64,000 nucleotides of DNA, from the NCBI GenBank assembly GCA_947630625.1, contig CANRIL010000005.1, forward strand, positions 6,205 to 70,204, in the 5' to 3' direction. Under the pieces are notes generated by a model that worked only from the letters and a program-made list of their open reading frames with translations, was not told the origin of the DNA and did no database searches. A program made the position numbers and the translations under genes. The stretch is from an uncultured Clostridia bacterium. GTDB taxonomy: Bacteria; Bacillota; Clostridia; Oscillospirales; CAG-272. This document shows, piece by piece, positions 1 to 64,000 of this stretch (the first letter of the stretch is position 1; every line of letters begins with the position of its first letter).

Positions 1-1041
1 CGTCAGATAAAGATTCGAGACAAGCTGGAAAACGGAACCTGCGGCAACCATCAGGTCGTCGCCCACCGCAGCGCCCTTGACTCCGAGCGCGATGTTGCAG
101 ATCGCTGAAATGATCGAGAGAACGAACGCCGGCATTATCGTCATAGTCATGTCGAAGCATGAGAAGCTGCCGCGGAATATGCCGCGTATCAGCCTTGTGC
201 CGTAGCCCTGGAAAACCTGTATGTATCCCTTTGACCAACGGAGGCGCTGCCGCCATGACTGCGCAAACGTGACGGGCTGCTCGTCAAAAAGCTCGGCTCC
301 CGGACAGAACGCGATCTTGCGCCCGCCGACGATCTGTTCAACCGAAAACTGTATATCCTCGGTGAGCATATGATACGGCCAGTCCCCGATCTCGTCCGCC
401 ACCTTGCGGCTGAACATAAATCCGGTACCGGACACGGCGCAGCTCGACCCGAGAAGGAAGCGCGCGTGATTCAAATAACGGCTCTCGCGCAGAAACCAGA
501 GCGCGTAGCCCGCGCTTATCCAGTTCGTGCCGAAATTTTTGCTGTTGCGATAGCTTGTTATAACGTCGTGCCCCGCCGTGAACGTGCGGTTCATTTCCTC
601 TATATAATTTGGGGCGAGGATATTGTCGGCGTCAAACACAAAATAGCCGTCAAATCCGTCGGGGTAGTCGTTTTTAAGATGCCTCATGAGCTCCGTCAGC
701 GCGTATCCCTTGCCGATGAGCTCCTTGTTCTCCCGCGTGTATACTACGGCGCCCTCAGCCTTTGCGACTTCCGCCGTGTTGTCCGTACAATTGTCGGCGA
801 GAACGAATATATTTATGAGGCGCTGGTCGTAAGTCTGGGACCTGACGCTTCTTATCAGGTCACCGATGACCTCCGCCTCGTTGCGTGCGCAGATGAGAAC
901 TGCGAATTTATGCGGTTTGCTTTCGGTATATATCTTCCTTTTGCGAAAGAACCAGACAAGCGGAATGAAAAGAAACTGATATGCGTAACAGACAGAAAAC
1001 ACTATGGTAATAATATAGTTGATATACCTGAGTGTCTCCAC
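1..1041 (-). CDS. Family 2 glycosyltransferase (membrane-bound synthase type). The C-terminal part runs off the left edge of the window.
   Basis: Absent from the ORF track because it has no stop in the window. My own minus-strand translation gives ...KFAVLICARNEAEVIGDLIRSVRSQTY...YFVFDADN...GTGFMF...TEDIQFS...QSWRQRLRWSKGY..., showing the DxD-type motif and the QxxRW motif of GT2 enzymes. A CCTCCC (GGGAGG on minus) sits at 1052-1057. The start is assigned to GTG 1041-1039 and is uncertain. The + ORF 370..1080 is its antisense shadow. Confidence 0.75.
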   Translation of the reverse strand, partial: METLRYINYIITIVFSVCYAYQFLFIPLVWFFRKRKIYTESKPHKFAVLICARNEAEVIGDLIRSVRSQTYDQRLINIFVLADNCTDNTAEVAKAEGAVVYTRENKELIGKGYALTELMRHLKNDYPDGFDGYFVFDADNILAPNYIEEMNRTFTAGHDVITSYRNSKNFGTNWISAGYALWFLRESRYLNHARFLLGSSCAVSGTGFMFSRKVADEIGDWPYHMLTEDIQFSVEQIVGGRKIAFCPGAELFDEQPVTFAQSWRQRLRWSKGYIQVFQGYGTRLIRGIFRGSFSCFDMTMTIMPAFVLSIISAICNIALGVKGAAVGDDLMVAAGSVFQLVSNLYLT

Positions 1042-1333
1042 AGCATCAAAGCCTCCCTTCAATGTAATATCTATGGCTGAAAATCAGATCCCGGCGCTCG
1101 CGCGCGTTAAAGCAGGGGCGGCAAAACCGTCCGCGTTATTATTTTATATAATAGTCCGAAGGCGTTTTTTTGTCAAGTGTTTTCGGCCTTTTTTATTTGT
1201 GAAGATTAAATAAAAATCGCCTTTTGAATATACAGAAAACGTCTATCGGGGAGAGGTTTTTTCATATTTCGTTTTTTCCCGTCACGATAATATTTTTTGC
1301 CCTCCCGCCCTGTGACATTCCTTCCGGGAAAGC

Positions 1334-1813
1334 TCATCCGGTTATAACGACATCCGCCTCTCCCATCTCCGGCGGCTCGAACCGCGACAGAAATTTCGCC
1401 TCCAGCCCCTCGTCGACATAGTAGGCACACGCGACCCCGGCAAGCACCTCGCCGTTTCGCCTGTCGATTCGGCGGCGGCGCTCCTTTTCGCCGATATCAA
1501 GATAATGAAGCTCGCATTCGATCCCGCGAGAGATGAAAAATTCCCTCGCGGATTCGCGGCTCGCCTTCGTCCAGAAGCCCCAGTCAAGTATAACGCCGAC
1601 CCCGGCAGCGACGATTTTTTCCGACAGCCCGAAAAGATACGATTGCGCGCCGCGCGCCCATTCGTCGTGCCGCTCGCCGGCATCCTGCCCGAACACGGAA
1701 AGCATCAGCTCGTCGCACGACAAGATCACGCCGCCGCGCTCCTCGCGCAGCCGCTCCGCGTATGTAGTCTTCCCGCAGCACAGCGTGCCGCATATGAGCG
1801 TTGCTTTTGCCAT
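1334..1813 (-). CDS. Small P-loop NTPase/kinase (AAA_33/zeta-toxin-like fold)
   Basis: 159 aa. Walker A is near the N-terminus (LICGTLCCGKTTYAERL), followed by a DxxxxxF-type segment. It starts 4 nt downstream of the CotH gene stop on the same strand. Confidence 0.6.
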   Translation of the reverse strand: MAKATLICGTLCCGKTTYAERLREERGGVILSCDELMLSVFGQDAGERHDEWARGAQSYLFGLSEKIVAAGVGVILDWGFWTKASRESAREFFISRGIECELHYLDIGEKERRRRIDRRNGEVLAGVACAYYVDEGLEAKFLSRFEPPEMGEADVVITG

Positions 1814-1816
1814 ATC

Positions 1817-4513
1817 CTACATCTCTCCTATCTCTTTATCCATCCACTCAAATCTGTTTTTCATGTAATTACGCAGATATTCAAGGTGCCCCGCGTACGT
1901 CTTGATCTTCACCGTCTCCTTGTTCTCGAACTGCACCTTTAAGCCGAGAATTTTCCAGCGCCTGAAATTTTCGAGCGCCGACGGCGTCAGCACCTCTTCC
2001 GCCTCGTCGACCGTTTCAAGTCCCGTTTTCAGCATCAGAGCGCCGACCTCCGCCCACCGCGCCTTGAGCCGAGAGATGAAATTTTCGTCCTTGAGCAGAT
2101 ATTTCATGATATTTTCTTCGATATAATTGTCGGACGCGTCCGTCTTCGGCGTTCCGAGGCAGATCCATTCCGAGAATTTGGCGCTGTCAAGCACGAAATT
2201 GCCGAACGCGTAGTCAAAATCCCACGGCGTGCAGAAGTAGAGCTTCCCGCCCTTTTCCTTAAGCAGAAAGTCGCTCCTGCGGAACATGCCGTCAATGTTA
2301 TATGAAAACTCGTAAAGCAAAAACCAGTCGATCAGTGAATCGACATCGAGAAGGGACTCATAGTCGCCGCCGTCAACGATCGCGTCCTCGACAGATTTGA
2401 CGTAATCGCTTATGAAATCGAACTGTTCCTTTGTCAGGACATCCTCCTCGGGATTTTTTATGAGAATATATTTAAGCAGCTTATGTGAAAAATTCGCGTA
2501 GCCGAAGCTCGTTTTCGTCACCTCGCCGCCGATCTCAAGGAAATAATCGGTGTCTATCTCCGTCGAATTTTCCTCGCCCGGGACGCGCCCCTCGTTTACC
2601 TCGACCTGCTCGCTTATCTGATATACTCCCATGTATTCGCCGTTGACGAACACGTCTACCATATACGCGCCCGGAACGAACACGAGCCCGTCAAGCACGG
2701 AACCGATCGAATACGCGAGCTTGTTCCTTATGAGCGAGCGGTCTGTGTGGTTGGCGATGAGCGTCCATTTTTTTGCCTTTTTGAGCCCGAACAGCTTGAC
2801 GCCGCTCTCGAACTTGATCTTGTACGGCTTCTTTTCAAGCTTCCATGAGGAATTCCCGCGACCCCTGATCCCCATCCGCGCGCCGCTGATATCGTCGTAA
2901 TCGTATGCGCCGTTATAGTCGATGGAAAATGTCCCTCCTATATATTCATCCTGCGAGGTGATCGCAGCTCCGCCGTCCGTCGTGATGTTTACGATCGGGA
3001 GCTTATATTCGCTGCTGTAAAAATTGACTTTGTAGCCGCGCGTCTTCCCTTCGCCGTCCGTTATAACGCAGTAACAGCCGCCGTCCGTCCGCAAAACCTC
3101 GCTTTTGCCGTCGCCGGAAAGGGCGACGATGATCTTCGCATTGTCGGGGTCTATGTTGTCCGCGTATCCGAGCTCAAGGTCGATGACGTTGCCGTCCGGG
3201 ACGAACTCGCGGTAGTTTTTCCCGACCTTGACGCGGCCTGATACGACCTCCGTTTTCCCGTCACCGCCCATGAGCGGGTCTGTCGGCTCGCCGTTATAGG
3301 AGCGGACGTTCATATACCGCTCGACATAGCCAAGCTCAGGTCCGCCCTCCCATATTACGCCACAGAGGGGCGCATCTATGCGTAATTTACCGTATATAGG
3401 CTCATTTTCGGCGCAGCCGACGGCGATTTCCGATTCCTCGTCGGTCAAAATCAATATTTCGCCGTCGGAGTCGATGTTTCCGGAAAACGATATCCCGATC
3501 GGCCGCGTCACAACTCCGCCGCCGATTTTAAAGTCGCCCTCACATACGAGCTTTTCAACATAAGGTTTTATACCGAGCACGCCGTCAGACGACAACAGCT
3601 CCGCCCAGTCATTTTGCGAGTCGACATAGACCTCCCCGTAGTCAATGCTTTTGCCGTTGACGGACGCGGCGTAGACGTAAAACGGACGCTCTTCAAGAAA
3701 CGCGCCGAACGGTACCGACACGGTAAAATTCCACTCCGGCGCGTCGCACAATATCCGCCCGCACCGAATCGAATCCGCGCCGTCGTTTATGATCTTCATC
3801 TCTCCCGCCTTGCCGGACGCGAAAATAAGATCGCCCTCCGTCTCAAATGTGAACCCGTCAGTCACCCATTCAAACGGCTCGGTCACGGTAAAGTCGCCGG
3901 ACGCCGTTATGTCGCATATCATTATGACCGTGTCCGCCCCAAAGGCGACGGCGCTTGCGGACGAGGCATACATCAGCTCCCCGTCACCGCCCGAAAGCAG
4001 CAGAGAACACGTATATTCGCCGGACCCAAAATCAAGTCCGCCAAGCTCGACAGTATATTTACCGTCTTCAAACACCGGCTCGACTCTTACCGTGCCGCCG
4101 CTCCCGTCCATCCGGTCAAAAAGGAGCGACACCGCGACGCCGGGGAGCGTACATTCAACGGTCAGCTCCCGTTCGCCGCCCGCGTCAAAAACCGGATCGA
4201 AAACGGTATCGTCAAGCGTTGAAAACAGCGTTTTCCCGCTGCCGGCGCACACCGTGAGCCCTGCCGGAGGATTTTCCGCGTCCCCGCCGATCGTTTCTCC
4301 GCCCGTGGCGGCGGGATTTCCTGTGGCGTCGTGCTCCCCAGTACCGGCAGGGCCGCGCCGCATGAAGAGCGAGACAGGTATGATCACGCACGCGGCGATC
4401 ACCGCGGCGAGCGACAGCGCAAGCGCGATAAATATTATTTTTTTGCGCTCAAGACCGCCCATGACCGCCCCTCCCGGCAAATTTTTTTGATGCGTTTTTG
4501 CGAAAATCCGCAC
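1817..4513 (-). CDS. CotH kinase-family protein with an N-terminal membrane anchor and a long beta-rich extracellular region
   Basis: 898 aa. TM helix KKIIFIALALSLAAVIAACVIIPV. The C-terminal half has CotH signatures (GIRGRGNSSWKLEKKPYKIKF, KKWTLIANHTDRSLIRNKLAY, WDFDYAFGN). An alternative start lies at 4462 (MGGLERKK). Confidence 0.75.
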   Translation of the reverse strand: MRIFAKTHQKNLPGGAVMGGLERKKIIFIALALSLAAVIAACVIIPVSLFMRRGPAGTGEHDATGNPAATGGETIGGDAENPPAGLTVCAGSGKTLFSTLDDTVFDPVFDAGGERELTVECTLPGVAVSLLFDRMDGSGGTVRVEPVFEDGKYTVELGGLDFGSGEYTCSLLLSGGDGELMYASSASAVAFGADTVIMICDITASGDFTVTEPFEWVTDGFTFETEGDLIFASGKAGEMKIINDGADSIRCGRILCDAPEWNFTVSVPFGAFLEERPFYVYAASVNGKSIDYGEVYVDSQNDWAELLSSDGVLGIKPYVEKLVCEGDFKIGGGVVTRPIGISFSGNIDSDGEILILTDEESEIAVGCAENEPIYGKLRIDAPLCGVIWEGGPELGYVERYMNVRSYNGEPTDPLMGGDGKTEVVSGRVKVGKNYREFVPDGNVIDLELGYADNIDPDNAKIIVALSGDGKSEVLRTDGGCYCVITDGEGKTRGYKVNFYSSEYKLPIVNITTDGGAAITSQDEYIGGTFSIDYNGAYDYDDISGARMGIRGRGNSSWKLEKKPYKIKFESGVKLFGLKKAKKWTLIANHTDRSLIRNKLAYSIGSVLDGLVFVPGAYMVDVFVNGEYMGVYQISEQVEVNEGRVPGEENSTEIDTDYFLEIGGEVTKTSFGYANFSHKLLKYILIKNPEEDVLTKEQFDFISDYVKSVEDAIVDGGDYESLLDVDSLIDWFLLYEFSYNIDGMFRRSDFLLKEKGGKLYFCTPWDFDYAFGNFVLDSAKFSEWICLGTPKTDASDNYIEENIMKYLLKDENFISRLKARWAEVGALMLKTGLETVDEAEEVLTPSALENFRRWKILGLKVQFENKETVKIKTYAGHLEYLRNYMKNRFEWMDKEIGEM

Positions 4514-4698
4514 GCATAAAATTTTTCGACAATATTATATCAATTTTTCGCCGCTTTGTAAATATCGTTATGTTTCCTGCCGCGCCTTTAATGAACGCGC
4601 GTTTTGAATATTTCCCACGCGCGAAACCAAATGCGCGGCCTGCCGCAATTTTCTGCCGCAAGCCGCGCCCGAATTCCTCATTTATTGATTAAACGATG

Positions 4699-5670
4699 TC
4701 ACGTCCAGAGCTCGCGCCAATCGGACGCGCCTTCCCACAAAAACACCTGTCCCTTCACAAGGCGGCAGTTCCTGTCCGCGCGGGCGAGGGCTTCCATTTC
4801 CGCGTCCGTAAGCGGATCAGAGCATACGGCGTCAAGATTTGACCTGTACTGCGCCTCCTTGACCGAGAACGGTATCGGGACAGCTCCGCGCTGACTCGCC
4901 CACTTAAGACACACGGCAGCCGGATGAACGCCGTGCGCCCCGGCGACGGTCTTCACCTCCGGCAGCTCCATCGCCGCCGCGTCGTCCTCCGTCCTGTCGC
5001 GCTCCGGGCGAGACGGGGAACCGAGCGGACAAAATCCGATCGGGCGTATGCCGCGCTCAAGCGCGTACCGGAACAGCTCCGGCTGCTGGAACGCGGGGTG
5101 AAGCTCCATTTCAAGCGCGGACGGCATGATCTCTACGTGCGGGAGCACCGCCTCAAGCTTTGATACCGTCATATTTGAAACCCCTATCGCGCGGATCAGC
5201 CCGTCGCGGTACAATTCTTCGCATTGCCTATACGTCGAGATAAATTCATCGACCGAGAACGGCACCGAATCTTTATTGCGCGCGTCTCCCGCGCAGCCCG
5301 GCGCGTGATAATTCGGGAACGGCCAGTGTATGAAATAAAGGTCAAGATATGAAAGTCCTAAAGCTGAAAGCGAGCGCTCGCACGATTTTCTCACCTCGCG
5401 GTGATGGTCATTCCACACCTTCGAGGTGACGAATATATCCTCCCTGCCGACGACTCCCTCATCAAACAGCCTTTTAAGCGAACCGCCGATCTCGCGTTCG
5501 TTCCCGTATACCTCGGCGCAGTCTATCAACCGGTACCCGTATTTTACCGCGCCGTAAACGGCGTTCGCTATCTCGTCCGCCGTATATTTATCAGACCCGA
5601 ACGTTCCGATCCCGATCGCCGGCATCGTGTGGCCGTTATTCAGTATGTACGTATGCGCCGTCATCGTCAT
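4699..5670 (-). CDS. Aldo/keto reductase
   Basis: 323 aa. AKR motifs GYRLIDCAEVYGNEREIG, LDLYFIHWP, IGVSN. The start ATG overlaps the stop of the upstream dehydrogenase (ATGA at 5667-5670). Confidence 0.85.
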   Translation of the reverse strand: MTMTAHTYILNNGHTMPAIGIGTFGSDKYTADEIANAVYGAVKYGYRLIDCAEVYGNEREIGGSLKRLFDEGVVGREDIFVTSKVWNDHHREVRKSCERSLSALGLSYLDLYFIHWPFPNYHAPGCAGDARNKDSVPFSVDEFISTYRQCEELYRDGLIRAIGVSNMTVSKLEAVLPHVEIMPSALEMELHPAFQQPELFRYALERGIRPIGFCPLGSPSRPERDRTEDDAAAMELPEVKTVAGAHGVHPAAVCLKWASQRGAVPIPFSVKEAQYRSNLDAVCSDPLTDAEMEALARADRNCRLVKGQVFLWEGASDWRELWT

Positions 5671-6743
5671 TCACCGGGGAAAACGACCGCGACCTTGCCG
5701 CATTTTCCGGACGCCATAAGCTCGTATGCCTCTCCGGCTTTCTCAAGCGGGAACTCGTGCGTTATCAGCTCTTCCGGGTGGATCCCCCATCTGACGAGCA
5801 GCTCCACCAGCTCCTCCATCTTCCATAAGCTCGTGACCCACGAGCCGTATATTGTCTTCTGCCCGTGAATTATGTCGGGGCTCGGCGTAAACGAGCACGT
5901 CCCGCCCTCTCCGACGAATGCGATCTTCCCCCATTCGCGCGTGCCGCGGATCGCGAGGACCCGCCCGGGGTCGGAGGCGGAAGCGTCTATGGCGCGCTCG
6001 CACCCTTTGCCGCCAGTGACTTCCATTATATGCCGGAGCGCGCTTTCGTCCGACTTGAACACGTAGTCGGCAAGACCGAGCTTTCGGCAGAGCTCGATCC
6101 TGTAATCGGAAAGCTCGACGCCGATAAGCGTTCTCGCCCCCATCGCGCGGCACAGCATCAGCGCGGCGAGCCCGACAGGGCCGAGCCCCGTCACAAGCAC
6201 CGCGTCCGCGCCGGAAACGCCGATTTTGTCAATAGCCTCATACACTGTCCCGAACCCGCACGCGACCTGCGCCCCGTCCTTATACGACAGCTCGTCCGGC
6301 AGCGCGATCAGGTCCTTTTCGTCGCAGAGCATGTAAGGCGCCATACCGCCGTTTCGCTGCCAGCCGTATGCGGCGCGGTACTTGCTCTTGCACGAAATAT
6401 AATACCCCCGGCGGCAGTCATAGCAGACGCCGCAGCCCGAAATGTGATATACGATCACGCGGTCGCCGACGCCGAACCGGCGGCACCCCTCTCCCGCCTT
6501 GACGATAACGCCGCACGGCTCGTGTCCCGCGACCGTGCCGGGAATGTATCCTTCCGCCCCCTTGCCCGTGTGCTCACGGTAAATGCAGCGAATGTCCGAG
6601 CCGCAGATCGTCGTCGCCCTTGTCGCGACAATGACCTGACCGAAGCCGGGCTCCGGCACTTCAAATTCGCGCAGCTCAACTGTTGAATTTCCGGGCAGGA
6701 TCGCGCCCGTCATCGTCTTCGGGATAATGATCTCGTTTTCCAT
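5667..6743 (-). CDS. Zinc-dependent alcohol/polyol dehydrogenase (MDR family)
   Basis: 358 aa. GHEPCGVIV zinc-ligand motif, structural-zinc Cys cluster (CGVCYDCRRGYYISC), GLGPVGL Rossmann motif. Confidence 0.85.
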   Translation of the reverse strand: MENEIIIPKTMTGAILPGNSTVELREFEVPEPGFGQVIVATRATTICGSDIRCIYREHTGKGAEGYIPGTVAGHEPCGVIVKAGEGCRRFGVGDRVIVYHISGCGVCYDCRRGYYISCKSKYRAAYGWQRNGGMAPYMLCDEKDLIALPDELSYKDGAQVACGFGTVYEAIDKIGVSGADAVLVTGLGPVGLAALMLCRAMGARTLIGVELSDYRIELCRKLGLADYVFKSDESALRHIMEVTGGKGCERAIDASASDPGRVLAIRGTREWGKIAFVGEGGTCSFTPSPDIIHGQKTIYGSWVTSLWKMEELVELLVRWGIHPEELITHEFPLEKAGEAYELMASGKCGKVAVVFPGE

Positions 6744-7051
6744 ATGCTTTCCTTACATTTTCATAAAAATTATGCGCCCGTCCGCCGTCGGCGCACTTTT
6801 CCTTTTATAGTATACCATCGAAATGATCAAATCGGAAAAATAATTATGCGACTTTCTTTTGAATATTACGGTTATTTTTTTGTTTCACCCAATCTCAAAG
6901 GCGCAAGCGCCGCCCCCGCGGCGCTTTTATAGCGGGACTGTCAGCGGCTCTTTCCGGGATGAGTCTTTTTCGGCGCGTATGCGCGCTTCCCGCCGCGCAA
7001 GGCGGGAATTGTTAACAATTTGTAAACTTGATGAAAAATCATTGAAATCAG

Positions 7052-7080
7052 TTTACAGGCAAAAGAATTGGTGATACAAT
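7052..7080 (+). promoter_or_regulatory. Sigma-70-type promoter upstream of the LtaS-like gene
   Basis: TTTACA (7052-7057), 17 nt, TACAAT (7075-7080), with TG at -15/-14 (extended -10). A GGGAGGG RBS precedes ATG 7139. Confidence 0.5.
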
Positions 7081-7138
7081 AAGCGGCAGCGGCAATTCCC
7101 GGCTCAGCCGAACCGGCAAGTCCTTTAAGGGAGGGTCT

Positions 7139-8974
7139 ATGAACGACAGTTACACTGAAATAAACGACTTTCACTCCCCGTCGAAAGAGGAGTTATCCGC
7201 GCTCGCAGGCTCTCTTGAGCGCGGCGAGCCGACGCCGGCGCCGAAAGCACGAGGCAAATGGCGCGAGCTGACGCTTGACAAACGTCCTGCCTCGCTGCGG
7301 CTCACCGTCGCACTGCTCGTTTCGTTCGCGTTCGCGTTCACGTTCACGCTGTTCGGGCCATATGAGCTCTATATACAGAGCGAACGTTATCTGACATTCC
7401 CGTTTTCCGACTTTGCGCTGCCTATGGCGCTCGTCGCGCTCGGCGTCTTCGCCCTGCTCTTCGCCATCCTTTCGCTTCTGCGCGGAAAGCTCTACAACTA
7501 CGCAGTCTCCGTCGTCTTTGCCGTAACGATAACAGGCTACATTCAGCGCAATTTCTTAAATATTGACCACGGCGCGCTCGACGGGCACGCGATCGAATGG
7601 ACAAAATTCGCGCTTCAGGGCGTTTTAAACTTCGTATTCTGGTGCCTCATGCTCGCCGCCGTGCTCGCGCTCTTATATTTCAGCCGCAAAGGCTGGACGA
7701 ACACGGTGCGCGCGCTGTCGGCGTTTCTCATAGTTGTGCAGACCGTCGCCCTCGTCTCGATGTTTATCACCGACCCGCCGAAAAAGAAGCCTGACGACGT
7801 TATTTCGTCCGACGCGGACATATATAACGTAACGACGGGAAACAACGTCATCTTCTTCCTGCTTGACAGATTCGACAACGTCTACGCGGACGCAGTCATG
7901 GACTCAAATCCGCAGTGGGAGGAGGACTTAAAGGGCTTCACCTACTACCACAACTTCACCGGCAGCTACACGCGCACGATGCCCTCCGTCACCTATCTGC
8001 TTACGGGCGTCAAGTGCGACTACCTGATCCCGTATAACGATTACTTTAAAGAGGCGTGGTCGAGCTCGAAGTTTCTCGTCGACATCCGGGACGCGGGATA
8101 CAAAAGGCGCATTTACACAGATCAGTCATACGCGGTCGGGGACCCCGGAAACCTGCTCGGGCTCGCCGACAATTTCATAGAAAACAAGCAGACGACGAAC
8201 CGCGGGAAGATGCTCCGTTATATGCTGAGCCTGTCCGCATACGTTTACAGCCCCGAGCTTTTCAAGCCTTACTTCGTCGTCTACACGGGCGACCTCGCCT
8301 CGGTCAGCACGGCGGAGCGCGACGACCTCTCGGTATATAAGGTCAACGACCCCGCGTTCTGGAACGGATACCGCGACGACGGGATCACGGTCGAGGACGG
8401 CGCGGGAATGTTCACATTCTATCATCTGTCAGGTCCGCATGAACCGTATCTGCTCGATGAAAACGGCTACAAAATGGACAAGTCCTACGAGATAAAGGAC
8501 TTATACAGGCAGACGACAGGCGACATGAACATGATCTTTGCCTACATTGCCGAGCTCAAAGAAAAAGGGCTTTACGACAACACGACGATCATAATTTCCG
8601 CCGATCACGGGAGGACCGGCACGATGACGGCGCTCAACGATGTCCGCTGCCTTGCGCTGTTCATCAAGCCCGCCGGGGCGGACGGCACACAGCCGATGAA
8701 GATATCGCAAAAGCAGATCTGTCAGGACAACCTGCGCGCCTCGATCATTTCATATTTCGGGCTCGACGCGTCCGCGTACGGCAGAACTATTGAGTCCATC
8801 GGCGAGGACGAGGACGTAACGCGGTACTTCTATATGCAGGGCTCCGACGAGGAGCGCCGCCACCGCGACGTTGAGATCGTCACCTATGAGATAAAGGGAG
8901 ACGCAAATAAATTTGAAAACTGGAAAGAGGTCGGGCGCGACCCGATCCGCTACCCATACTACGACGCACACTGA
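7139..8974 (+). CDS. LTA-synthase/sulfatase-family membrane phosphotransferase (LtaS-like)
   Basis: 611 aa. About 5 N-terminal TM helices, then an extracellular sulfatase-like domain (NVIFFLLDRFDN..., HLSGPHEPY, IIISADHG). Confidence 0.7.
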   Translation: MNDSYTEINDFHSPSKEELSALAGSLERGEPTPAPKARGKWRELTLDKRPASLRLTVALLVSFAFAFTFTLFGPYELYIQSERYLTFPFSDFALPMALVALGVFALLFAILSLLRGKLYNYAVSVVFAVTITGYIQRNFLNIDHGALDGHAIEWTKFALQGVLNFVFWCLMLAAVLALLYFSRKGWTNTVRALSAFLIVVQTVALVSMFITDPPKKKPDDVISSDADIYNVTTGNNVIFFLLDRFDNVYADAVMDSNPQWEEDLKGFTYYHNFTGSYTRTMPSVTYLLTGVKCDYLIPYNDYFKEAWSSSKFLVDIRDAGYKRRIYTDQSYAVGDPGNLLGLADNFIENKQTTNRGKMLRYMLSLSAYVYSPELFKPYFVVYTGDLASVSTAERDDLSVYKVNDPAFWNGYRDDGITVEDGAGMFTFYHLSGPHEPYLLDENGYKMDKSYEIKDLYRQTTGDMNMIFAYIAELKEKGLYDNTTIIISADHGRTGTMTALNDVRCLALFIKPAGADGTQPMKISQKQICQDNLRASIISYFGLDASAYGRTIESIGEDEDVTRYFYMQGSDEERRHRDVEIVTYEIKGDANKFENWKEVGRDPIRYPYYDAH

Positions 8975-8994
8975 CGAAAAGGAGCCGTCCGAGA

Positions 8995-9522
8995 ATGGAA
9001 ACGCAGTTGTTTTTTATGATATCGATCCCGCGCGCCTCTGTGAGCGCGTACATAGACCCGTCCGCGATGACGTACATCATTCAGATAATCGCGGGCGTCG
9101 CGATAGCGGCGGGAGCCGCCTTCGGCTTCTATATCCGGAAGCTTAAGCGCGTGTTCTCAAAGTTTGGCAAGGATAGTGACAGCGACGACAGCTGGGACTA
9201 CGACGAGGACGATGACGACGACACCGGATTCGGCGACTACGAGCTCCCGGAAGAGGCTGCCGCCACACCCGCCGGACAAACGGCGGAGCCGACGATAAAA
9301 GCTCAAAACGATTCCGTAAAAATCCCCGATTATCTCAGCGCCGCGCCTGAATACGCGGAATCGGTCGAGACTCCCAAGCCCGACATATACGACGAAACGG
9401 GCGGGGAGGGCGGACTTCTCGCCGAGAACCGGGAGCTGCGCCGCCAGCTCGCGCTTGAACGCGAAAAAGTCGAGATACTCATGCGCGCGCTTAACGTCTG
9501 CACCGAAAAGCGCGGCAAATAA
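8995..9522 (+). CDS. Hypothetical single-pass membrane protein with an acidic tract and a C-terminal coiled coil
   Basis: 175 aa. TM MTYIIQIIAGVAIAAGAAFGFYI, then DSDSDDSWDYDEDDDDD and LRRQLALEREKVEILMRAL. Tightly spaced between the LtaS-like and YidC-TagF genes. The true start may be an internal Met. Confidence 0.45.
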   Translation: METQLFFMISIPRASVSAYIDPSAMTYIIQIIAGVAIAAGAAFGFYIRKLKRVFSKFGKDSDSDDSWDYDEDDDDDTGFGDYELPEEAAATPAGQTAEPTIKAQNDSVKIPDYLSAAPEYAESVETPKPDIYDETGGEGGLLAENRELRRQLALEREKVEILMRALNVCTEKRGK

Positions 9523-9540
9523 CTGCGGGGGGCACGCGAT

Positions 9541-11649
9541 ATGGAGATAATAAACACTCTTGTGGGCACGCCGCTCGGCTGGCTCATGCGCTTCTGCTAC
9601 TACATCTTCAACGATTACGGGCTCGCCATCATCATCTTCACTCTGCTGACGAAGGTCATAATGTTCCCAATCTCGCTGCTCGTGCAGAAGAACTCGATCA
9701 AAATGGTGAAGATGAAACCACGCCTCGACGCGCTCCGTTATCAGTACGTCGACGACAAGGACGCGTTTATCGACGCGCAGAGCGCGCTTTACAAAGAGGA
9801 ACATTACAGCCCGATGGCGGGCGTATGGCCGCTGCTGCTCCAGCTTCCGATCATATTCGGCCTGCTCGACGTTGTATATAAGCCGTTGAAGCACATCCTT
9901 CACGTCGCGCCCGCCACGATAGATGCGTTCGTTTCAAAGACCGCCTCGCTCATGGGGATGACAGTCGAGGAGCTTGGTTCAACGGCGCAGCTCACCGTAG
10001 TCGAGAAGGTCAGGGCGATGCCGGAGGCGTTCTCCGAAATTGCCGGTGCAAACGATGTGATCTCGGCGATCAATTCCCTGAAGATGGATTTTCTCGGCTT
10101 CAACCTCGCCGAGACGCCGAATATAGCCGTCCTGAACGCCGTCTTTATCGTCCCGATCCTCGCCGGGCTGTCGGCGCTTTTGATGTGCGTGATACAGAAC
10201 CACATAAACGTCCTTCAGATCGAGCAGAGCCGGCTCTCACAGTGGGGCATGACGGCCTTCATGATCGCGTTTTCCACGTTCTTCGCCTTCATCGTCCCCG
10301 CCGGCGTCGGGCTTTACTGGACGTTCGGCAACCTTTTCTCCATCATCGTCATGTACCTCGTCAACGCGATATATTCTCCGAAAAAATACATCAACTATGA
10401 AGCGCTCGAGGAGATGAAGCGCACCGCCGCCGAAGAAAAGGTCGAGGCAAAAAGAAACAAGGCGCTGGCGAAAAAATATTACCGTGAATTTTTCGCTCCC
10501 GACAATATGCGGGAGATGAAGCTCGTCTTCTACGCGGAGGGGAGCGGATATTATAAATATTTCGAAGCGATAATAGACGCACTGCTCAGAAAGTCCGACC
10601 TTACGATCCACTATGTCACAAGCGACCCCGACGACGCGATCTTCAAAAAAGGCGAGCCCCGAATCCACCCCTATTATGTGGACGAGGCGCGGCTCATTTC
10701 GCTGATGATGAAGCTTGAGGCCGACATCGTAGTCATGACGACGCCCGATCTTGAGAAATACCACATCAAGCGCTCCCGCGTCAAGCCCAACATCGAATAT
10801 ATCTACGTCGATCACGGCTGTTCGAGCCTGAATCTCACCTACCGCACCGGCGCGCTCGACGCGTTCAACACGATTTTTGCCGTCAGCCGCGAGCAGGCGA
10901 TCGAGGTCCGCGCGATGGAAAAGCTGCGGCACACGAAGAAAAAACGCATCGTCGAGGTCGGTTACGGTCTGCTCGACAACATGATCGCCGAGTATGGATC
11001 GAAGGAACACGTCGAAAACGAAAAAAAGACTGTGCTGATCGCCCCGTCCTGGCAGTACGACAACATCATGGACTCATGCCTTGACGAGCTCGTCGCCGCC
11101 GTCACCGGGCACGGGTACCGCGTTGTGATCCGTCCGCACCCGCAGTACGTGCGCCGGTTCCCGATGAAGATGAAGGAGATCATCGAAAAATACCGCCCGA
11201 ACTTCTCCGACGATTTTATAATAGAGACGGACTTTTCCTCAAACGTCACGGTCTACACCGCGGACGTGCTTATAACGGACTGGTCAAACATCGCGTTTGA
11301 GTTTTCGTTCACGACGGACAAGCCCTCCCTCTTCATCAACACGGAAATGAAGGTCGTGAACCGCGATTATAAGAAGATACCGCTGACGCCGTTTGACGTG
11401 ACCGCGAGGGCAAAGATTGGACGCGCGCTCGAAAAGAGCGAGGTCCCCGCGGCGGCGGACGCAGTTGCCGAGCTGATCGAGCACGGCGACGACTACCGCG
11501 ACCGCATACGCGAGCTGAAACAGAGCCATTTTTACAATCTCGGCTCAAGCGGCGAGGTCGGGGCTGATTACATAATCGCCCGCCTGCGCCGCCGCGCGGA
11601 GAGGCGCGCAAAGTCAGCGGCGAGATCAGCGACGCCGGACACAAAATAA
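9541..11649 (+). CDS. Fusion protein: YidC/Oxa1-type membrane insertase (N-terminal about 285 aa) joined to a CDP-glycerol glycerophosphotransferase (TagB/TagF family) domain
   Basis: 702 aa. N-terminus matches the Gram-positive YidC pattern (NDYGLAIIIFTLLTKVIMFPISLLVQKNSIKMVKMKPRLDAL...LYKEEHYSPMAG..PLLLQLPIIFGL ... GVGLYWTFGNLFSIIV). C-terminus has the TagF-family pattern (VLIAPSWQYDN..., IRPHPQ, VLITDWSNIAFEFSFTTDKPSLFI). Confidence 0.7.
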   Translation: MEIINTLVGTPLGWLMRFCYYIFNDYGLAIIIFTLLTKVIMFPISLLVQKNSIKMVKMKPRLDALRYQYVDDKDAFIDAQSALYKEEHYSPMAGVWPLLLQLPIIFGLLDVVYKPLKHILHVAPATIDAFVSKTASLMGMTVEELGSTAQLTVVEKVRAMPEAFSEIAGANDVISAINSLKMDFLGFNLAETPNIAVLNAVFIVPILAGLSALLMCVIQNHINVLQIEQSRLSQWGMTAFMIAFSTFFAFIVPAGVGLYWTFGNLFSIIVMYLVNAIYSPKKYINYEALEEMKRTAAEEKVEAKRNKALAKKYYREFFAPDNMREMKLVFYAEGSGYYKYFEAIIDALLRKSDLTIHYVTSDPDDAIFKKGEPRIHPYYVDEARLISLMMKLEADIVVMTTPDLEKYHIKRSRVKPNIEYIYVDHGCSSLNLTYRTGALDAFNTIFAVSREQAIEVRAMEKLRHTKKKRIVEVGYGLLDNMIAEYGSKEHVENEKKTVLIAPSWQYDNIMDSCLDELVAAVTGHGYRVVIRPHPQYVRRFPMKMKEIIEKYRPNFSDDFIIETDFSSNVTVYTADVLITDWSNIAFEFSFTTDKPSLFINTEMKVVNRDYKKIPLTPFDVTARAKIGRALEKSEVPAAADAVAELIEHGDDYRDRIRELKQSHFYNLGSSGEVGADYIIARLRRRAERRAKSAARSATPDTK

Positions 11650-11659
11650 AAAATTTATT

Positions 11660-11697
11660 GGGGGGGAAGCCCGAAACCGGCTTCTCCCCCTCGTTTT
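11660..11697. terminator. Imperfect GC hairpin between convergent genes (YidC-TagF and DegV)
   Basis: GGGGGGGAAGCC-cgaaac-CGGCTTCTCCCCC followed by TCGTTTT, and preceded by an A/T run for the opposite strand. Confidence 0.45.
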
Positions 11698-11759
11698 AAT
11701 GTATCTGTTTTGCGCGGCGGGAAAAATTATGCGCCCGCCGTGCTTTTTTTTCGCCTCGA

Positions 11760-12614
11760 TCACCGTCCGCCCTCGCCGGCAATGAACAGAACGCCGAGCG
11801 TGTTCGGTCCGCAGTGGCTCGATATGACGCCGCCCGCGTGCGTTTCGAGTATCTCGTCGAATATGCCGAGCGCCTTGAGCGTTTCCTTCGTTTTTTCAAC
11901 GATGTCATGCGCGTCCTCCCTCATCGTGTGCGTGACGAAGACGCGGCGCGTTTCCGCCGTTTTCAGCTCCGGCAGAAGGTCGGCAACATAATTCTCGACG
12001 ACTCGTCCGATTTTCCCGCGGTACTTTTTGTCAACGTCCATTTTGCCGCCGGAAACCACGATCTTCGGCTTGAGCGAGAGCAGATTCGCGGCGAGCGCCG
12101 TCAGCGGGGAGCACCTGCCGCCGCGCTGAAGATACGTCAGCGTGTCTATGACAAAGCTTGCCCGAACGCGGGGGTTCACCTCGTCAAGAGCCTCGGAAAT
12201 TTCGTCAAACGACGCGCCCGCGGACACCATATCCGCGGCGTAGAGGATCAAAAGCCCTATCCCGGTCGACAGATTGCGCGAATCCACAACGCGGCAGCGG
12301 CGGCAACCCGCCTCCTTCGCCGCGATTCGCATCACGTTATTCGACGTGCTCATCTCGCTCGAAATGCTGAACGCGATTATTTCATCGTCCTTGTATTTCC
12401 CGAACAGCTCCGCCGCGTCCTCGAGCGACGGCGCAGCCGTTTTCGGCGTCTTTCCGACGCTGTCCGCCCACTCGAAGAGCTCCGCCTGCGTCAGCTCCCC
12501 GTCGCGGACGCTCCTGTCGTCGAGAAGGATGCCGAGCGGGAGGATATCTATATCGTATTTTTTAAGCAGCTCCGGCGAAAGGTCGCACGTGCTGTCCGCA
12601 ATTATCTTTATCAT
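11760..12614 (-). CDS. DegV-family fatty-acid-binding protein
   Basis: 284 aa. Typical N-terminus MIKIIADSTCDLSPELLKKYDIDILPL, and SSEMSTS / GGR motifs. Confidence 0.85.
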   Translation of the reverse strand: MIKIIADSTCDLSPELLKKYDIDILPLGILLDDRSVRDGELTQAELFEWADSVGKTPKTAAPSLEDAAELFGKYKDDEIIAFSISSEMSTSNNVMRIAAKEAGCRRCRVVDSRNLSTGIGLLILYAADMVSAGASFDEISEALDEVNPRVRASFVIDTLTYLQRGGRCSPLTALAANLLSLKPKIVVSGGKMDVDKKYRGKIGRVVENYVADLLPELKTAETRRVFVTHTMREDAHDIVEKTKETLKALGIFDEILETHAGGVISSHCGPNTLGVLFIAGEGGR

Positions 12615-12794
12615 GAATCAAAAACCTCCGGGTTTTAAACTTTGAGTCTGCTCGCCGCCGTGTCGTCCCCGGCGGTCTTATTCAACAAAAGACAGTATAC
12701 CATAATTATTTGGCTTTGTCACCATATTTTTTAACGCTTATTCGTTTTGGGCACAGTTTTTTTGCGCGCATATAATGTGGCGAGGTGATTTTTT

Positions 12795-13859
12795 ATGTAC
12801 AAACACCGCGGCGGCGCGTCGACGGACGCCGTCAGGGCAGCCGAAGAGATCATAAAATACGCCGAGGCGCGCGGCGCGAGCGATATTCATCTTTTGCCCG
12901 GCGGCGAGAAGTCTGAGCTCCGCATACGTGTCGACGGCGTGCTTTTTCGCGCCGCCTTTTTGCCCGCGGAGCTATTTTCCCGCATTTCGTCCCGGATAAA
13001 GGTCATCGCAAGCCTCGACATAACGGAACGCCGCCGCCCGCAGGACGGCAGCGCGCGCCTCAGCGACACGCTTGACATCCGCGTCTCGACGCTTCCGACA
13101 GTCAGCGGCGAAAGCATCGTCATCCGGCTGCTCGACAAGCGCCTCTGTTCAGGCACGCTTTCTGACCTCGGCATGTCGGATGAAAATCTCCGCCTTTGCC
13201 GTGAGCTTCTCGATTCAAAGAGCGGCCTGCTGCTCATCGCGGGACCCACGGGCTCCGGGAAGAGCACGACGATGTACGGGATAATAAAGGAGCTCGCCTC
13301 GGCGAGCCTTAATATCGTAACTGTCGAAGAACCGGTTGAATATACTGTTACGGGCGTAAATCAGGCCGCCGTGAACGCGCGCGCCGGGATGACGTTTTCG
13401 TCCGCTCTGCGCGCCGCGCTGCGGCAGGACCCGGATGTCATCGGGATCGGAGAGATCCGTGACGCGGAGACATCCAAAATCGCGCACAGCGCCGCGCTTT
13501 CCGGGCGTCTCGTTATTTCGACCGTACACGTCGGCGCCGCGGCGTCACTCAAAGACAGACTCGCGATGCTCGGCACACCGTGGGAACTCACGGCGAGCGC
13601 GCTGCGCGGCGTCATAGTGCAGCGGCTGCTCCGGCGCGTCAGCCCCGAACGCGCCGGCGTCACGGGCGACGGCTGCAAAATCGGCTCAGCGCCTGTATTT
13701 TCCGGTCGAACGGGCGCGTTCGGGATCGTAAGCTTTCCGCCGCGCGGCCCCGAACGATTTGTCCTCGCGGATGAGGCGCTCGCCGCCGACTGCAAAAGGC
13801 TCGCCGAACTCGGCGTTACGACGGAAGAGGAGGTGCGAGGTGCGCTTTTTCAAATTTAA
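12795..13859 (+). CDS. Type II/IV secretion ATPase (GspE/PilB/ComGA family, short form)
   Basis: 354 aa. ASDIHL, Walker A GPTGSGKSTT, Asp box VEEPVEY, Walker B/His box PDVIGIGEIRD...STVH. Confidence 0.85.
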   Translation: MYKHRGGASTDAVRAAEEIIKYAEARGASDIHLLPGGEKSELRIRVDGVLFRAAFLPAELFSRISSRIKVIASLDITERRRPQDGSARLSDTLDIRVSTLPTVSGESIVIRLLDKRLCSGTLSDLGMSDENLRLCRELLDSKSGLLLIAGPTGSGKSTTMYGIIKELASASLNIVTVEEPVEYTVTGVNQAAVNARAGMTFSSALRAALRQDPDVIGIGEIRDAETSKIAHSAALSGRLVISTVHVGAAASLKDRLAMLGTPWELTASALRGVIVQRLLRRVSPERAGVTGDGCKIGSAPVFSGRTGAFGIVSFPPRGPERFVLADEALAADCKRLAELGVTTEEEVRGALFQI

Positions 13860-14895
13860 AAGACCTCTTTCCCCCTCCCGGCTCTCGCTTGCCTCGTTTA
13901 TGCTGTCCGCCTTTCTTCGCGCCGGTATAACAACGCTTGACGCGGTATCTGCCGCTGCCGGTTCGCTTCGCGGACGGGCGGCGCGCGCTTTTGCCTCCGC
14001 CGCGCACGATATCGGCGCGGGGCGCTCCCTTTCGGACTCACTGATGCGCACGGGCGCATTTCCGGAGATATTCATCGAATCCGTCCGCGCGGGGGAGGAA
14101 AGCGGCAGGCTGGCACGCGTGCTCTACTCGCTCGGCACACATTATTCAAAAAGGAGCCACGCGCTCGGTGCACTGCACGCCGCGATGCTATATCCGGCGC
14201 TGCTGGTCGCGCTCAGCGTCATCGTCGTCATCATCGTGATGACGCAGCTCATGCCGTCCGTGATCTCCCTGCTCGAAGCCGCCGGAGCGCCGCTTCCGCC
14301 GTCAACGTGCGTGCTTGTCGGTATATACGATCTCGTCACCGCCCACTGGCAAGGGATCGTCCCCGCGCTTGCCGCCGTCTATATCGTCCTCGGCGTCGCC
14401 GTCAACACACCTGCCGGTGCGCATGCCGTCTCGCATCTCAAGCGCTCGATCCCGTTTGTCGGCAGTGCCGCCGCCTACGCCGCCGCGGCGCGCTTTACGG
14501 AAACGCTCCGAATGCTGTTGACCTCCGGCGTCCCCTTCCCGCGCGCCGTCTCGCTCGCGGGCAGGGCGTCCGGCGACTGCCTCATCATCCGCGAGACTGA
14601 AAAAGTCGCCTCTCTCGCCGAGGCGGGATATGACGCGGGCGAGCTTCTGCGCGGCTGCCGGAGCCTGCCCGCCGCCGTGCGGTATGCGGTCGCCTCCGGC
14701 ATCGAAAACGGACTTCCCGGCGCACTCTCTGCCGCCGAGGAGCTCGCCTTCTGCGCTGCGGACGCATCTGCCCGCCGGCTGCTCGCCGTATCGGAGCCGC
14801 TTGCCGTCATCATCGCCGGTATATTCGTCGCGTTTATTGTGATCTCGATCTACGCCCCCATTTTCTCGGTATATGAGTTTGTCGATATGCTTTGA
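13840..14895 (+). CDS. Type II secretion/type IV pilus platform protein (GspF/PilC/ComGB family)
   Basis: The frame is open from 13759. GAGGAGG (13827-13833) followed by GTG 13840 gives the likely start, overlapping the ATPase gene end. Polytopic, with two GspF-like repeats (GRSLSDSL...FPEIFIESVRAGEESG ; VPFPRAVSL...). Confidence 0.75.
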   Translation: MRFFKFKRPLSPSRLSLASFMLSAFLRAGITTLDAVSAAAGSLRGRAARAFASAAHDIGAGRSLSDSLMRTGAFPEIFIESVRAGEESGRLARVLYSLGTHYSKRSHALGALHAAMLYPALLVALSVIVVIIVMTQLMPSVISLLEAAGAPLPPSTCVLVGIYDLVTAHWQGIVPALAAVYIVLGVAVNTPAGAHAVSHLKRSIPFVGSAAAYAAAARFTETLRMLLTSGVPFPRAVSLAGRASGDCLIIRETEKVASLAEAGYDAGELLRGCRSLPAAVRYAVASGIENGLPGALSAAEELAFCAADASARRLLAVSEPLAVIIAGIFVAFIVISIYAPIFSVYEFVDML

Positions 14896-14938
14896 CTTAC
14901 AGAATAACATGTGTCTGTAACAATATAGGAATACGAAA

Positions 14939-15376
14939 ATGAAAAGAACAGAAAATAACAAAGGATTTACACTTGCGGAGCTGCTCGTCGTCGTCGCCGT
15001 GATCTCGATTCTGCTCGCGATCGCGACCCCGATTTTTTCATCCCACCTCGAACGCGCCCGGATGGCGGTCGACATGTCGAACGCCCGCAGCGCCTCGTCA
15101 ATGGCGTACACGGAATATGTGCTCTGTCACATGGAAAGCTCTGACGAAAAGAAAACACTGACCTACACCTTCGGAGTCGACAGCAGCGGTAATCTCTATA
15201 TTCTTGAACACACGGACGAGAGCGGGGAAACTCAGTCTCTCGCCCCTCTCGACGCTGATATAGAGGAGATCAAGGCTCAGTCAAAAGCGCTGACCGGATT
15301 CCCCCTGACAGTAACTATCAGCGGCGGCAGAGTCATGGACAATTCGTGGCTGACCATCATTGACGAAATGGGATGA
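14939..15376 (+). CDS. Prepilin-type (type IV pilin/pseudopilin, ComGC-like) protein
   Basis: 145 aa. Class III signal MKRTENNKG|FTLAELLVVVAVISILLAIATPIF. Confidence 0.85.
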   Translation: MKRTENNKGFTLAELLVVVAVISILLAIATPIFSSHLERARMAVDMSNARSASSMAYTEYVLCHMESSDEKKTLTYTFGVDSSGNLYILEHTDESGETQSLAPLDADIEEIKAQSKALTGFPLTVTISGGRVMDNSWLTIIDEMG

Positions 15377-15998
15377 CGTGACATTTTCAGTTACTGCGTC
15401 GGCGTCCGCGTTCTGCCTCGGCGCCGCCGCCGTCTATCTTATCCCGCTTAAAACGCGCGCCCGGCGCGCGGCGGCGGTCTTGTGCGGCGTATCGTTTGCG
15501 GCAGCACGGCAGAAGTTCGGCTTCGGTACTGACTGCGCCGCGCTCTGGGCGCTTTACTGGCTGCTGACCGCCGCGGCGCTTTACGACGCGAAAACGATGG
15601 AGATACCGCGCGGCATATTTGCCGCAGCGCCGTTCCCGTTTTTGGCTTTTCTGCCGTGCGCCGCCCGCCCGTGGCACGCGTTTTTATGCGGCATCCTCGG
15701 CGCGTCAACGCTCGGCGGCGGTCTGTTTTTGCTGTCGCGCACGCTTGAGGCAGCCGTCGGGCAGAAGACGCTCGGCGGCGGCGACATCAAGCTCTTTGCG
15801 GCGATCGGACTCTATCTCGGCGTATTCAAAGGCGCACTTGCGGCGTCGATCTCCTGCTTTGCGGGGATTTTATACTGCCGCGCGCTCCGCATAAGGGACG
15901 GGGTCCCGTTCCCGTTCGCGCCGTCGATCGCATTCGGCGCGTTTGCCGCCTCGATCTTCGGGGACGAAATTTTGCGCGCCGCCGCATTTTTCATATAG
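15360..15998 (+). CDS. Prepilin peptidase (A24 family, PilD/ComC-like, no methyltransferase domain)
   Basis: 212 aa polytopic protein. The second catalytic Asp is in context GGGDIKLFAAIGLYLG. Overlaps the pilin gene end. Confidence 0.7.
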   Translation: MTKWDDVTFSVTASASAFCLGAAAVYLIPLKTRARRAAAVLCGVSFAAARQKFGFGTDCAALWALYWLLTAAALYDAKTMEIPRGIFAAAPFPFLAFLPCAARPWHAFLCGILGASTLGGGLFLLSRTLEAAVGQKTLGGGDIKLFAAIGLYLGVFKGALAASISCFAGILYCRALRIRDGVPFPFAPSIAFGAFAASIFGDEILRAAAFFI

Positions 15999-16139
15999 GA
16001 CGCCTCACATCTGACCCCGGCGGACGGGGTGCCGCTTTTGCGGCTCCCCAGTCTGCCGGGCGTCTTTTTTTGCCCCGGCATTTTGCGCCGCCGACCGCAC
16101 AGTTTCCCGACATAGACGTGTTTGCAGACGTGTTTATTG

Positions 16140-16168
16140 TTGATTTATGTGTGCCGAGGTGGTATAAT
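16140..16168 (+). promoter_or_regulatory. Sigma-70-type promoter upstream of the DUF5107/TPR gene
   Basis: TTGATT (16140-16145), 17 nt, TATAAT (16163-16168), preceded by TGg (extended -10). Confidence 0.5.
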
Positions 16169-16200
16169 TGACTAAATAAAAAACATTCGGCGGTGATTTT

Positions 16201-19200
16201 ATGGGCAAGGTTAAGGTAACAAACAGGCGCGTCAGCATTCCGACGTATGAGATCGGGCAGTACGACAAAAACCCGATGTTTCTTGAAAAGCGCGTCTATC
16301 AGGGGTCGAGCGGGCGCGTCTATCCGCACCCCGTCTGCTACTCCGTCTCGGACACGAAAAGCGACCGCGTCTATGACGCATTCATTCTGGAAAACGACTA
16401 TATTTCAGTTATGATCCTGCCAGAGCTCGGCGGGAGAATACAGCGCATATTCGATAAGACGACCGGCAGCGACGCCGTTTACTATAACGAGGTGATAAAA
16501 CCCGCGCTCGTCGGGCTGGTGGGGCCCTGGATATCGGGCGGCATAGAATTCAACTGGCCGCAGCACCACCGCCCGTCTACATTTGACCCTGTCGATTTCA
16601 CGTCGGAGGAACACGACGACGGCTCGGCGTCCGTATGCGTCGGCGAGACGGAGAAAATGTTTCACACCAAATGCACGACCGTATTTACCCTCTACCCCGA
16701 CCGCGCATATCTCGAAGTTTCCGTGCGCATCTACAACCCGACCGCGATCCCGCAGACGTTTCTGTGGTGGGCGAATCCAGCCGTCGCCGTCAACGACGAC
16801 ACAAAATCCATCTTCCCGCCAGATGTCACGGCCGTCATGGACCACGGCAAGCGCGACGTTTCAAAATTTCCGATCGCCGACGGCGTATATTATAAAGTCG
16901 ACTATTCGCCCGGCACGGACATTTCGAGATACAAAAACATCCCCGTGCCGACCTCATACATGGCGTACCGCTCAGGGTATGACTTCATAGGCAACTACGA
17001 TTTCCGCCGCCGCGTCGGGCTGCTTCACATCGCCGACCACCATATCTCTCCCGGCAAAAAGCAGTGGACGTGGGGCTGCGGCGATTTCGGGCGAGCGTGG
17101 GACCGCAATCTGACGGATGAAAACGGCCCCTATATCGAGCTTATGACAGGCGTTTACACAGACAATCAGCCCGATTTCACGTTCATCAAACCGTACGAGG
17201 AAAAGACGTTCCGCCAATATTTTATGCCCTACCGCGAGGTCGGCGACGTGAAAAACGCCTCGCTCAACGCCGTGATAAACATCGAAAAGACGGAAGACGA
17301 TGCGGTCGTGACCGTGTACACGCCGACAGGGCTTAAAGACGCGCGCCTCGATATATTTGCCGGCGGCGAGCTTGTAAGCTCGCTTCCTCTCTCACTTGCG
17401 ACGGCGGAAGTGTTCCGCACGAAGGCGCACACGGATGCGCCGTATGAAAAACTAAGCGTTTCGCTCACAAACGGCGACGGCGCGGTCCTTTCCTTCACCC
17501 CGCCCTCTCCGTCCGGCGAGGTGCCCGAACCCGCGACTGCGATCCCAGCACCGGAGGCGTTGCCGACGAACGAAAAGCTGTTTCTCGCGGCAACGCACCT
17601 CATGCAGTACCGCCACGCGACATTTTCACCGGAACCGTATTTTCTCGAAGGTCTGCGCCGCGACCCGGGCGACATAAGGATCAACAACGGATACGGCAAA
17701 TACTTATACGAAAAGGGCAGATTTGCCGAGAGCGCCGAGCATTTCAGATCGGCGATCGCTTCCTCGACATGGAAGAACCCGAATCCCTACGACTGCGAGC
17801 CGTTTTATAATCTCGGGCTCGCGCTGCTCGCCATGGGCGACGAAGACGGCGCCTACGACGCGTTTTATAAGGCATCTTGGGACGGCGCGATGCAGGCGGG
17901 CGCGTTTTACAGTCTCGCGGAGATCGCTTCCCGACGCGGCGAATTTAAAGCGGCGCTCGAATTTGCCGAGCTCTCGCTCGTCCGCGGCACGCACAACATG
18001 AACGCGCGGACGCTCAAAACGGCGCTTCTGCGCCTGACGGGCGAGCCGGAAAAAGCCGCGTCATTTGCAAAAGAGACGCTTTCCCTCGACCCGCTTGAAT
18101 TCGGCTGCCGATACGAGCTCTGCCTGCTTTCAAACGACGAAGACGAGCTCGAATCGTTCCGCACGCTGCTGCGCGGCGACGACGACAGCTATATCACGCT
18201 TGCCTCCCTTTATCTCGACGCCGGTCTTATATCCGACGCCGACAAAATCCTCGCGCTCGCTCCGGGCAAAAGCCCGATGATACATTACTATCGCTATTTC
18301 GCCGCCGGCGCTGCGGAAGAACTCGAACTTGCCGAATCGTCCTCCCCGCTCTACTGTTTCCCGAACAGGCTCTCCGACATCGCCGTGCTCGAGCGCGCGT
18401 CGCAACACGGCAGCATGGCGAAATATTATCTCGGCCTGCTGCTCTACGACAGGGGAAGATGCGAGGAAGCCGCGGCGCTCTGGGAATCGTGCGAAGACGC
18501 GATATCGCTTCCGACCGTACACAGAAACCTCGCCCTCGCTTACTATAACAAGCTGCACCGGCAAAGTGAAGCGCTCGCCGAGATGGAGCGCGCTTTCGCA
18601 GAGGACGAAACGGACGCCCGCGTCTTTTATGAGCTTGACTGCCTGCGCCGCGAGCTCTGCACGCCGCCGAAGGAGCGTCTGCGCCTCCTTGGGGAGCACC
18701 CAGAGCTTCTCCCGCTGCGCGACGACCTTTATACGGAATACATAACGCTTTTAAATCTCTGCGGACAGCCCCGCCGCGCGCTCGAGCTCATGTCAGCGCA
18801 CAAATTCCATCCGTGGGAGGGCGGAGAGGGCAGGATCACCTCGCAGTACCGCATAAGCCTCTGTAAGCTCGCGAAAAAGGAGCCCGAAAACGCCAGGGAA
18901 TATCTGACCCGCGCGCTTTCGTACCCGGAAAATCTCGGAGAGGGCAAGCTCGCCGGCTGCCTTGACAACGACATATATTATATGCTCGGCAGCGTCGAAC
19001 GCGACGATGACAAAGCGGCGGAATTCTACCGGCTCGCCGCGCGCGGGAACGGCGCGCTCGGAAAAGCCGAATACTATAACGACCAGCCGCCGGAAATGAT
19101 GTACTACGCGGCGCTCGCACACCGCGCGCTCGGTGACGAGGCGGAGGCGGCGCGCCGGTTCGGGAAATTCGTAAATTACGCCCGCGCCCACTATAACGAC

Positions 19201-19434
19201 GAGGCGCGCCCCGACTATTTTGCCGTCTCGCTGCCCGATTTTCTCATATTCGAACACGACCAGGCGCGCAGCAATAAAGTACATTGCCGCTTCCTCGCCG
19301 CCCTCGGTCTTCTCGGCCTCGGAGATACTGACGGCGCCGCGGCTGAGGCAAAGGCAGGGCTCGCGCTCGACCCGGCGCACGCGGGACTCATCGACATTTT
19401 GACCGAAATCGGAGGCAGAAATGATAACGACTGA
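16201..19434 (+). CDS. DUF5107-type N-terminal domain protein with C-terminal TPR repeats
   Basis: 1077 aa. The N-terminal pattern IPTYEIGQYDKNPMFLEKRVYQGSSGRVYPHP is as I remember for DUF5107. The C-terminal half has clear TPR-like helical repeats (YNLGLALLAMGDEDGAYDAFYKA...). The domain name is recalled from memory. Confidence 0.55.
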   Translation: MGKVKVTNRRVSIPTYEIGQYDKNPMFLEKRVYQGSSGRVYPHPVCYSVSDTKSDRVYDAFILENDYISVMILPELGGRIQRIFDKTTGSDAVYYNEVIKPALVGLVGPWISGGIEFNWPQHHRPSTFDPVDFTSEEHDDGSASVCVGETEKMFHTKCTTVFTLYPDRAYLEVSVRIYNPTAIPQTFLWWANPAVAVNDDTKSIFPPDVTAVMDHGKRDVSKFPIADGVYYKVDYSPGTDISRYKNIPVPTSYMAYRSGYDFIGNYDFRRRVGLLHIADHHISPGKKQWTWGCGDFGRAWDRNLTDENGPYIELMTGVYTDNQPDFTFIKPYEEKTFRQYFMPYREVGDVKNASLNAVINIEKTEDDAVVTVYTPTGLKDARLDIFAGGELVSSLPLSLATAEVFRTKAHTDAPYEKLSVSLTNGDGAVLSFTPPSPSGEVPEPATAIPAPEALPTNEKLFLAATHLMQYRHATFSPEPYFLEGLRRDPGDIRINNGYGKYLYEKGRFAESAEHFRSAIASSTWKNPNPYDCEPFYNLGLALLAMGDEDGAYDAFYKASWDGAMQAGAFYSLAEIASRRGEFKAALEFAELSLVRGTHNMNARTLKTALLRLTGEPEKAASFAKETLSLDPLEFGCRYELCLLSNDEDELESFRTLLRGDDDSYITLASLYLDAGLISDADKILALAPGKSPMIHYYRYFAAGAAEELELAESSSPLYCFPNRLSDIAVLERASQHGSMAKYYLGLLLYDRGRCEEAAALWESCEDAISLPTVHRNLALAYYNKLHRQSEALAEMERAFAEDETDARVFYELDCLRRELCTPPKERLRLLGEHPELLPLRDDLYTEYITLLNLCGQPRRALELMSAHKFHPWEGGEGRITSQYRISLCKLAKKEPENAREYLTRALSYPENLGEGKLAGCLDNDIYYMLGSVERDDDKAAEFYRLAARGNGALGKAEYYNDQPPEMMYYAALAHRALGDEAEAARRFGKFVNYARAHYNDEARPDYFAVSLPDFLIFEHDQARSNKVHCRFLAALGLLGLGDTDGAAAEAKAGLALDPAHAGLIDILTEIGGRNDND

Positions 19435-22030
19435 CATATCCGGCGCATGGCGCTGGGAAACGGACGAACACGACGACGGCATCCGCCGCGAGCTTTACAG
19501 ATGCGAACTTAAAAACGACGGCTTCATTCTTCCGGGCTCGACGTGCGACAACATGATCGGCAGAAAGCAGGAATTATACGATTCCCTCTCAAAGGAAGCC
19601 GCGCGCGCCCCGCGCGAAAGATACGAATATATCGGCGTTCTGTGGCTCTCGAAAAAGATCCTGATACCAAACGCGGCGCGCGGCAAGCGGATCAGTCTTT
19701 ATTTCGAGCGCGTCAACATTTCGTCCGAGCTGTGGCTTGACGGCGTCCGCGTCGGCAGGCGCAAGATCGGGCTCTCGACGCCGCACATATACGAGCTCCC
19801 GCGAAATACCGAACCGGGCGAGCACACAGTCACGCTGCGCATCGACAACCGCAACCTGCTCAATTTCGGAGACATGGCGAGCGGCTATTCGATAGACACG
19901 CAGGGCATCTGGTGCGGCATTATCGGCGAGCTTAAGCTTATTGCCGAGGACATAATACACGCTGAAAACATTGCTGTCTACACGGACGGCGCCGACATCC
20001 GCGTCAAAATGACCATTGCCTCCGGCATCGAAAAGCCGAGCGATCGGGCACGTGCCGATGTGACGCTGACCGTCATCTCGCCCGCCGGCGAGATTGCGGC
20101 GAAAGAACGCTTCTCCCGCGTGCTATATAATTCGCGCCAGCCCGAAACGTTTGAACTTCATATTCCGTCTCCCGTTTTCTGGGACGAATTCTCTTCCGCG
20201 CTCTATACGCTTAACGTTGACTGCAACGGGGAATCAAAGTCCGTGCGCTTCGGCATACGCACCGTTTCCGTCCGCGAAAAGCGCCTCTTTATAAACGACC
20301 GCCCTCTCTCCCTGCGCGGTACCATCGACTGCGCCCAATACCCGCTCTCCGGTTATCCGCCGGTCGAAAAATCGGTCTGGGAGCGCAATTTCAGGATCAT
20401 CAAAAGCTACGGGCTCAACCACGTCAGATTTCACGCGTGGTGCCCTCCGTCAGCGGCGTTTGACGCCGCGGACGAGGCAGGGATTTACGTATCAGTCGAA
20501 ATGCCGCTCTGGATAAACCGCGACGTGACGCCGCTCGAATACGGCGACGACGCGATACATGACATGTACTACATGCGCGAGGCGCGCGAAATTTCAAAAA
20601 CTTACGGCAATCACCCGTGCTTCATCATGTTTTCAAACGGAAACGAAACGATGGGCAATTTCGAGCTGCTCTCCGAGATCACAAAAATGATGCGCGCCCT
20701 CGACCCGCGCCGCCTCTACACGCTGACCTCGAATTTCGACCGCCCGATAATGGAATGCGAGGACTATTTCTGCACGCAGCGCGCGTACGGACATGACGTG
20801 AGGATACAGAGCCTGCATGAAAAGATCGCGGAGGGGACGTATCTTGATTATTCGGACGCCGTGGCGGCATCCCCGGTACCGGTCGTCTCATTTGAAGTCG
20901 GGCAGTACTGCTCGTTCCCCGACCTCACCGTCTGCGAACGCTACACCGGCAGCATGCTCCCCGTCAATTTCGACGCGATCCGAAAGCACATGACATCTCG
21001 CGGACTTTATCCCCGACTTCGCGACTACGTCGCCGCCTCCGGCGACCTCGCCGTCCGCCTCTATCGCGAGGATATTGAAGCCGCGCTGCGGACGCACGGC
21101 CTCGGCGGCTTCCAGCTCCTCTCGCTCACCGACTATACAGGGCAGAGCACCGCGACGGTCGGGCTGCTCGATGTCTTTTTCGAAAGCAAAGGCTTCATCG
21201 AGCCGGAAGCGTTCCGCCGATTCTGCTCCGACGTGGTCCCCCTTTTAAAGTCAAAGCGCATATTCAAAAATACCGAGCCGTTTGCGGCGGAGCTCGATCT
21301 ATACGATTACGGCAAAGAGCCGATACGCAGCCCCGTGTTCCGGCTGAAGATCAGCGCAGACGGAACGATCATACATGACATAACGACGGAACAAACGTCC
21401 GTCTGTCTCCCGCTTGACATGATAACGTCGCCGACGGCGCTCGACGTAACGCTTTCGGTCGGCGAACATGAAAATTCGCGCCGCGTCTTCGTTTTCCCCG
21501 AACCGACCGACGTGCCCGAACCGCTGATCGTCAAAGACGCATCATCGCTTCGCCGCGTGATCGAACAAGGCGGACGCGCAGTTGTCACCGCCGATATTCT
21601 CTCATCCCCTACGCGCGGCAGCTTCATCCCCGTCTTCTGGTCGCCCGTTCACTTCCCGACCGACCGCCCGAGCGGCTATATCATAGATGAAACTCACGCT
21701 TCCCTCGCCGGATTCCCGACAGAACGGTATCCCGATTACGAATGGAAAACGCCGCTCGATCACTCAAAAAACGCCGATATTACAGCTCTCGACGACTTTG
21801 AGCCTATAATCGAGGTCGTGCCCAACTTCGTCGACTGCACGCGGCGCTCGCCGCTGTTTGAGGCGCGCGTCGGCGGCGCGTCTCTCCTGTTCTGCGGGTT
21901 TGACCTCTCGCTTGACGACATCCCGACGCGGCAGCTCAGAAACAGCATATATTCATACGCCGCCTCCGCCGCGTTTGCGCCGAAAGCGGAGGTGTCGCCG
22001 GACGCGATCTATACAGTATTCGGGATTTAA
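19421..22030 (+). CDS. Glycoside hydrolase family 2-like enzyme (sugar-binding, Ig-like and TIM-barrel domains)
   Basis: 869 aa. GH2-type layout (ISLYFERVNISSELWLDG, NHVRFHAWCPPSAAFDAADEAGIYVSVEMP, FSNGNE). The start overlaps the upstream gene by 14 nt. Confidence 0.65.
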   Translation: MITTDISGAWRWETDEHDDGIRRELYRCELKNDGFILPGSTCDNMIGRKQELYDSLSKEAARAPRERYEYIGVLWLSKKILIPNAARGKRISLYFERVNISSELWLDGVRVGRRKIGLSTPHIYELPRNTEPGEHTVTLRIDNRNLLNFGDMASGYSIDTQGIWCGIIGELKLIAEDIIHAENIAVYTDGADIRVKMTIASGIEKPSDRARADVTLTVISPAGEIAAKERFSRVLYNSRQPETFELHIPSPVFWDEFSSALYTLNVDCNGESKSVRFGIRTVSVREKRLFINDRPLSLRGTIDCAQYPLSGYPPVEKSVWERNFRIIKSYGLNHVRFHAWCPPSAAFDAADEAGIYVSVEMPLWINRDVTPLEYGDDAIHDMYYMREAREISKTYGNHPCFIMFSNGNETMGNFELLSEITKMMRALDPRRLYTLTSNFDRPIMECEDYFCTQRAYGHDVRIQSLHEKIAEGTYLDYSDAVAASPVPVVSFEVGQYCSFPDLTVCERYTGSMLPVNFDAIRKHMTSRGLYPRLRDYVAASGDLAVRLYREDIEAALRTHGLGGFQLLSLTDYTGQSTATVGLLDVFFESKGFIEPEAFRRFCSDVVPLLKSKRIFKNTEPFAAELDLYDYGKEPIRSPVFRLKISADGTIIHDITTEQTSVCLPLDMITSPTALDVTLSVGEHENSRRVFVFPEPTDVPEPLIVKDASSLRRVIEQGGRAVVTADILSSPTRGSFIPVFWSPVHFPTDRPSGYIIDETHASLAGFPTERYPDYEWKTPLDHSKNADITALDDFEPIIEVVPNFVDCTRRSPLFEARVGGASLLFCGFDLSLDDIPTRQLRNSIYSYAASAAFAPKAEVSPDAIYTVFGI

Positions 22031-22326
22031 CGCCCGGAGGGAAATCATCCGCCGTCTCTGCATGGTCAAAACCGTCTGTCGGGCGGAATTATAAAAACAT
22101 CAACGAGAAAACGCGGGACGAATATAGGTCTGTTCTCCCGATTAACGAGAACGTCCCCTATCGAATTCAAGAAAAAAAAACAGTTCCGCTCCATTGAAAA
22201 CCGCCGCCGCGTGCGCAGATTTTCCGGTTTAGGCCGCAGAAGGGATTAATTATCCTTGCATTTTCCGTTTTTTTGTAGTATCATTATCTTAATAAATACG
22301 TTTTTTGTTTTGAAAGGCGTCTCTTT

Positions 22327-24393
22327 ATGAAAAACCTGAGATTAAGAAAAACGATATCCCTTTTCCTTTGCCTTATCATGCTCGCCCTGCCGGGCATGAT
22401 CTCCTCATGCGCCGGGGACGGCGGCGACGGCACAGGAACATCCGCCGGTTCCGGCACGACCGCGGAGACCGACGCGCCCGGGACGGAGGAGATCATCGAC
22501 CCGTCGCTCATAGTTACGCCCGACAGCGTCAATATCGACACGAAAATAACGATATCCCCGCTCAACGCCTCGACAAACAACGACGGCTTGTTCCAGGGCT
22601 GGGGCACGAGCCTTTGCTGGTGGGCGAACAGGATCGGATATTCCGATACGCTCTCGCAGCTCGCCGCCGACCTCTTCTACGGCGACGACGGGCTTCGCCT
22701 CAACATTATGCGCTACAACATCGGCGGCGGCGACGACCCGACGCACCACCATATAACGAGGACGGATTCCGCCATCCCCGGCTGGCTCGTCTGGGACGAG
22801 ACAAAGGGCGACTACGTCTACGACTACGACGCCGACAAAAACCAGCTCAACGTGCTCAAGCGCGCCGTTGACGCGGCAGGCGACAACGCGCTCGTCGAGG
22901 TATTCTCCAATTCGCCCCCGTACTTCATGACGAACAGCGGCTGCTCCTCCGGAAATACCGACGCAAACGTCAACAATCTGAAATTGTCCTCGTACGAAGA
23001 ATTTGCCGAATACCTTGCGCATGTCACAAACTACATACAGAACACGCTCGGCATCAAGGTCGCGAGCGTCGCGCCCATGAACGAGCCGAACACAAACTAC
23101 TGGGGCGCCTACAGCGACAAGCAGGAGGGCTGCCACTTCGACGCCGGCTCTGCGCAGTCAAAGATAATCACGCTTACGGCGGAGGCGCTCAGGCAATACG
23201 ACCTTGACAACGTCATAATCTCCGCAAGCGACGAGACGAGCACCTGGAAGCAGATCGAGGAATATCACTCATACTCGCCCGACGCAAAAGCCGTCATCGG
23301 CAGAATAAACACGCACTCCTACGACACGAGCAACATCGCGGAGCTCGGTCAGCTCGCCCGTGACGAGGACTTTGTCCTCTGGATGAGCGAGGTAGACGGC
23401 AGCGGCACCGCCGGGCAGAACGCGGGCGAAATGGGCTCCGCCCTCTGGTTCGGCGAGAAGATAATCTCCGACATAAACGGGCTTTCGCCGTCCGCATGGA
23501 TCATGTGGCAGGCGATCGACAACCACATCTCGAAAGACGGCTACAACGGCAACAAGGATTTCGGCATGGTCGACGTAAACGGGGGATTCTGGGGGCTCGC
23601 GGTCGCGGATCATGACAAAGAGGACATAATCCTTACCCAGAAATATTACGGCATGGGTCAGTTCACGCGCTATATCCGTCCGGGATACACGCTCATAACG
23701 TGCGGCTCTGATTCGCTCGCCGCATATGACAGGGAAAACGGAACGCTCGTCGTCGTGGCGATAAATCCCACATCGGCTGACAAAACGGCCGACATCGACC
23801 TCTCGCTCTTTGATAAGATCGGTCAAAGAGTCAAGGTCGTCCGCACAAGCGGCGGCACAAACGGAGGCGAGCAGTGGGCGGAGCTTGACGATATTCTGGC
23901 GTATGACAACGGCTTTGTCGCGACGCTTAAGGCAAATTCCATCACGACGTACATAATGGAAAACGTCGAGATGGGCGAGGTCACGCTTGACGAAATTTCG
24001 CTCAAGGACGCAACCGTCACCGGCTCGACGCCGTGGAACAACGGCGCCGATGTCGCCGCGAACGTCGTTGACGGCAGTCTCGGCTCCTTCTTCGATGGGG
24101 TTGAAGGCGGCTGGCTGCAGATCGACCTCGGAGACGAAACCGAATTTGACGTGCTCGGCTTTGCGCCGCGCTCCGCATATGAAGGGCGCATGGCGGGCGG
24201 AATTTTCTACGGCTCAAATGACGGCGAGAACTGGACCCCCATATATACTGTCGAGGGAACACCCGCCGGAGGCCTCAACTACGTCTTCCTTGACTCGACG
24301 TGCAAATACCGCTTCATCCGCTACTCCGGCCCCGAAGGCTCCGCAGACTTTTTATGTAATATAGCCGAGATCATGCTTTTCAAAAAGGCATAG
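22327..24393 (+). CDS. Lipoprotein glycoside hydrolase family 30-like enzyme with a C-terminal F5/8 type C (discoidin) domain
   Basis: 688 aa. Lipobox MISSC. GH30-like WGTSLCWWANRIG, NEPN, catalytic-region MSEVDG. The C-terminus (NVVDGSLGSFFDG..GWLQIDLG) is typical of discoidin/CBM32-like modules. Confidence 0.65.
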   Translation: MKNLRLRKTISLFLCLIMLALPGMISSCAGDGGDGTGTSAGSGTTAETDAPGTEEIIDPSLIVTPDSVNIDTKITISPLNASTNNDGLFQGWGTSLCWWANRIGYSDTLSQLAADLFYGDDGLRLNIMRYNIGGGDDPTHHHITRTDSAIPGWLVWDETKGDYVYDYDADKNQLNVLKRAVDAAGDNALVEVFSNSPPYFMTNSGCSSGNTDANVNNLKLSSYEEFAEYLAHVTNYIQNTLGIKVASVAPMNEPNTNYWGAYSDKQEGCHFDAGSAQSKIITLTAEALRQYDLDNVIISASDETSTWKQIEEYHSYSPDAKAVIGRINTHSYDTSNIAELGQLARDEDFVLWMSEVDGSGTAGQNAGEMGSALWFGEKIISDINGLSPSAWIMWQAIDNHISKDGYNGNKDFGMVDVNGGFWGLAVADHDKEDIILTQKYYGMGQFTRYIRPGYTLITCGSDSLAAYDRENGTLVVVAINPTSADKTADIDLSLFDKIGQRVKVVRTSGGTNGGEQWAELDDILAYDNGFVATLKANSITTYIMENVEMGEVTLDEISLKDATVTGSTPWNNGADVAANVVDGSLGSFFDGVEGGWLQIDLGDETEFDVLGFAPRSAYEGRMAGGIFYGSNDGENWTPIYTVEGTPAGGLNYVFLDSTCKYRFIRYSGPEGSADFLCNIAEIMLFKKA

Positions 24394-24415
24394 ACCGGTA
24401 TAATCAAATCACCCC

Positions 24416-24448
24416 GCGCGGGAGGACGGCAAAATGTCCTCCCGCGCT
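24416..24448 (+). terminator. Hairpin downstream of the GH30 gene
   Basis: CGCGGGAGGAC-ggcaaaat-GTCCTCCCGCG, a perfect 11-bp stem with a weak U tail (CTTGTC). Confidence 0.45.
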
Positions 24449-24497
24449 TGTCACACGTTAAAATGCCAATTATACACGAAAAAATGGAGGTGCGAGT

Positions 24498-25955
24498 ATG
24501 AACGCCCGGACGCTGCTTTCAGCCGACCACGACCGCTCGGTGCCGTATCACGTTATAGAGGACTTGAAAATAAATAATATCTTCTCCGAGCACACGGCGC
24601 ATATAATGACGCACACTTGCGGGCGGGACGTGATACTAAAGCGGCAGGCGCTTTTTTCTCTTCTTGAGAAAAGCGAGTATAGAGAATCGTTTTCGTCGTT
24701 TCACCGGGAGCTGCTCGATGTGCGGCGGCTGACGGCGATGTACAAAAAGACGCCGCAGTCCGCGGCGAAAACTTATATCCTCGCCGCGCTCGAGCGGCGC
24801 TATATCTCCGCCTGCCGCATGATGGCGCCGCTCCGCGGCTGCGAGCTGACAGACGCGCTTTACGACTTCTGGTGCTGCGGGGAACACGAAAAGCTGCTCG
24901 ATTCCGTAAGCCGCGCCGTTGAAGCGGCAGCGCCCGACTTGTCGACGCTCTCCCGCTTTGACCTCTCGTTTCACGAAAAATCGTGGCTGACTGCCGACCT
25001 TGAAAGCGTGCCATACATCGAAACCGTGCGGGAATGCGCCGCCTCCCTCGGCTTCTCCGTCGACGGCGGCGCGCGAATGAGGACGCACCCCAACGGTATC
25101 ACGGTCAGCGCCTCGATCGACGCGCCCCTCTGCGCGTTCTTTTCCGCCGAGCTCGAAGGTGCGTCATCCGCGCTCGTCCCGTTTAAAGCGCTGCTGGCGG
25201 ACGAGCTTTCAGCGCTGTCGGCTGAAACCTCGTTCTGCCTTGAAATATGCGAATTCATGGACGGAATAAGATCGCGCGGGCTGCCGCTCGCCTTTCCACG
25301 AATCGCCGGGGAGCGAAAATATTTTGCGCGCGGCGCCTGCGACCCGACGCTGACGCACAAAAGCGCCGCCGAGACGGTGCCGAACGACATCGACTTTTGC
25401 GAAGGGGAGGAATTTTATTTTCTGCTCGGCGCGAACGGCGGCGGGAAGACGACATATCTGCGCACCGTCGGCGTGAATCTGCTCCTGTTTTTGTCCGGCG
25501 CGCCGATCGTCGCCGAGGACGCCGAAATATATCCGTTTCGCGGCGTCAACACACATTTTCCCGTCGACGAACGCTCCCTCGGCATGGGCAGGCTCGACGA
25601 GGAACGCGTCCGCGCGGACGCGATGCTCGCCTCCGCCGACCCCGACGATTCATTTTTAATATTCAACGAAACTTACAGCGGCACCGATGACAAGCTCGGC
25701 TGCGAGCTGACGAAAAAGACCGCGGACGCGCTTTCGGAAAAGCACGTCTACGGCATATACGTGACGCATTTTCACGAGCTTTATTCCGCCGGCGGCGGAT
25801 ATAATTTCCTCGAAGCCGTGGTCGACGAAAAAAACGGAAACGCCCGCACGTACAGGATCGTGAAACAAAGCACAAAGCGCGGTTCGTTTGCCTTCGACAT
25901 CCTGAAAAAATACGGGCTTGACCGCGCCTCGCTCGAAAGGAGGGACGCAACATGA
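24498..25955 (+). CDS. MutS-related ABC-type ATPase (MutS core/domain V only; no mismatch-binding domain, no Smr)
   Basis: 485 aa. Walker A LLGANGGGKTTYLRTVG (about 25421-25456), Walker B region FLIFNETYSGTD (about 25653-25690), THFHEL. GGAGGTG RBS. Confidence 0.7.
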   Translation: MNARTLLSADHDRSVPYHVIEDLKINNIFSEHTAHIMTHTCGRDVILKRQALFSLLEKSEYRESFSSFHRELLDVRRLTAMYKKTPQSAAKTYILAALERRYISACRMMAPLRGCELTDALYDFWCCGEHEKLLDSVSRAVEAAAPDLSTLSRFDLSFHEKSWLTADLESVPYIETVRECAASLGFSVDGGARMRTHPNGITVSASIDAPLCAFFSAELEGASSALVPFKALLADELSALSAETSFCLEICEFMDGIRSRGLPLAFPRIAGERKYFARGACDPTLTHKSAAETVPNDIDFCEGEEFYFLLGANGGGKTTYLRTVGVNLLLFLSGAPIVAEDAEIYPFRGVNTHFPVDERSLGMGRLDEERVRADAMLASADPDDSFLIFNETYSGTDDKLGCELTKKTADALSEKHVYGIYVTHFHELYSAGGGYNFLEAVVDEKNGNARTYRIVKQSTKRGSFAFDILKKYGLDRASLERRDAT

Positions 25956-27388
25956 CGCATGACCTTCTCGCTTCCGACAAAACAGGCGTGACGGGCGAGA
26001 GAACATTTTACCACCTGTCGCTCGACATAACGCTTTCCGGCATAATTTCAAATGTCTCCGCCCGGGCGCAGTTCAGGGACGCCCTCGCCTCGCCGCTCAC
26101 GTCCAAGGAGGAGATATTGGAGCGTCAGGCCGTCGTCGCCGACCTCGGCGCGCGCCCCGGCATGCTCGCCGCGCTCGTCAGGCTGTCGGAAGAGTTCGAC
26201 GCAATAAAATCGTCGTGGAACGAATACAGGCGCGCAAAATATACGGCGGAGGCGCAGAAAAAATCGCCGTTAGTCTCGGCTGAGGAGCGGTGCTCAGTCT
26301 CGGCGGTAACGCTCTCGGAGCTGCTGTACTTCGTCCGCGACATCAAAGAAACGCTCGAAAAATTCCGCCCGTCGTCCACATCTCTGCGCGCCGTCCTCGA
26401 TGATGCGCGCAAAGTCGCCGGCGGCGAGCGATTTGACGCGCTTATCTCCGTCTGCGGCGAGCTTGAGCACCGGGCGCGGCTCGCGCCGATCGATCTGCGC
26501 ATAACGCTTGACGAGCTCGGAAGGATACGCACGGCGGAGCTCGTCGACCACAAATATCTCAAGGTCCCCGACCCGAACGCGCCCCAGAAACGAGCGTGGT
26601 TCCGAAAACAGGCGCAGGATGAGATGAAATGCGAGCACGTCACCCCGACGAAGGAGGACGCAAACGAGCTTTTGCCGTCGCCGTTTGTCGAGCTCGCAAA
26701 CGCGCTTGACGACATCTCAAAGCAGATCATCGAGCAGTATTCGGGATTCTGCCGCTCGCTGCCGTTTTTTGCCGCCGCCTCGGAATATATCGCGTTTCTG
26801 ACCGGCCGCGGCGTAGGATTTGTATACCCGACATTTACGGACGGCAAATCGGAGGTCACAGAGCTTTACGATATCGGGCTGCTCGCCTCCGCAGAGGACG
26901 CCGCCAAAATCACGCCGCACACCGTTAAGTCGGAGGCGGGCGGGATCGTCGTCACCGGCGCGAACGGCAGCGGGAAGACGACGCTTCTGCGTTCGCTCGC
27001 GGCGGCGCAGCTGCTCGCGCAGTCCGGACTCCCGATACCGGCAAGCTCAGCCAGGCTGCGCGTCTGCACCGCGATATATACGCAGTTTGCGGAGGGCGAA
27101 CGCGACGCCGGCGACAGCGACGCCGGCAGGTTCGAGCAGGAGGTGCGCGAGCTGTCGCTGCTCGTCGAAAAAGCGCCGCCCGGCTCGCTCGTCGTGCTGA
27201 ACGAGACGTTTCAGTCTACGTCATACAGCGAGGGCGCCGAGGGACTTTACCATATCCTGCGCTATTTCGGACGAAGGGGAATTTCTTATATCCTCGCGAC
27301 CCACATCGGGCAGCTCCACGGGATGCTGCGCGGACAGGCGCTTTGCCTGCGCATGAACGACCGCCGCGAACCCGTGCCCGAAGAATAA
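25952..27388 (+). CDS. Second MutS-related ABC-type ATPase (paralogue of the upstream gene)
   Basis: 478 aa. The start overlaps the upstream stop (ATGA 25952-25955). ILERQAVVADL, Walker A VTGANGSGKTTLLRSLAAAQLLAQSG, Walker B region LVVLNETFQSTS, ATHIGQL. Confidence 0.7.
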   Translation: MTHDLLASDKTGVTGERTFYHLSLDITLSGIISNVSARAQFRDALASPLTSKEEILERQAVVADLGARPGMLAALVRLSEEFDAIKSSWNEYRRAKYTAEAQKKSPLVSAEERCSVSAVTLSELLYFVRDIKETLEKFRPSSTSLRAVLDDARKVAGGERFDALISVCGELEHRARLAPIDLRITLDELGRIRTAELVDHKYLKVPDPNAPQKRAWFRKQAQDEMKCEHVTPTKEDANELLPSPFVELANALDDISKQIIEQYSGFCRSLPFFAAASEYIAFLTGRGVGFVYPTFTDGKSEVTELYDIGLLASAEDAAKITPHTVKSEAGGIVVTGANGSGKTTLLRSLAAAQLLAQSGLPIPASSARLRVCTAIYTQFAEGERDAGDSDAGRFEQEVRELSLLVEKAPPGSLVVLNETFQSTSYSEGAEGLYHILRYFGRRGISYILATHIGQLHGMLRGQALCLRMNDRREPVPEE

Positions 27389-27554
27389 ACACGCGGCGCA
27401 AAAGGGAAAAACATTTCCGCCGCGGGAAAACACAGTTTTGTGTCTTTATTTTTCGGCAAAATGGCTGAAATCGCGGCATGATGCACGATTGCAATTTGTG
27501 AAAAAACGGCTTATACTATATACAGTACAAATTCAAATAAAGGAGTCTTCAACG

Positions 27555-29069
27555 ATGCTAAGACGAGTCAGAACCGAAAACGGATGGGTACGCGGCATTG
27601 AAGCCGCCGACCCGAGAATAACATCATTCAAAGGGATCCCGTTCGCCGCGCCGCCGACGGGGGAAAACCGCTGGCGCGCACCCCAGCCCGCCGCGGACTG
27701 GGAGGGCGAGCGCGAATGCTTCCGCTTCGCGCCGATATCGATGCAGGACACGCCCGGCGTCGGCGGCGGGCTCTATGACCGCGAATGGCACGTCGACCCG
27801 GAGATCGACATGAGCGAGGACTGCCTTTATCTCAACGTCTGGACGAACGCAAAGCGCGCGGACGAAAAGCTCCCCGTCCTCGTCTGGTTTTTCGGCGGCG
27901 GGCTTCAGTGGGGGTACACGGCGGAGATGGAATTTGACGGTGAACGGATCGCGAGGCGCGGCGTCGTCGTTGTCTCCGTCAACTACCGCATAAACGTCTT
28001 CGGCTTCCTCGCGCACCCCGAATTGACCGCGCAGCAGCCGGACGCGCCCGCAAACTTCGGCAGCCTCGACCAGCAGGCGGGGCTCCTTTGGGTGCGCCGC
28101 AATATCGCCGCCTTCGGCGGCGACCCCGACAACATCACGATCGGCGGTCAGTCCGCCGGCGGCGGCAGCGTCATGTCGCAGCTCGCGTGCCCCGCGAATA
28201 AAGGACTTTTCCGCCGCGCCATCGTCGAGAGCGCGCTGATACGCAGCCCATACGCCGGCGGCGGGATATCGCGTCCCGCGACGCTCTCCGACGCGGAGCA
28301 GAACGGCGTCTGTTTCTTTGATTTTCTCGGCGTCAAAACGCTCCGTGAGGCGCGCGCGCTCGACGCCGATTTCATCAGGCATAAATATGCCGAGTTCGCG
28401 TCCTCGCACCCGCGGTTTTATACGGTGCGCGACGACGTTTTCAACTTCGGCGACCCCGTCAACCTCTTTGCGGCGGGCAAATGCGCCGATGTCGACATCA
28501 TGGCGGGCAACACCGCGGACGAATTTTTGAGTTTTATCCGCGCCGAAGACGACGACGCGTTCAGAAAAGAGGCCGTCCGCCTGTTCGGCGGCGATGCGGA
28601 AAAATTCCTCGCCGCGCCTGAGGCGAAGCGCACAGACGGGCACGGCAGATACGCGTTTGTAAACGGGATCGAGGTGACCGTAAAGGCGCTCTTTGAGCGC
28701 GCGGACGCGCTCGGCTCACACTCCCGCCGCTACTACTACCGGTTCGATGTCCCGATGCCCGGCGACGACAACCCCGGCAGCTTCCATTCGAGCGACCTCT
28801 GGTTCTTCTTTGAAACGCTCGCAAAGTGCAGCCGCCCGCTCACGGGAAAATACTACGACCTCGCGCGGCAGATGTGCAATTACTGGTGCAACTTTATAAA
28901 GAGCGGCGACCCGAACGGCGTCGACATAGACGGCGCTCCTCTCCCGCGCTGGGAGCCTTATTCTGCCAAATCGTGCGGCGTCGTCTTCAAGCCGGACGGC
29001 GTCGGGGAGCTCGGGGAGGACGGCGATTTTCTCCGCGTCCTCATCGAACACGTAAAGGAGACGGTATAA
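27555..29069 (+). CDS. Carboxylesterase/lipase, type B family
   Basis: The ORF is open from 27438, but AAGGAG (27540-27545) followed by ATG 27555 gives MLRRVRTENGWVRGI..., the usual family N-terminus. FKGIPFAAPP, EDCLYLNVW, nucleophile elbow GGQSAGG. Confidence 0.85.
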   Translation: MLRRVRTENGWVRGIEAADPRITSFKGIPFAAPPTGENRWRAPQPAADWEGERECFRFAPISMQDTPGVGGGLYDREWHVDPEIDMSEDCLYLNVWTNAKRADEKLPVLVWFFGGGLQWGYTAEMEFDGERIARRGVVVVSVNYRINVFGFLAHPELTAQQPDAPANFGSLDQQAGLLWVRRNIAAFGGDPDNITIGGQSAGGGSVMSQLACPANKGLFRRAIVESALIRSPYAGGGISRPATLSDAEQNGVCFFDFLGVKTLREARALDADFIRHKYAEFASSHPRFYTVRDDVFNFGDPVNLFAAGKCADVDIMAGNTADEFLSFIRAEDDDAFRKEAVRLFGGDAEKFLAAPEAKRTDGHGRYAFVNGIEVTVKALFERADALGSHSRRYYYRFDVPMPGDDNPGSFHSSDLWFFFETLAKCSRPLTGKYYDLARQMCNYWCNFIKSGDPNGVDIDGAPLPRWEPYSAKSCGVVFKPDGVGELGEDGDFLRVLIEHVKETV

Positions 29070-29073
29070 CAAA

Positions 29074-30471
29074 ATGACGAAAAAACAGCCCATAAACCCG
29101 TATCTTCCGCCGTGGGAATACGTCCCCGACGGCGAGCCGTACGTTTTCGGCGACCGCGTCTACGTCTACGGCTCGCACGATCTTTATAACGGCCACGTAT
29201 TCTGCCTCGGCGATTACGTATGCTGGTCGGCGCCTGTCGACGACCTCGGAAACTGGCGCTATGAGGGCGTCATATACCCGAAGACCGACGACCCCGTCAA
29301 CCGCGACGGCTCCATGTGTCTTTACGCGCCCGACGTGACGCGCGGACCTGACGGGCGCTATTACCTCTACTACGTGCTCGACCACGTCAGCTTTGTCTCC
29401 GTCGCCGTCTGCGACACGCCCGCCGGGAGATATCGGTTTCTCGGCGTCGTCCGGTATCCCGACGGAACGCCGCTCGGAAGCGCGCCCGGCGACGAGCCGC
29501 AGTTCGACCCCGGCGTTTTAACGGAAGGCGACCGCACGTATCTTTATACCGGTTTCTGCGGACACGGCGACAAGAGCCGGCACGGCGCGATGGCGACCGT
29601 GCTCGACAGAGATATGCTGACCGTCATCGAACCGCCCAAAATAATCGTCCCCGGCAGCTCATACAGTGCGGGAACAGGCTTTGAGGGACACGCGTTCTTC
29701 GAAGCGCCGTCTATACGGAAATTCGGCGACACCTACTTTTTCATATATTCTTCCGAGGTCATGCACGAGCTCTGTTATGCGGTGTCAAAGTCGCCGCGCG
29801 AGGGATTTTCATACCGCGGCGTCCTCGTCAGCAACGGCGACATCGGCATCGGCACGTATAAGGACGCAAATCTCCCAGCCGCCTATATCGCCAACAATCA
29901 CGGCTCCGTCGTCGAGGTCGGCGGCGAATACTTCATTTTCTACCACCGCCACACAAACGGCACGTGGTATTCGCGGCAGGGCTGCGCCGAACGGCTGACG
30001 CGCACGCCTGACGGCGGATTTTTGCAGGCGGAAATCACCTCTCAGGGGCTCTCCCCGTCGCCGCTCCCATCAAAGGCGGAATATCCCGCCTATATCGCCT
30101 GCAACCTATATCTTGCATCCGCTCCGCACCGCTTCGGCGGCGACTGCCCGAAAATCGTTCAGGACGGGCGCGACGGCGACCATGAGATCGGCTATATCGC
30201 AAACGTCGGGAACGGCATGGTCGCCGGATTCAAGTACCTCGACTTTTCGGGCGTCACAGCCCTGACCGTAAAGACGCGCGGCTACATACACGGCGAATTC
30301 GAAGTCAGAACGTCGCCTGACGGTCCCTCCCTCGGCTCCGTCCGCGTCTATGGCTCCAATATCTGGCAGGCACACACCGCATCCGTCCGCGTACCGGACG
30401 GCGTTCACGCCGTCTACCTCTGCTTTTCCGGCACGGGAAACGGTCACTTAAAGTCAATAGAATTTTCGTAA
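29074..30471 (+). CDS. Glycoside hydrolase family 43-like enzyme with a C-terminal beta-sandwich
   Basis: 465 aa. NPYLPPWEYVPDGEPYVFGDRVYVYGSHD, YAPDV, FFEAPSIRK are typical five-bladed-propeller GH43 motifs. Confidence 0.7.
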   Translation: MTKKQPINPYLPPWEYVPDGEPYVFGDRVYVYGSHDLYNGHVFCLGDYVCWSAPVDDLGNWRYEGVIYPKTDDPVNRDGSMCLYAPDVTRGPDGRYYLYYVLDHVSFVSVAVCDTPAGRYRFLGVVRYPDGTPLGSAPGDEPQFDPGVLTEGDRTYLYTGFCGHGDKSRHGAMATVLDRDMLTVIEPPKIIVPGSSYSAGTGFEGHAFFEAPSIRKFGDTYFFIYSSEVMHELCYAVSKSPREGFSYRGVLVSNGDIGIGTYKDANLPAAYIANNHGSVVEVGGEYFIFYHRHTNGTWYSRQGCAERLTRTPDGGFLQAEITSQGLSPSPLPSKAEYPAYIACNLYLASAPHRFGGDCPKIVQDGRDGDHEIGYIANVGNGMVAGFKYLDFSGVTALTVKTRGYIHGEFEVRTSPDGPSLGSVRVYGSNIWQAHTASVRVPDGVHAVYLCFSGTGNGHLKSIEFS

Positions 30472-30595
30472 GCACGCAGCCGCTTGCAAACTCAGTGCGC
30501 GAAAAAATCCCACACGGGAACGAATTCACGTCCCCCGCGTGGGATTTTGCTTTTTTCAGCCGCCGCCGGATTTCCCGGCGCATGATCACGAGGCT

Positions 30596-31078
30596 TTACG
30601 TTTCAATATAATGGTCTGTCGGTATATCTCCCTCAAGGTCAATAAATACACTGATCAAATTCTTCGGTATATCCTTAGTCTCACCGTACCAGACGAACTC
30701 GTCCTCGACATCTCCACGTGTTGCCTCCATAGACTCTTTGTATATGTTGATCTGAATGAGATTCATTCCGGGATAAATAACTAACTTTCCTATCCATTCA
30801 TCATCGCTGTTATACAACCTTAAGATTTTCGAGCTTTCATCAGTTAATTCTTTAACGCCATAATCTTTTCCGTCTATTCTGACTGTTCCGGAAGTATGCC
30901 GTCCGCCCTTAATTGTGCGGCGTACATATAAGTTTGCGGACATGCTCGAGGTCGCCTCGGCTCTGTCCGTCAACGGAATATCAAACGCAACCTTTCGCGG
31001 GAAAAAATATATTATAGCGGCAAGACATATAATGACGATAACGCTTATTATGATGAGCTTCTTTTTGTTGACCTGCAT
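30596..31078 (-). CDS. Hypothetical N-terminally anchored protein, duplicate copy A
   Basis: Preferred start is ATG 31078 (MQVNKKKLIIISVIVIICLAA...), preceded by GAAGGGGG. This gives 160 aa, the same length as copy B. The longer TTG-initiated ORF to 31096 is less likely. AT-rich by eye compared with its neighbours. Confidence 0.6.
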   Translation of the reverse strand: MQVNKKKLIIISVIVIICLAAIIYFFPRKVAFDIPLTDRAEATSSMSANLYVRRTIKGGRHTSGTVRIDGKDYGVKELTDESSKILRLYNSDDEWIGKLVIYPGMNLIQINIYKESMEATRGDVEDEFVWYGETKDIPKNLISVFIDLEGDIPTDHYIET

Positions 31079-31183
31079 GGTTATGACCCCCTTCAATAAT
31101 ATATATCAGACATATTCACGTCCACCGTATGGGATTTATTTTTTCAGCCGCCGCCGGACTTTCCGGCGCATGATCACGAGGCT

Positions 31184-31666
31184 TTACGTTTCAATATAAT
31201 GGTCGGTCGGTATATCTCCCTCAAGGTCAATAAATACGCTGATCAAATTCTTCGGTATATCCTTAGTCTCACCGTACCAGACGAACTCGTCCTCGACATC
31301 TCCACGTGTTGCCTCCATAGACTCTTTGTATATGTTGATCTGAATGAGATTCATTCCGGGATAAATAACTAACTTTCCTATCCATTCATCATCGCTGTTA
31401 TACAACCTTAAGATTTTCGAGCTTTCATCAGTTAATTCTTTAACGCCATAATCTTTTCCGTCTATTCTGACTGTTCCGGAAGTATGCCGTCCGCCCTTAA
31501 TTGTGCGGCGTACATATAAGTTTGCGGACATGCTCGAGGTCGCCTCGGCTCTGTCCGTCAACGGAATATCAAACGCAACCCTTCTCGGGAAAAAATATAT
31601 TACGGCGGCAAGACATATAATGACAATAACGCTTATTATGATGAGCTTCTTTTTGTTTACGTTCAT
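31184..31666 (-). CDS. Hypothetical N-terminally anchored protein, duplicate copy B
   Basis: 160 aa, MNVNKKKLIIISVIVIICLAAVIYFFPRR... Identical to copy A after about residue 30. AAGGGGG RBS. Confidence 0.6.
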   Translation of the reverse strand: MNVNKKKLIIISVIVIICLAAVIYFFPRRVAFDIPLTDRAEATSSMSANLYVRRTIKGGRHTSGTVRIDGKDYGVKELTDESSKILRLYNSDDEWIGKLVIYPGMNLIQINIYKESMEATRGDVEDEFVWYGETKDIPKNLISVFIDLEGDIPTDHYIET

Positions 31667-31959
31667 AATTATGCCCCCTTACATTTTATATGCGGCTGCC
31701 GTGCATGCGTCTGCCGCATTTGTCATAAGCCCCATATCAAAGCCGGATTATTTTTCTCTGCATTAAATTATAGCACGCATTTGCAATTTTTTCAAGGCTT
31801 CGGGCTTACATATTTTTATAAAAAATAGTAACTTCCCAAAAATAAACGCGACGGCGTTCAAAGCCGCGCTCATGTCGGAAAGTTACAAATTTTATTCTGA
31901 TTTGTCTGCCTTTTGCCCTGCCGCAAAGATGCGGCGGCAAAAATATGATGCGGGGAATA

Positions 31960-32988
31960 TCAAAGCTCCGATTCGCGGATGTATTCGGTCAGTCGCCTGT
32001 AAGCCTCCTCCATACCGACTTTCGGCTCCCAGCCGAGCGCCCGCAATTTGTCGGAGCACAGCCGCATAACGGCGTCCGGCGCGTACCCGAACGCGTTGCC
32101 ATCGGGGATATCATATACGACGCCTATTCGCCCTCCGGCGACCGTCCCGGCGACAAGCTCCGCGATCTCGGAAATCGTCCGGCTCTCAGCGTCGTTGCAG
32201 ACGTTATACGCCTGACCGTTTTCGCCGCGGTCAAGTATAGTGAAAAGCCCCCGTATCGCGTCCGTCGTGTAGCAAAAGTTCGACACCGACCTCCCCGCTG
32301 TGTGAAGCACGATGTCGCGCCCCGAAACAGCCGATCTCGCAAACTGCATCGGCGCGCGTGTATCATTCAGCGGCATACCCGCGCCGAACGTCTGCGCGAG
32401 GCGCGCCGTCCGCGCGGGAACTCCGTATTCGGTATAATACGACATGCACAAAAGCTCCGAGACGCGCTTTCCCTCCGGATACGAGGAACGCGGGCTGCAA
32501 AGGTCAACATATCCGAGCTTTTCCTCAGTCACGGGATTCTGCTCCGCCGTTGTCGTTCCGTATACCTCCATCGAGGAAAGATACAGAAGCGCCGTGAGGT
32601 TTTTCTGCTCCCGCGCGAGCTCGAGCACGTTTTCGGTCCCCTTCACCGCGACGCCGAACGTCCCGACCGGGTCGTCCACCATCAGCTTCGATGTCGTCAC
32701 GGCGGCGCAGTGAACGATATAGTCTATCGGCTCGTCTATAAAAAACCGCTCCCGCACGTCGCCCTTTACGAGGACGGCGCTTTCACCGAGCACAGCCGCC
32801 CCCTTCCGCTCGTCCCTGACGAGCGCGAGCACGCGCGCGCCCGGCGCGATTTTTTTCAGCGCCCGAACAAAGAGCGAACCGATAAGCCCGGTCGCCCCCG
32901 TGACGAAAAACGTCTCTCCCGAAAAAGACGACGGTTCAAAGCTCGCGTCGACGCCAATATTTTCAATATCAGAACAGAATACCGGCAT
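31960..32988 (-). CDS. NAD-dependent sugar-nucleotide epimerase/dehydratase (SDR family)
   Basis: 342 aa. VTGATGLIGS Rossmann motif, SSMEVYG, YPEGK (YxxxK). Confidence 0.8.
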   Translation of the reverse strand: MPVFCSDIENIGVDASFEPSSFSGETFFVTGATGLIGSLFVRALKKIAPGARVLALVRDERKGAAVLGESAVLVKGDVRERFFIDEPIDYIVHCAAVTTSKLMVDDPVGTFGVAVKGTENVLELAREQKNLTALLYLSSMEVYGTTTAEQNPVTEEKLGYVDLCSPRSSYPEGKRVSELLCMSYYTEYGVPARTARLAQTFGAGMPLNDTRAPMQFARSAVSGRDIVLHTAGRSVSNFCYTTDAIRGLFTILDRGENGQAYNVCNDAESRTISEIAELVAGTVAGGRIGVVYDIPDGNAFGYAPDAVMRLCSDKLRALGWEPKVGMEEAYRRLTEYIRESEL

Positions 32989-33003
32989 GTCCCCCTCCTT
33001 GAT

Positions 33004-34440
33004 CTAAACCTTCATATCCGTTATCGCGCCCACATATCGCCTATGGTCGATCACGACATACGCGAACAGCGCGAGCGCGATCATATATCTCGCGATGCGC
33101 ACGCCGTAGAGCAGGCTGCACGAGAGGCACGCGAGCGTTACTATTATAGACAAAAGCGCGATTACGCGCGCGTCAAATATTTTCTCCTTCTCGACGGCGC
33201 GGACGTTTCCGTAGTGCATCAGCGCCAGCACGATGAACGATATCAGCGTCGTATAGCTCGCCGCGACGTATCCGAACGCGTTTATGAATACATAGTTTAA
33301 AACGACGTTCGTCACCGCCGCCGTAATAGTCGCGAGCATTATGCGCACCGAACGCTTGTGAAAAAAGCTGACGTGCGCGAAAGCGTCATATACGATGTGC
33401 ATGAAGACGCCCGCGACGGTCGCGGGGACGACGTAGACGCCCTCCATATATTCGTCGGTCCCCAAAATCATTATGACCTCGGGCGCGAGCAGCGTCACGA
33501 TGACGCAGAATATTCCGATCAGTGTGAGCAGCGTGTTCGTGTTTTTTCTGATCGAACCGTAATTTTTTCGTCCTAACTGTTCATTGACGAACGGCGTAAA
33601 CGTGACGCACAGCGCCGTCCACAAAAGCGAACCGACGGTTGAGATCGTCGCCGCGAGCGAATATATTCCCGCCTTGTCCGTGCCGACCATGCTGTCTATC
33701 ATCAGCTTGTCGGTCCCGTTCAGGAAAGCAAATCCGAGATAATGCGGGATGAGCGGCAGCGCGAATATCAAAGCGCCGCGCCAAAGCGCGCGGTCAAACG
33801 GACGCTTTCCCTTTGAAAATATATACACGGCGAGCACCGCCGCGACCGAAAGATTGACCGCCCCGGCGCTCCACAGCCTGACGACGCCGAGATCGACGCC
33901 GCGCCCCCGCATCGCAATAACAGCTCCGACCGAGACGAGCTGCGCCGCGACCGCCGTCCCGACCGTGACGAAAAACGTGACCTTGTAGTTGTACTCGTAC
34001 TTTTGCTTATATGTCCAGAAAACGACGGCGGGATTCAATGCGCACGTCAGTATCATCAGCACCATGAGCGGCGCCGGTAAATTAATGACGCTGCGCAAAA
34101 GCCCCCACGCGGCGAAAATCACGCCGCCTGTCACAATTGAGGACGCCGCGACGAGTCCGAGCATCGAGGAAAGATACCTCCACCTGTTTTCCTTGTGCTC
34201 GTACATGCCGACGCTCAGAAGCCCCGGCTTTATGAGCGTCAGCGTGGCGATCACTGATATTATAGCGTAAATCGCGTTATATACCGAGACAAGCCCGTAT
34301 TCCTCGGTAGACAAAAGCTCCGTGAATACGGGTGTAAAAATGTAATTTATCCCGCTCGTCGCGAACGAAGCGATCCCGAACGCGATCGTCGCCTTCAGAT
34401 TGCTCGCCTTGCCCGCGCTCATCTGCCGTCTCCGATCCAC
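33004..34440 (-). CDS. Polysaccharide/oligosaccharide flippase (Wzx, MOP superfamily)
   Basis: 478 aa, about 12-14 TM helices, with the typical N-terminus (NLKATIAFGIASFATSGINYIFTPVFTELLSTEEYG). Confidence 0.75.
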   Translation of the reverse strand: MDRRRQMSAGKASNLKATIAFGIASFATSGINYIFTPVFTELLSTEEYGLVSVYNAIYAIISVIATLTLIKPGLLSVGMYEHKENRWRYLSSMLGLVAASSIVTGGVIFAAWGLLRSVINLPAPLMVLMILTCALNPAVVFWTYKQKYEYNYKVTFFVTVGTAVAAQLVSVGAVIAMRGRGVDLGVVRLWSAGAVNLSVAAVLAVYIFSKGKRPFDRALWRGALIFALPLIPHYLGFAFLNGTDKLMIDSMVGTDKAGIYSLAATISTVGSLLWTALCVTFTPFVNEQLGRKNYGSIRKNTNTLLTLIGIFCVIVTLLAPEVIMILGTDEYMEGVYVVPATVAGVFMHIVYDAFAHVSFFHKRSVRIMLATITAAVTNVVLNYVFINAFGYVAASYTTLISFIVLALMHYGNVRAVEKEKIFDARVIALLSIIVTLACLSCSLLYGVRIARYMIALALFAYVVIDHRRYVGAITDMKV

Positions 34441-35240
34441 TCAGTCGCAAAATCGTGCGTCACGCGCTTGTCCTCCGGCGGCAGCTGCATATAGTTGCCG
34501 CCGTACGTATTTTTAAGGTGCTCGTCCCATTTCTGCGGCGCGAAAAATTTTCTTCCCTCAAAATCGACCGTGAGCGGCTCGTTGAAATCCTCCGGCGTGA
34601 AATAAAAGTCGTAATTCACGCGCTCCCAGTCGGTTATGTCGATCCCTCTGCCGCATTTGTCAAAATCACATTTTCTTGTCAGCTCCTCGGCGCGGCGCTG
34701 AAATTTGTTGTTTTTGTTCCCGAACAGCGTCAATAGCAGCTTTTTCACACGGTTGCTCGCGGTCTTTTTGCCCGGCATATAATATGTGTCCGCGCGCTGC
34801 ATCAGCTTGCAGAAGAAAAGCTCCGCCTGCCAGAGCGGGTGCAGATACGGATGCTCCCATATCCCGTCGACGGCGAATAAATCTATCCAGACACCGAGGT
34901 TTTCAGGGTATTCCCTGATATATGTCGGATACGCCCTCGTCCGCGTGTCGCAGACCCGGGCGGCAAAATAGTGAAACTTCGGGTCGAGGTCATAGTGCAG
35001 AACGGTCAGGTTCTCGCCGATTTTTTGCCCCTGCCTCGCCGCGTCTATGAGCTTATCGTAATCGGCGCGCGGCATAAAAATATCAATATCGTTATCCCAC
35101 GGAATAAATCCGTGATGGCGCACAGCGCCTAAAAGCGTTCCGTATGCGAGGCAATACCGCAGTCCGTTTGCGACGCAGTAATCGTGTACCTTTGACAGTA
35201 TCTCCGTCTCAACATTCTGAACTTCGCGAAGCGTCAGCAT
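34419..35240 (-). CDS. LicD-family phosphotransferase (phosphocholine/phospho-alditol transfer to glycan)
   Basis: Preferred start ATG 35240 (MLTLREVQNVETEILSKV...). LicD motif LLGAVRHHGFIPWDNDIDIFMPRADYDKL. The ORF is open to 35291. Confidence 0.8.
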   Translation of the reverse strand: MLTLREVQNVETEILSKVHDYCVANGLRYCLAYGTLLGAVRHHGFIPWDNDIDIFMPRADYDKLIDAARQGQKIGENLTVLHYDLDPKFHYFAARVCDTRTRAYPTYIREYPENLGVWIDLFAVDGIWEHPYLHPLWQAELFFCKLMQRADTYYMPGKKTASNRVKKLLLTLFGNKNNKFQRRAEELTRKCDFDKCGRGIDITDWERVNYDFYFTPEDFNEPLTVDFEGRKFFAPQKWDEHLKNTYGGNYMQLPPEDKRVTHDFATEWIGDGR

Positions 35241-36642
35241 CGGATCTTTCTCCTTCCGTGTAAGTGTTTTCGAGCTGTAATGAAAATTCAAGGCACATTA
35301 TGGCGATCGTATAAAACATCCAGTATTTCCTCGCGTAAAAGCACGGGTCGAGGAATCCGAGCACGGCGAAAAACAGCTGCATTCCGAGGGCGGCGACGTT
35401 GAGCATCACGACATCCGGCGGCAGCTTGTCGCGCACTTTCCTGATCCTCGCCGCCTGACGGAAAGCCGTATAAAGCAGCCACACCGTCGGGACGAGCCAG
35501 AGCGCCGTGCCTAAAAGCCCCGTCTCGCAGAGGTGCTGTAAGTAGTCATTATGGACGTTTGAGACATCGCCGTGTTCTAAAATGAACGCCGACGGGATAT
35601 AGTCCTTGAATCCGAAAAATCCGATCCCGAATATCGGCGCTCCCAGAAACAGACCGAACGCTATCACCCAGAGCTCCATTCTTCCGGACGTGATATCGCT
35701 TTCGCCGCCGAGAAGCGCTTCGAGTCCCTTGCCGCCGCTCGTAAAGATCTTTTCAAGCGTTGTGACGTATCTTGAGAGAAATCCCATCCTTCCAAAAAAA
35801 TAGAGCAGCAAAACGATGAAAACGACCGTAAGCGGCAAGAGCAGAATTCCCGCAAGCTTGCGCACCGTGAGGCTCCTTTTCCTGTACACAAACGCAACGA
35901 TGACAAACGCCGCCGCAAGCGAGATCAGCTCGCTTCTCCTTCCCGTCATCACCATTCCCGCAACTGCGACAAGCGCCATCACGGCAGCGCCGGCGCGTGC
36001 GCGCGTTTTTTCCGGGGAGAGCGTATAGAGCCTGCCGAGCGAGATCAGAAATGACAGCGCGAAAACGTAGTTCGCGTAAGTATATCCGCCCGCGATCGGT
36101 ATACTGTAACCCTTTGCCATATATGTGTCCGCCTCGGCCTGCGTCGCCTCGGACAGCAGCGGATAAAAAAACGATTTGTAAACGTCGGGGAATATGCTGA
36201 AAAACAGCGTCGCAAGCATGAAGGCGACGCTTGCCGCCCCGATAACGGAGAATGACGCGCGGACAGCATTCTTGTCATACGACGAAAATATCACATAGAC
36301 GAAAAGTATGACCATGGCGATCAGATACGAGATCGAGTCGCTGTCGTGCTTCGCGTTCGGCAATGTAAGAAACACGACCGTAACAGAGATAAGGAACATG
36401 TATATCCCCTTTGTTCTCGTGATCCTGACCGTGCTTTTGCCCCAAACGTCAAGAATAAGCAGCGCGCACAGCGCCGCGTATCCTATGACCTGCCTGACTC
36501 CGAGGTCAGTATATATGAAATACGTTGCGACAAAAAGGGAAAGGATGAAGAAGGAATTGTTTCTTCTGTCCGCTTTTCCCGCTATTCCTAACCCGATCCA
36601 GTTCATAAATCTAACCCTTGTTTTGTCCGTCAGCCGCGGCAA
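35209..36642 (-). CDS. O-antigen ligase/polymerase-like membrane protein (Wzy_C family)
   Basis: 477 aa polytopic protein with a large loop carrying HNDYLQHLCETGLLG, the Wzy_C-type signature. Confidence 0.7.
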   Translation of the reverse strand: MPRLTDKTRVRFMNWIGLGIAGKADRRNNSFFILSLFVATYFIYTDLGVRQVIGYAALCALLILDVWGKSTVRITRTKGIYMFLISVTVVFLTLPNAKHDSDSISYLIAMVILFVYVIFSSYDKNAVRASFSVIGAASVAFMLATLFFSIFPDVYKSFFYPLLSEATQAEADTYMAKGYSIPIAGGYTYANYVFALSFLISLGRLYTLSPEKTRARAGAAVMALVAVAGMVMTGRRSELISLAAAFVIVAFVYRKRSLTVRKLAGILLLPLTVVFIVLLLYFFGRMGFLSRYVTTLEKIFTSGGKGLEALLGGESDITSGRMELWVIAFGLFLGAPIFGIGFFGFKDYIPSAFILEHGDVSNVHNDYLQHLCETGLLGTALWLVPTVWLLYTAFRQAARIRKVRDKLPPDVVMLNVAALGMQLFFAVLGFLDPCFYARKYWMFYTIAIMCLEFSLQLENTYTEGERSDADASRSSEC

Positions 36643-37754
36643 AGATCGATTATTATCTCCGCCGTCCTCACGGTCGCCTCGCCGCTCTCGCAGCCGCCAA
36701 GCTCTTCTATGTGCCTGCGTATCTTGCGCGCGCTCTCCACACTGTCGTATCCGAATATTATCTTTTCAAACGCGTCCATTTCCTTGGCAAACGGATACGG
36801 CCACGTCTCTATCGGCGTATAAAATTCGCGTTCGCCCGCGTATTCGCCGAGGTCGGGCGTATATAAAAATCCCGGCTTCCCCGTCAGCGCGAAATCCCAT
36901 ATCGACGAGGAATAATCGGTTATAAGTACGTCGCTTGCCAAAAGCAGCTCCTGCATGTCGGGGTACGCCGTAACGTCGATGACATCCCCCGTTCCCGACT
37001 GCGATGTAAGATAATAGTGCGCCCGGAAAAGTATCTTCCACTCTCCGCCGAACCGCTTTTTGAGCGCCGCCGCCGTGCGGCCGAAATCGAGCGAATACTT
37101 ATAGTTCATGTCGTGCCTGAACGTCGGCGCGAACAGCGCGAGCCTGTCCCCTTCTTTTGCGCCGATCGCCTCGCGTATGCGCCCCACGTCATCCCGCCTG
37201 CCGTTCAGGAGCATGTCGTTTCGCGGCATGCCGCATTCGAGCACCTCGCCGTGGTAGCAGAACGAATTCCGCAGCGTCATTTCCGTGAACGCGCGGCTGC
37301 TCGAAAGATAGAGGTCTACGCGTTTATGCTTGTTTATCATGTTGCGGTCAGTCCCCTCGTCGGTGTCCCGCCTGAAAAGGCCGACGCCCTTGTAAGCGCC
37401 GCCGCCGTGCCACGTGTTTATCACAAACTGCCCGCGCCTTTTCGGCAGTATCGACCAGCTCTCAACGTTGTCGACGACGACGCGCGAGGTCAGAAGATAA
37501 TATAGGTGCGGGATGCTTTTGAAGCGAACGCGCCGGATCCTGCCGTCAAGCGACGAAAACTTCCGGGGCTCCGAAAACGCCCACACGATATCGAGATTTT
37601 CCCCGCAGCCGAGCAGATATTCGCATATATATTTCGGGCTGCACGAATAGCTTTTTCCGCTGTACGCGCTGAAAAACACCCTGTTTTTCTTTATCGGGAA
37701 TATGAAAAACACGGACAGAAGCGCCCTGCATATCCCAATGACGAAATTTTTCAT
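36630..37754 (-). CDS. CDP-glycerol (or CDP-alditol) glycerophosphotransferase, TagB/TagF family
   Basis: 374 aa. NTWHGGGAYK, FAPTFR, LITDYSSSIWDFALTGKPGFLYTPD. Confidence 0.8.
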   Translation of the reverse strand: MKNFVIGICRALLSVFFIFPIKKNRVFFSAYSGKSYSCSPKYICEYLLGCGENLDIVWAFSEPRKFSSLDGRIRRVRFKSIPHLYYLLTSRVVVDNVESWSILPKRRGQFVINTWHGGGAYKGVGLFRRDTDEGTDRNMINKHKRVDLYLSSSRAFTEMTLRNSFCYHGEVLECGMPRNDMLLNGRRDDVGRIREAIGAKEGDRLALFAPTFRHDMNYKYSLDFGRTAAALKKRFGGEWKILFRAHYYLTSQSGTGDVIDVTAYPDMQELLLASDVLITDYSSSIWDFALTGKPGFLYTPDLGEYAGEREFYTPIETWPYPFAKEMDAFEKIIFGYDSVESARKIRRHIEELGGCESGEATVRTAEIIIDLCRG

Positions 37755-37900
37755 TCCGTCCTCCCGTCCTTCGCCGATTTTTTATTTATCCATTCCAAAA
37801 ACGCATGCGCCAAGATCGACAGTGCAAACATTATTGCAGTCAACGATATGAAAGCCGCCCGCCATTCCGTCCGTATATAAGCATATGATAACGTCGCCAT

Positions 37901-38176
37901 TTATAAAAACGACACACCCCTGCTTTTGATATCCCGGTACGGGACGGCGAAAATCAAGTGCGGGATGAGCACGCGTGAAAGCCGCCTTTTAAAGAAGCCC
38001 GCGCTCGATCTTTCGTATGAGTAGTAAAGCCCTATCCCGGACAAAAGCAAAAATATGTCAACTCCGACGTTGCCTATCGAGGCGAATCTGAAAAACAAAC
38101 TCGTCTCAAATATCCCGTTCGCCGTATTGTTGTCTATGATGTGCCCGAGCATGACTAAAAGACACGCAATTCCCAT
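37901..38176 (-). pseudogene. Remnant of an acyltransferase-3 (O-acyltransferase) gene, about the first 90 codons only
   Basis: AELMGIACLLVMLGH...GVDIFLLLSGIGLYYSY...RRLSRVLIPHL matches the N-terminal third of AT3 membrane acyltransferases, which are normally over 330 aa. The frame stops at 37901, and only 146 bp remain before the next gene. There is no convincing start or RBS, and the frame is open back into the upstream gene. Confidence 0.5.
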
Positions 38177-38226
38177 CAGCTCCGCGCGATACTCGCCCGA
38201 GTATGCGCCACGTCTTCGCCGCCGGC

Positions 38227-38943
38227 TTATTCTTCGTTTTTTTCTTCTCTTGCACGTGAAATACCGAGGTACATATAATAATCGGACGGCGTCGTTACCT
38301 TTATGTTTTCCTGCTCGCCGAAAACGGTGTGCAGCCGCGCTCCGTAATATCTCATCATAGACGCGGAATCAATAAATGTGTGATTTCCCTCCGCGATGCT
38401 CTTTTCGTGAGCGCCCAATATCTCCGAGAGCAGGAAGCACTGCGGCGCCTTCGCCATGCGGCAGAGGTCACGGTCGAGTATTTCCGTTATCTCCCCGTCC
38501 TCGTCGACCCGGATGACCGTTTCGATCGCCTTCGTCACGGTGATCGCGCTGCCGTATTCGAGGACTCCCTCGATGCAGCGCACGATCGTGCCTTCGTCAA
38601 CGAGCGGGCGAACGCCGTCATGTATGAGCACGACCGCCTCACTGTGGCGTTTTTTTATCTCGCATAGCCCGTTATACTGCGAATCGAGCGCCGTGATCCC
38701 GCCGGGGACGATGGAAACGACCTTTTGCAGGCCTGCCCCATGTATGAGCTCCCACGTGTGATCTATCCATTCCTCCTTGCAGGCGATGACGATCTCGTCT
38801 ATCATGCCGCACCGCTCAAACACTTCGAGCGTGTGAATTATGACCGCTTTGCCGTTCCATTCGAGGAACTGCTTCGGCACGTCTCCCCCCATCCGCGAAC
38901 CGACTCCGCCCGCGAAGATGAGCGCCACATTATGCAGACGCAT
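38227..38943 (-). CDS. IspD/TarI-family cytidylyltransferase (CDP-alditol synthesis)
   Basis: Preferred start ATG 38943, preceded by AAAGGAGGG. MRLHNVALIFAGGVGSRMGGDVPKQFL is the family N-terminal motif. The ORF is open to 39039. Confidence 0.75.
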   Translation of the reverse strand: MRLHNVALIFAGGVGSRMGGDVPKQFLEWNGKAVIIHTLEVFERCGMIDEIVIACKEEWIDHTWELIHGAGLQKVVSIVPGGITALDSQYNGLCEIKKRHSEAVVLIHDGVRPLVDEGTIVRCIEGVLEYGSAITVTKAIETVIRVDEDGEITEILDRDLCRMAKAPQCFLLSEILGAHEKSIAEGNHTFIDSASMMRYYGARLHTVFGEQENIKVTTPSDYYMYLGISRAREEKNEE

Positions 38944-39808
38944 TTTTGCCCTCCTTTGTTTCAACGCAGTAGTAGATACCGCGGAACTTGGTGTAGGGCT
39001 CCGTCGTGCTGACATAAACCGTATCGTGCTTGGCGACACGTTCCTCTACCGGCGGCAGCTTCATATAATCGCCCCATATCTTTGTAAGGTACGTCTTGTA
39101 GCCCGCCATGACCGGGATTTTGTATCCTTCGAAATCAAGATAAGTAACGCTGTCAAAATCCGCCTTCGGATGGCGAAGCAGCATACCTTTGATCGACCCG
39201 ATCAGCTCCGTCACCTCTTCGCAATCGTCCCACTTATATTTTGTCATGCGGCGCTCGGCCTTTTTCCAAATCTTATATCTGCGTGACGGCGACTTTACGA
39301 GCGAATACACGACTCCGGCTGCCGCACGGAAAAATTTTCCCTTGTTGTCCGGCAACCGCTGAACATTAAACAGGCTGAACACGAACGCGTTATAGAGCTG
39401 CCACGCGCGCTTCAGCTTTGATTTCGGGCAGCCGTCAATCGGCATTATCTCGACCGCCATGCCGTGGCAGATGTCGTCGTTGACACTGTGCCTGTTTATC
39501 TCCGTCGTTCTTACGTCCCGTATAGACGCTCCGCCGTCGTGATACACATGGTCCCTGTCCGTCCGGCAGTACGCGTACCGGGAAGTATCCGCCTTCTCCC
39601 CCCAGATCGTCGCCAGCCTTTCATAATCGGGGCGCGGCATGAAAAGGTCTATGTCGTCGTCCCACGGGATGAAGCCGTGGTGACGGACGGCGCCTATAAG
39701 ACAGCCGCCGCAGAGATAATATTTAAGTCCGTTTTCACGGCAGAAGCCGTCAAAGTAGAGCAGTATCTCCAGCATCTTCTGCTGGAAGTCGCCTTTGACC
39801 TCGCTCAA
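38930..39808 (-). CDS. LicD-family phosphotransferase (second copy)
   Basis: 292 aa. LIGAVRHHGFIPWDDDIDLFMPRPDYERL. Confidence 0.8.
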   Translation of the reverse strand: MSEVKGDFQQKMLEILLYFDGFCRENGLKYYLCGGCLIGAVRHHGFIPWDDDIDLFMPRPDYERLATIWGEKADTSRYAYCRTDRDHVYHDGGASIRDVRTTEINRHSVNDDICHGMAVEIMPIDGCPKSKLKRAWQLYNAFVFSLFNVQRLPDNKGKFFRAAAGVVYSLVKSPSRRYKIWKKAERRMTKYKWDDCEEVTELIGSIKGMLLRHPKADFDSVTYLDFEGYKIPVMAGYKTYLTKIWGDYMKLPPVEERVAKHDTVYVSTTEPYTKFRGIYYCVETKEGKNASA

Positions 39809-39830
39809 AACGAAATCCTCCGATCCATGG

Positions 39831-40541
39831 TTATTTCCCCGCCGTATAATTTTTTCCGCAAACGGCTAAAAGCGTCATAAACAAAAGCTTTATGTCGCCG
39901 AAAAACGAGAATTTTTCGATCCCGCGCAAATTCCACCCCATCTTAGATGGCAGTATCTTTTCAATATAAACTTTGTCAACGTCAAGAGCCCCTTCGAGCA
40001 GCGCGTCTTCGTCCTTATAATAAATCGAGGTGAGATTTGTAACTCCCGCGGGCAGAAGCAGCGTCGCCATCATTTCGGGCGTATATGCGGCGACATATTT
40101 CGGGACCTCCGGGCGGACGCCGACGAAGGTCATCTTCCCCTCAAATACGTCGATGAGCTGACCGATCTCGTCAAGCCTGCATTTTCTTATTATCCTTCCG
40201 ACCCGCGTCACCCGCGCGTCTCCCCTTACAGTTACGAGCGAGCCTTTTTTGTCAGCCCCGTCGCACATGGAGCGAAATTTGTGTATCCGAAACGTCCTCC
40301 CGTACTGCGTGACCCGAATTTGCCTATAAAATACGGGGCCCCGGCTGTCGATCTTGACGGCGGCGGCAAGTATCAGAAAGAGCGGCGAAAGCAGTATGAG
40401 CAGCACGGAGCTCCCCGCGATATCAAATATCCGCTTAAAGACAAGAGACACGCGCTTTTTTCGCAGTATATCGTAATAGTGCCGCACCTCAGGCAGCCTC
40501 ATGTTTTCCGGAAGCTTTTCCCATTTGCACGGAATCATCAA
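39831..40541 (-). CDS. Initiating polyprenyl-phosphate sugar-phosphate transferase (bacterial sugar transferase family)
   Basis: 236 aa. KRIFDIAGSSVLLILLSPLFLILAAAVKIDSRGPVFYRQIRVTQYGRTFRIHKFRSM ... VGVRPE. Confidence 0.85.
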   Translation of the reverse strand: MMIPCKWEKLPENMRLPEVRHYYDILRKKRVSLVFKRIFDIAGSSVLLILLSPLFLILAAAVKIDSRGPVFYRQIRVTQYGRTFRIHKFRSMCDGADKKGSLVTVRGDARVTRVGRIIRKCRLDEIGQLIDVFEGKMTFVGVRPEVPKYVAAYTPEMMATLLLPAGVTNLTSIYYKDEDALLEGALDVDKVYIEKILPSKMGWNLRGIEKFSFFGDIKLLFMTLLAVCGKNYTAGK

Positions 40542-40568
40542 TGCCTCCCCGGCAAAGCGTTTGTTTGC

Positions 40569-41837
40569 CTATAATATTTTTATATATTCCCGCAAAATAT
40601 CCGTATAATTCTCTATGATGTAGGAAACGTCCTCGTCGGACAGCAGCGTATGCAGCGGGAGCGTTATACAGTTTTTGAATTTGTCATACGAATGCGGATA
40701 TCGCGCGATGTCGAATCCGAGCTTTTTATACGCCGTGTGCATCGGCAGCGGCTTATAATGTACGTTCGTGGCAATGCCGCACGCCGCCATTTTCGTTATA
40801 ATCTCATTCGCGCCCTCGCGGTCGACACCGGGAACGCGCGTGATATAGAGGTGTCCCGACGAAATCCTGTCCTCCCGGTAGTGGTCAAGGACCTCGACGC
40901 CGAGCGGGCGAAACGACGCGTCATAAGCGCCGATAATGTTTCTTCGCCGTTCGAGCATCGCCGGGTACCGCTCAAGCTGGGCGAGCCCTATCGCCGCCAT
41001 TATGTCCGTCATGTTGCACTTGTACCATGTGCCGACGATGTCATATTCCCACGCGCCGAGCTTCGTCTTTGAAAGCGCGTCCTTGTCCTGACCGTGCAGC
41101 GAATAAAGCTGTATGCGGCGATAAATTTCCGCATCTGAGCATTCGTCGCCGCCGAAGCTGCGCCACAAAAGCGCCCCGCCCTCAGCGACGGTGAAATTCT
41201 TTACCGCGTGAAACGAATACGCGGTAAAATCGGCGACATTCCCCACGGGCGTACCCTTATATGACGCGCCGAACGCGTGCGCCGCGTCCGCTATGACCGC
41301 GACTCTGCCGAGCTTTTTCTGCATAGGAGACGCGGGACAGAAAAGACCGCGCTTTCTCTCGACAATTTCAAATATTCTGTCGTAATCGCACGGTATCCCG
41401 CCGAGGTCGACGGGTATCACGGCTTTTGTCCGCTCCGTGATCGCCGATTCAAGCATGTCATAATCAAGCTCGACCGAGCCCGGCTTATCCGTGCAGTCGA
41501 CAAGGACGAGCTTTGCCCCCGTATGAACGACGACCGAGGCGGACGCCGTATAAGTGTAAGCGCACGTTATGACCTCGTCCTCCGCCGACCCGCCTTCCTC
41601 AGGCCCAACGCCGAGCAGTCTGAGCGCGAGCTCAAGCGCCGCCGTCGCGGAATTGAGGCAGACGCAGCGCGGCACGCCTTCGCCGCCGTAACCGTTCACG
41701 CGCGCCGCAATCCTTTTTTCAAGCTCCTTCGTCCTCGGTCCTGTCGTTATCCAGCCGGAGCGCATCGCCTCGGCAACATATTTTATTTCGAGCTCGCCAA
41801 CGTCTGGCGGGCTGAATTTTATGTTTCGTTTTTCCAT
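40569..41837 (-). CDS. DegT/DnrJ/EryC1/StrS-family sugar aminotransferase
   Basis: 422 aa. SGWITTGPRTKELE, the lysine region SFHAVKNFTVAEGG, HLYITRV. Confidence 0.8.
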   Translation of the reverse strand: MEKRNIKFSPPDVGELEIKYVAEAMRSGWITTGPRTKELEKRIAARVNGYGGEGVPRCVCLNSATAALELALRLLGVGPEEGGSAEDEVITCAYTYTASASVVVHTGAKLVLVDCTDKPGSVELDYDMLESAITERTKAVIPVDLGGIPCDYDRIFEIVERKRGLFCPASPMQKKLGRVAVIADAAHAFGASYKGTPVGNVADFTAYSFHAVKNFTVAEGGALLWRSFGGDECSDAEIYRRIQLYSLHGQDKDALSKTKLGAWEYDIVGTWYKCNMTDIMAAIGLAQLERYPAMLERRRNIIGAYDASFRPLGVEVLDHYREDRISSGHLYITRVPGVDREGANEIITKMAACGIATNVHYKPLPMHTAYKKLGFDIARYPHSYDKFKNCITLPLHTLLSDEDVSYIIENYTDILREYIKIL

Positions 41838-41869
41838 TTATCCATTGCTCCATAGGCGCCGCTACGCCT

Positions 41870-43066
41870 TTATTTCAGCATCGCGCCGACAACATCAGCT
41901 CCGCACGCCGTCAAAAGCCCCGCGAGCTTGTCCGTCTCGCGCCTGTCGGAGACTCCCTTCGCCTCCGTGAGCAGGACGGCGCGGCCTTCAAGCTCCGACA
42001 GAAGCCCCGCGTTATATACGGGATTCGGGAACGGTTTTACGTCGTACCCCTCCGGCATAAACGCGCCGAGCCTGTCAGCGACCGCCGAAAGCTCGTCCGC
42101 GGCGAGAGTTCCCGTCACCGCCACTGTCTTTTTATCCGTCCTCGCGCGGAGCGCGGCTGCGACAAGCTCATATACCTTGTCTTCGCTCTCCGCCGTCTCT
42201 ATGTCTCCGGCAAATGCGTCGAGCGAGCGGGAGAATTTCCCCTTTCGGCTCTGCGCCTTCGCGGAGCGGAGCTGTCCGAGCACATAGACTCCGTATCTCA
42301 TCCCATATTCTTTGGCGCCGCGCAGCTTTTTGTCCGTCAGGAACTGCACGAAAACGACGCCGCAGAAAAGGAACCCGCCGAGCACCCCGCCGATGGCCGC
42401 CGTCAAGAGTACCGACTTTTTGCCCGGTCTGCCCGACATTTCCTCAAGCTCGGCGCGCTGCTCGTCAAGCGTCTTTTGCAGCTTTTCTCTCGTGTCCTTC
42501 AGCGTCCCGATCCTGACCGTGTTGCTCTCTATATCGTTTTTCCACGACATCGTATCTTCGTGAAGCGTGTTCGTCATGCGCACCGCCTCGTCGATGCGGC
42601 CGTTAACATTTATGATATCGCCTTCGACCGCCGAGATCTGCCCGATAAGCTCCACCCGCTCAGACGCGGAAAGCGATTCGTCGGACAGCGCCCGTTCCGC
42701 CTCGGCGAGCGTTTTTTTCAGCGTCGCGAGCGTTTCGCGCATATCCTTTAGCGAGGACTCGTAATTGGCTATTATCTTTTCGTGCGAGGCGATTTTTTCA
42801 TTGTTCGCCGCGATATTCCGCTCGCAAGCGGCGATATCGTTGGCGTTGTTTTTAAGCGAAGTCTCGCTCGCCTCGATCGTCTCCTGCATTTCCTCGATCC
42901 GCGTCTCGCCCGCCGCCTTGCCGGGATTAAGAACTCCGCGGTAAAGGCCGAACAGCAGCGCGCCGATCAGGACCGCGGCAAAAAACCACACCCACTTGCG
43001 GAGTGCCGACGCGAAAAGCGCCCGCAGATCAACGTTTCCTTCCGTCTGTGTGCCATCGAAGCGCAT
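41870..43066 (-). CDS. Wzz/CpsC-like chain-length-determinant protein with a long coiled coil and an extra C-terminal cytoplasmic domain
   Basis: 398 aa. The N-terminus VDLRALFASALRKWVWFFAAVLIGALLFGLY is the Wzz pattern. About 170 aa of coiled coil, a second TM (VLLTAAIGGVLGGFLFCGVVFV), then about 150 aa with no Walker A. Confidence 0.55.
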   Translation of the reverse strand: MRFDGTQTEGNVDLRALFASALRKWVWFFAAVLIGALLFGLYRGVLNPGKAAGETRIEEMQETIEASETSLKNNANDIAACERNIAANNEKIASHEKIIANYESSLKDMRETLATLKKTLAEAERALSDESLSASERVELIGQISAVEGDIINVNGRIDEAVRMTNTLHEDTMSWKNDIESNTVRIGTLKDTREKLQKTLDEQRAELEEMSGRPGKKSVLLTAAIGGVLGGFLFCGVVFVQFLTDKKLRGAKEYGMRYGVYVLGQLRSAKAQSRKGKFSRSLDAFAGDIETAESEDKVYELVAAALRARTDKKTVAVTGTLAADELSAVADRLGAFMPEGYDVKPFPNPVYNAGLLSELEGRAVLLTEAKGVSDRRETDKLAGLLTACGADVVGAMLK

Positions 43067-43375
43067 GTTTTCCTCCTTGTTTTCGGGAAAAATGTACTAT
43101 GTCTCCCCGGCTCGGTTTCGGTTTCGATCAATATTAAAGCCGGTAAAAATCTCATTATATTATACACTTATTCAGAAACAAATGCAACATGATTCGCCCG
43201 TTATATTTGACAATCCCCGCCGCCCGCCGCCTCCGTGCCGCATACATTTTCACAAAACCAGCCTTTTCCCACGCGCCGCCGCACACGCAGACAGCCGCTC
43301 CGGCTTTTGGCTTTTTTGCCGACTATGCAAACGTTTGCGGGCGCGATTTTTGTGAGATTTTGACGCGATCCGCAA

Positions 43376-43404
43376 TTGAATTTGCGCCGCTGCCGCAGTA
43401 TAAT
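43376..43404 (+). promoter_or_regulatory. Sigma-70-type promoter upstream of the permease gene
   Basis: TTGAAT (43376-43381), 17 nt, TATAAT (43399-43404). Confidence 0.55.
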
Positions 43405-43455
43405 ATGTGAGGTAAAAAATTGTTTCGTACATAATTTATGATATGGGAGTTATTT

Positions 43456-44808
43456 ATGAAAGATCATGACTCCGGAACGGAGAAGACAGAAGGATCTATC
43501 GGCTGCCGCCGCGCGCGGCAGCCTCTCCACACAAATAGCGCCGGACAATATCGCAGAGAGAGATCAGCGAGCGCAAAAACGCTGCGCCCTCACCACACCC
43601 ACAGCGCGGGACATTATCGCGTAAGATTCAGCCGTCCCGCCGCGGCGGGCGCTATCGCGCTGCCCACACGACGCAGGCCCTCCGCAGACGAGCTTTTGCA
43701 CGCGGCCGAAGCGTTTGTAAAAAAGAACACCGTCATGGTGATCGCCTTCTTTGCGGCGCTTCTCACATCTCTGATCGTCCCGGTCGACAGCGCATATCTC
43801 GGCTACTTCGACTTCAAGACGCTCACATGTCTTTTCTGCGTGCTCGCCGTCGTCTGCGCGCTTAAGGACATCAACTTCTTCTACATGCTCGCGCGCCGCG
43901 TCGTCCGCATTTTCAGAAACGCGCGGATGAGCGTGCTTGCGCTCGTATATATCACCTTCATCGGCTCGATGCTGATCGCCAACGACATGGCGCTTCTCAC
44001 GTTTTTGCCGCTCGGATATCTTGTTCTCTCATCGACCGGCAAAGAAAAATATATGGCGTTCACGTTCATCATGCAGAACATCGCCGCCAACCTCGGCGGA
44101 ATGCTGACTCCGTTCGGCAACCCGCAGAATCTTTACCTCTACACCAAATTCAATATACCGAATCTCGAATTTATGTCGATAATGGCGCCGCCCTTTATCC
44201 TCTCCGTCATCCTGATAACTGTATCCTGCATCATATTCGTAAAGCCGGAGCCGCTTTATGTGGACGACGAAAAGATAACGGTCGACCCGCGGCGCGCGTC
44301 CCTTTATCTCTGCCTTTTCGCGCTCGCGATAGCGATCGTTTTCCGCGGCATACCGTACCTGACGGGGCTTTTTGTGATCCCGCCCGTGCTCTTCTTCGCC
44401 GACAGAAAGGCTCTCCGCTCCGTCGATTATCCGCTGCTCTTTACGTTCGTGTTCTTTTTCATCTTCTCCGGCAATATGGCGAGGATCTCCGCCGTCCGCA
44501 GCTTCTTCTCGTTTCTGCTCGGCAAGAGCACGCTGCTCTTCAGCGCGCTTTCATGCCAGTTCATCAGCAACGTCCCCTCCGCCATTCTGCTCTCGCAGTT
44601 CACGGATAATTACGCCGACCTTCTCTGCGGCGTCAACGTCGGCGGCGTCGGCACGCTGATCGCGTCGCTTGCCAGCCTCATCACGTTCCGCGAATACGTG
44701 AAGCACAACCCCGGCGAGGCGCGCGGTTACATATTGAAGTTTTCCGCCTTCAATTTCGCGTTTCTCGCAGTTCTCGTCGGCTTTTTGTTCATATTGAAGT
44801 CGATATGA
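43456..44808 (+). CDS. ArsB/NhaD-superfamily anion permease (citrate-transporter-like), with an unusual Arg/His-rich N-terminal extension
   Basis: GGGAG followed by ATG 43456 (MKDHDS...). The family-typical region starts at ...AEAFVKKNTVMVIAFFAALLTSLIVPVD (about 43700). About 10-12 TM helices. The start is uncertain: 43438, 43456, or TTG 43696. Confidence 0.65.
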   Translation: MKDHDSGTEKTEGSIGCRRARQPLHTNSAGQYRRERSASAKTLRPHHTHSAGHYRVRFSRPAAAGAIALPTRRRPSADELLHAAEAFVKKNTVMVIAFFAALLTSLIVPVDSAYLGYFDFKTLTCLFCVLAVVCALKDINFFYMLARRVVRIFRNARMSVLALVYITFIGSMLIANDMALLTFLPLGYLVLSSTGKEKYMAFTFIMQNIAANLGGMLTPFGNPQNLYLYTKFNIPNLEFMSIMAPPFILSVILITVSCIIFVKPEPLYVDDEKITVDPRRASLYLCLFALAIAIVFRGIPYLTGLFVIPPVLFFADRKALRSVDYPLLFTFVFFFIFSGNMARISAVRSFFSFLLGKSTLLFSALSCQFISNVPSAILLSQFTDNYADLLCGVNVGGVGTLIASLASLITFREYVKHNPGEARGYILKFSAFNFAFLAVLVGFLFILKSI

Positions 44809-44829
44809 AAAATTCTATATAAAAACCGC

Positions 44830-44871
44830 CGCGTGAGGAGAACTTTTTTGAGTTCTCCCCACGCGTTTTTT
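44830..44871. terminator. Rho-independent terminator between the convergent permease and AraC genes
   Basis: CGCGTGAGGAGAACT-tttttg-AGTTCTCCCCACGCG (one mismatch), followed by TTTTTT and preceded by AAAAA. Confidence 0.75.
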
Positions 44872-45716
44872 CAGCCTCTCTCACGGAACTCTGTCGGGGT
44901 GACGCCCTCGAACCGCCTGAAAACGGCGCAGAAATAGCTGACATCGGAAAATCCGCAGGCGGCGGCGACCTCCTTTACGCGCATCTCCCGGTTCGAAAGC
45001 AATATCTCCTTGCTTCTCCCCACGCGGACGCCGTTGATGTATTCCGTGACGGTCACGCCAGTCAGCGATTTAAAAATGATCGAGAGGTGCTGCGGCGTCA
45101 CGCCGATTTTCGAGGACAGCACGCCGAGCGGCACGGGCTCTTTGTAATGTTCGTCAATATACGCAAAGACAGGACGCAGCCTTTCCGCGCGCGCCGAAAG
45201 TGAGGCGCCCTGACTGCGCGACGTGCCGATATATATTTCAAGAAGTATCTCATATACGATCCCGGACGCGGCGGCATACTTCATAGGGCCGCCGAGCGTC
45301 GCCGTTTCGTATAGCTTTTCTATGAGCTCCGATATCTTAAACGGAACTGCGACCGAATATACGCCCGAACACTTTGCCCCGATCACGCGGCTGACAAATC
45401 CGCCAATCCCGGCGCCGGAAAATACGACCCAGTCTACCTCCCACGAGTCGGTGCGCGCGTAATATTCGTGCGGCTCGTTCGGGAACAGCAGCATCCCCTG
45501 CCCCTCGCCGACGGGATATCTGCGCCCGCGCAGCAGCAGCTCCCCCTCTCCCCGGCGGCACATTATCCACTGATAGTACGGGTATATCCACTCCGTCTCT
45601 CGCCTGCCGCCCGGTCTCTTCACGTGCTCCTGCTCGTAGCGGCAGCCGACCCCGGCAAAGCCGTATTCAAGCCGTTCGCGGTACTCGTCCGTCACCGAAA
45701 AAAACATTCTTTTCAT
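44871..45716 (-). CDS. AraC-family transcriptional regulator (cupin sensor plus HTH)
   Basis: 281 aa. The C-terminal AraC HTH region reads LSIIFKSLTGVTVTEYINGVRVGRSKEILL...EVAAACGFSDVSYFCAVFRRFEGVTPTEFR. Divergent from the GH2 gene. Confidence 0.85.
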   Translation of the reverse strand: MKRMFFSVTDEYRERLEYGFAGVGCRYEQEHVKRPGGRRETEWIYPYYQWIMCRRGEGELLLRGRRYPVGEGQGMLLFPNEPHEYYARTDSWEVDWVVFSGAGIGGFVSRVIGAKCSGVYSVAVPFKISELIEKLYETATLGGPMKYAAASGIVYEILLEIYIGTSRSQGASLSARAERLRPVFAYIDEHYKEPVPLGVLSSKIGVTPQHLSIIFKSLTGVTVTEYINGVRVGRSKEILLSNREMRVKEVAAACGFSDVSYFCAVFRRFEGVTPTEFRERG

Positions 45717-45876
45717 GATCTATACCTCCGGTCATATCAAGTATACGCCCGCGCGCCGCCGCAGTCAATCATATCTTTTAAAATAGTCATATAAATATTA
45801 AAAAATTATGATTGAACAACGGTTTTTGCTGATGTATAATTTAAATATAGACATACACCGTTTTATGGAGGCAGAC

Positions 45877-48800
45877 ATGAAAGCTCTTCTGCGCGCCTTG
45901 GCGCTGCTCTTCGCGCTGTCGTCGGCGCTGATATTTGCCGTCGGCTGCAGCAACACCGACAAAGCCGATGATGAAACAAACAATACCGACACCGACATGG
46001 GGGGAAACATGGCACGACAAATTCTTAATTTCAACACCGGATGGCTCTTTTCGCCGTCCGACTTCAAAAACGGAGCGTCCCCTGAGCTTGACGATTCCGC
46101 GTTCGAGAAAGTCTCGATCCCGCACGCCAACACGCTCCTCACCGATCACAAGGGACCCGGATTCGCGGATCAGATCGAGTCCTACCGCTTTGTCTCGTGG
46201 TACCGCCGCCACTTCACGCTTGGCGAGGAATACAAGGGTCGCCGCGTCGTCGTCGAATTTGAAGGCGTCGCGACCGTCGCCGACGTATACGTGAACGGCA
46301 GCGCCGTCGCGTCGCACAAGGGCGCATATACGGGCTTTTCCGTCGATATCACCGACCACATCAGGGAAGGCGACAACGTGATCGCCGTCCGCGTCGATTC
46401 CGAACGCCAGCCCGGCATCCCGCCCGAGGGCGGATCTGTCGACTACTGCGTATTCGGCGGCATCGTCCGCGATGTCAACATGATCCTGACCTCCGAAACT
46501 TATATCGACGACGTGTTTGTAAAAACGCCTGACCTCACCGCCGACGCCGGGACCGTCAGCGCGGAAACGGCTGTCACAAACGGTGCCGACAAGGCGCGTA
46601 CGCTCACGGTCAAAACGACAGTCCGGGATAAAGACGGCAATATCGCGGCTGAGCTGACTGATTCGCGCGAGGTCGCCGCGGGCGGAACGGAGACGTTTTT
46701 AGCCTCAGCATCAATAAGTTCCCCGCATCTCTGGAGCACCGACGACCCTTATCTTTATACAGTGACCACGAACGTCAGCGACGGCGGGACGATACTCGAC
46801 GACTGTGTGACTACGCTCGGGATGAGGTGGTTCTCGTTTGAGGAGGACGGCTTTTACCTGAACGGCACAAAGACCGAGATCGTCGGCATCAACAGGCACG
46901 AGCAGTGGCCGTGGCTCGGCAGAGCCGTCAACGATAAGCATCAGCGCGCCGACGCCGACCTGATAAAGGACACCGGCTTCAACGCCGTCCGCTGCTCGCA
47001 TTACCCTCAGGACCCCTCGTTCCTCGCACGCTGCGATGAGATCGGACTGCTCGTATTCGAGGAAGCGCCGGGCTGGCAGCACATCGGCGACGGCGAATGG
47101 CAGGACATTTACTGCGACAACATCCGCGAAATGATACTTCGCGACAGGAATCACGCCTCGATCATAAGCTGGGGAACGCGCGTCAACGAATCGTTTGACA
47201 ACGACGCGCTCTACGAGCGCTCAAACGAGCTCGCCAAATCGCTTGACCCGACAAGACCGACGCACGGCGTTCGCCGCATGGAATCTTACGCGGACAGCCA
47301 TTTTCTCGACGGGGAGGACATTTTCGCCGTCAACTACACGTACCCCGAAAAGCCGAATCATACGCCGTTCATAATCACCGAGCACTCGATGGACTGGTAC
47401 GCGGGACACGGATTTTCGTGGGCGTCCGACGCGGACGCGCTGACGTTTACGAAGTCGTTCGCAGAGGTCGTTGACTATTATTTCGGAAACGAATACTGCT
47501 CCGGCGGCTTTGCATGGAGCATGTTCGACTACGATAACGAGGTCAACTACACAAACACCGACAACGTATTTTACAGCGGCCTTTACGACATATTCCGCAT
47601 ACCGAAAATGCCTTCGTACTTCTATCGCTCGCAGAAGGACCCCGCCGTTGACCCCAATGTCTATATCGCAAACTACAGAACGTCCTCCTCGCCCGAAACG
47701 GTCACCGTTTTCTCGAACTGTGACGAGGTCGAGCTGTTTGTCGGCGGCGAGTCCGTGGGAAAACAGACGCCCACATTATACATGAATCTGCCGCATCCCG
47801 TATATGAATTCAAAAACGTCCCGCGCGGGACCGACGAGCTCCGCGCCGTCGGCTACATCGACGGGAAGGAAGCGGCGTCATACACGGTCACATATCCCGG
47901 CAAGCCCGTAAAGCTCGTGCTCGAGCCGCAGTATGACACGATCACCGCCGACGGCTCCGACTTCACGAGCGTCGCCGTCTACGCCGTCGACGATAACGGC
48001 TCCGTCGTCCCGCATGCGGAAAATGAGATAAAGATCACGCTCACGGGCGAGGGGCGCTTCATAGGAGAGGAAACGATCTCCTTTGAGGGCGGCAGCGCCG
48101 CGTTCTTCATCGCCTCCGTTTACGGCAAAACGGGGACCGCGTCGGCAACAGTTTCGTCAGACTCGCTTGAGTCCGCAAGCTGCGAGATCAAAATCACGGA
48201 ATTCACCGGCAATATAGTTCCCGTCTCTTCCTCAGACGGGACGGAGGCTCCCGTTCCGTCAACTTCGCTCAGCATCAACGACAGCGAGACGGGCGCGGGG
48301 GAAAATCTCTTCACATATTCGGGCAAGGGCTGGATCGGCGGAGCACAGAGCGGCTGCTATTTCCTTGACAACCACTATTCAAAAACGGCGGGTGACTCGG
48401 TCACGATAACGTTCACCGGCGACCGCTTCCTCTGGTACGGCAGCACAGCCCCCTCGCACGGGATCATGACGCTCTCCGTCGACGGCGGCGAGGCAAAGGA
48501 GATCGACTGCTACTCAGTCGAGCGCACAGATTCGATCGTGCTCTTTGATTCGGGCGAGCTTGGGGGAGGCTCCCACACCGTTACGGTGACGGTCACCGGC
48601 AGGAAAAACGCCGCAGCAGAGGACTGCTATGTGAACGTCGACCGCATCCGCATTTACGGCGGAACTGTGCAAAATACGGACAGAAAGAGGTATTCGTTCC
48701 CCACCGATACGGTAAAATCGACCGGACGCGCCAACAACGGCTCCACATATGAGTGGTGGTCGGATACGGCTCCGCTGCTCTTCTATGTTGATACCGTCAA

Positions 48801-49170
48801 CGCGGGCGAGCTTCAGTCGATCAGCATCCGCTTCGGCTACGAGCTCGGCGGCGCGACGCTTTCCGTTTACGCACTCGATAACGGCGGCAAGCCGCTGACG
48901 GCAGCGGAGCTTGCGTCGTTCGGACGCGACCCCACCGCGCTCGGCGACCCGATCGCGTTCGTCAACATGAACTCCTCCGTCCAGTGGAGCTACGGCACCG
49001 TACATTTTACATCTGACGATGTCGTCTTCGAGGAGGGGGCTGACGCGTTCAGGATAACGGACGGCGCGCCGCTCGATGTCTCGGGCGCGCCCGCATCTGC
49101 CGCGCTCGTCGTCATGATCTCCGGCTCTATCGGCTCCGGCACATACTTTGACTATATTATGACGGAATAA
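45877..49170 (+). CDS. Lipoprotein glycoside hydrolase family 2 enzyme (beta-galactosidase/glucuronidase-like) with long C-terminal accessory and carbohydrate-binding-like domains
   Basis: GGAGG followed by ATG 45877. Signal [24 protein letters not shown] (lipobox AVGC). GH2 motifs [44 protein letters not shown]. Confidence 0.75.
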   Translation: [1097 protein letters not shown]

Positions 49171-49184
49171 CATCATTTAACCCG

Positions 49185-49225
49185 AAAACCGGCGCGTGGA
49201 AGCCAAGCTCCCCCGCGCCGGTTTT
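49185..49225. terminator. Hairpin between the convergent GH2 and YhaM-like genes
   Basis: AAAACCGGCGCG-(17 nt)-CGCGCCGGTTTT, with 12-bp perfect arms that include A/T runs usable on both strands. Confidence 0.6.
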
Positions 49226-49244
49226 GTCTGCGTATATTCACGCG

Positions 49245-50513
49245 TCAGCACCCCATCATTATGTTAAGTATCTCCCTGTCCGTCTCCCTCATGCCGTCGC
49301 GCGCGAGGCGGGATACGTTTTCGATCGTGTTCTCGATCCCCTTTGTGACAATGCCGTCGCCGCCCGTAAACTGGCTGCCGTGCATGTACATATACATGCC
49401 CAGAAGCCCCGCGTCGACCGCGGACGCGATTTTGGCGGCGCAGCTCGCCTTCGCCCCATCGCACACGACGCCTGAATTTATAGCGACCGCGTTCACGATC
49501 GTGTGCGCGATCTCGTTATATCGTCCGCCGTATAGGTACGTGACACCCGCGCCCGCCCCGCATCCGGCGCTTATCGCGCCGCAGTATGCGGAAAGGCACC
49601 CGATGCCCGTTTTGAGGCGGACTGTAACAAGATTTGAAACGATAAGCGCGCGGTAAAGCTCGTCCTCTGAGACGCCGAGCTCGTTTGCATATACGATCAC
49701 GGGCAGCGACGCCGTCATACCCTGGTTCCCGCTGCCGGAATTTATGACGACGGGCAGCTCGCATCCGTTCATCCTCGCGTCTGACCCCGCGGCCGCCCAC
49801 GCCTTCGCGCGGTTTGAGACGCTGTTCCCGTTCGTCATCATCAATATCCTGCCGATACCGGCTCCGTAATCGCCCGTAAGCCCCGCCTTCGCGATCGCGG
49901 TATTGTATTCGATCTGCCGCGCTATCACATCGCGAACCTCGTCGAGCCTGACGTGTTCGGCATAATCGACTATTCTTTCTATGGACAAAAGGCTCCTGTC
50001 TGCCGCACCGTGCGCCTCGCCGCCGCAATCGCCCAGATATAAAGTCTGCCCGTCCCGCTCGACAGAGACAATGTTCGTGTGCGAATCTGCGAGCGTCACC
50101 TTTGAGGTGTGCTCCCCTGTGCGGACGAGGACTATTATCTCAAACAGCCGCCCGCTCTCCGATTTTGTGACCGTTATCGCGTGGGAGGCAAGATATTCCG
50201 TGATCGCCCGAACCTCATCTTCCGTCACCGAGGCAAGGACTTCGAGCTGCCGCGTCTCGTCCCCCGCGACGAATCCGGCGGCTGCCGCCGCCTCGATCCC
50301 GCGAAGCCCGCCCGTGTGCGGAACGATGACGCTCTTGACATTCTTTATAATGTTCCCGCTGACCGTTATCTCCGCCGATTCCGGCAGCGCCCCGAGCGCC
50401 CGCCTCGCCGCCGCGGCAGCATAAGCGAGCGAGATCGGCTCGGTGCATCCCATCGCGGGGATCAGTTCTTCCTTCAATATCGCCGTAAACGCGTCGCTGA
50501 CGTTTTTATCCAT
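49245..50513 (-). CDS. UPF0597/YhaM-type protein (L-cysteine desulfidase / serine dehydratase alpha-like family)
   Basis: Preferred start ATG 50513: MDKNVSDAFTAILKEELIPAMGCTEPISLAYAAAAARRALG, the characteristic family N-terminus. The ORF is open to 50663. Confidence 0.75.
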   Translation of the reverse strand: MDKNVSDAFTAILKEELIPAMGCTEPISLAYAAAAARRALGALPESAEITVSGNIIKNVKSVIVPHTGGLRGIEAAAAAGFVAGDETRQLEVLASVTEDEVRAITEYLASHAITVTKSESGRLFEIIVLVRTGEHTSKVTLADSHTNIVSVERDGQTLYLGDCGGEAHGAADRSLLSIERIVDYAEHVRLDEVRDVIARQIEYNTAIAKAGLTGDYGAGIGRILMMTNGNSVSNRAKAWAAAGSDARMNGCELPVVINSGSGNQGMTASLPVIVYANELGVSEDELYRALIVSNLVTVRLKTGIGCLSAYCGAISAGCGAGAGVTYLYGGRYNEIAHTIVNAVAINSGVVCDGAKASCAAKIASAVDAGLLGMYMYMHGSQFTGGDGIVTKGIENTIENVSRLARDGMRETDREILNIMMGC

Positions 50514-50747
50514 AATTCGGGTTTTCCTTAGGCAACAAATACTTTCACAATTATATTGTATCATATCGCGCGCGCCGTGTCCATATCGAAAAAATTCCGG
50601 GCGACATATATTTTTGCCGTCCGGCTTTTCCTGCGTCGGCACGCCCCTGATTTTTACGGACAATTTACGCTTTTTCGGTTGAAAAGCGAGGCGAATGCTG
50701 ATATACTTTTATAAAAGCAAAATATTATTGAAAGGACAATAGTACAC

Positions 50748-51554
50748 ATGCTTAAGACAAATTCAATAGATTTCAACAAAAAGACCGGCTTCATATGCGA
50801 TATGGACGGCGTGATATATCACGGCAACAAGGTGCTGCCCGGCGTCGGGGACTTCATCGACTGGCTCCACTCCGAGAAAAAGGAATACCTCTTTTTGACG
50901 AACAACAGCGGCTACACGCCGCGCGAGCTGCATCAAAAGCTCGCGCGCATGGGGCTCGATGTGCCCGAGGAACGCTTCTACACGAGCGCGCTTGCAACGG
51001 CGGCGTTTTTAAAGGAGCAGTCCCCCGGCTGTTCCGTCTTCGTCATCGGCGAAGCCGGACTTCACAACGCGCTCTACGACGCGGGCATAACGATGAACGA
51101 CGTTGACCCCGATTATGTTGTCGTCGGCGAAGGTCATTCATATTCGCTCGACTCGCTGACGAAGGCAACGAATCTCGTGCTCGCCGGAGCCAAGCTGATC
51201 GGCGCGAACTCCGATCTAACGGGACCGATCGAAAACGGGATCGCCCCCGCCTGCCGCGCGCTTATAGCGCCGATAGAGATGGCGGCAGGGACGAAGGCAT
51301 ACTTCTGCGGCAAGCCGAACCCGCTCATGATGCGCACCGGGCTCCGCATGCTGAACTGCCACTCCGCCGACGCCGTCATGGTCGGCGACAGGATGGACAC
51401 CGACGTTATCTCCGGCATGGAGAGCGGCATGTCGACCGTTCTCGTCCTCTCCGGCGTCTCCACGCGCGACACGCTCCGTGAATACGCGTACCGCCCGACC
51501 GTCGTGCTTGACGGAGTCGGCGACATCGTTGCCGCCGCCCGCGGAGTGAAATAA
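50748..51554 (+). CDS. HAD-IIA family sugar-phosphate phosphatase (NagD-like)
   Basis: 268 aa. DMDGVIYHGNKVLPG, LFLTNNS, GKPNP, VGDRMDTDV. Confidence 0.85.
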   Translation: MLKTNSIDFNKKTGFICDMDGVIYHGNKVLPGVGDFIDWLHSEKKEYLFLTNNSGYTPRELHQKLARMGLDVPEERFYTSALATAAFLKEQSPGCSVFVIGEAGLHNALYDAGITMNDVDPDYVVVGEGHSYSLDSLTKATNLVLAGAKLIGANSDLTGPIENGIAPACRALIAPIEMAAGTKAYFCGKPNPLMMRTGLRMLNCHSADAVMVGDRMDTDVISGMESGMSTVLVLSGVSTRDTLREYAYRPTVVLDGVGDIVAAARGVK

Positions 51555-51586
51555 CGAACAGGTTATTGCAGGAATATCAAAATGTC

Positions 51587-51752
51587 GTCGGGCTCCCTAC
51601 GGAGCCAGTGGATTGAAATGACAATAAGTATAACGTTGTGCCGTCCCCAACGGTCGGGCTCCCCGCGGAGCCCGTGGATTGAAATCCCGCTAAATTGTCA
51701 ACGTAAATGCAAATATTTTGTCAGGCTCCCCACGGAGCCTGCGGATTAATTT
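51587..51752 (+). CRISPR. Orphan degenerate mini-CRISPR array (3 repeats, 2 spacers), repeat family related to the main array but in the opposite orientation
   Basis: R1 51587-51619 GTCGGGCTCCCTACGGAGCCAGTGGATTGAAAT. S1 51620-51652 (33 nt). R2 51653-51685 GTCGGGCTCCCCGCGGAGCCCGTGGATTGAAAT. S2 51686-51719 (34 nt). R3 51720-51752 GTCAGGCTCCCCACGGAGCCTGCGGATTAATTT. It starts 32 bp after the HAD gene stop, and there is no AT-rich leader. Confidence 0.8.
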
Positions 51753-51811
51753 ACAAAGCGCAAAGAAAAAACAACTCAAAAAATATACCGTGGAAAAATC
51801 ATCGTCACTGC

Positions 51812-51840
51812 TTGACATTTTGACGCGCGGTGCATATAAT
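51812..51840 (+). promoter_or_regulatory. Consensus sigma-70 promoter upstream of the YczE-like gene
   Basis: TTGACA (51812-51817), 17 nt, TATAAT (51835-51840). Confidence 0.65.
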
Positions 51841-51876
51841 TAGTTGGTTTTAAATTTGCCGCTGAGGAATTCTGAC

Positions 51877-52536
51877 ATGAAAACACGTGTGATAATGAGC
51901 TGTCTCGGAGTTTTGATAGGGGGTATAAGCGTCGGCATGTTCCGCACGGCGGCGCTCGGCGTCGACCCCTTTCAATCATTCATGAGCGGGCTCGACATCA
52001 TGTTTCCTATCGGATTCGGGACGCTGTACGTGATCGCAAACGCCGTCCTTTTGCTGTTTTCCCTCATATTCGACAGACACAAAATCGGGCTCGCCACGCT
52101 CATAAATCTGACCCTGCTCGGGTACGCCGCCGAGTATTCGCAGAAATTCTTCGAATTTATCCTCCCCGACCTGTCGCTCATCCCGTCGCTTCTGCTGCTC
52201 ATCATCGCCATCGTCGTGATGTGCTTCGGCTCAGCCATGTACTTCAACGCCGACCTCGGCGTCTCTACATATGACGCGATATCTCTGATCATATCCGAAA
52301 AACAGTCGCGCGTCAGCTTTAAGGTCTGCCGCGTGCTGTCTGATCTCTGCTGCGTCGCCGCCGGTGTGATACTGTGCCTTCTCGCCGGCTCGTCCTGGAG
52401 CGACATCGGAGCCTATGTCGGCATCGGCACGATCGTGACCGCGTTTTTTATGGGTCCTCTCATCAGTTTCTTTTCCGGTCTTCTTCCGTACGGCAAAAAA
52501 GAGGACGCGAAAAAAGCAGCCGCGGCAAAATCATAA
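51877..52536 (+). CDS. YczE/YitT-like small polytopic membrane protein
   Basis: GAGGA followed by ATG 51877. MKTRVIMSCLGVLIGGISVGMFRTAALGVDPFQSF... and about 5-6 TM helices. Family assignment is from memory of the N-terminal pattern. Confidence 0.55.
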   Translation: MKTRVIMSCLGVLIGGISVGMFRTAALGVDPFQSFMSGLDIMFPIGFGTLYVIANAVLLLFSLIFDRHKIGLATLINLTLLGYAAEYSQKFFEFILPDLSLIPSLLLLIIAIVVMCFGSAMYFNADLGVSTYDAISLIISEKQSRVSFKVCRVLSDLCCVAAGVILCLLAGSSWSDIGAYVGIGTIVTAFFMGPLISFFSGLLPYGKKEDAKKAAAAKS

Positions 52537-52613
52537 GCGGCAAGTATATAAAATCCCCCGCACTCGCGGCCGTGCATCTGCGCGCTTCGCCTGCATTGCG
52601 GGGCGTTTTTTTA

Positions 52614-52642
52614 TTGAGCTTTGAGACTTTTTGTGATATACT
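52614..52642 (+). promoter_or_regulatory. Dedicated promoter of the STAND NTPase gene
   Basis: TTGAGC (52614-52619), 17 nt, TATACT (52637-52642), with TGa immediately upstream (extended -10). It lies after a CCCCGCA...TGCGGGG hairpin plus T7 run (about 52556-52612) that ends the YczE-like transcript. A GAGAGGAG RBS precedes ATG 52682. Confidence 0.55.
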
Positions 52643-52681
52643 TGATTTATATAGGATCGCCCGCATGAGAGGAGAAGACGT

Positions 52682-55600
52682 ATGACGCCCTGGAATTCCG
52701 TTCTTGTATTTATCAGCAGCACGTTTCTCGACATGCACGCCGAGCGCGATCTGCTTGTGAAACGAGTATTTCCGTTTTTATCGCTGTGGTGCGAAAAGCG
52801 CCGCATAAAATTGACTGAAGTCGACCTGCGCTGGGGCATACGCGAGGAAGACTCGCAGGAAAACAACCGCGTCGTCAATGTATGTCTTGAAAATATAGAC
52901 CGCTGCCGTCCGCTGTTCCTCTGCTTTTACGGGCAGCGGCGCGGATGGGTTCCAACATTGTCGGACGTGCCTGATCCTGTGCTCAGGGCGTTCCCCGGAC
53001 TTGCGGATAATTTAAGGGAAGGGCGCTCTATCACGGAGCTCGAGATCATACACGCCATAAGCGGCGGCAAAGACTGCGACCCGTTCTTTTTCTTTCGCGA
53101 TCCCTCATTTCTCGACAGTATAGACGACGCGGCAGTCAAACGTGAGATATACGCCGGCAGCGAAGAAGACGAAGAAAAACAGCGAAGCTTTCGCGACTAT
53201 ATAAAAGCCCGCGTCAGGGGCGACAGTATTTTTTCATACACGGCAAGATGGGACAGAAGTCTTTGCACCCCGGAACTCAGAGCCAAAGCTCACCCTGGCG
53301 TCTCGCCGCAGCGGCTCTGCCGCGGCAGGCTGACCGACTTTATGGTCGGTGAAAGACGGCTCGAGGACGTTGTCACAGATGTACTGAAAGCCGCAATTCT
53401 GCGCCTTTTCCCTGATCGCGCCGAGCCGGTCACCTCCGGCAGCCGCTATGAACGGGAAGCGGACGCTCAGGAGCGGTTTGTTATGTCCCGTGCCTTCGAA
53501 TACGTTCCGGGCGGCGGGGCTGAGGATATACTGTTTAACGATTATATCGGTCGCGAGGACAGCGCATGCCCGTTTGTTATTGCGGCTCCGTACGGCACGG
53601 GGAAAAGCGCGTTTCTCGCGGAGATGGTGCGCTGCCTGCGCGAACGAAGCGACTGCACGGTAATATACCGCTTCATCGGCGTCAACGGAGGCTGCATCGA
53701 ACACGGACTTGTCACGAGCCTCATTCACGAGCTGACCGAGAAGGGACTTATCGACAAAAAAATGCTACTGTCGGATGAAAACGCGAACTTTGTGAGTTTT
53801 CCGACGCTTCTTAAAAATGCAGCATCTGCGGCAGGAAAGCTTATCCTCGTTCTTGACGGTTTGGATCAGCTTGGTCTTCCCGTAAATATGCTCGACATCC
53901 CGTTTGAACGTATCGACAGCACACTTAAAATCGTGTTAAGCTTCTCAACGGAATCGACCGGAGCCCCAGAACTTATTACGCGGATGCAAATGCGCGATAT
54001 TCCCGTGATCGGGCTTGTAAATGACAAGCCCCGCCTTCGCATAATGGCGGAAAGTTATCTTTCACGGTACCTGAAGGCGCTGAGTCCGAACATGCTCGAT
54101 GAAATTGTCAGTAATTGTCCGGACTTCAACCCGCTCTTTGAAAAGATCGTTCTGTCTGAGCTTCGCGTTTTCGGCTCGCATGACGAGTTGTCGGAAGAAA
54201 TCAACAAATACAAGGGCAAATCCGTCGTAGAGTCGTTCGGACAGATGATATCGAGGATGGAGAACGATATCACTTATTCGCTCCCCGCGCTCGGAAGCTC
54301 AGTTCCGATCTTCCTCGGACTGCTCGCATGTTCAATAAACGGACTTTCGCTCCGCGAACTTTGCGACACTGCCATGGTGGAGCTCAAATCCGACAAAGAA
54401 TACCCAATGTCTTTGATCGAGGACGCCGCATCCGTTCTGCTCGCCGGTGTGCGAGACTTTGTCGCGCTCGACGGCGAACGCTACATGATCAGATATGAAT
54501 CACTTTCAAAAGCGATATCCGTCAAATACGGATCGGGCATGCTGAAACACAAGTTAGCTCTCGCTTTTTATTTTCTTTGCCGCTATAAGGCGATCCTCGG
54601 CAGCACTGACAGCGGCGACCCGGAGGAAAGAAAGCTCGTTTTGTCCGAGCTCCCTGATTATTTGTGGCGCAGCCTTCAGCTTGACGGGCTTGACATGCTG
54701 CTTCGCAGCTACGAATTTATTCGCGCGAAGGTAAAATACTGCGGCATATACGAGACATTGTCGGACTTCAGCCACACAAATGATCCGGACGCGCTCGAAA
54801 TAAAACGTATACTGCTGACGATTGCGGCTGACATTCCTGCGGAGGGGCAATTTGACGAAGCTTTATTTGCAGGTCAGCTGATAGGAAGGCTCGACTCACG
54901 CAAGTACGGGAAGCTCCGGGCATCGATGAAAAAAGCCGTAAACGTCAAGTGGTCATCTCCGAGCGGAAAAGCGTTCCTGTCGGCAGGCATAGTGTGGAGC
55001 CGCGTGCTTCCGCAAGACTGCGCTGTTTGCTGCATATCCTGCCTTGACGAACGCGTCAATATCCTTTGTCAGAGTACCTCGGGATTTGAATTCTTTCAGC
55101 TGAATATAAAGACGGGTGAGATCCGCTCCCGCCTTGTCGGGGATCAGGCTCAAAAAACACAGCTTAAGAAGTGGAAAGAGGTTAAGCACCCGGAAGTGAT
55201 CCGGACGGGGTATGTAAAACAAATCAAGCGGCAGGGAGATCATGTAAGCTGCCGCGGCAAAAGCATGATGAGCCTTTATGACAACTTACTCGGCTACTAC
55301 GCCCGCCCAGATCTTTGCTGCGCATGCAACGGCGATAATTATTTCATCCTGCGTGACGGTGTGCTTCACATATACAAAAGGACGGGTGCGCTCGCGGAAC
55401 GGCGCAAAGTCGCAGACGGCGCCGCGGAAATTTTTGCCTCCTCGGACGGCGTCGCGCTGCTGCATGAAAACAGTCTGCTAGAATTATACAAAATAAGCTT
55501 CGGCTCTGTCAGCGGCGTGCACACAAAACTTTTCGGCAAAGATCATCGGATCCGCGGTGTTCTTGACCATTGCTTTATTCTCTTTTCCACCGACGAAAAA

Positions 55601-56851
55601 CGCCTTGTATATATTGATATCGACGGCAATGAAGTCGAAAAGCGCCCGGCGTTTTTGGAAACTCACGTCTTTTCAGGCAGCGTTTTGTTCTCTGACGTTT
55701 ATGCGGTGGAAAAGAAAGGCCATCTTACGACAGTGTACGAGCTTGAAACAGGCAGGGAACTCTTAACGACGGACGCGGTATCTAACGCCGATATGATCAG
55801 CCTGACCGCTGATGGTCACTTAGTCGCCGCAGTCGGAATGCGCATCATAGCGTCCGACATCTCCGGCGAAAGCATATATGATCCGCCCTCCCGAAGCTTG
55901 CCTGTCTATGACATCTGCATTTCAAAACGCGGTCTTTTCGCCGTTGACAATCACGATATATATAATGTGCGTGCGCTGCCGGACGGCAGCAGGCTTGATG
56001 ACGGCGTCGCTGTCAGTCATATAAAAAATGACGGCGAGCTTGACAGGCTTCTGCGCCTCGCAGATGTCCGTGCGGCGCAGCCCTTCGGAGACGACGGCAC
56101 ATTTCTGGCGCTTACGGACGAGTTGACCGCATTTTGCATCGACGGCTCCGAGGTTACTCGCAAAACAACGCTGCACGTAACGGATCATTCGGTCAGCCAT
56201 TTCGCAGTACTCGGCAGCTGCGTCGCCGTCGTCTCGAAAGAGCATGTGCATATATTTGACCTCGCCGCCTTTAAAAATTATTACAGGGATCAACTCATTT
56301 ATGAGCCGGACAGCAAGTATATTGTCAAAATTCCTATCGGATTCAGACCGAAGCATGTTGTCGGAAACGGGCAAGACTTTGTTCTTTTTGTCAGTCACGA
56401 CGGAGAATATAAGCTGCTTTTTTCGCAGCGTACCGGCAAGGGCACGTCCGTCAAAATGTCAGGCACGGGCACGTTCGGCCGCCTCGCTTTCGTATCGGCA
56501 TCAGGCGATATCGTCGCCTCAGTCAACAGCTCCGACGACAAACTGAAGCTTTTTCGTGCGGCAGACGGGAAGCTTTCAAAAATAAGCGAAATAACGCTGA
56601 CGCTCCGCAATAAAGAAGTGCCTGTCGCATGCGTATGCGGCACACTCAGGAACAGCGATGACATTCTTGTGCTGTGCGCTTCCTGCACGACCGGTTCAAC
56701 ACGTGTCATCCGCGTTTTCTCAGACGGAAGCGGCGAGGCATCAGTATTTCACTCGGACAGGCAATTCAGCACGATGGAAGCGTTCGGAGCACACACCGGA
56801 AAGGTGTTTTTGCGCGGCGCCGACAGGCTCGGAGCCGTAATATCGGTTTAA
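52682..56851 (+). CDS. STAND NTPase: N-terminal DUF4062-like domain, NACHT-type P-loop module, helical region, C-terminal beta-propeller-like repeat region (NLR-like architecture)
   Basis: 1389 aa. aa 6-90 VLVFISSTFLDMHAERDLLVKRVFPFL...VDLRWGI...CRPLFLCFYGQRRGW. Walker A PFVIAAPYGTGKSAFLAEM (aa 298-316, about nt 53573-53629). Walker B KLILVLDGLDQL (aa 386-397). The last about 630 aa are rich in short beta-strand / G-D turn repeats (DGVALLHENSLLELY, DGHLVAAVGMRIIASD, DGEYKLLF, SGDIVASVNSSDDKLKLF). Confidence 0.8.
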   Translation: MTPWNSVLVFISSTFLDMHAERDLLVKRVFPFLSLWCEKRRIKLTEVDLRWGIREEDSQENNRVVNVCLENIDRCRPLFLCFYGQRRGWVPTLSDVPDPVLRAFPGLADNLREGRSITELEIIHAISGGKDCDPFFFFRDPSFLDSIDDAAVKREIYAGSEEDEEKQRSFRDYIKARVRGDSIFSYTARWDRSLCTPELRAKAHPGVSPQRLCRGRLTDFMVGERRLEDVVTDVLKAAILRLFPDRAEPVTSGSRYEREADAQERFVMSRAFEYVPGGGAEDILFNDYIGREDSACPFVIAAPYGTGKSAFLAEMVRCLRERSDCTVIYRFIGVNGGCIEHGLVTSLIHELTEKGLIDKKMLLSDENANFVSFPTLLKNAASAAGKLILVLDGLDQLGLPVNMLDIPFERIDSTLKIVLSFSTESTGAPELITRMQMRDIPVIGLVNDKPRLRIMAESYLSRYLKALSPNMLDEIVSNCPDFNPLFEKIVLSELRVFGSHDELSEEINKYKGKSVVESFGQMISRMENDITYSLPALGSSVPIFLGLLACSINGLSLRELCDTAMVELKSDKEYPMSLIEDAASVLLAGVRDFVALDGERYMIRYESLSKAISVKYGSGMLKHKLALAFYFLCRYKAILGSTDSGDPEERKLVLSELPDYLWRSLQLDGLDMLLRSYEFIRAKVKYCGIYETLSDFSHTNDPDALEIKRILLTIAADIPAEGQFDEALFAGQLIGRLDSRKYGKLRASMKKAVNVKWSSPSGKAFLSAGIVWSRVLPQDCAVCCISCLDERVNILCQSTSGFEFFQLNIKTGEIRSRLVGDQAQKTQLKKWKEVKHPEVIRTGYVKQIKRQGDHVSCRGKSMMSLYDNLLGYYARPDLCCACNGDNYFILRDGVLHIYKRTGALAERRKVADGAAEIFASSDGVALLHENSLLELYKISFGSVSGVHTKLFGKDHRIRGVLDHCFILFSTDEKRLVYIDIDGNEVEKRPAFLETHVFSGSVLFSDVYAVEKKGHLTTVYELETGRELLTTDAVSNADMISLTADGHLVAAVGMRIIASDISGESIYDPPSRSLPVYDICISKRGLFAVDNHDIYNVRALPDGSRLDDGVAVSHIKNDGELDRLLRLADVRAAQPFGDDGTFLALTDELTAFCIDGSEVTRKTTLHVTDHSVSHFAVLGSCVAVVSKEHVHIFDLAAFKNYYRDQLIYEPDSKYIVKIPIGFRPKHVVGNGQDFVLFVSHDGEYKLLFSQRTGKGTSVKMSGTGTFGRLAFVSASGDIVASVNSSDDKLKLFRAADGKLSKISEITLTLRNKEVPVACVCGTLRNSDDILVLCASCTTGSTRVIRVFSDGSGEASVFHSDRQFSTMEAFGAHTGKVFLRGADRLGAVISV

Positions 56852-56910
56852 ACCGGTTAATCGTTAAAACTCGTCTCATATACGGTATATTATTGTCGGA
56901 GCATACATTT

Positions 56911-58304
56911 ATGGAAGACATAAAAAAATCACAACTGTTTGAAAATACCCCCATCCCGAAGGCGGTCATGACGCTTGCTATACCAACTATCATGAGCTCG
57001 CTCGTGATGGTGCTCTACAACCTCGCGGACACATATTTTGTCGGCATGCTCAATGACCCCATACAGAATTCGGCGGTGACGCTTGCCGCGCCCGTGCTTC
57101 TCGCGTTCAACGCGGTGAACAACCTCTTCGGCGTCGGCGCGTCAAGCATGATGAGCCGCGCCCTCGGCAGAAAGGATTACGAAACAGTCAGATGCAGCTC
57201 CGCCATCGGGTTTTACTGCGCGCTTTTTTCCGCTGCACTGTTCTCGGTTTCATTCGCCTCATTTGCCCCGGCGGGCTCCGCGTCCTCGGCGCGGACTCCT
57301 CGACTGAGGTGGCGACGGCGCAGTATCTGCACTGGACTGTCACCTTCGGCGCCATCCCGTCGATCCTCAACGTCGTCCTCGCGTATCTTGTCCGCTCCGA
57401 AGGCTCGTCGCTGAACGCCAGCATCGGCACCATGAGCGGCTGCGTCCTCAACATGATCCTCGACCCGATCTTCATCCTTCCGGGCGGGCTCGGCATGGGC
57501 GCTGCCGGAGCCGGACTCGCGACGTTCATCTCAAACTGTGCCGCGTGCGTCTATTTCTTCATTCTTTTGGCGGTGAAACGGGGAAAAACGTACGTCTCGA
57601 TAAGTCCGCTGCGCATAAGGTTCAGGCGCGACATTATTTTCGGCATCTGCGCCGTCGGAATCCCCGCCTCGATTCAAAATCTTCTGAATGTCACGGGCAT
57701 GACGGTGCTCAACAACTTTACGTCCGCCTTCGGCTCGGACGCTGTCGCGGCGATGGGCATAGCGCAGAAGGTCAACATGGTCCCCGTGCAGATCGCCCTT
57801 GGCTTTTCGCAGGGCATAATGCCGCTTGTCGGCTACAATTACGCCTCCGGCAGCATAGACAGGATGAAGCGCACCATCACCTTCGCCGCGAAAATAATAA
57901 TATCGTTTATGGTCGCGGTTTCGATCGGATATTACATATTTGCGGGGTCGCTTTCGGCGCTCTTCATGGAAAATCCCGCGGTCGTCGCATACGGGACGAA
58001 ATTTCTGCGCGGGCTCTGCCTCGCGATGCCGTTTCTTTGCATGGATTTTCTCGGCGTCGGCGTGTTCCAGTCGTGCGGCCTTGGTAAAAACGCGCTTTTG
58101 TTCGCGATTTTGCGGAAAATAGTGCTTGAAATACCCGCGCTCTGCATCCTGAACGCGCTCTTCCCGCTCTACGGGCTCGCATACGCGCAGTTCTCCGCCG
58201 AGCTCGTCCTCTCCGCCGCCGCCGTGCTCGTGCTTTACCGCCTCATAAAAAAGCTTGAGTCGGAGCACTCAAAAACGGAAACTGCCGATTCTGAGATATC
58301 ATAA
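56911..58304 (+). pseudogene. MATE-family efflux transporter disrupted by a frameshift in a T6 run
   Basis: The N-terminal part (frame of ORF 56674..57414, from ATG 56911) reads MEDIKKSQLFENTPIPKAVMTLAIPTIMSSLVMVLYNLADTYFVGML.... Beyond 57224-57229 (TTTTTT) the MATE sequence continues in the frame of ORF 57192..58304 (...VLGFIRLICPGGLRVLGADSSTEVATAQYLHWTVTFGAIPSIL...). One extra T would restore a single roughly 464-aa ORF. Confidence 0.8.
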
Positions 58305-58311
58305 TTAAAAT

Positions 58312-58350
58312 CCGGGGAAAGCCGTAAAAATGCTCTCCCCGGTAATTTTT
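58312..58350 (+). terminator. Terminator-like hairpin after the MATE gene
   Basis: CCGGGGAAAGC-cgtaaaaat-GCTCTCCCCGG (one mismatch), followed by TAATTTTTA. Confidence 0.5.
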
Positions 58351-58430
58351 ATGCCTGACTTTTTTCCTGTACGCCATGTGTTTTAACACGGCTTCAGCCG
58401 AGTTTTAATATTTTAAAAAAGCGCACGGCT

Positions 58431-59261
58431 CTATATCTGCAATTCCATACCGTCATACGCGATCAAAAGTCCGCGGTTTATCTCATCTTCGACCGCGTGC
58501 GCGTATGAAAGCCTGCCGTTATGGGAAAAATGATTTGCGACAAAGACCGTATCCGCGCCCGCGAGTCTCAGATCGCACAGCTTCTGCCGGAAAATGAGGT
58601 CGCGCTCGATATTCATGTGCCCGCGGTAGTTGATGTGCTTTATCCCCTCGGTGCAGTCCATTGAAACAAGGTCGAAAAATATTCCCATTTCGGCGATCCT
58701 GTAAAGCGTCCCGTCGGGCAAAACGTCCGTGTCGTGCGCGTATAAGAGCGTCTTTCCTCCGTGAGTGACGATATACACGAGCGGCTCCTTCGTTGAATGT
58801 ATCGCCGAGATGGGTATCACACGGTACCCTTCAAATTCGACCGGCTCAAACGGAAACGCCTGCCTGAAAATGACTCTCCCGTCGTCTGTCACCTTGTTCC
58901 CGCCCCTGCGAACCACAATATCGCGGACTCCACCGCTTCCGATTATCGTTAGCGGCGGCAGCGCCGGATCAAGAATTGCGAATCCGTGCGCTCTCGCGTC
59001 TATATCTTCGGGGTACAGGTGGTCGGAATGCGTGTGCGTTATGAGGCAGTACCGAATTTCAGTTATGTCCATCGAGTACCGCAGAATGTGCGCGTATGTG
59101 TCGGGGCCGAAATCGAGCAGCAGCTCGTCGTTTATGATCGCCTGACACCTCGTCCTTATCTCCCTGCCGCCGGCAGCCCGCGCATTTTTACATATATCAC
59201 ACTGACAGAATATAGCCGGAACGCCCTCGCTCGCGCCCGTTCCGAGAAATTTTATCTTCAT
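58431..59261 (-). CDS. MBL-fold metallo-hydrolase (PhnP/ElaC-like)
   Basis: 276 aa. MKIKFLGTGASEGVP, Cys-rich CQCDIC, HxHxDH motif LITHTHSDHLY. GGAGGTG RBS. Confidence 0.75.
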   Translation of the reverse strand: MKIKFLGTGASEGVPAIFCQCDICKNARAAGGREIRTRCQAIINDELLLDFGPDTYAHILRYSMDITEIRYCLITHTHSDHLYPEDIDARAHGFAILDPALPPLTIIGSGGVRDIVVRRGGNKVTDDGRVIFRQAFPFEPVEFEGYRVIPISAIHSTKEPLVYIVTHGGKTLLYAHDTDVLPDGTLYRIAEMGIFFDLVSMDCTEGIKHINYRGHMNIERDLIFRQKLCDLRLAGADTVFVANHFSHNGRLSYAHAVEDEINRGLLIAYDGMELQI

Positions 59262-59458
59262 AATGACGCACCTCCGGGTGGCTTATGTCATTTATAATTT
59301 TACCCGCCGCCGCGCGTTTTGTCAACTTGAAGGGCATATTTAGTGAACCGTTATCAGGCGTTTTGCGTAAATCACGCCCGGCTGTGTGGTCACAGTCCTC
59401 CGCGATTCGGTTCCACGACCGCCGACATTCTCTTTGCGTTAAAAATTAATATTTTGTC

Positions 59459-59520
59459 TGGACACACTAATGTACGTGTGGTATAATATCATCACGGATT
59501 TGCTGCGCAAATCCCAAAAG
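59459..59520 (+). promoter_or_regulatory. Promoter/palindrome module 1 (P1 plus inverted repeat)
   Basis: TGGACA (59459-59464), 17 nt, TGgTATAAT (59479-59487). Ten nt downstream is the perfect palindrome GATTTGC-tgc-GCAAATC (59497-59513), followed by CCAAAAG. Confidence 0.5.
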
Positions 59521-59610
59521 CGCGCAAGCGCACTTTTGCTGCGGCTTCGCCGCAGACTCGACATTGACGGCCTCGCAAAAATGCCCTTGCAAGCAAGCAT
59601 TTTTGCTTCG

Positions 59611-59653
59611 TGGTATAATGTCTTCACAGATTTGCCATTCAAATCCCAAAAAG
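59611..59653 (+). promoter_or_regulatory. Promoter/palindrome module 2 (P2 plus inverted repeat), a diverged copy of module 1 located 132 bp downstream
   Basis: TGgTATAAT (59611-59619), then GATTTG-ccatt-CAAATC (59629-59645), followed by CCAAAAAG. It aligns base for base with 59479-59520 (TGGTATAATaTCaTCACgGATTTGC...CAAATCCCAAAAG). Confidence 0.5.
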
Positions 59654-59865
59654 ATTACGGATGATTTGCATCGGCTCCGCCGATGCTCGCCGCTGCGCGG
59701 CGGCGATTGAACTTGCGTTCAATCGAAATCATTTATTTTGATAGCTGATCGGGGTTTGATATGCAAGTACCAAAAGCTATATTTTTTGATTGATTCGCGG
59801 CGATTCACAGAATTGCGAAAATGTTGCTGCTTATTATAAAAATAAATTAAAACGGAGGTATGATC

Positions 59866-60555
59866 ATGTTCAGCACAGTCAAATTCGGAGGAAATTTGTG
59901 CCGTCTGCGCAAAAGCGCGGATACGTCACAGTCCGAGCTCGCCCTAAAGCTCGGCGTTTCGATAGAGGAAATTTCGCGATATGAACTCGGCGAGAGCTTT
60001 CCGGATGTAACAATGCTCGCCCGAATCGCGCAGACGCTCGGCACAACGACAGAGGAGCTGATCGGCGCCGGCGAGCCGACGCCCGGCGAGCTTCAGATAT
60101 TGAACGGCGTCGCAAACGGAACCGAGGTCGGGGCACACGGCATCGAGGACATTACAGGCGTCGCGCCGCTGCTCAGACCGAGCGTGCTCGAAAAGCTTGT
60201 CCGCAGCTTTTCGGCTCACGGGATAGATATATCGTACGTCGTCAAGCTCGCGGAATATCTCAACGATCAAAGCGTGATCTCGCTGCTCGAGGAAGCATCT
60301 CCCGACAAGCTGAATGAGGAGCTTCTCGGAAAGTTCGTCCCTCTGCTCGACGAAAGATCAAAATCCGCCATACTCCAGCGAATTCTCGACGGTGAACTCG
60401 ACTATCATTTCATTCGCGTGCTGCTCCCGTACGCGTCATATTACATTGACTCTCAGGTCGAAGCCGCCGTCGTCGAAGGTGCGCTTCCGTGGGACGCTCT
60501 CGACATAATGCGCGAAGCGCTTGAAGAGCGCCGCGAACTGAATCGGGACAAATAA
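59866..60555 (+). CDS. XRE-family helix-turn-helix protein with a roughly 150-aa C-terminal helical domain of unknown function
   Basis: GGAGG (59854-59858) followed by ATG 59866. FGGNLCRLRKSADTSQSELALKLGVSIEEISRYELGESFPDVTMLARIAQTLGTTTEELIG is a canonical HTH_3/XRE domain. Confidence 0.8.
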   Translation: MFSTVKFGGNLCRLRKSADTSQSELALKLGVSIEEISRYELGESFPDVTMLARIAQTLGTTTEELIGAGEPTPGELQILNGVANGTEVGAHGIEDITGVAPLLRPSVLEKLVRSFSAHGIDISYVVKLAEYLNDQSVISLLEEASPDKLNEELLGKFVPLLDERSKSAILQRILDGELDYHFIRVLLPYASYYIDSQVEAAVVEGALPWDALDIMREALEERRELNRDK

Positions 60556-60606
60556 ACTGCCGCCCCCCGCCAGCAGCATGGGAAATTAATATTGATATAA
60601 ACGAAA

Positions 60607-60654
60607 AAGGATGACGCATAGACAGATCGCCTGTGCGTCATCCTTATCTTTTTT
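60607..60654 (+). terminator. Rho-independent terminator of the XRE gene
   Basis: AAGGATGACGCA-(15 nt)-TGCGTCATCCTT, a perfect 12-bp stem, followed by ATCTTTTTT. Confidence 0.8.
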
Positions 60655-61018
60655 ACGGCTGTCCGTTCCCGCGCCGCCGGTTGCTTCGGATCAAATTTTT
60701 AAGAGGTCGGAAACTTATGAGGACAGTATCAATTAAAAATATCCGCGATAGTCGAATCTTAACGGTTTGCGGATTAAATCCTAATACGGGAATATGTCCG
60801 ATGTTTGTTTTTTGCCGCAGTGGGTAAACACGTCGTCGAGTAAAAATTGACGCGTCAATTCAGCCGTATCATTCGGCGCGGACGCCAAATTTTCACGGCA
60901 AATCCGCGGGCATTTCAATCCATGCCGGGGTTGGACTGAAATATTACGTATTACGTTACGTTTACGGTTACACAAAATAGAGTTCCCCGTCGGGAACCCG
61001 ACTTCATATTATCCCGCA

Positions 61019-63542
61019 AAGGGGGGTCATGGGCTCCGCGTGGAGCCTGACGCGTCAGGTTGTTTGCTTTCGTCGAATCGCGTTGATTTCAATCCCCAGA
61101 CTCCGCGTGGAGCCTGACGACCCCGATAAGCAGATATACACAGTTAATTTTGCATTTCAATCCCCAGGCTCCGCGTGGAGCCTGACATAATATCACAGTG
61201 TATAAGCACTTACAAGATCATTTCAATCCCCAGGCTCCGCGTGGAGCCTGACGACAGTGGTACATATACGGCGGACGCGGAGACGGTCATTTCAATCCCC
61301 AGGCTCCGCGTGGAGCCTGACTGTTTATGACGGTCGAGCCGCAGCCGGACGAATCATTTCAATCCCCAGGCTCCGCGTGGAGCCTGACGCGCATGCAGCG
61401 CGGAAGCGGAGAGGGCATCAAATTTCAATCCCCAGGCTCCGCGTGGAGCCTGACGGTTGACAACGGCGCAATTGCGGTTGTCATTATTATTTCAATCCCC
61501 AGGCTCCGCGTGGAGCCTGACTGCGCCACGAAAGAAAAAACAAGCTCATGCAACAGATTTCAATCCCCAGGCTCCGCGTGGAGCCTGACCGCCTGCGTGT
61601 GCGGTGTTGCAGCTTTAAGTGTGATTTCAATCCCCAGGCTCCGCGTGGAGCCTGACGCCGTCTTCCGTCTCCGCATTAGTGGGTACGGATACATTTCAAT
61701 CCCCAGGCTCCGCGTGGAGCCTGACTACAAGCTTTACATTGTCATTTTCTACGACCGGACATTTCAATCCCCAGGCTCCGCGTGGAGCCTGACCAATAGC
61801 TGGTATTCGCGGAGTAGCAGCCGCAGGTATTTCAATCCCCAGGCTCCGCGTGGAGCCTGACTTAATCGCGCAAGCTCGGCACAAGCTGTCTTTGCATTTC
61901 AATCCCCAGGCTCCGCGTGGAGCCTGACCCCGACGCGCGCATATTCAGCCGTGCGCGGTTGCATTTCAATCCCCAGGCTCCGCGTGGAGCCTGACTTCTT
62001 CTCTATCTCGGCGCAGAACCGACGGGGCATTTCAATCCCCAGGCTCCGCGTGGAGCCTGACTATTCATCGCCTCCTTATCTGCATTTCTTTTCTCATTTC
62101 AATCCCCAGGCTCCGCGTGGAGCCTGACCGCAAAGGGGGCGGTCTGCCGTGCTGTGAGCGCATTTCAATCCCCAGGCTCCGCGTGGAGCCTGACAATGCG
62201 TGGACGCAAGCGCAACAGAAGCCTTGCATTTCAATCCCCAGGCTCCGCGTGGAGCCTGACCCGCAAAGGGGGCGGTCTGCCGTGCTGTGAGCGCATTTCA
62301 ATCCCCAGGCTCCGCGTGGAGCCTGACCAAGCTTCCTGTCGTATCAATCGAGGATGGAGAATTTCAATCCCCAGGCTCCGCGTGGAGCCTGACGGATGGG
62401 AGACGGTAGAAACTACTCCAACGCGCGATTTCAATCCCCAGGCTCCGCGTGGAGCCTGACCTGAATCGTCGATTCCGAAAGAGCCTAAAAACGTAATTTC
62501 AATCCCCAGGCTCCGCGTGGAGCCTGACATCAAGTACGGCATACCCTTCCGGCGCGATAACAAGCATTTCAATCCCCAGGCTCCGCGTGGAGCCTGACTG
62601 TATCCGCCTGTGTATCCGCCGACCCGTTCCGAATTTCAATCCCCAGGCTCCGCGTGGAGCCTGACACGCCACAAGCGGCATGACCTACGAAGACTGGAAT
62701 TTCAATCCCCAGGCTCCGCGTGGAGCCTGACGCAGTTGGATCGTCGTCATCGTCGCGCGAGCGGTGATTTCAATCCCCAGGCTCCGCGTGGAGCCTGACA
62801 TGCGTGGGATGGCGCAAAGCGGCGGAAGTTATCGAATTTCAATCCCCAGGCTCCGCGTGGAGCCTGACCTTTCAACAGATCAAGGCACTCTTCGCCGTCA
62901 AAATTTCAATCCCCAGGCTCCGCGTGGAGCCTGACGAGCATCTCCGTCGCTATTCGATTTCCTCCCAAGTATTTCAATCCCCAGGCTCCGCGTGGAGCCT
63001 GACGGCGCGAGCCGGTCGGTCGCAAGACACTAAAATTTTATTTCAATCCCCAGGCTCCGCGTGGAGCCTGACTCATCGTACTTTTTTGCATATATGGCGC
63101 TGTCAATTTCAATCCCCAGGCTCCGCGTGGAGCCTGACTTCAAGCCGCTGCACGTCGGCGGCGCGGCAACTATTTCAATCCCCAGGCTCCGCGTGGAGCC
63201 TGACGACACAGGCGCTTGCGGACACACTAGCGGAAAGCATTTCAATCCCCAGGCTCCGCGTGGAGCCTGACATCCATCGGCTGAGCTTGACTCCGGACAT
63301 ATGGTATTTCAATCCCCAGGCTCCGCGTGGAGCCTGACTACTCGGTGGTCGGCTCACGGCTGACCCCGAGTTATTTCAATCCCCAGGCTCCGCGTGGAGC
63401 CTGACGTGCGCCCCCTTGCGTGTGATTGATAACAGTGTAACATATTTCAATCCCCAGGCTCCGCGTGGAGCCTGACACGGGGCGCAATACCTTTATTTCT
63501 TGGCTCTTTATTTCAATCCCCAGGCTCCGCGGGGAGCCCGAC
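61019..63542 (-). CRISPR. CRISPR array, 38 repeats / 37 spacers, type I-C-like repeat, transcribed on the minus strand from the cas2-proximal leader
   Basis: 33-nt repeat. The + strand reads ATTTCAATCCCCAGGCTCCGCGTGGAGCCTGAC and the minus strand GTCAGGCTCCACGCGGAGCCTGGGGATTGAAAT (7-bp stem AGGCTCC/GGAGCCT, 4-nt loop, ATTGAAAT tail as in I-C repeats). I located every repeat start by hand: 61019 (degenerate), 61086, 61154, 61220, 61289, 61356, 61422, 61489, 61557, 61624, 61693, 61761, 61829, 61896, 61963, 62029, 62096, 62162, 62228, 62295, 62361, 62428, 62496, 62566, 62633, 62699, 62767, 62836, 62903, 62971, 63040, 63106, 63172, 63239, 63306, 63373, 63444, 63510. Spacers are 33-38 nt. The subtype call rests on the repeat and cas2 only. 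Confidence 0.95.
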
Positions 63543-63709
63543 AGCAAACATGCACAAACACAGATGGCATCATTGCGCACATTTGCACAAAAAATTATAT
63601 CGTTTTCGCCGTGCACCGCTTGATCCATCTTGCTTTGCACGTCCGAAAGCAACATTTTACGGTGCGAACATATTGGCATTTTTATGTTCGCTTCACGTTC
63701 GCACGCGGG
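63543..63709 (-). promoter_or_regulatory. CRISPR leader (cas2 stop to first repeat)
   Basis: 167-bp non-coding, comparatively AT-rich segment between cas2 and the leader-proximal repeat. Function is inferred from position. Confidence 0.6.
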
Positions 63710-64000
63710 CTAAACTATAAGCGGATCTGTCACATCGTATCCCTCTTTTGACCCGATGTGCTCGACCTTCCCCTTATAATTATTTCCAAGATAATAGAAG
63801 CGAAGGCTGTCCTTTTCCTTGTCTATGATGTCTTCGAGTATCGCCTTTACCTGCCGGCATTTCGCGGCGTCAAGATTGCACTCGAACACCGAATTCTGCA
63901 CGCGCTGGCCGTAATTCAAACACTCCTTCGCAACGCGGCGCAGCCGCTTTTTTCCCGCCGCTGTCTCAGTATTTACGTCATAAGTGATGATAACAAGCAT
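63710..64000 (-). CDS. cas2: CRISPR-associated endoribonuclease Cas2
   Basis: 96 aa. MLVIITYDVNTETAAGKKRLRRVAKECLNYGQRVQNSVFECNLD...SLRFYYLG is the canonical Cas2 pattern. The start codon sits exactly at the window edge (63998-64000). The rest of the cas operon would lie beyond 64000. Confidence 0.9.
   Translation of the reverse strand: MLVIITYDVNTETAAGKKRLRRVAKECLNYGQRVQNSVFECNLDAAKCRQVKAILEDIIDKEKDSLRFYYLGNNYKGKVEHIGSKEGYDVTDPLIV

Follow-up and report, generated by a model that had tools for sequence, protein, structure and literature searches.

An orphan, leaderless mini-CRISPR array between a HAD hydrolase gene and a DUF6198 gene, very probably an eroding remnant of a type I-C array

Results

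The mini-array and its flanking genes

In the window, i.e., the whole stretch of 64,000 nucleotides analyzed here, reading of the sequence and a repeat finder revealed a mini-CRISPR array of three 33-nt type I-C repeats and two spacers at positions 51587-51752 on the plus strand, located between a hydrolase gene of the HAD superfamily and a gene for a DUF6198 membrane protein. This locus as well as the main CRISPR array of the window comprise the following features:

50748-51554, plus strand: HAD-superfamily hydrolase gene (268 aa; Pfam Hydrolase_6 and Hydrolase_like), directly upstream of the mini-array
51555-51586, plus strand: stretch from the HAD stop codon to R1 (32 nt, 37.5% GC), not a CRISPR leader
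51587-51619, plus strand: repeat R1, GTCGGGCTCCCTACGGAGCCAGTGGATTGAAAT; 6-bp stem intact, canonical handle TGGATTGAAAT
51620-51652, plus strand: spacer S1, 33 nt; single copy in the window
51653-51685, plus strand: repeat R2, GTCGGGCTCCCCGCGGAGCCCGTGGATTGAAAT; canonical handle; a G4-C21 pair lengthens the stem, where the main repeat has A-T
51686-51719, plus strand: spacer S2, 34 nt, 32% GC; single copy in the window
51720-51752, plus strand: terminal repeat R3, GTCAGGCTCCCCACGGAGCCTGCGGATTAATTT; hairpin intact, degenerate 3' tail GGATTAATTT
51812-51840, plus strand: sigma-70 consensus promoter TTGACA-17-TATAAT, outside the array and driving the DUF6198 gene; kept in relatives with and without the array
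51877-52536, plus strand: DUF6198/YitT-like membrane-protein gene, downstream of the mini-array
61032-63542, minus strand: main type I-C CRISPR array; 37 complete copies of the repeat GTCAGGCTCCACGCGGAGCCTGGGGATTGAAAT are followed by a truncated terminal copy, and 36 spacers with lengths of 33-38 nt lie between the full repeats
63710-64000, minus strand: cas2 (Pfam CRISPR_Cas2), last gene of the I-C operon

Compared to the main-array repeat, R1, R2 and R3 show mismatches at 6, 4 and 6 positions, respectively, and R1 and R2 differ from each other at 3 positions. With a start-to-start repeat spacing of 66 and 67 nt and spacer lengths inside the main-array range, this is in line with the first-pass annotation, which had recognized three repeats of the main-array family flanking spacers of 33 and 34 nt. 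A search covering either strand of the window and a further 10 kb (148 kb in total) gave no other 33-mer with up to 10 mismatches to the repeat, so that a chance origin of the mini-array repeats is excluded; by our estimate, about 1e-6 chance sites would be expected. A search against Rfam did not assign any family to the mini-array locus.

The GGCTCC/GGAGCC stem is kept in all three repeats, each of which folds into the expected hairpin. Retention of stem and tail had already been noted for R1 and R2, both bearing the handle TGGATTGAAAT, and can be extended to R3 with regard to the stem. Moreover, the 3' ...GGATTGAAAT handle and the internal GC hairpin are found in the mini-array in the same orientation as in cas-adjacent arrays. 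The changes versus the main repeat affect loop positions 11-13, the closing pair at positions 4/21, which is A-T in the main repeat and R3, G-C in R2 (altered on both sides, with pairing preserved) and G/A in R1, and also the first handle nucleotide at position 23, while the last part of the tail is changed in R3 only. In the window strain, all of these changes spare the 6-bp stem, and those in R1 and R2 additionally spare handle positions 2-11. Such a stem- and handle-sparing mutation pattern could be a sign of residual selection for processing rather than of pure decay, counter to neutral erosion. The decay of the R3 handle, correctly stated in the first-pass annotation and also found in the sister lineage described below, is commonly seen in terminal repeats, and the affected tail belongs to neither of the mature crRNAs. 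In type I-C crRNAs, which are produced by Cas5d, a handle of 11 nt is located at the 5' end and a hairpin at the 3' end. Judged by sequence, both crRNA units are structurally complete in the window strain, with 5' handles from R1 and R2 and 3' hairpins from R2 and R3.

The mini-array and the main array are separated by a gap of about 9.3 kb and lie on opposite strands, and R1 starts at 51587, 32 bp after the HAD stop codon ending at 51554; inverted orientation, distance and start had thus been given correctly before. Likewise, the previously stated lack of a leader and of an adjacent cas gene holds true. The nearest cas gene is cas2 at a distance of about 12 kb, and the cas3 promoter is about 20 kb away, which marks the mini-array as orphan, not as non-CRISPR. 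The GTGC..TTTGCT leader-repeat junction, which the main array has in common with the independent L098 array (see below), is missing from the 32 nt preceding R1, and canonical spacer acquisition is therefore not expected at this site. Flanking genes are chromosomal metabolic genes in an order that is syntenic in relatives (GH2 - serine dehydratase - HAD - DUF6198), and phage or plasmid genes are not among them. A consensus scan, which does not prove absence, did not predict any sigma-70-like promoter between the HAD gene and R1, nor was an intrinsic terminator predicted in this stretch or after R3. The HAD gene is the only plausible source of mini-array transcription, via read-through.

The main array and the cas operon

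On the minus strand, the main array extends from 63542 to about 61032, reading GTC...GAAAT in this direction. Within the window, cas2 is the only cas gene, the remainder of the operon being located past the window end; the full I-C operon cas3-cas5d-csd1(cas8c)-cas7-cas4-cas1-cas2 was recovered from the overlapping contigs L001 and L002. An independent metagenome array adjacent to cas1-cas2 (L098/L099) has the near-identical repeat GTCGGGCTCCTCACGGAGCCTGTGGATTGAAAT, with the same handle TGGATTGAAAT as in R1 and R2. At the sequence level, this array confirms the predicted transcribed orientation, GTC...GAAAT downstream of cas2, and the mini-array repeat variants fall, by the same comparison, inside the range seen for working I-C repeats.

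Several irregularities of the main array may be recorded here. The leader-proximal repeat GTCGGGCTCCCCGCGGAGCCTGGGGATTGAAAT (63510-63542, minus strand) deviates at positions 4 and 11 from the remaining 36 repeats, of which 35 are identical to one another, and its first 20 nt are the same as the first 20 nt of R2 of the mini-array. Either no acquisition has taken place since these changes arose or the repeat has been converted by recombination with an R2-type repeat. Spacers 19 (62261-62294, minus strand) and 21 (62129-62161, minus strand) have the same sequence, GCGCTCACAGCACGGCAGACCGCCCCCTTTGCG, with one additional G in spacer 19, and only one other spacer lies between the two copies. Past the truncated last repeat (61051-61032), two decayed repeat-like units 66 nt apart are present at 60912-61051 on the minus strand, GTCGGGTTCCCGACGGGGAACTCTATTTTGTG at about 61002 and GTCCAACCCCGGCATGGATTGAAAT at about 60936, the latter having the T-type handle of the mini-array. 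These units beyond the trailer are what is left of the main array's oldest end. In the Logan contigs L001 and L003, the main array seemingly comprises only three repeats with spacers 1 and 36. This is not a difference between strains but results from collapse during assembly, by which spacers 1 and 36 were joined; array lengths from assemblies collapsed in this way through identical repeats should not be trusted.

Three states of the mini-array repeats recur elsewhere, namely G4 and T23 in the L098 family, G4 and C11 in the leader-proximal main repeat and T23 in the vestigial trailer-end repeat. Being shared in this way, G4, C11 and T23 are probably ancestral.

The locus in related genomes

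For comparison, a sister lineage represented by six samples (L100, L101 and L105-L108) was available, in which the DUF6198 protein is 98-99% identical to that of the window, coding DNA has diverged by 3-5% and 16 of 153 fourfold sites (10.5%) differ. At exactly the same site, these samples possess an array of only two repeats with a single 38-nt spacer. The first repeat, R1' (GTCGGGCGCCCTGCAGAGCCCGTGGATTGAAAT), shows the derived changes T8G and G15A, both breaking the stem. The spacer, ATTCTCGGCAACTTAAACGGGT[A/G]GCGGACGAATACATA, is unrelated to S1 and S2 and polymorphic at positions 3 (within the seed), 11 and 23, and the terminal repeat, GTCAGGCTCCCCGCGGAGCCTGGGG[A/G]TTAATTT, ends with the same degenerate tail as R3. 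Because both terminal repeats share it, this tail is ancestral and older than the lineage split, and identical insertion site and tail together establish that the mini-array locus is orthologous in both lineages. The array architecture is invariant across the six samples.

Between window and sister lineage, the repeats differ at 6 of 66 positions, not distinguishable from the 16 of 153 found for fourfold sites (Fisher p = 1). Hence, the mini-array repeats diverge at the neutral rate. Of the 32 nt separating the HAD gene from R1, 7 differ. Altogether, the mini-array behaves as unconstrained DNA that is losing or exchanging units, unlike a conserved guide. Five contigs of the window lineage are identical over the locus and, consequently, uninformative in this respect.

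The entirely different spacer content of the two lineages might also be explained by a second array that is still acquiring spacers, so that the differences would represent new acquisitions and not differential loss. The intact cas1-cas2 pair would allow for this, and the 3 differences between R1 and R2 are compatible with a repeat duplication about as old as the lineage split. On the other hand, the leader and the conserved leader-repeat junction motif are missing, neither the six sister samples nor the five window-lineage contigs vary in architecture, and the mini-array repeats are heterogeneous, as opposed to the 35-36 identical repeats of the main array. We therefore regard ongoing acquisition as improbable.

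More distant relatives show the state of the intergenic region without an array. In L093 (GCA_947624995.1) and L095 (GCA_947632285.1), with 79% DUF6198 identity and the order GH2 - serine dehydratase - HAD - DUF6198, the genes for HAD hydrolase and DUF6198 protein are separated by 127 bp containing a terminator hairpin and a promoter. As the array occupies the HAD terminator site of these relatives and a terminator is not predicted in the window, HAD transcription probably reads through the array. A comparison of the locus in related genomes, as suggested in the first-pass annotation, thus revealed an eroded array with different content in the sister lineage and a terminator in place of the array in L093 and L095, supporting a fossil or old array. 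Neither synteny nor an array was found at 80 HAD-gene loci from GTDB species. A repeat-like match in L050 (26/33) was dismissed, as it is located inside a coding region.

With a strong terminator hairpin at this site in relatives lacking the array and none in the window, the three stable GC hairpins supplied by the array could be thought of as a repeat-derived structural element serving the flanking genes, for example, as stabilizer or attenuator at the HAD 3' end replacing the lost terminator, with no CRISPR function. However, a U-tract is missing behind each of the hairpins and no terminator was detected by the scan, the sister lineage has the first of the hairpins disrupted, and the repeats diverge neutrally, so that such a role has to be considered very unlikely.

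With regard to the cas genes, a Cas1 variant with 98% amino acid identity shows a fourfold divergence of 8.6%, i.e., the same depth as the sister lineage, and stems from a sample of a sequencing project shared with four of the six sister samples. It is therefore probable that both lineages possess the I-C system alongside the array, a conclusion drawn by inference, as the contigs are too short for linking the two. Cluster sizes of Cas proteins were unreliable as a test for cas genes in the sister lineage and were abandoned in favor of the Cas1-variant divergence.

Some differences were observed further downstream of the mini-array. A 4.27-kb segment (52611-56881) with a gene for a 1389-aa protein (52682-56851) having an N-terminal DUF4062 domain represents an insertion/deletion polymorphism, being present in the window and L108 and absent in L100, L105 and L107, where the DUF6198 gene is directly followed by the MatE gene. 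For this 1389-aa protein, neither a PADLOC match nor a further Pfam domain was obtained. The MatE gene itself has a 1-nt deletion at 57274 compared with the sister lineage (GGCGG-GCTCC versus GGCGGCGCTCC), resulting in two overlapping ORFs (56674-57414 and 57192-58304); the split reflects either loss of the gene's function as a pseudogene or a mistake in the assembly. At 59478-59651, two 42-nt direct repeats (GTGGTATAAT...CAAATCCCAAAA) occur, which are 83% identical and 132 nt apart, and a match to the Rfam Clostridiales-1 RNA at 59508-59634 on the minus strand stays below threshold (21.5 bits versus a gathering score of 48, E = 0.59).

Spacer targets and a candidate CreR-like element upstream of cas3

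Type I-C systems use the PAM TTC, with TTT, CTC and TCC being weaker (PMC5602111). Both strands of 74 kb, comprising the window and the whole cas operon, were scanned for seed matches, counting 5' runs and ignoring every sixth position. For the 36 main-array spacers, the best runs are 8-10 nt, with the exception of spacers 19 and 21, which match each other over 14 nt. The best run of S1, 12 nt at 12032 on the minus strand, is just above this range and was rejected as a target because it is preceded by GTT as PAM and lies inside a 284-aa ORF (11760-12614). S2 reached 10 nt with no PAM, and the reverse complements of both spacers 9-10 nt. Consequently, seed-plus-PAM matches of S1 and S2 are absent from the 74 kb including the whole cas operon, and this also applies to the seed-only matches next to TTC that had been envisaged in the first-pass annotation. 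When extending the seed-plus-PAM and full-length partial-match scans to about 738 kb of fetched loci in addition to the 74 kb, nothing above the null given by the 36 main-array spacers was obtained for S1, S2, their reverse complements or the sister spacer.

Blastn searches with the mini-array against 50,697 phage and 72,556 plasmid records gave chance-level matches only, and in five exact scans of IMG/VR no match was found for the 18-20-nt halves of S1 and S2 or for nucleotides 1-20 of the sister spacer. These negative results carry little weight, as 22-mers of the main-array spacers 1 and 19 used as controls were likewise not matched in IMG/VR and the whole main array also gave only chance-level phage matches. 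The phage and plasmid collections do not cover the mobile elements of this organism.

A candidate CreR-like element was encountered in the intergenic region upstream of cas3, at L002 2103-2290, about 7.7-7.9 kb past the right end of the window and on the plus strand of the latter. It consists of the following parts:

L002 2249-2221, opposite cas3: predicted promoter TTGACT-17-TATAAT
L002 2206-2177, opposite cas3: psi-repeat GTCATCGGCTCCACCGATGTGGATTGAAAT
L002 2176-2144, opposite cas3: psi-spacer, 33 nt
L002 2144-2103, opposite cas3: terminator hairpin, 18 bp

When aligned to positions 2287-2272, nucleotides 1-16 of the psi-spacer show a single mismatch, located at spacer position 12 (15 of 16 matching); TTT precedes the match, and this site is 5 bp upstream of the -35 element of the best cas3 promoter candidate (2295-2323). 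In the 74-kb scan, this corresponds to a seed score of 16 with a TTT PAM versus 8-10 for main-array spacers. A phage copy of the psi-repeat plus psi-spacer was not found in IMG/VR. By these features, the element appears to have all hallmarks of CreR and is a candidate cas-regulating RNA, and it provides a positive control, from the same genome, for the criterion of seed plus PAM. In type I-C systems, CreR-like elements have been noted from sequence inspection only.

Against this background, the proposal of the first-pass annotation that the mini-array itself is a CreA-like regulator can be evaluated. One or both spacers would then direct Cascade by partial seed pairing beside a PAM, bringing about repression of either a toxin gene or a cas promoter. 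Short length combined with a degenerate distal repeat is indeed typical of the architecture of regulatory mini-arrays (10.1101/2023.03.03.530964), S2 is AT-rich like promoter DNA, and the sister lineage retains what is needed for one crRNA unit, namely a handle in R1' and a hairpin in the terminal repeat. However, the spacers are wholly different at only about 10% neutral divergence and the sister spacer is polymorphic within its seed. In addition, the best seeds of S1 (with GTT, in an ORF) and S2 fall short of the 16 with TTT established for the psi-spacer, an own promoter is not predicted, and the position is remote from both cas2 and the cas3 promoter. Moreover, the neighboring gene encodes a conserved DUF6198 membrane protein and not a small toxin, the HAD-DUF6198 pair being adjacent also where the array is absent, and the operon already has the separate CreR-like element. 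Hence, a regulatory role of this kind is highly unlikely and the proposal was not sustained. Still less probable appears a variant in which crRNAs from HAD read-through would be loaded into Cascade and one of them, that of S2 for instance, would target a promoter elsewhere on the chromosome, beyond the 74 kb inspected. Such a function would couple a housekeeping transcript to Cascade regulation far from the cas locus, and it is disfavored because the spacers are not conserved in the sister lineage.

Discussion

Taken together, the mini-array in the HAD-DUF6198 intergenic region is very probably an old, orphan, leaderless and eroding remnant of a type I-C array, which may still yield crRNAs by read-through. 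The view of the first-pass annotation that it represents a fossil or a second, old array is corroborated by the orthologous sister locus with different spacers and a stem-broken R1' and by the neutral divergence of the repeats. Regarding its origin, the remnant is either a second array or a piece displaced from the main array at an earlier stage of the latter. It predates the split of the window and sister lineages, now separated by about 10% neutral divergence, and has since been eroded by loss or turnover of repeat-spacer units in combination with point mutations.

Since the mini-array follows a housekeeping gene at a site where relatives have a terminator, its transcription would need read-through. 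From a read-through transcript, Cas5d could release two crRNAs, as hairpins and handles are intact in the window strain. Inferred from the sequence, these would be ordinary crRNAs for S1 and S2, predicted to begin with UGGAUUGAAAU in their mature form, and processing by the host's own Cas5d and use by its Cascade, as already assumed in the first-pass annotation, is plausible. Like any others, both crRNAs would guide the I-C Cascade against mobile elements.

Orphan mini-arrays and array remnants are common, and the mini-array described here, behaving like neutral DNA, matters little when considered alone. Its value is rather that of a clean and dated example of remnant erosion in two lineages with a neutral-site divergence of about 10%, illustrating unit loss, stem-breaking mutations and a degenerate terminal repeat that has become frozen. 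It also demonstrates that the description as a mini-array with a degenerate distal repeat is insufficient for calling a regulator.

In the CreTA systems of Li et al. from 2021, cr-like regulatory RNAs reportedly derive from degenerated mini-CRISPRs. With CreR and CreA elements, the mini-array shares the small size, the degenerate distal repeat and the derivation from the host CRISPR repeat. In contrast to these, it has two full-length spacers, lacks a partial target with PAM as well as a position at the cas operon, and its spacers are not conserved. Criteria for regulatory mini-arrays include a 5'-seed-anchored match of at least 10 nt, a cognate PAM, a cas or cargo promoter as target, a position at the cas locus and conservation (10.1101/2023.03.03.530964; 10.1101/2023.03.10.532045). 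Virus- and plasmid-borne mini-arrays and solitary repeat units comprise 1-3 repeats without cas genes, and two-spacer arrays of this kind have been described for type I-C (10.1101/2024.10.29.618823; Shmakov et al., 10.1101/2023.03.03.530964). While the array in the window is similar in repeat number and in the absence of cas genes, it differs from the mobile ones by its chromosomal, syntenic context, which is free of genes from phages or plasmids, and by lacking a match to the cas promoter.

The closest correspondence is seen with orphan, cas-distal arrays and array remnants. Like these, the mini-array has repeats of the host family at regular spacing, unique spacers of normal length and a decayed last repeat, is accompanied by neither an adjacent cas gene nor a leader, and shows unit loss and drift between close lineages. 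Nothing essential sets it apart from such arrays, its particular features being that it is very short, with only two spacers, and directly follows a housekeeping gene.
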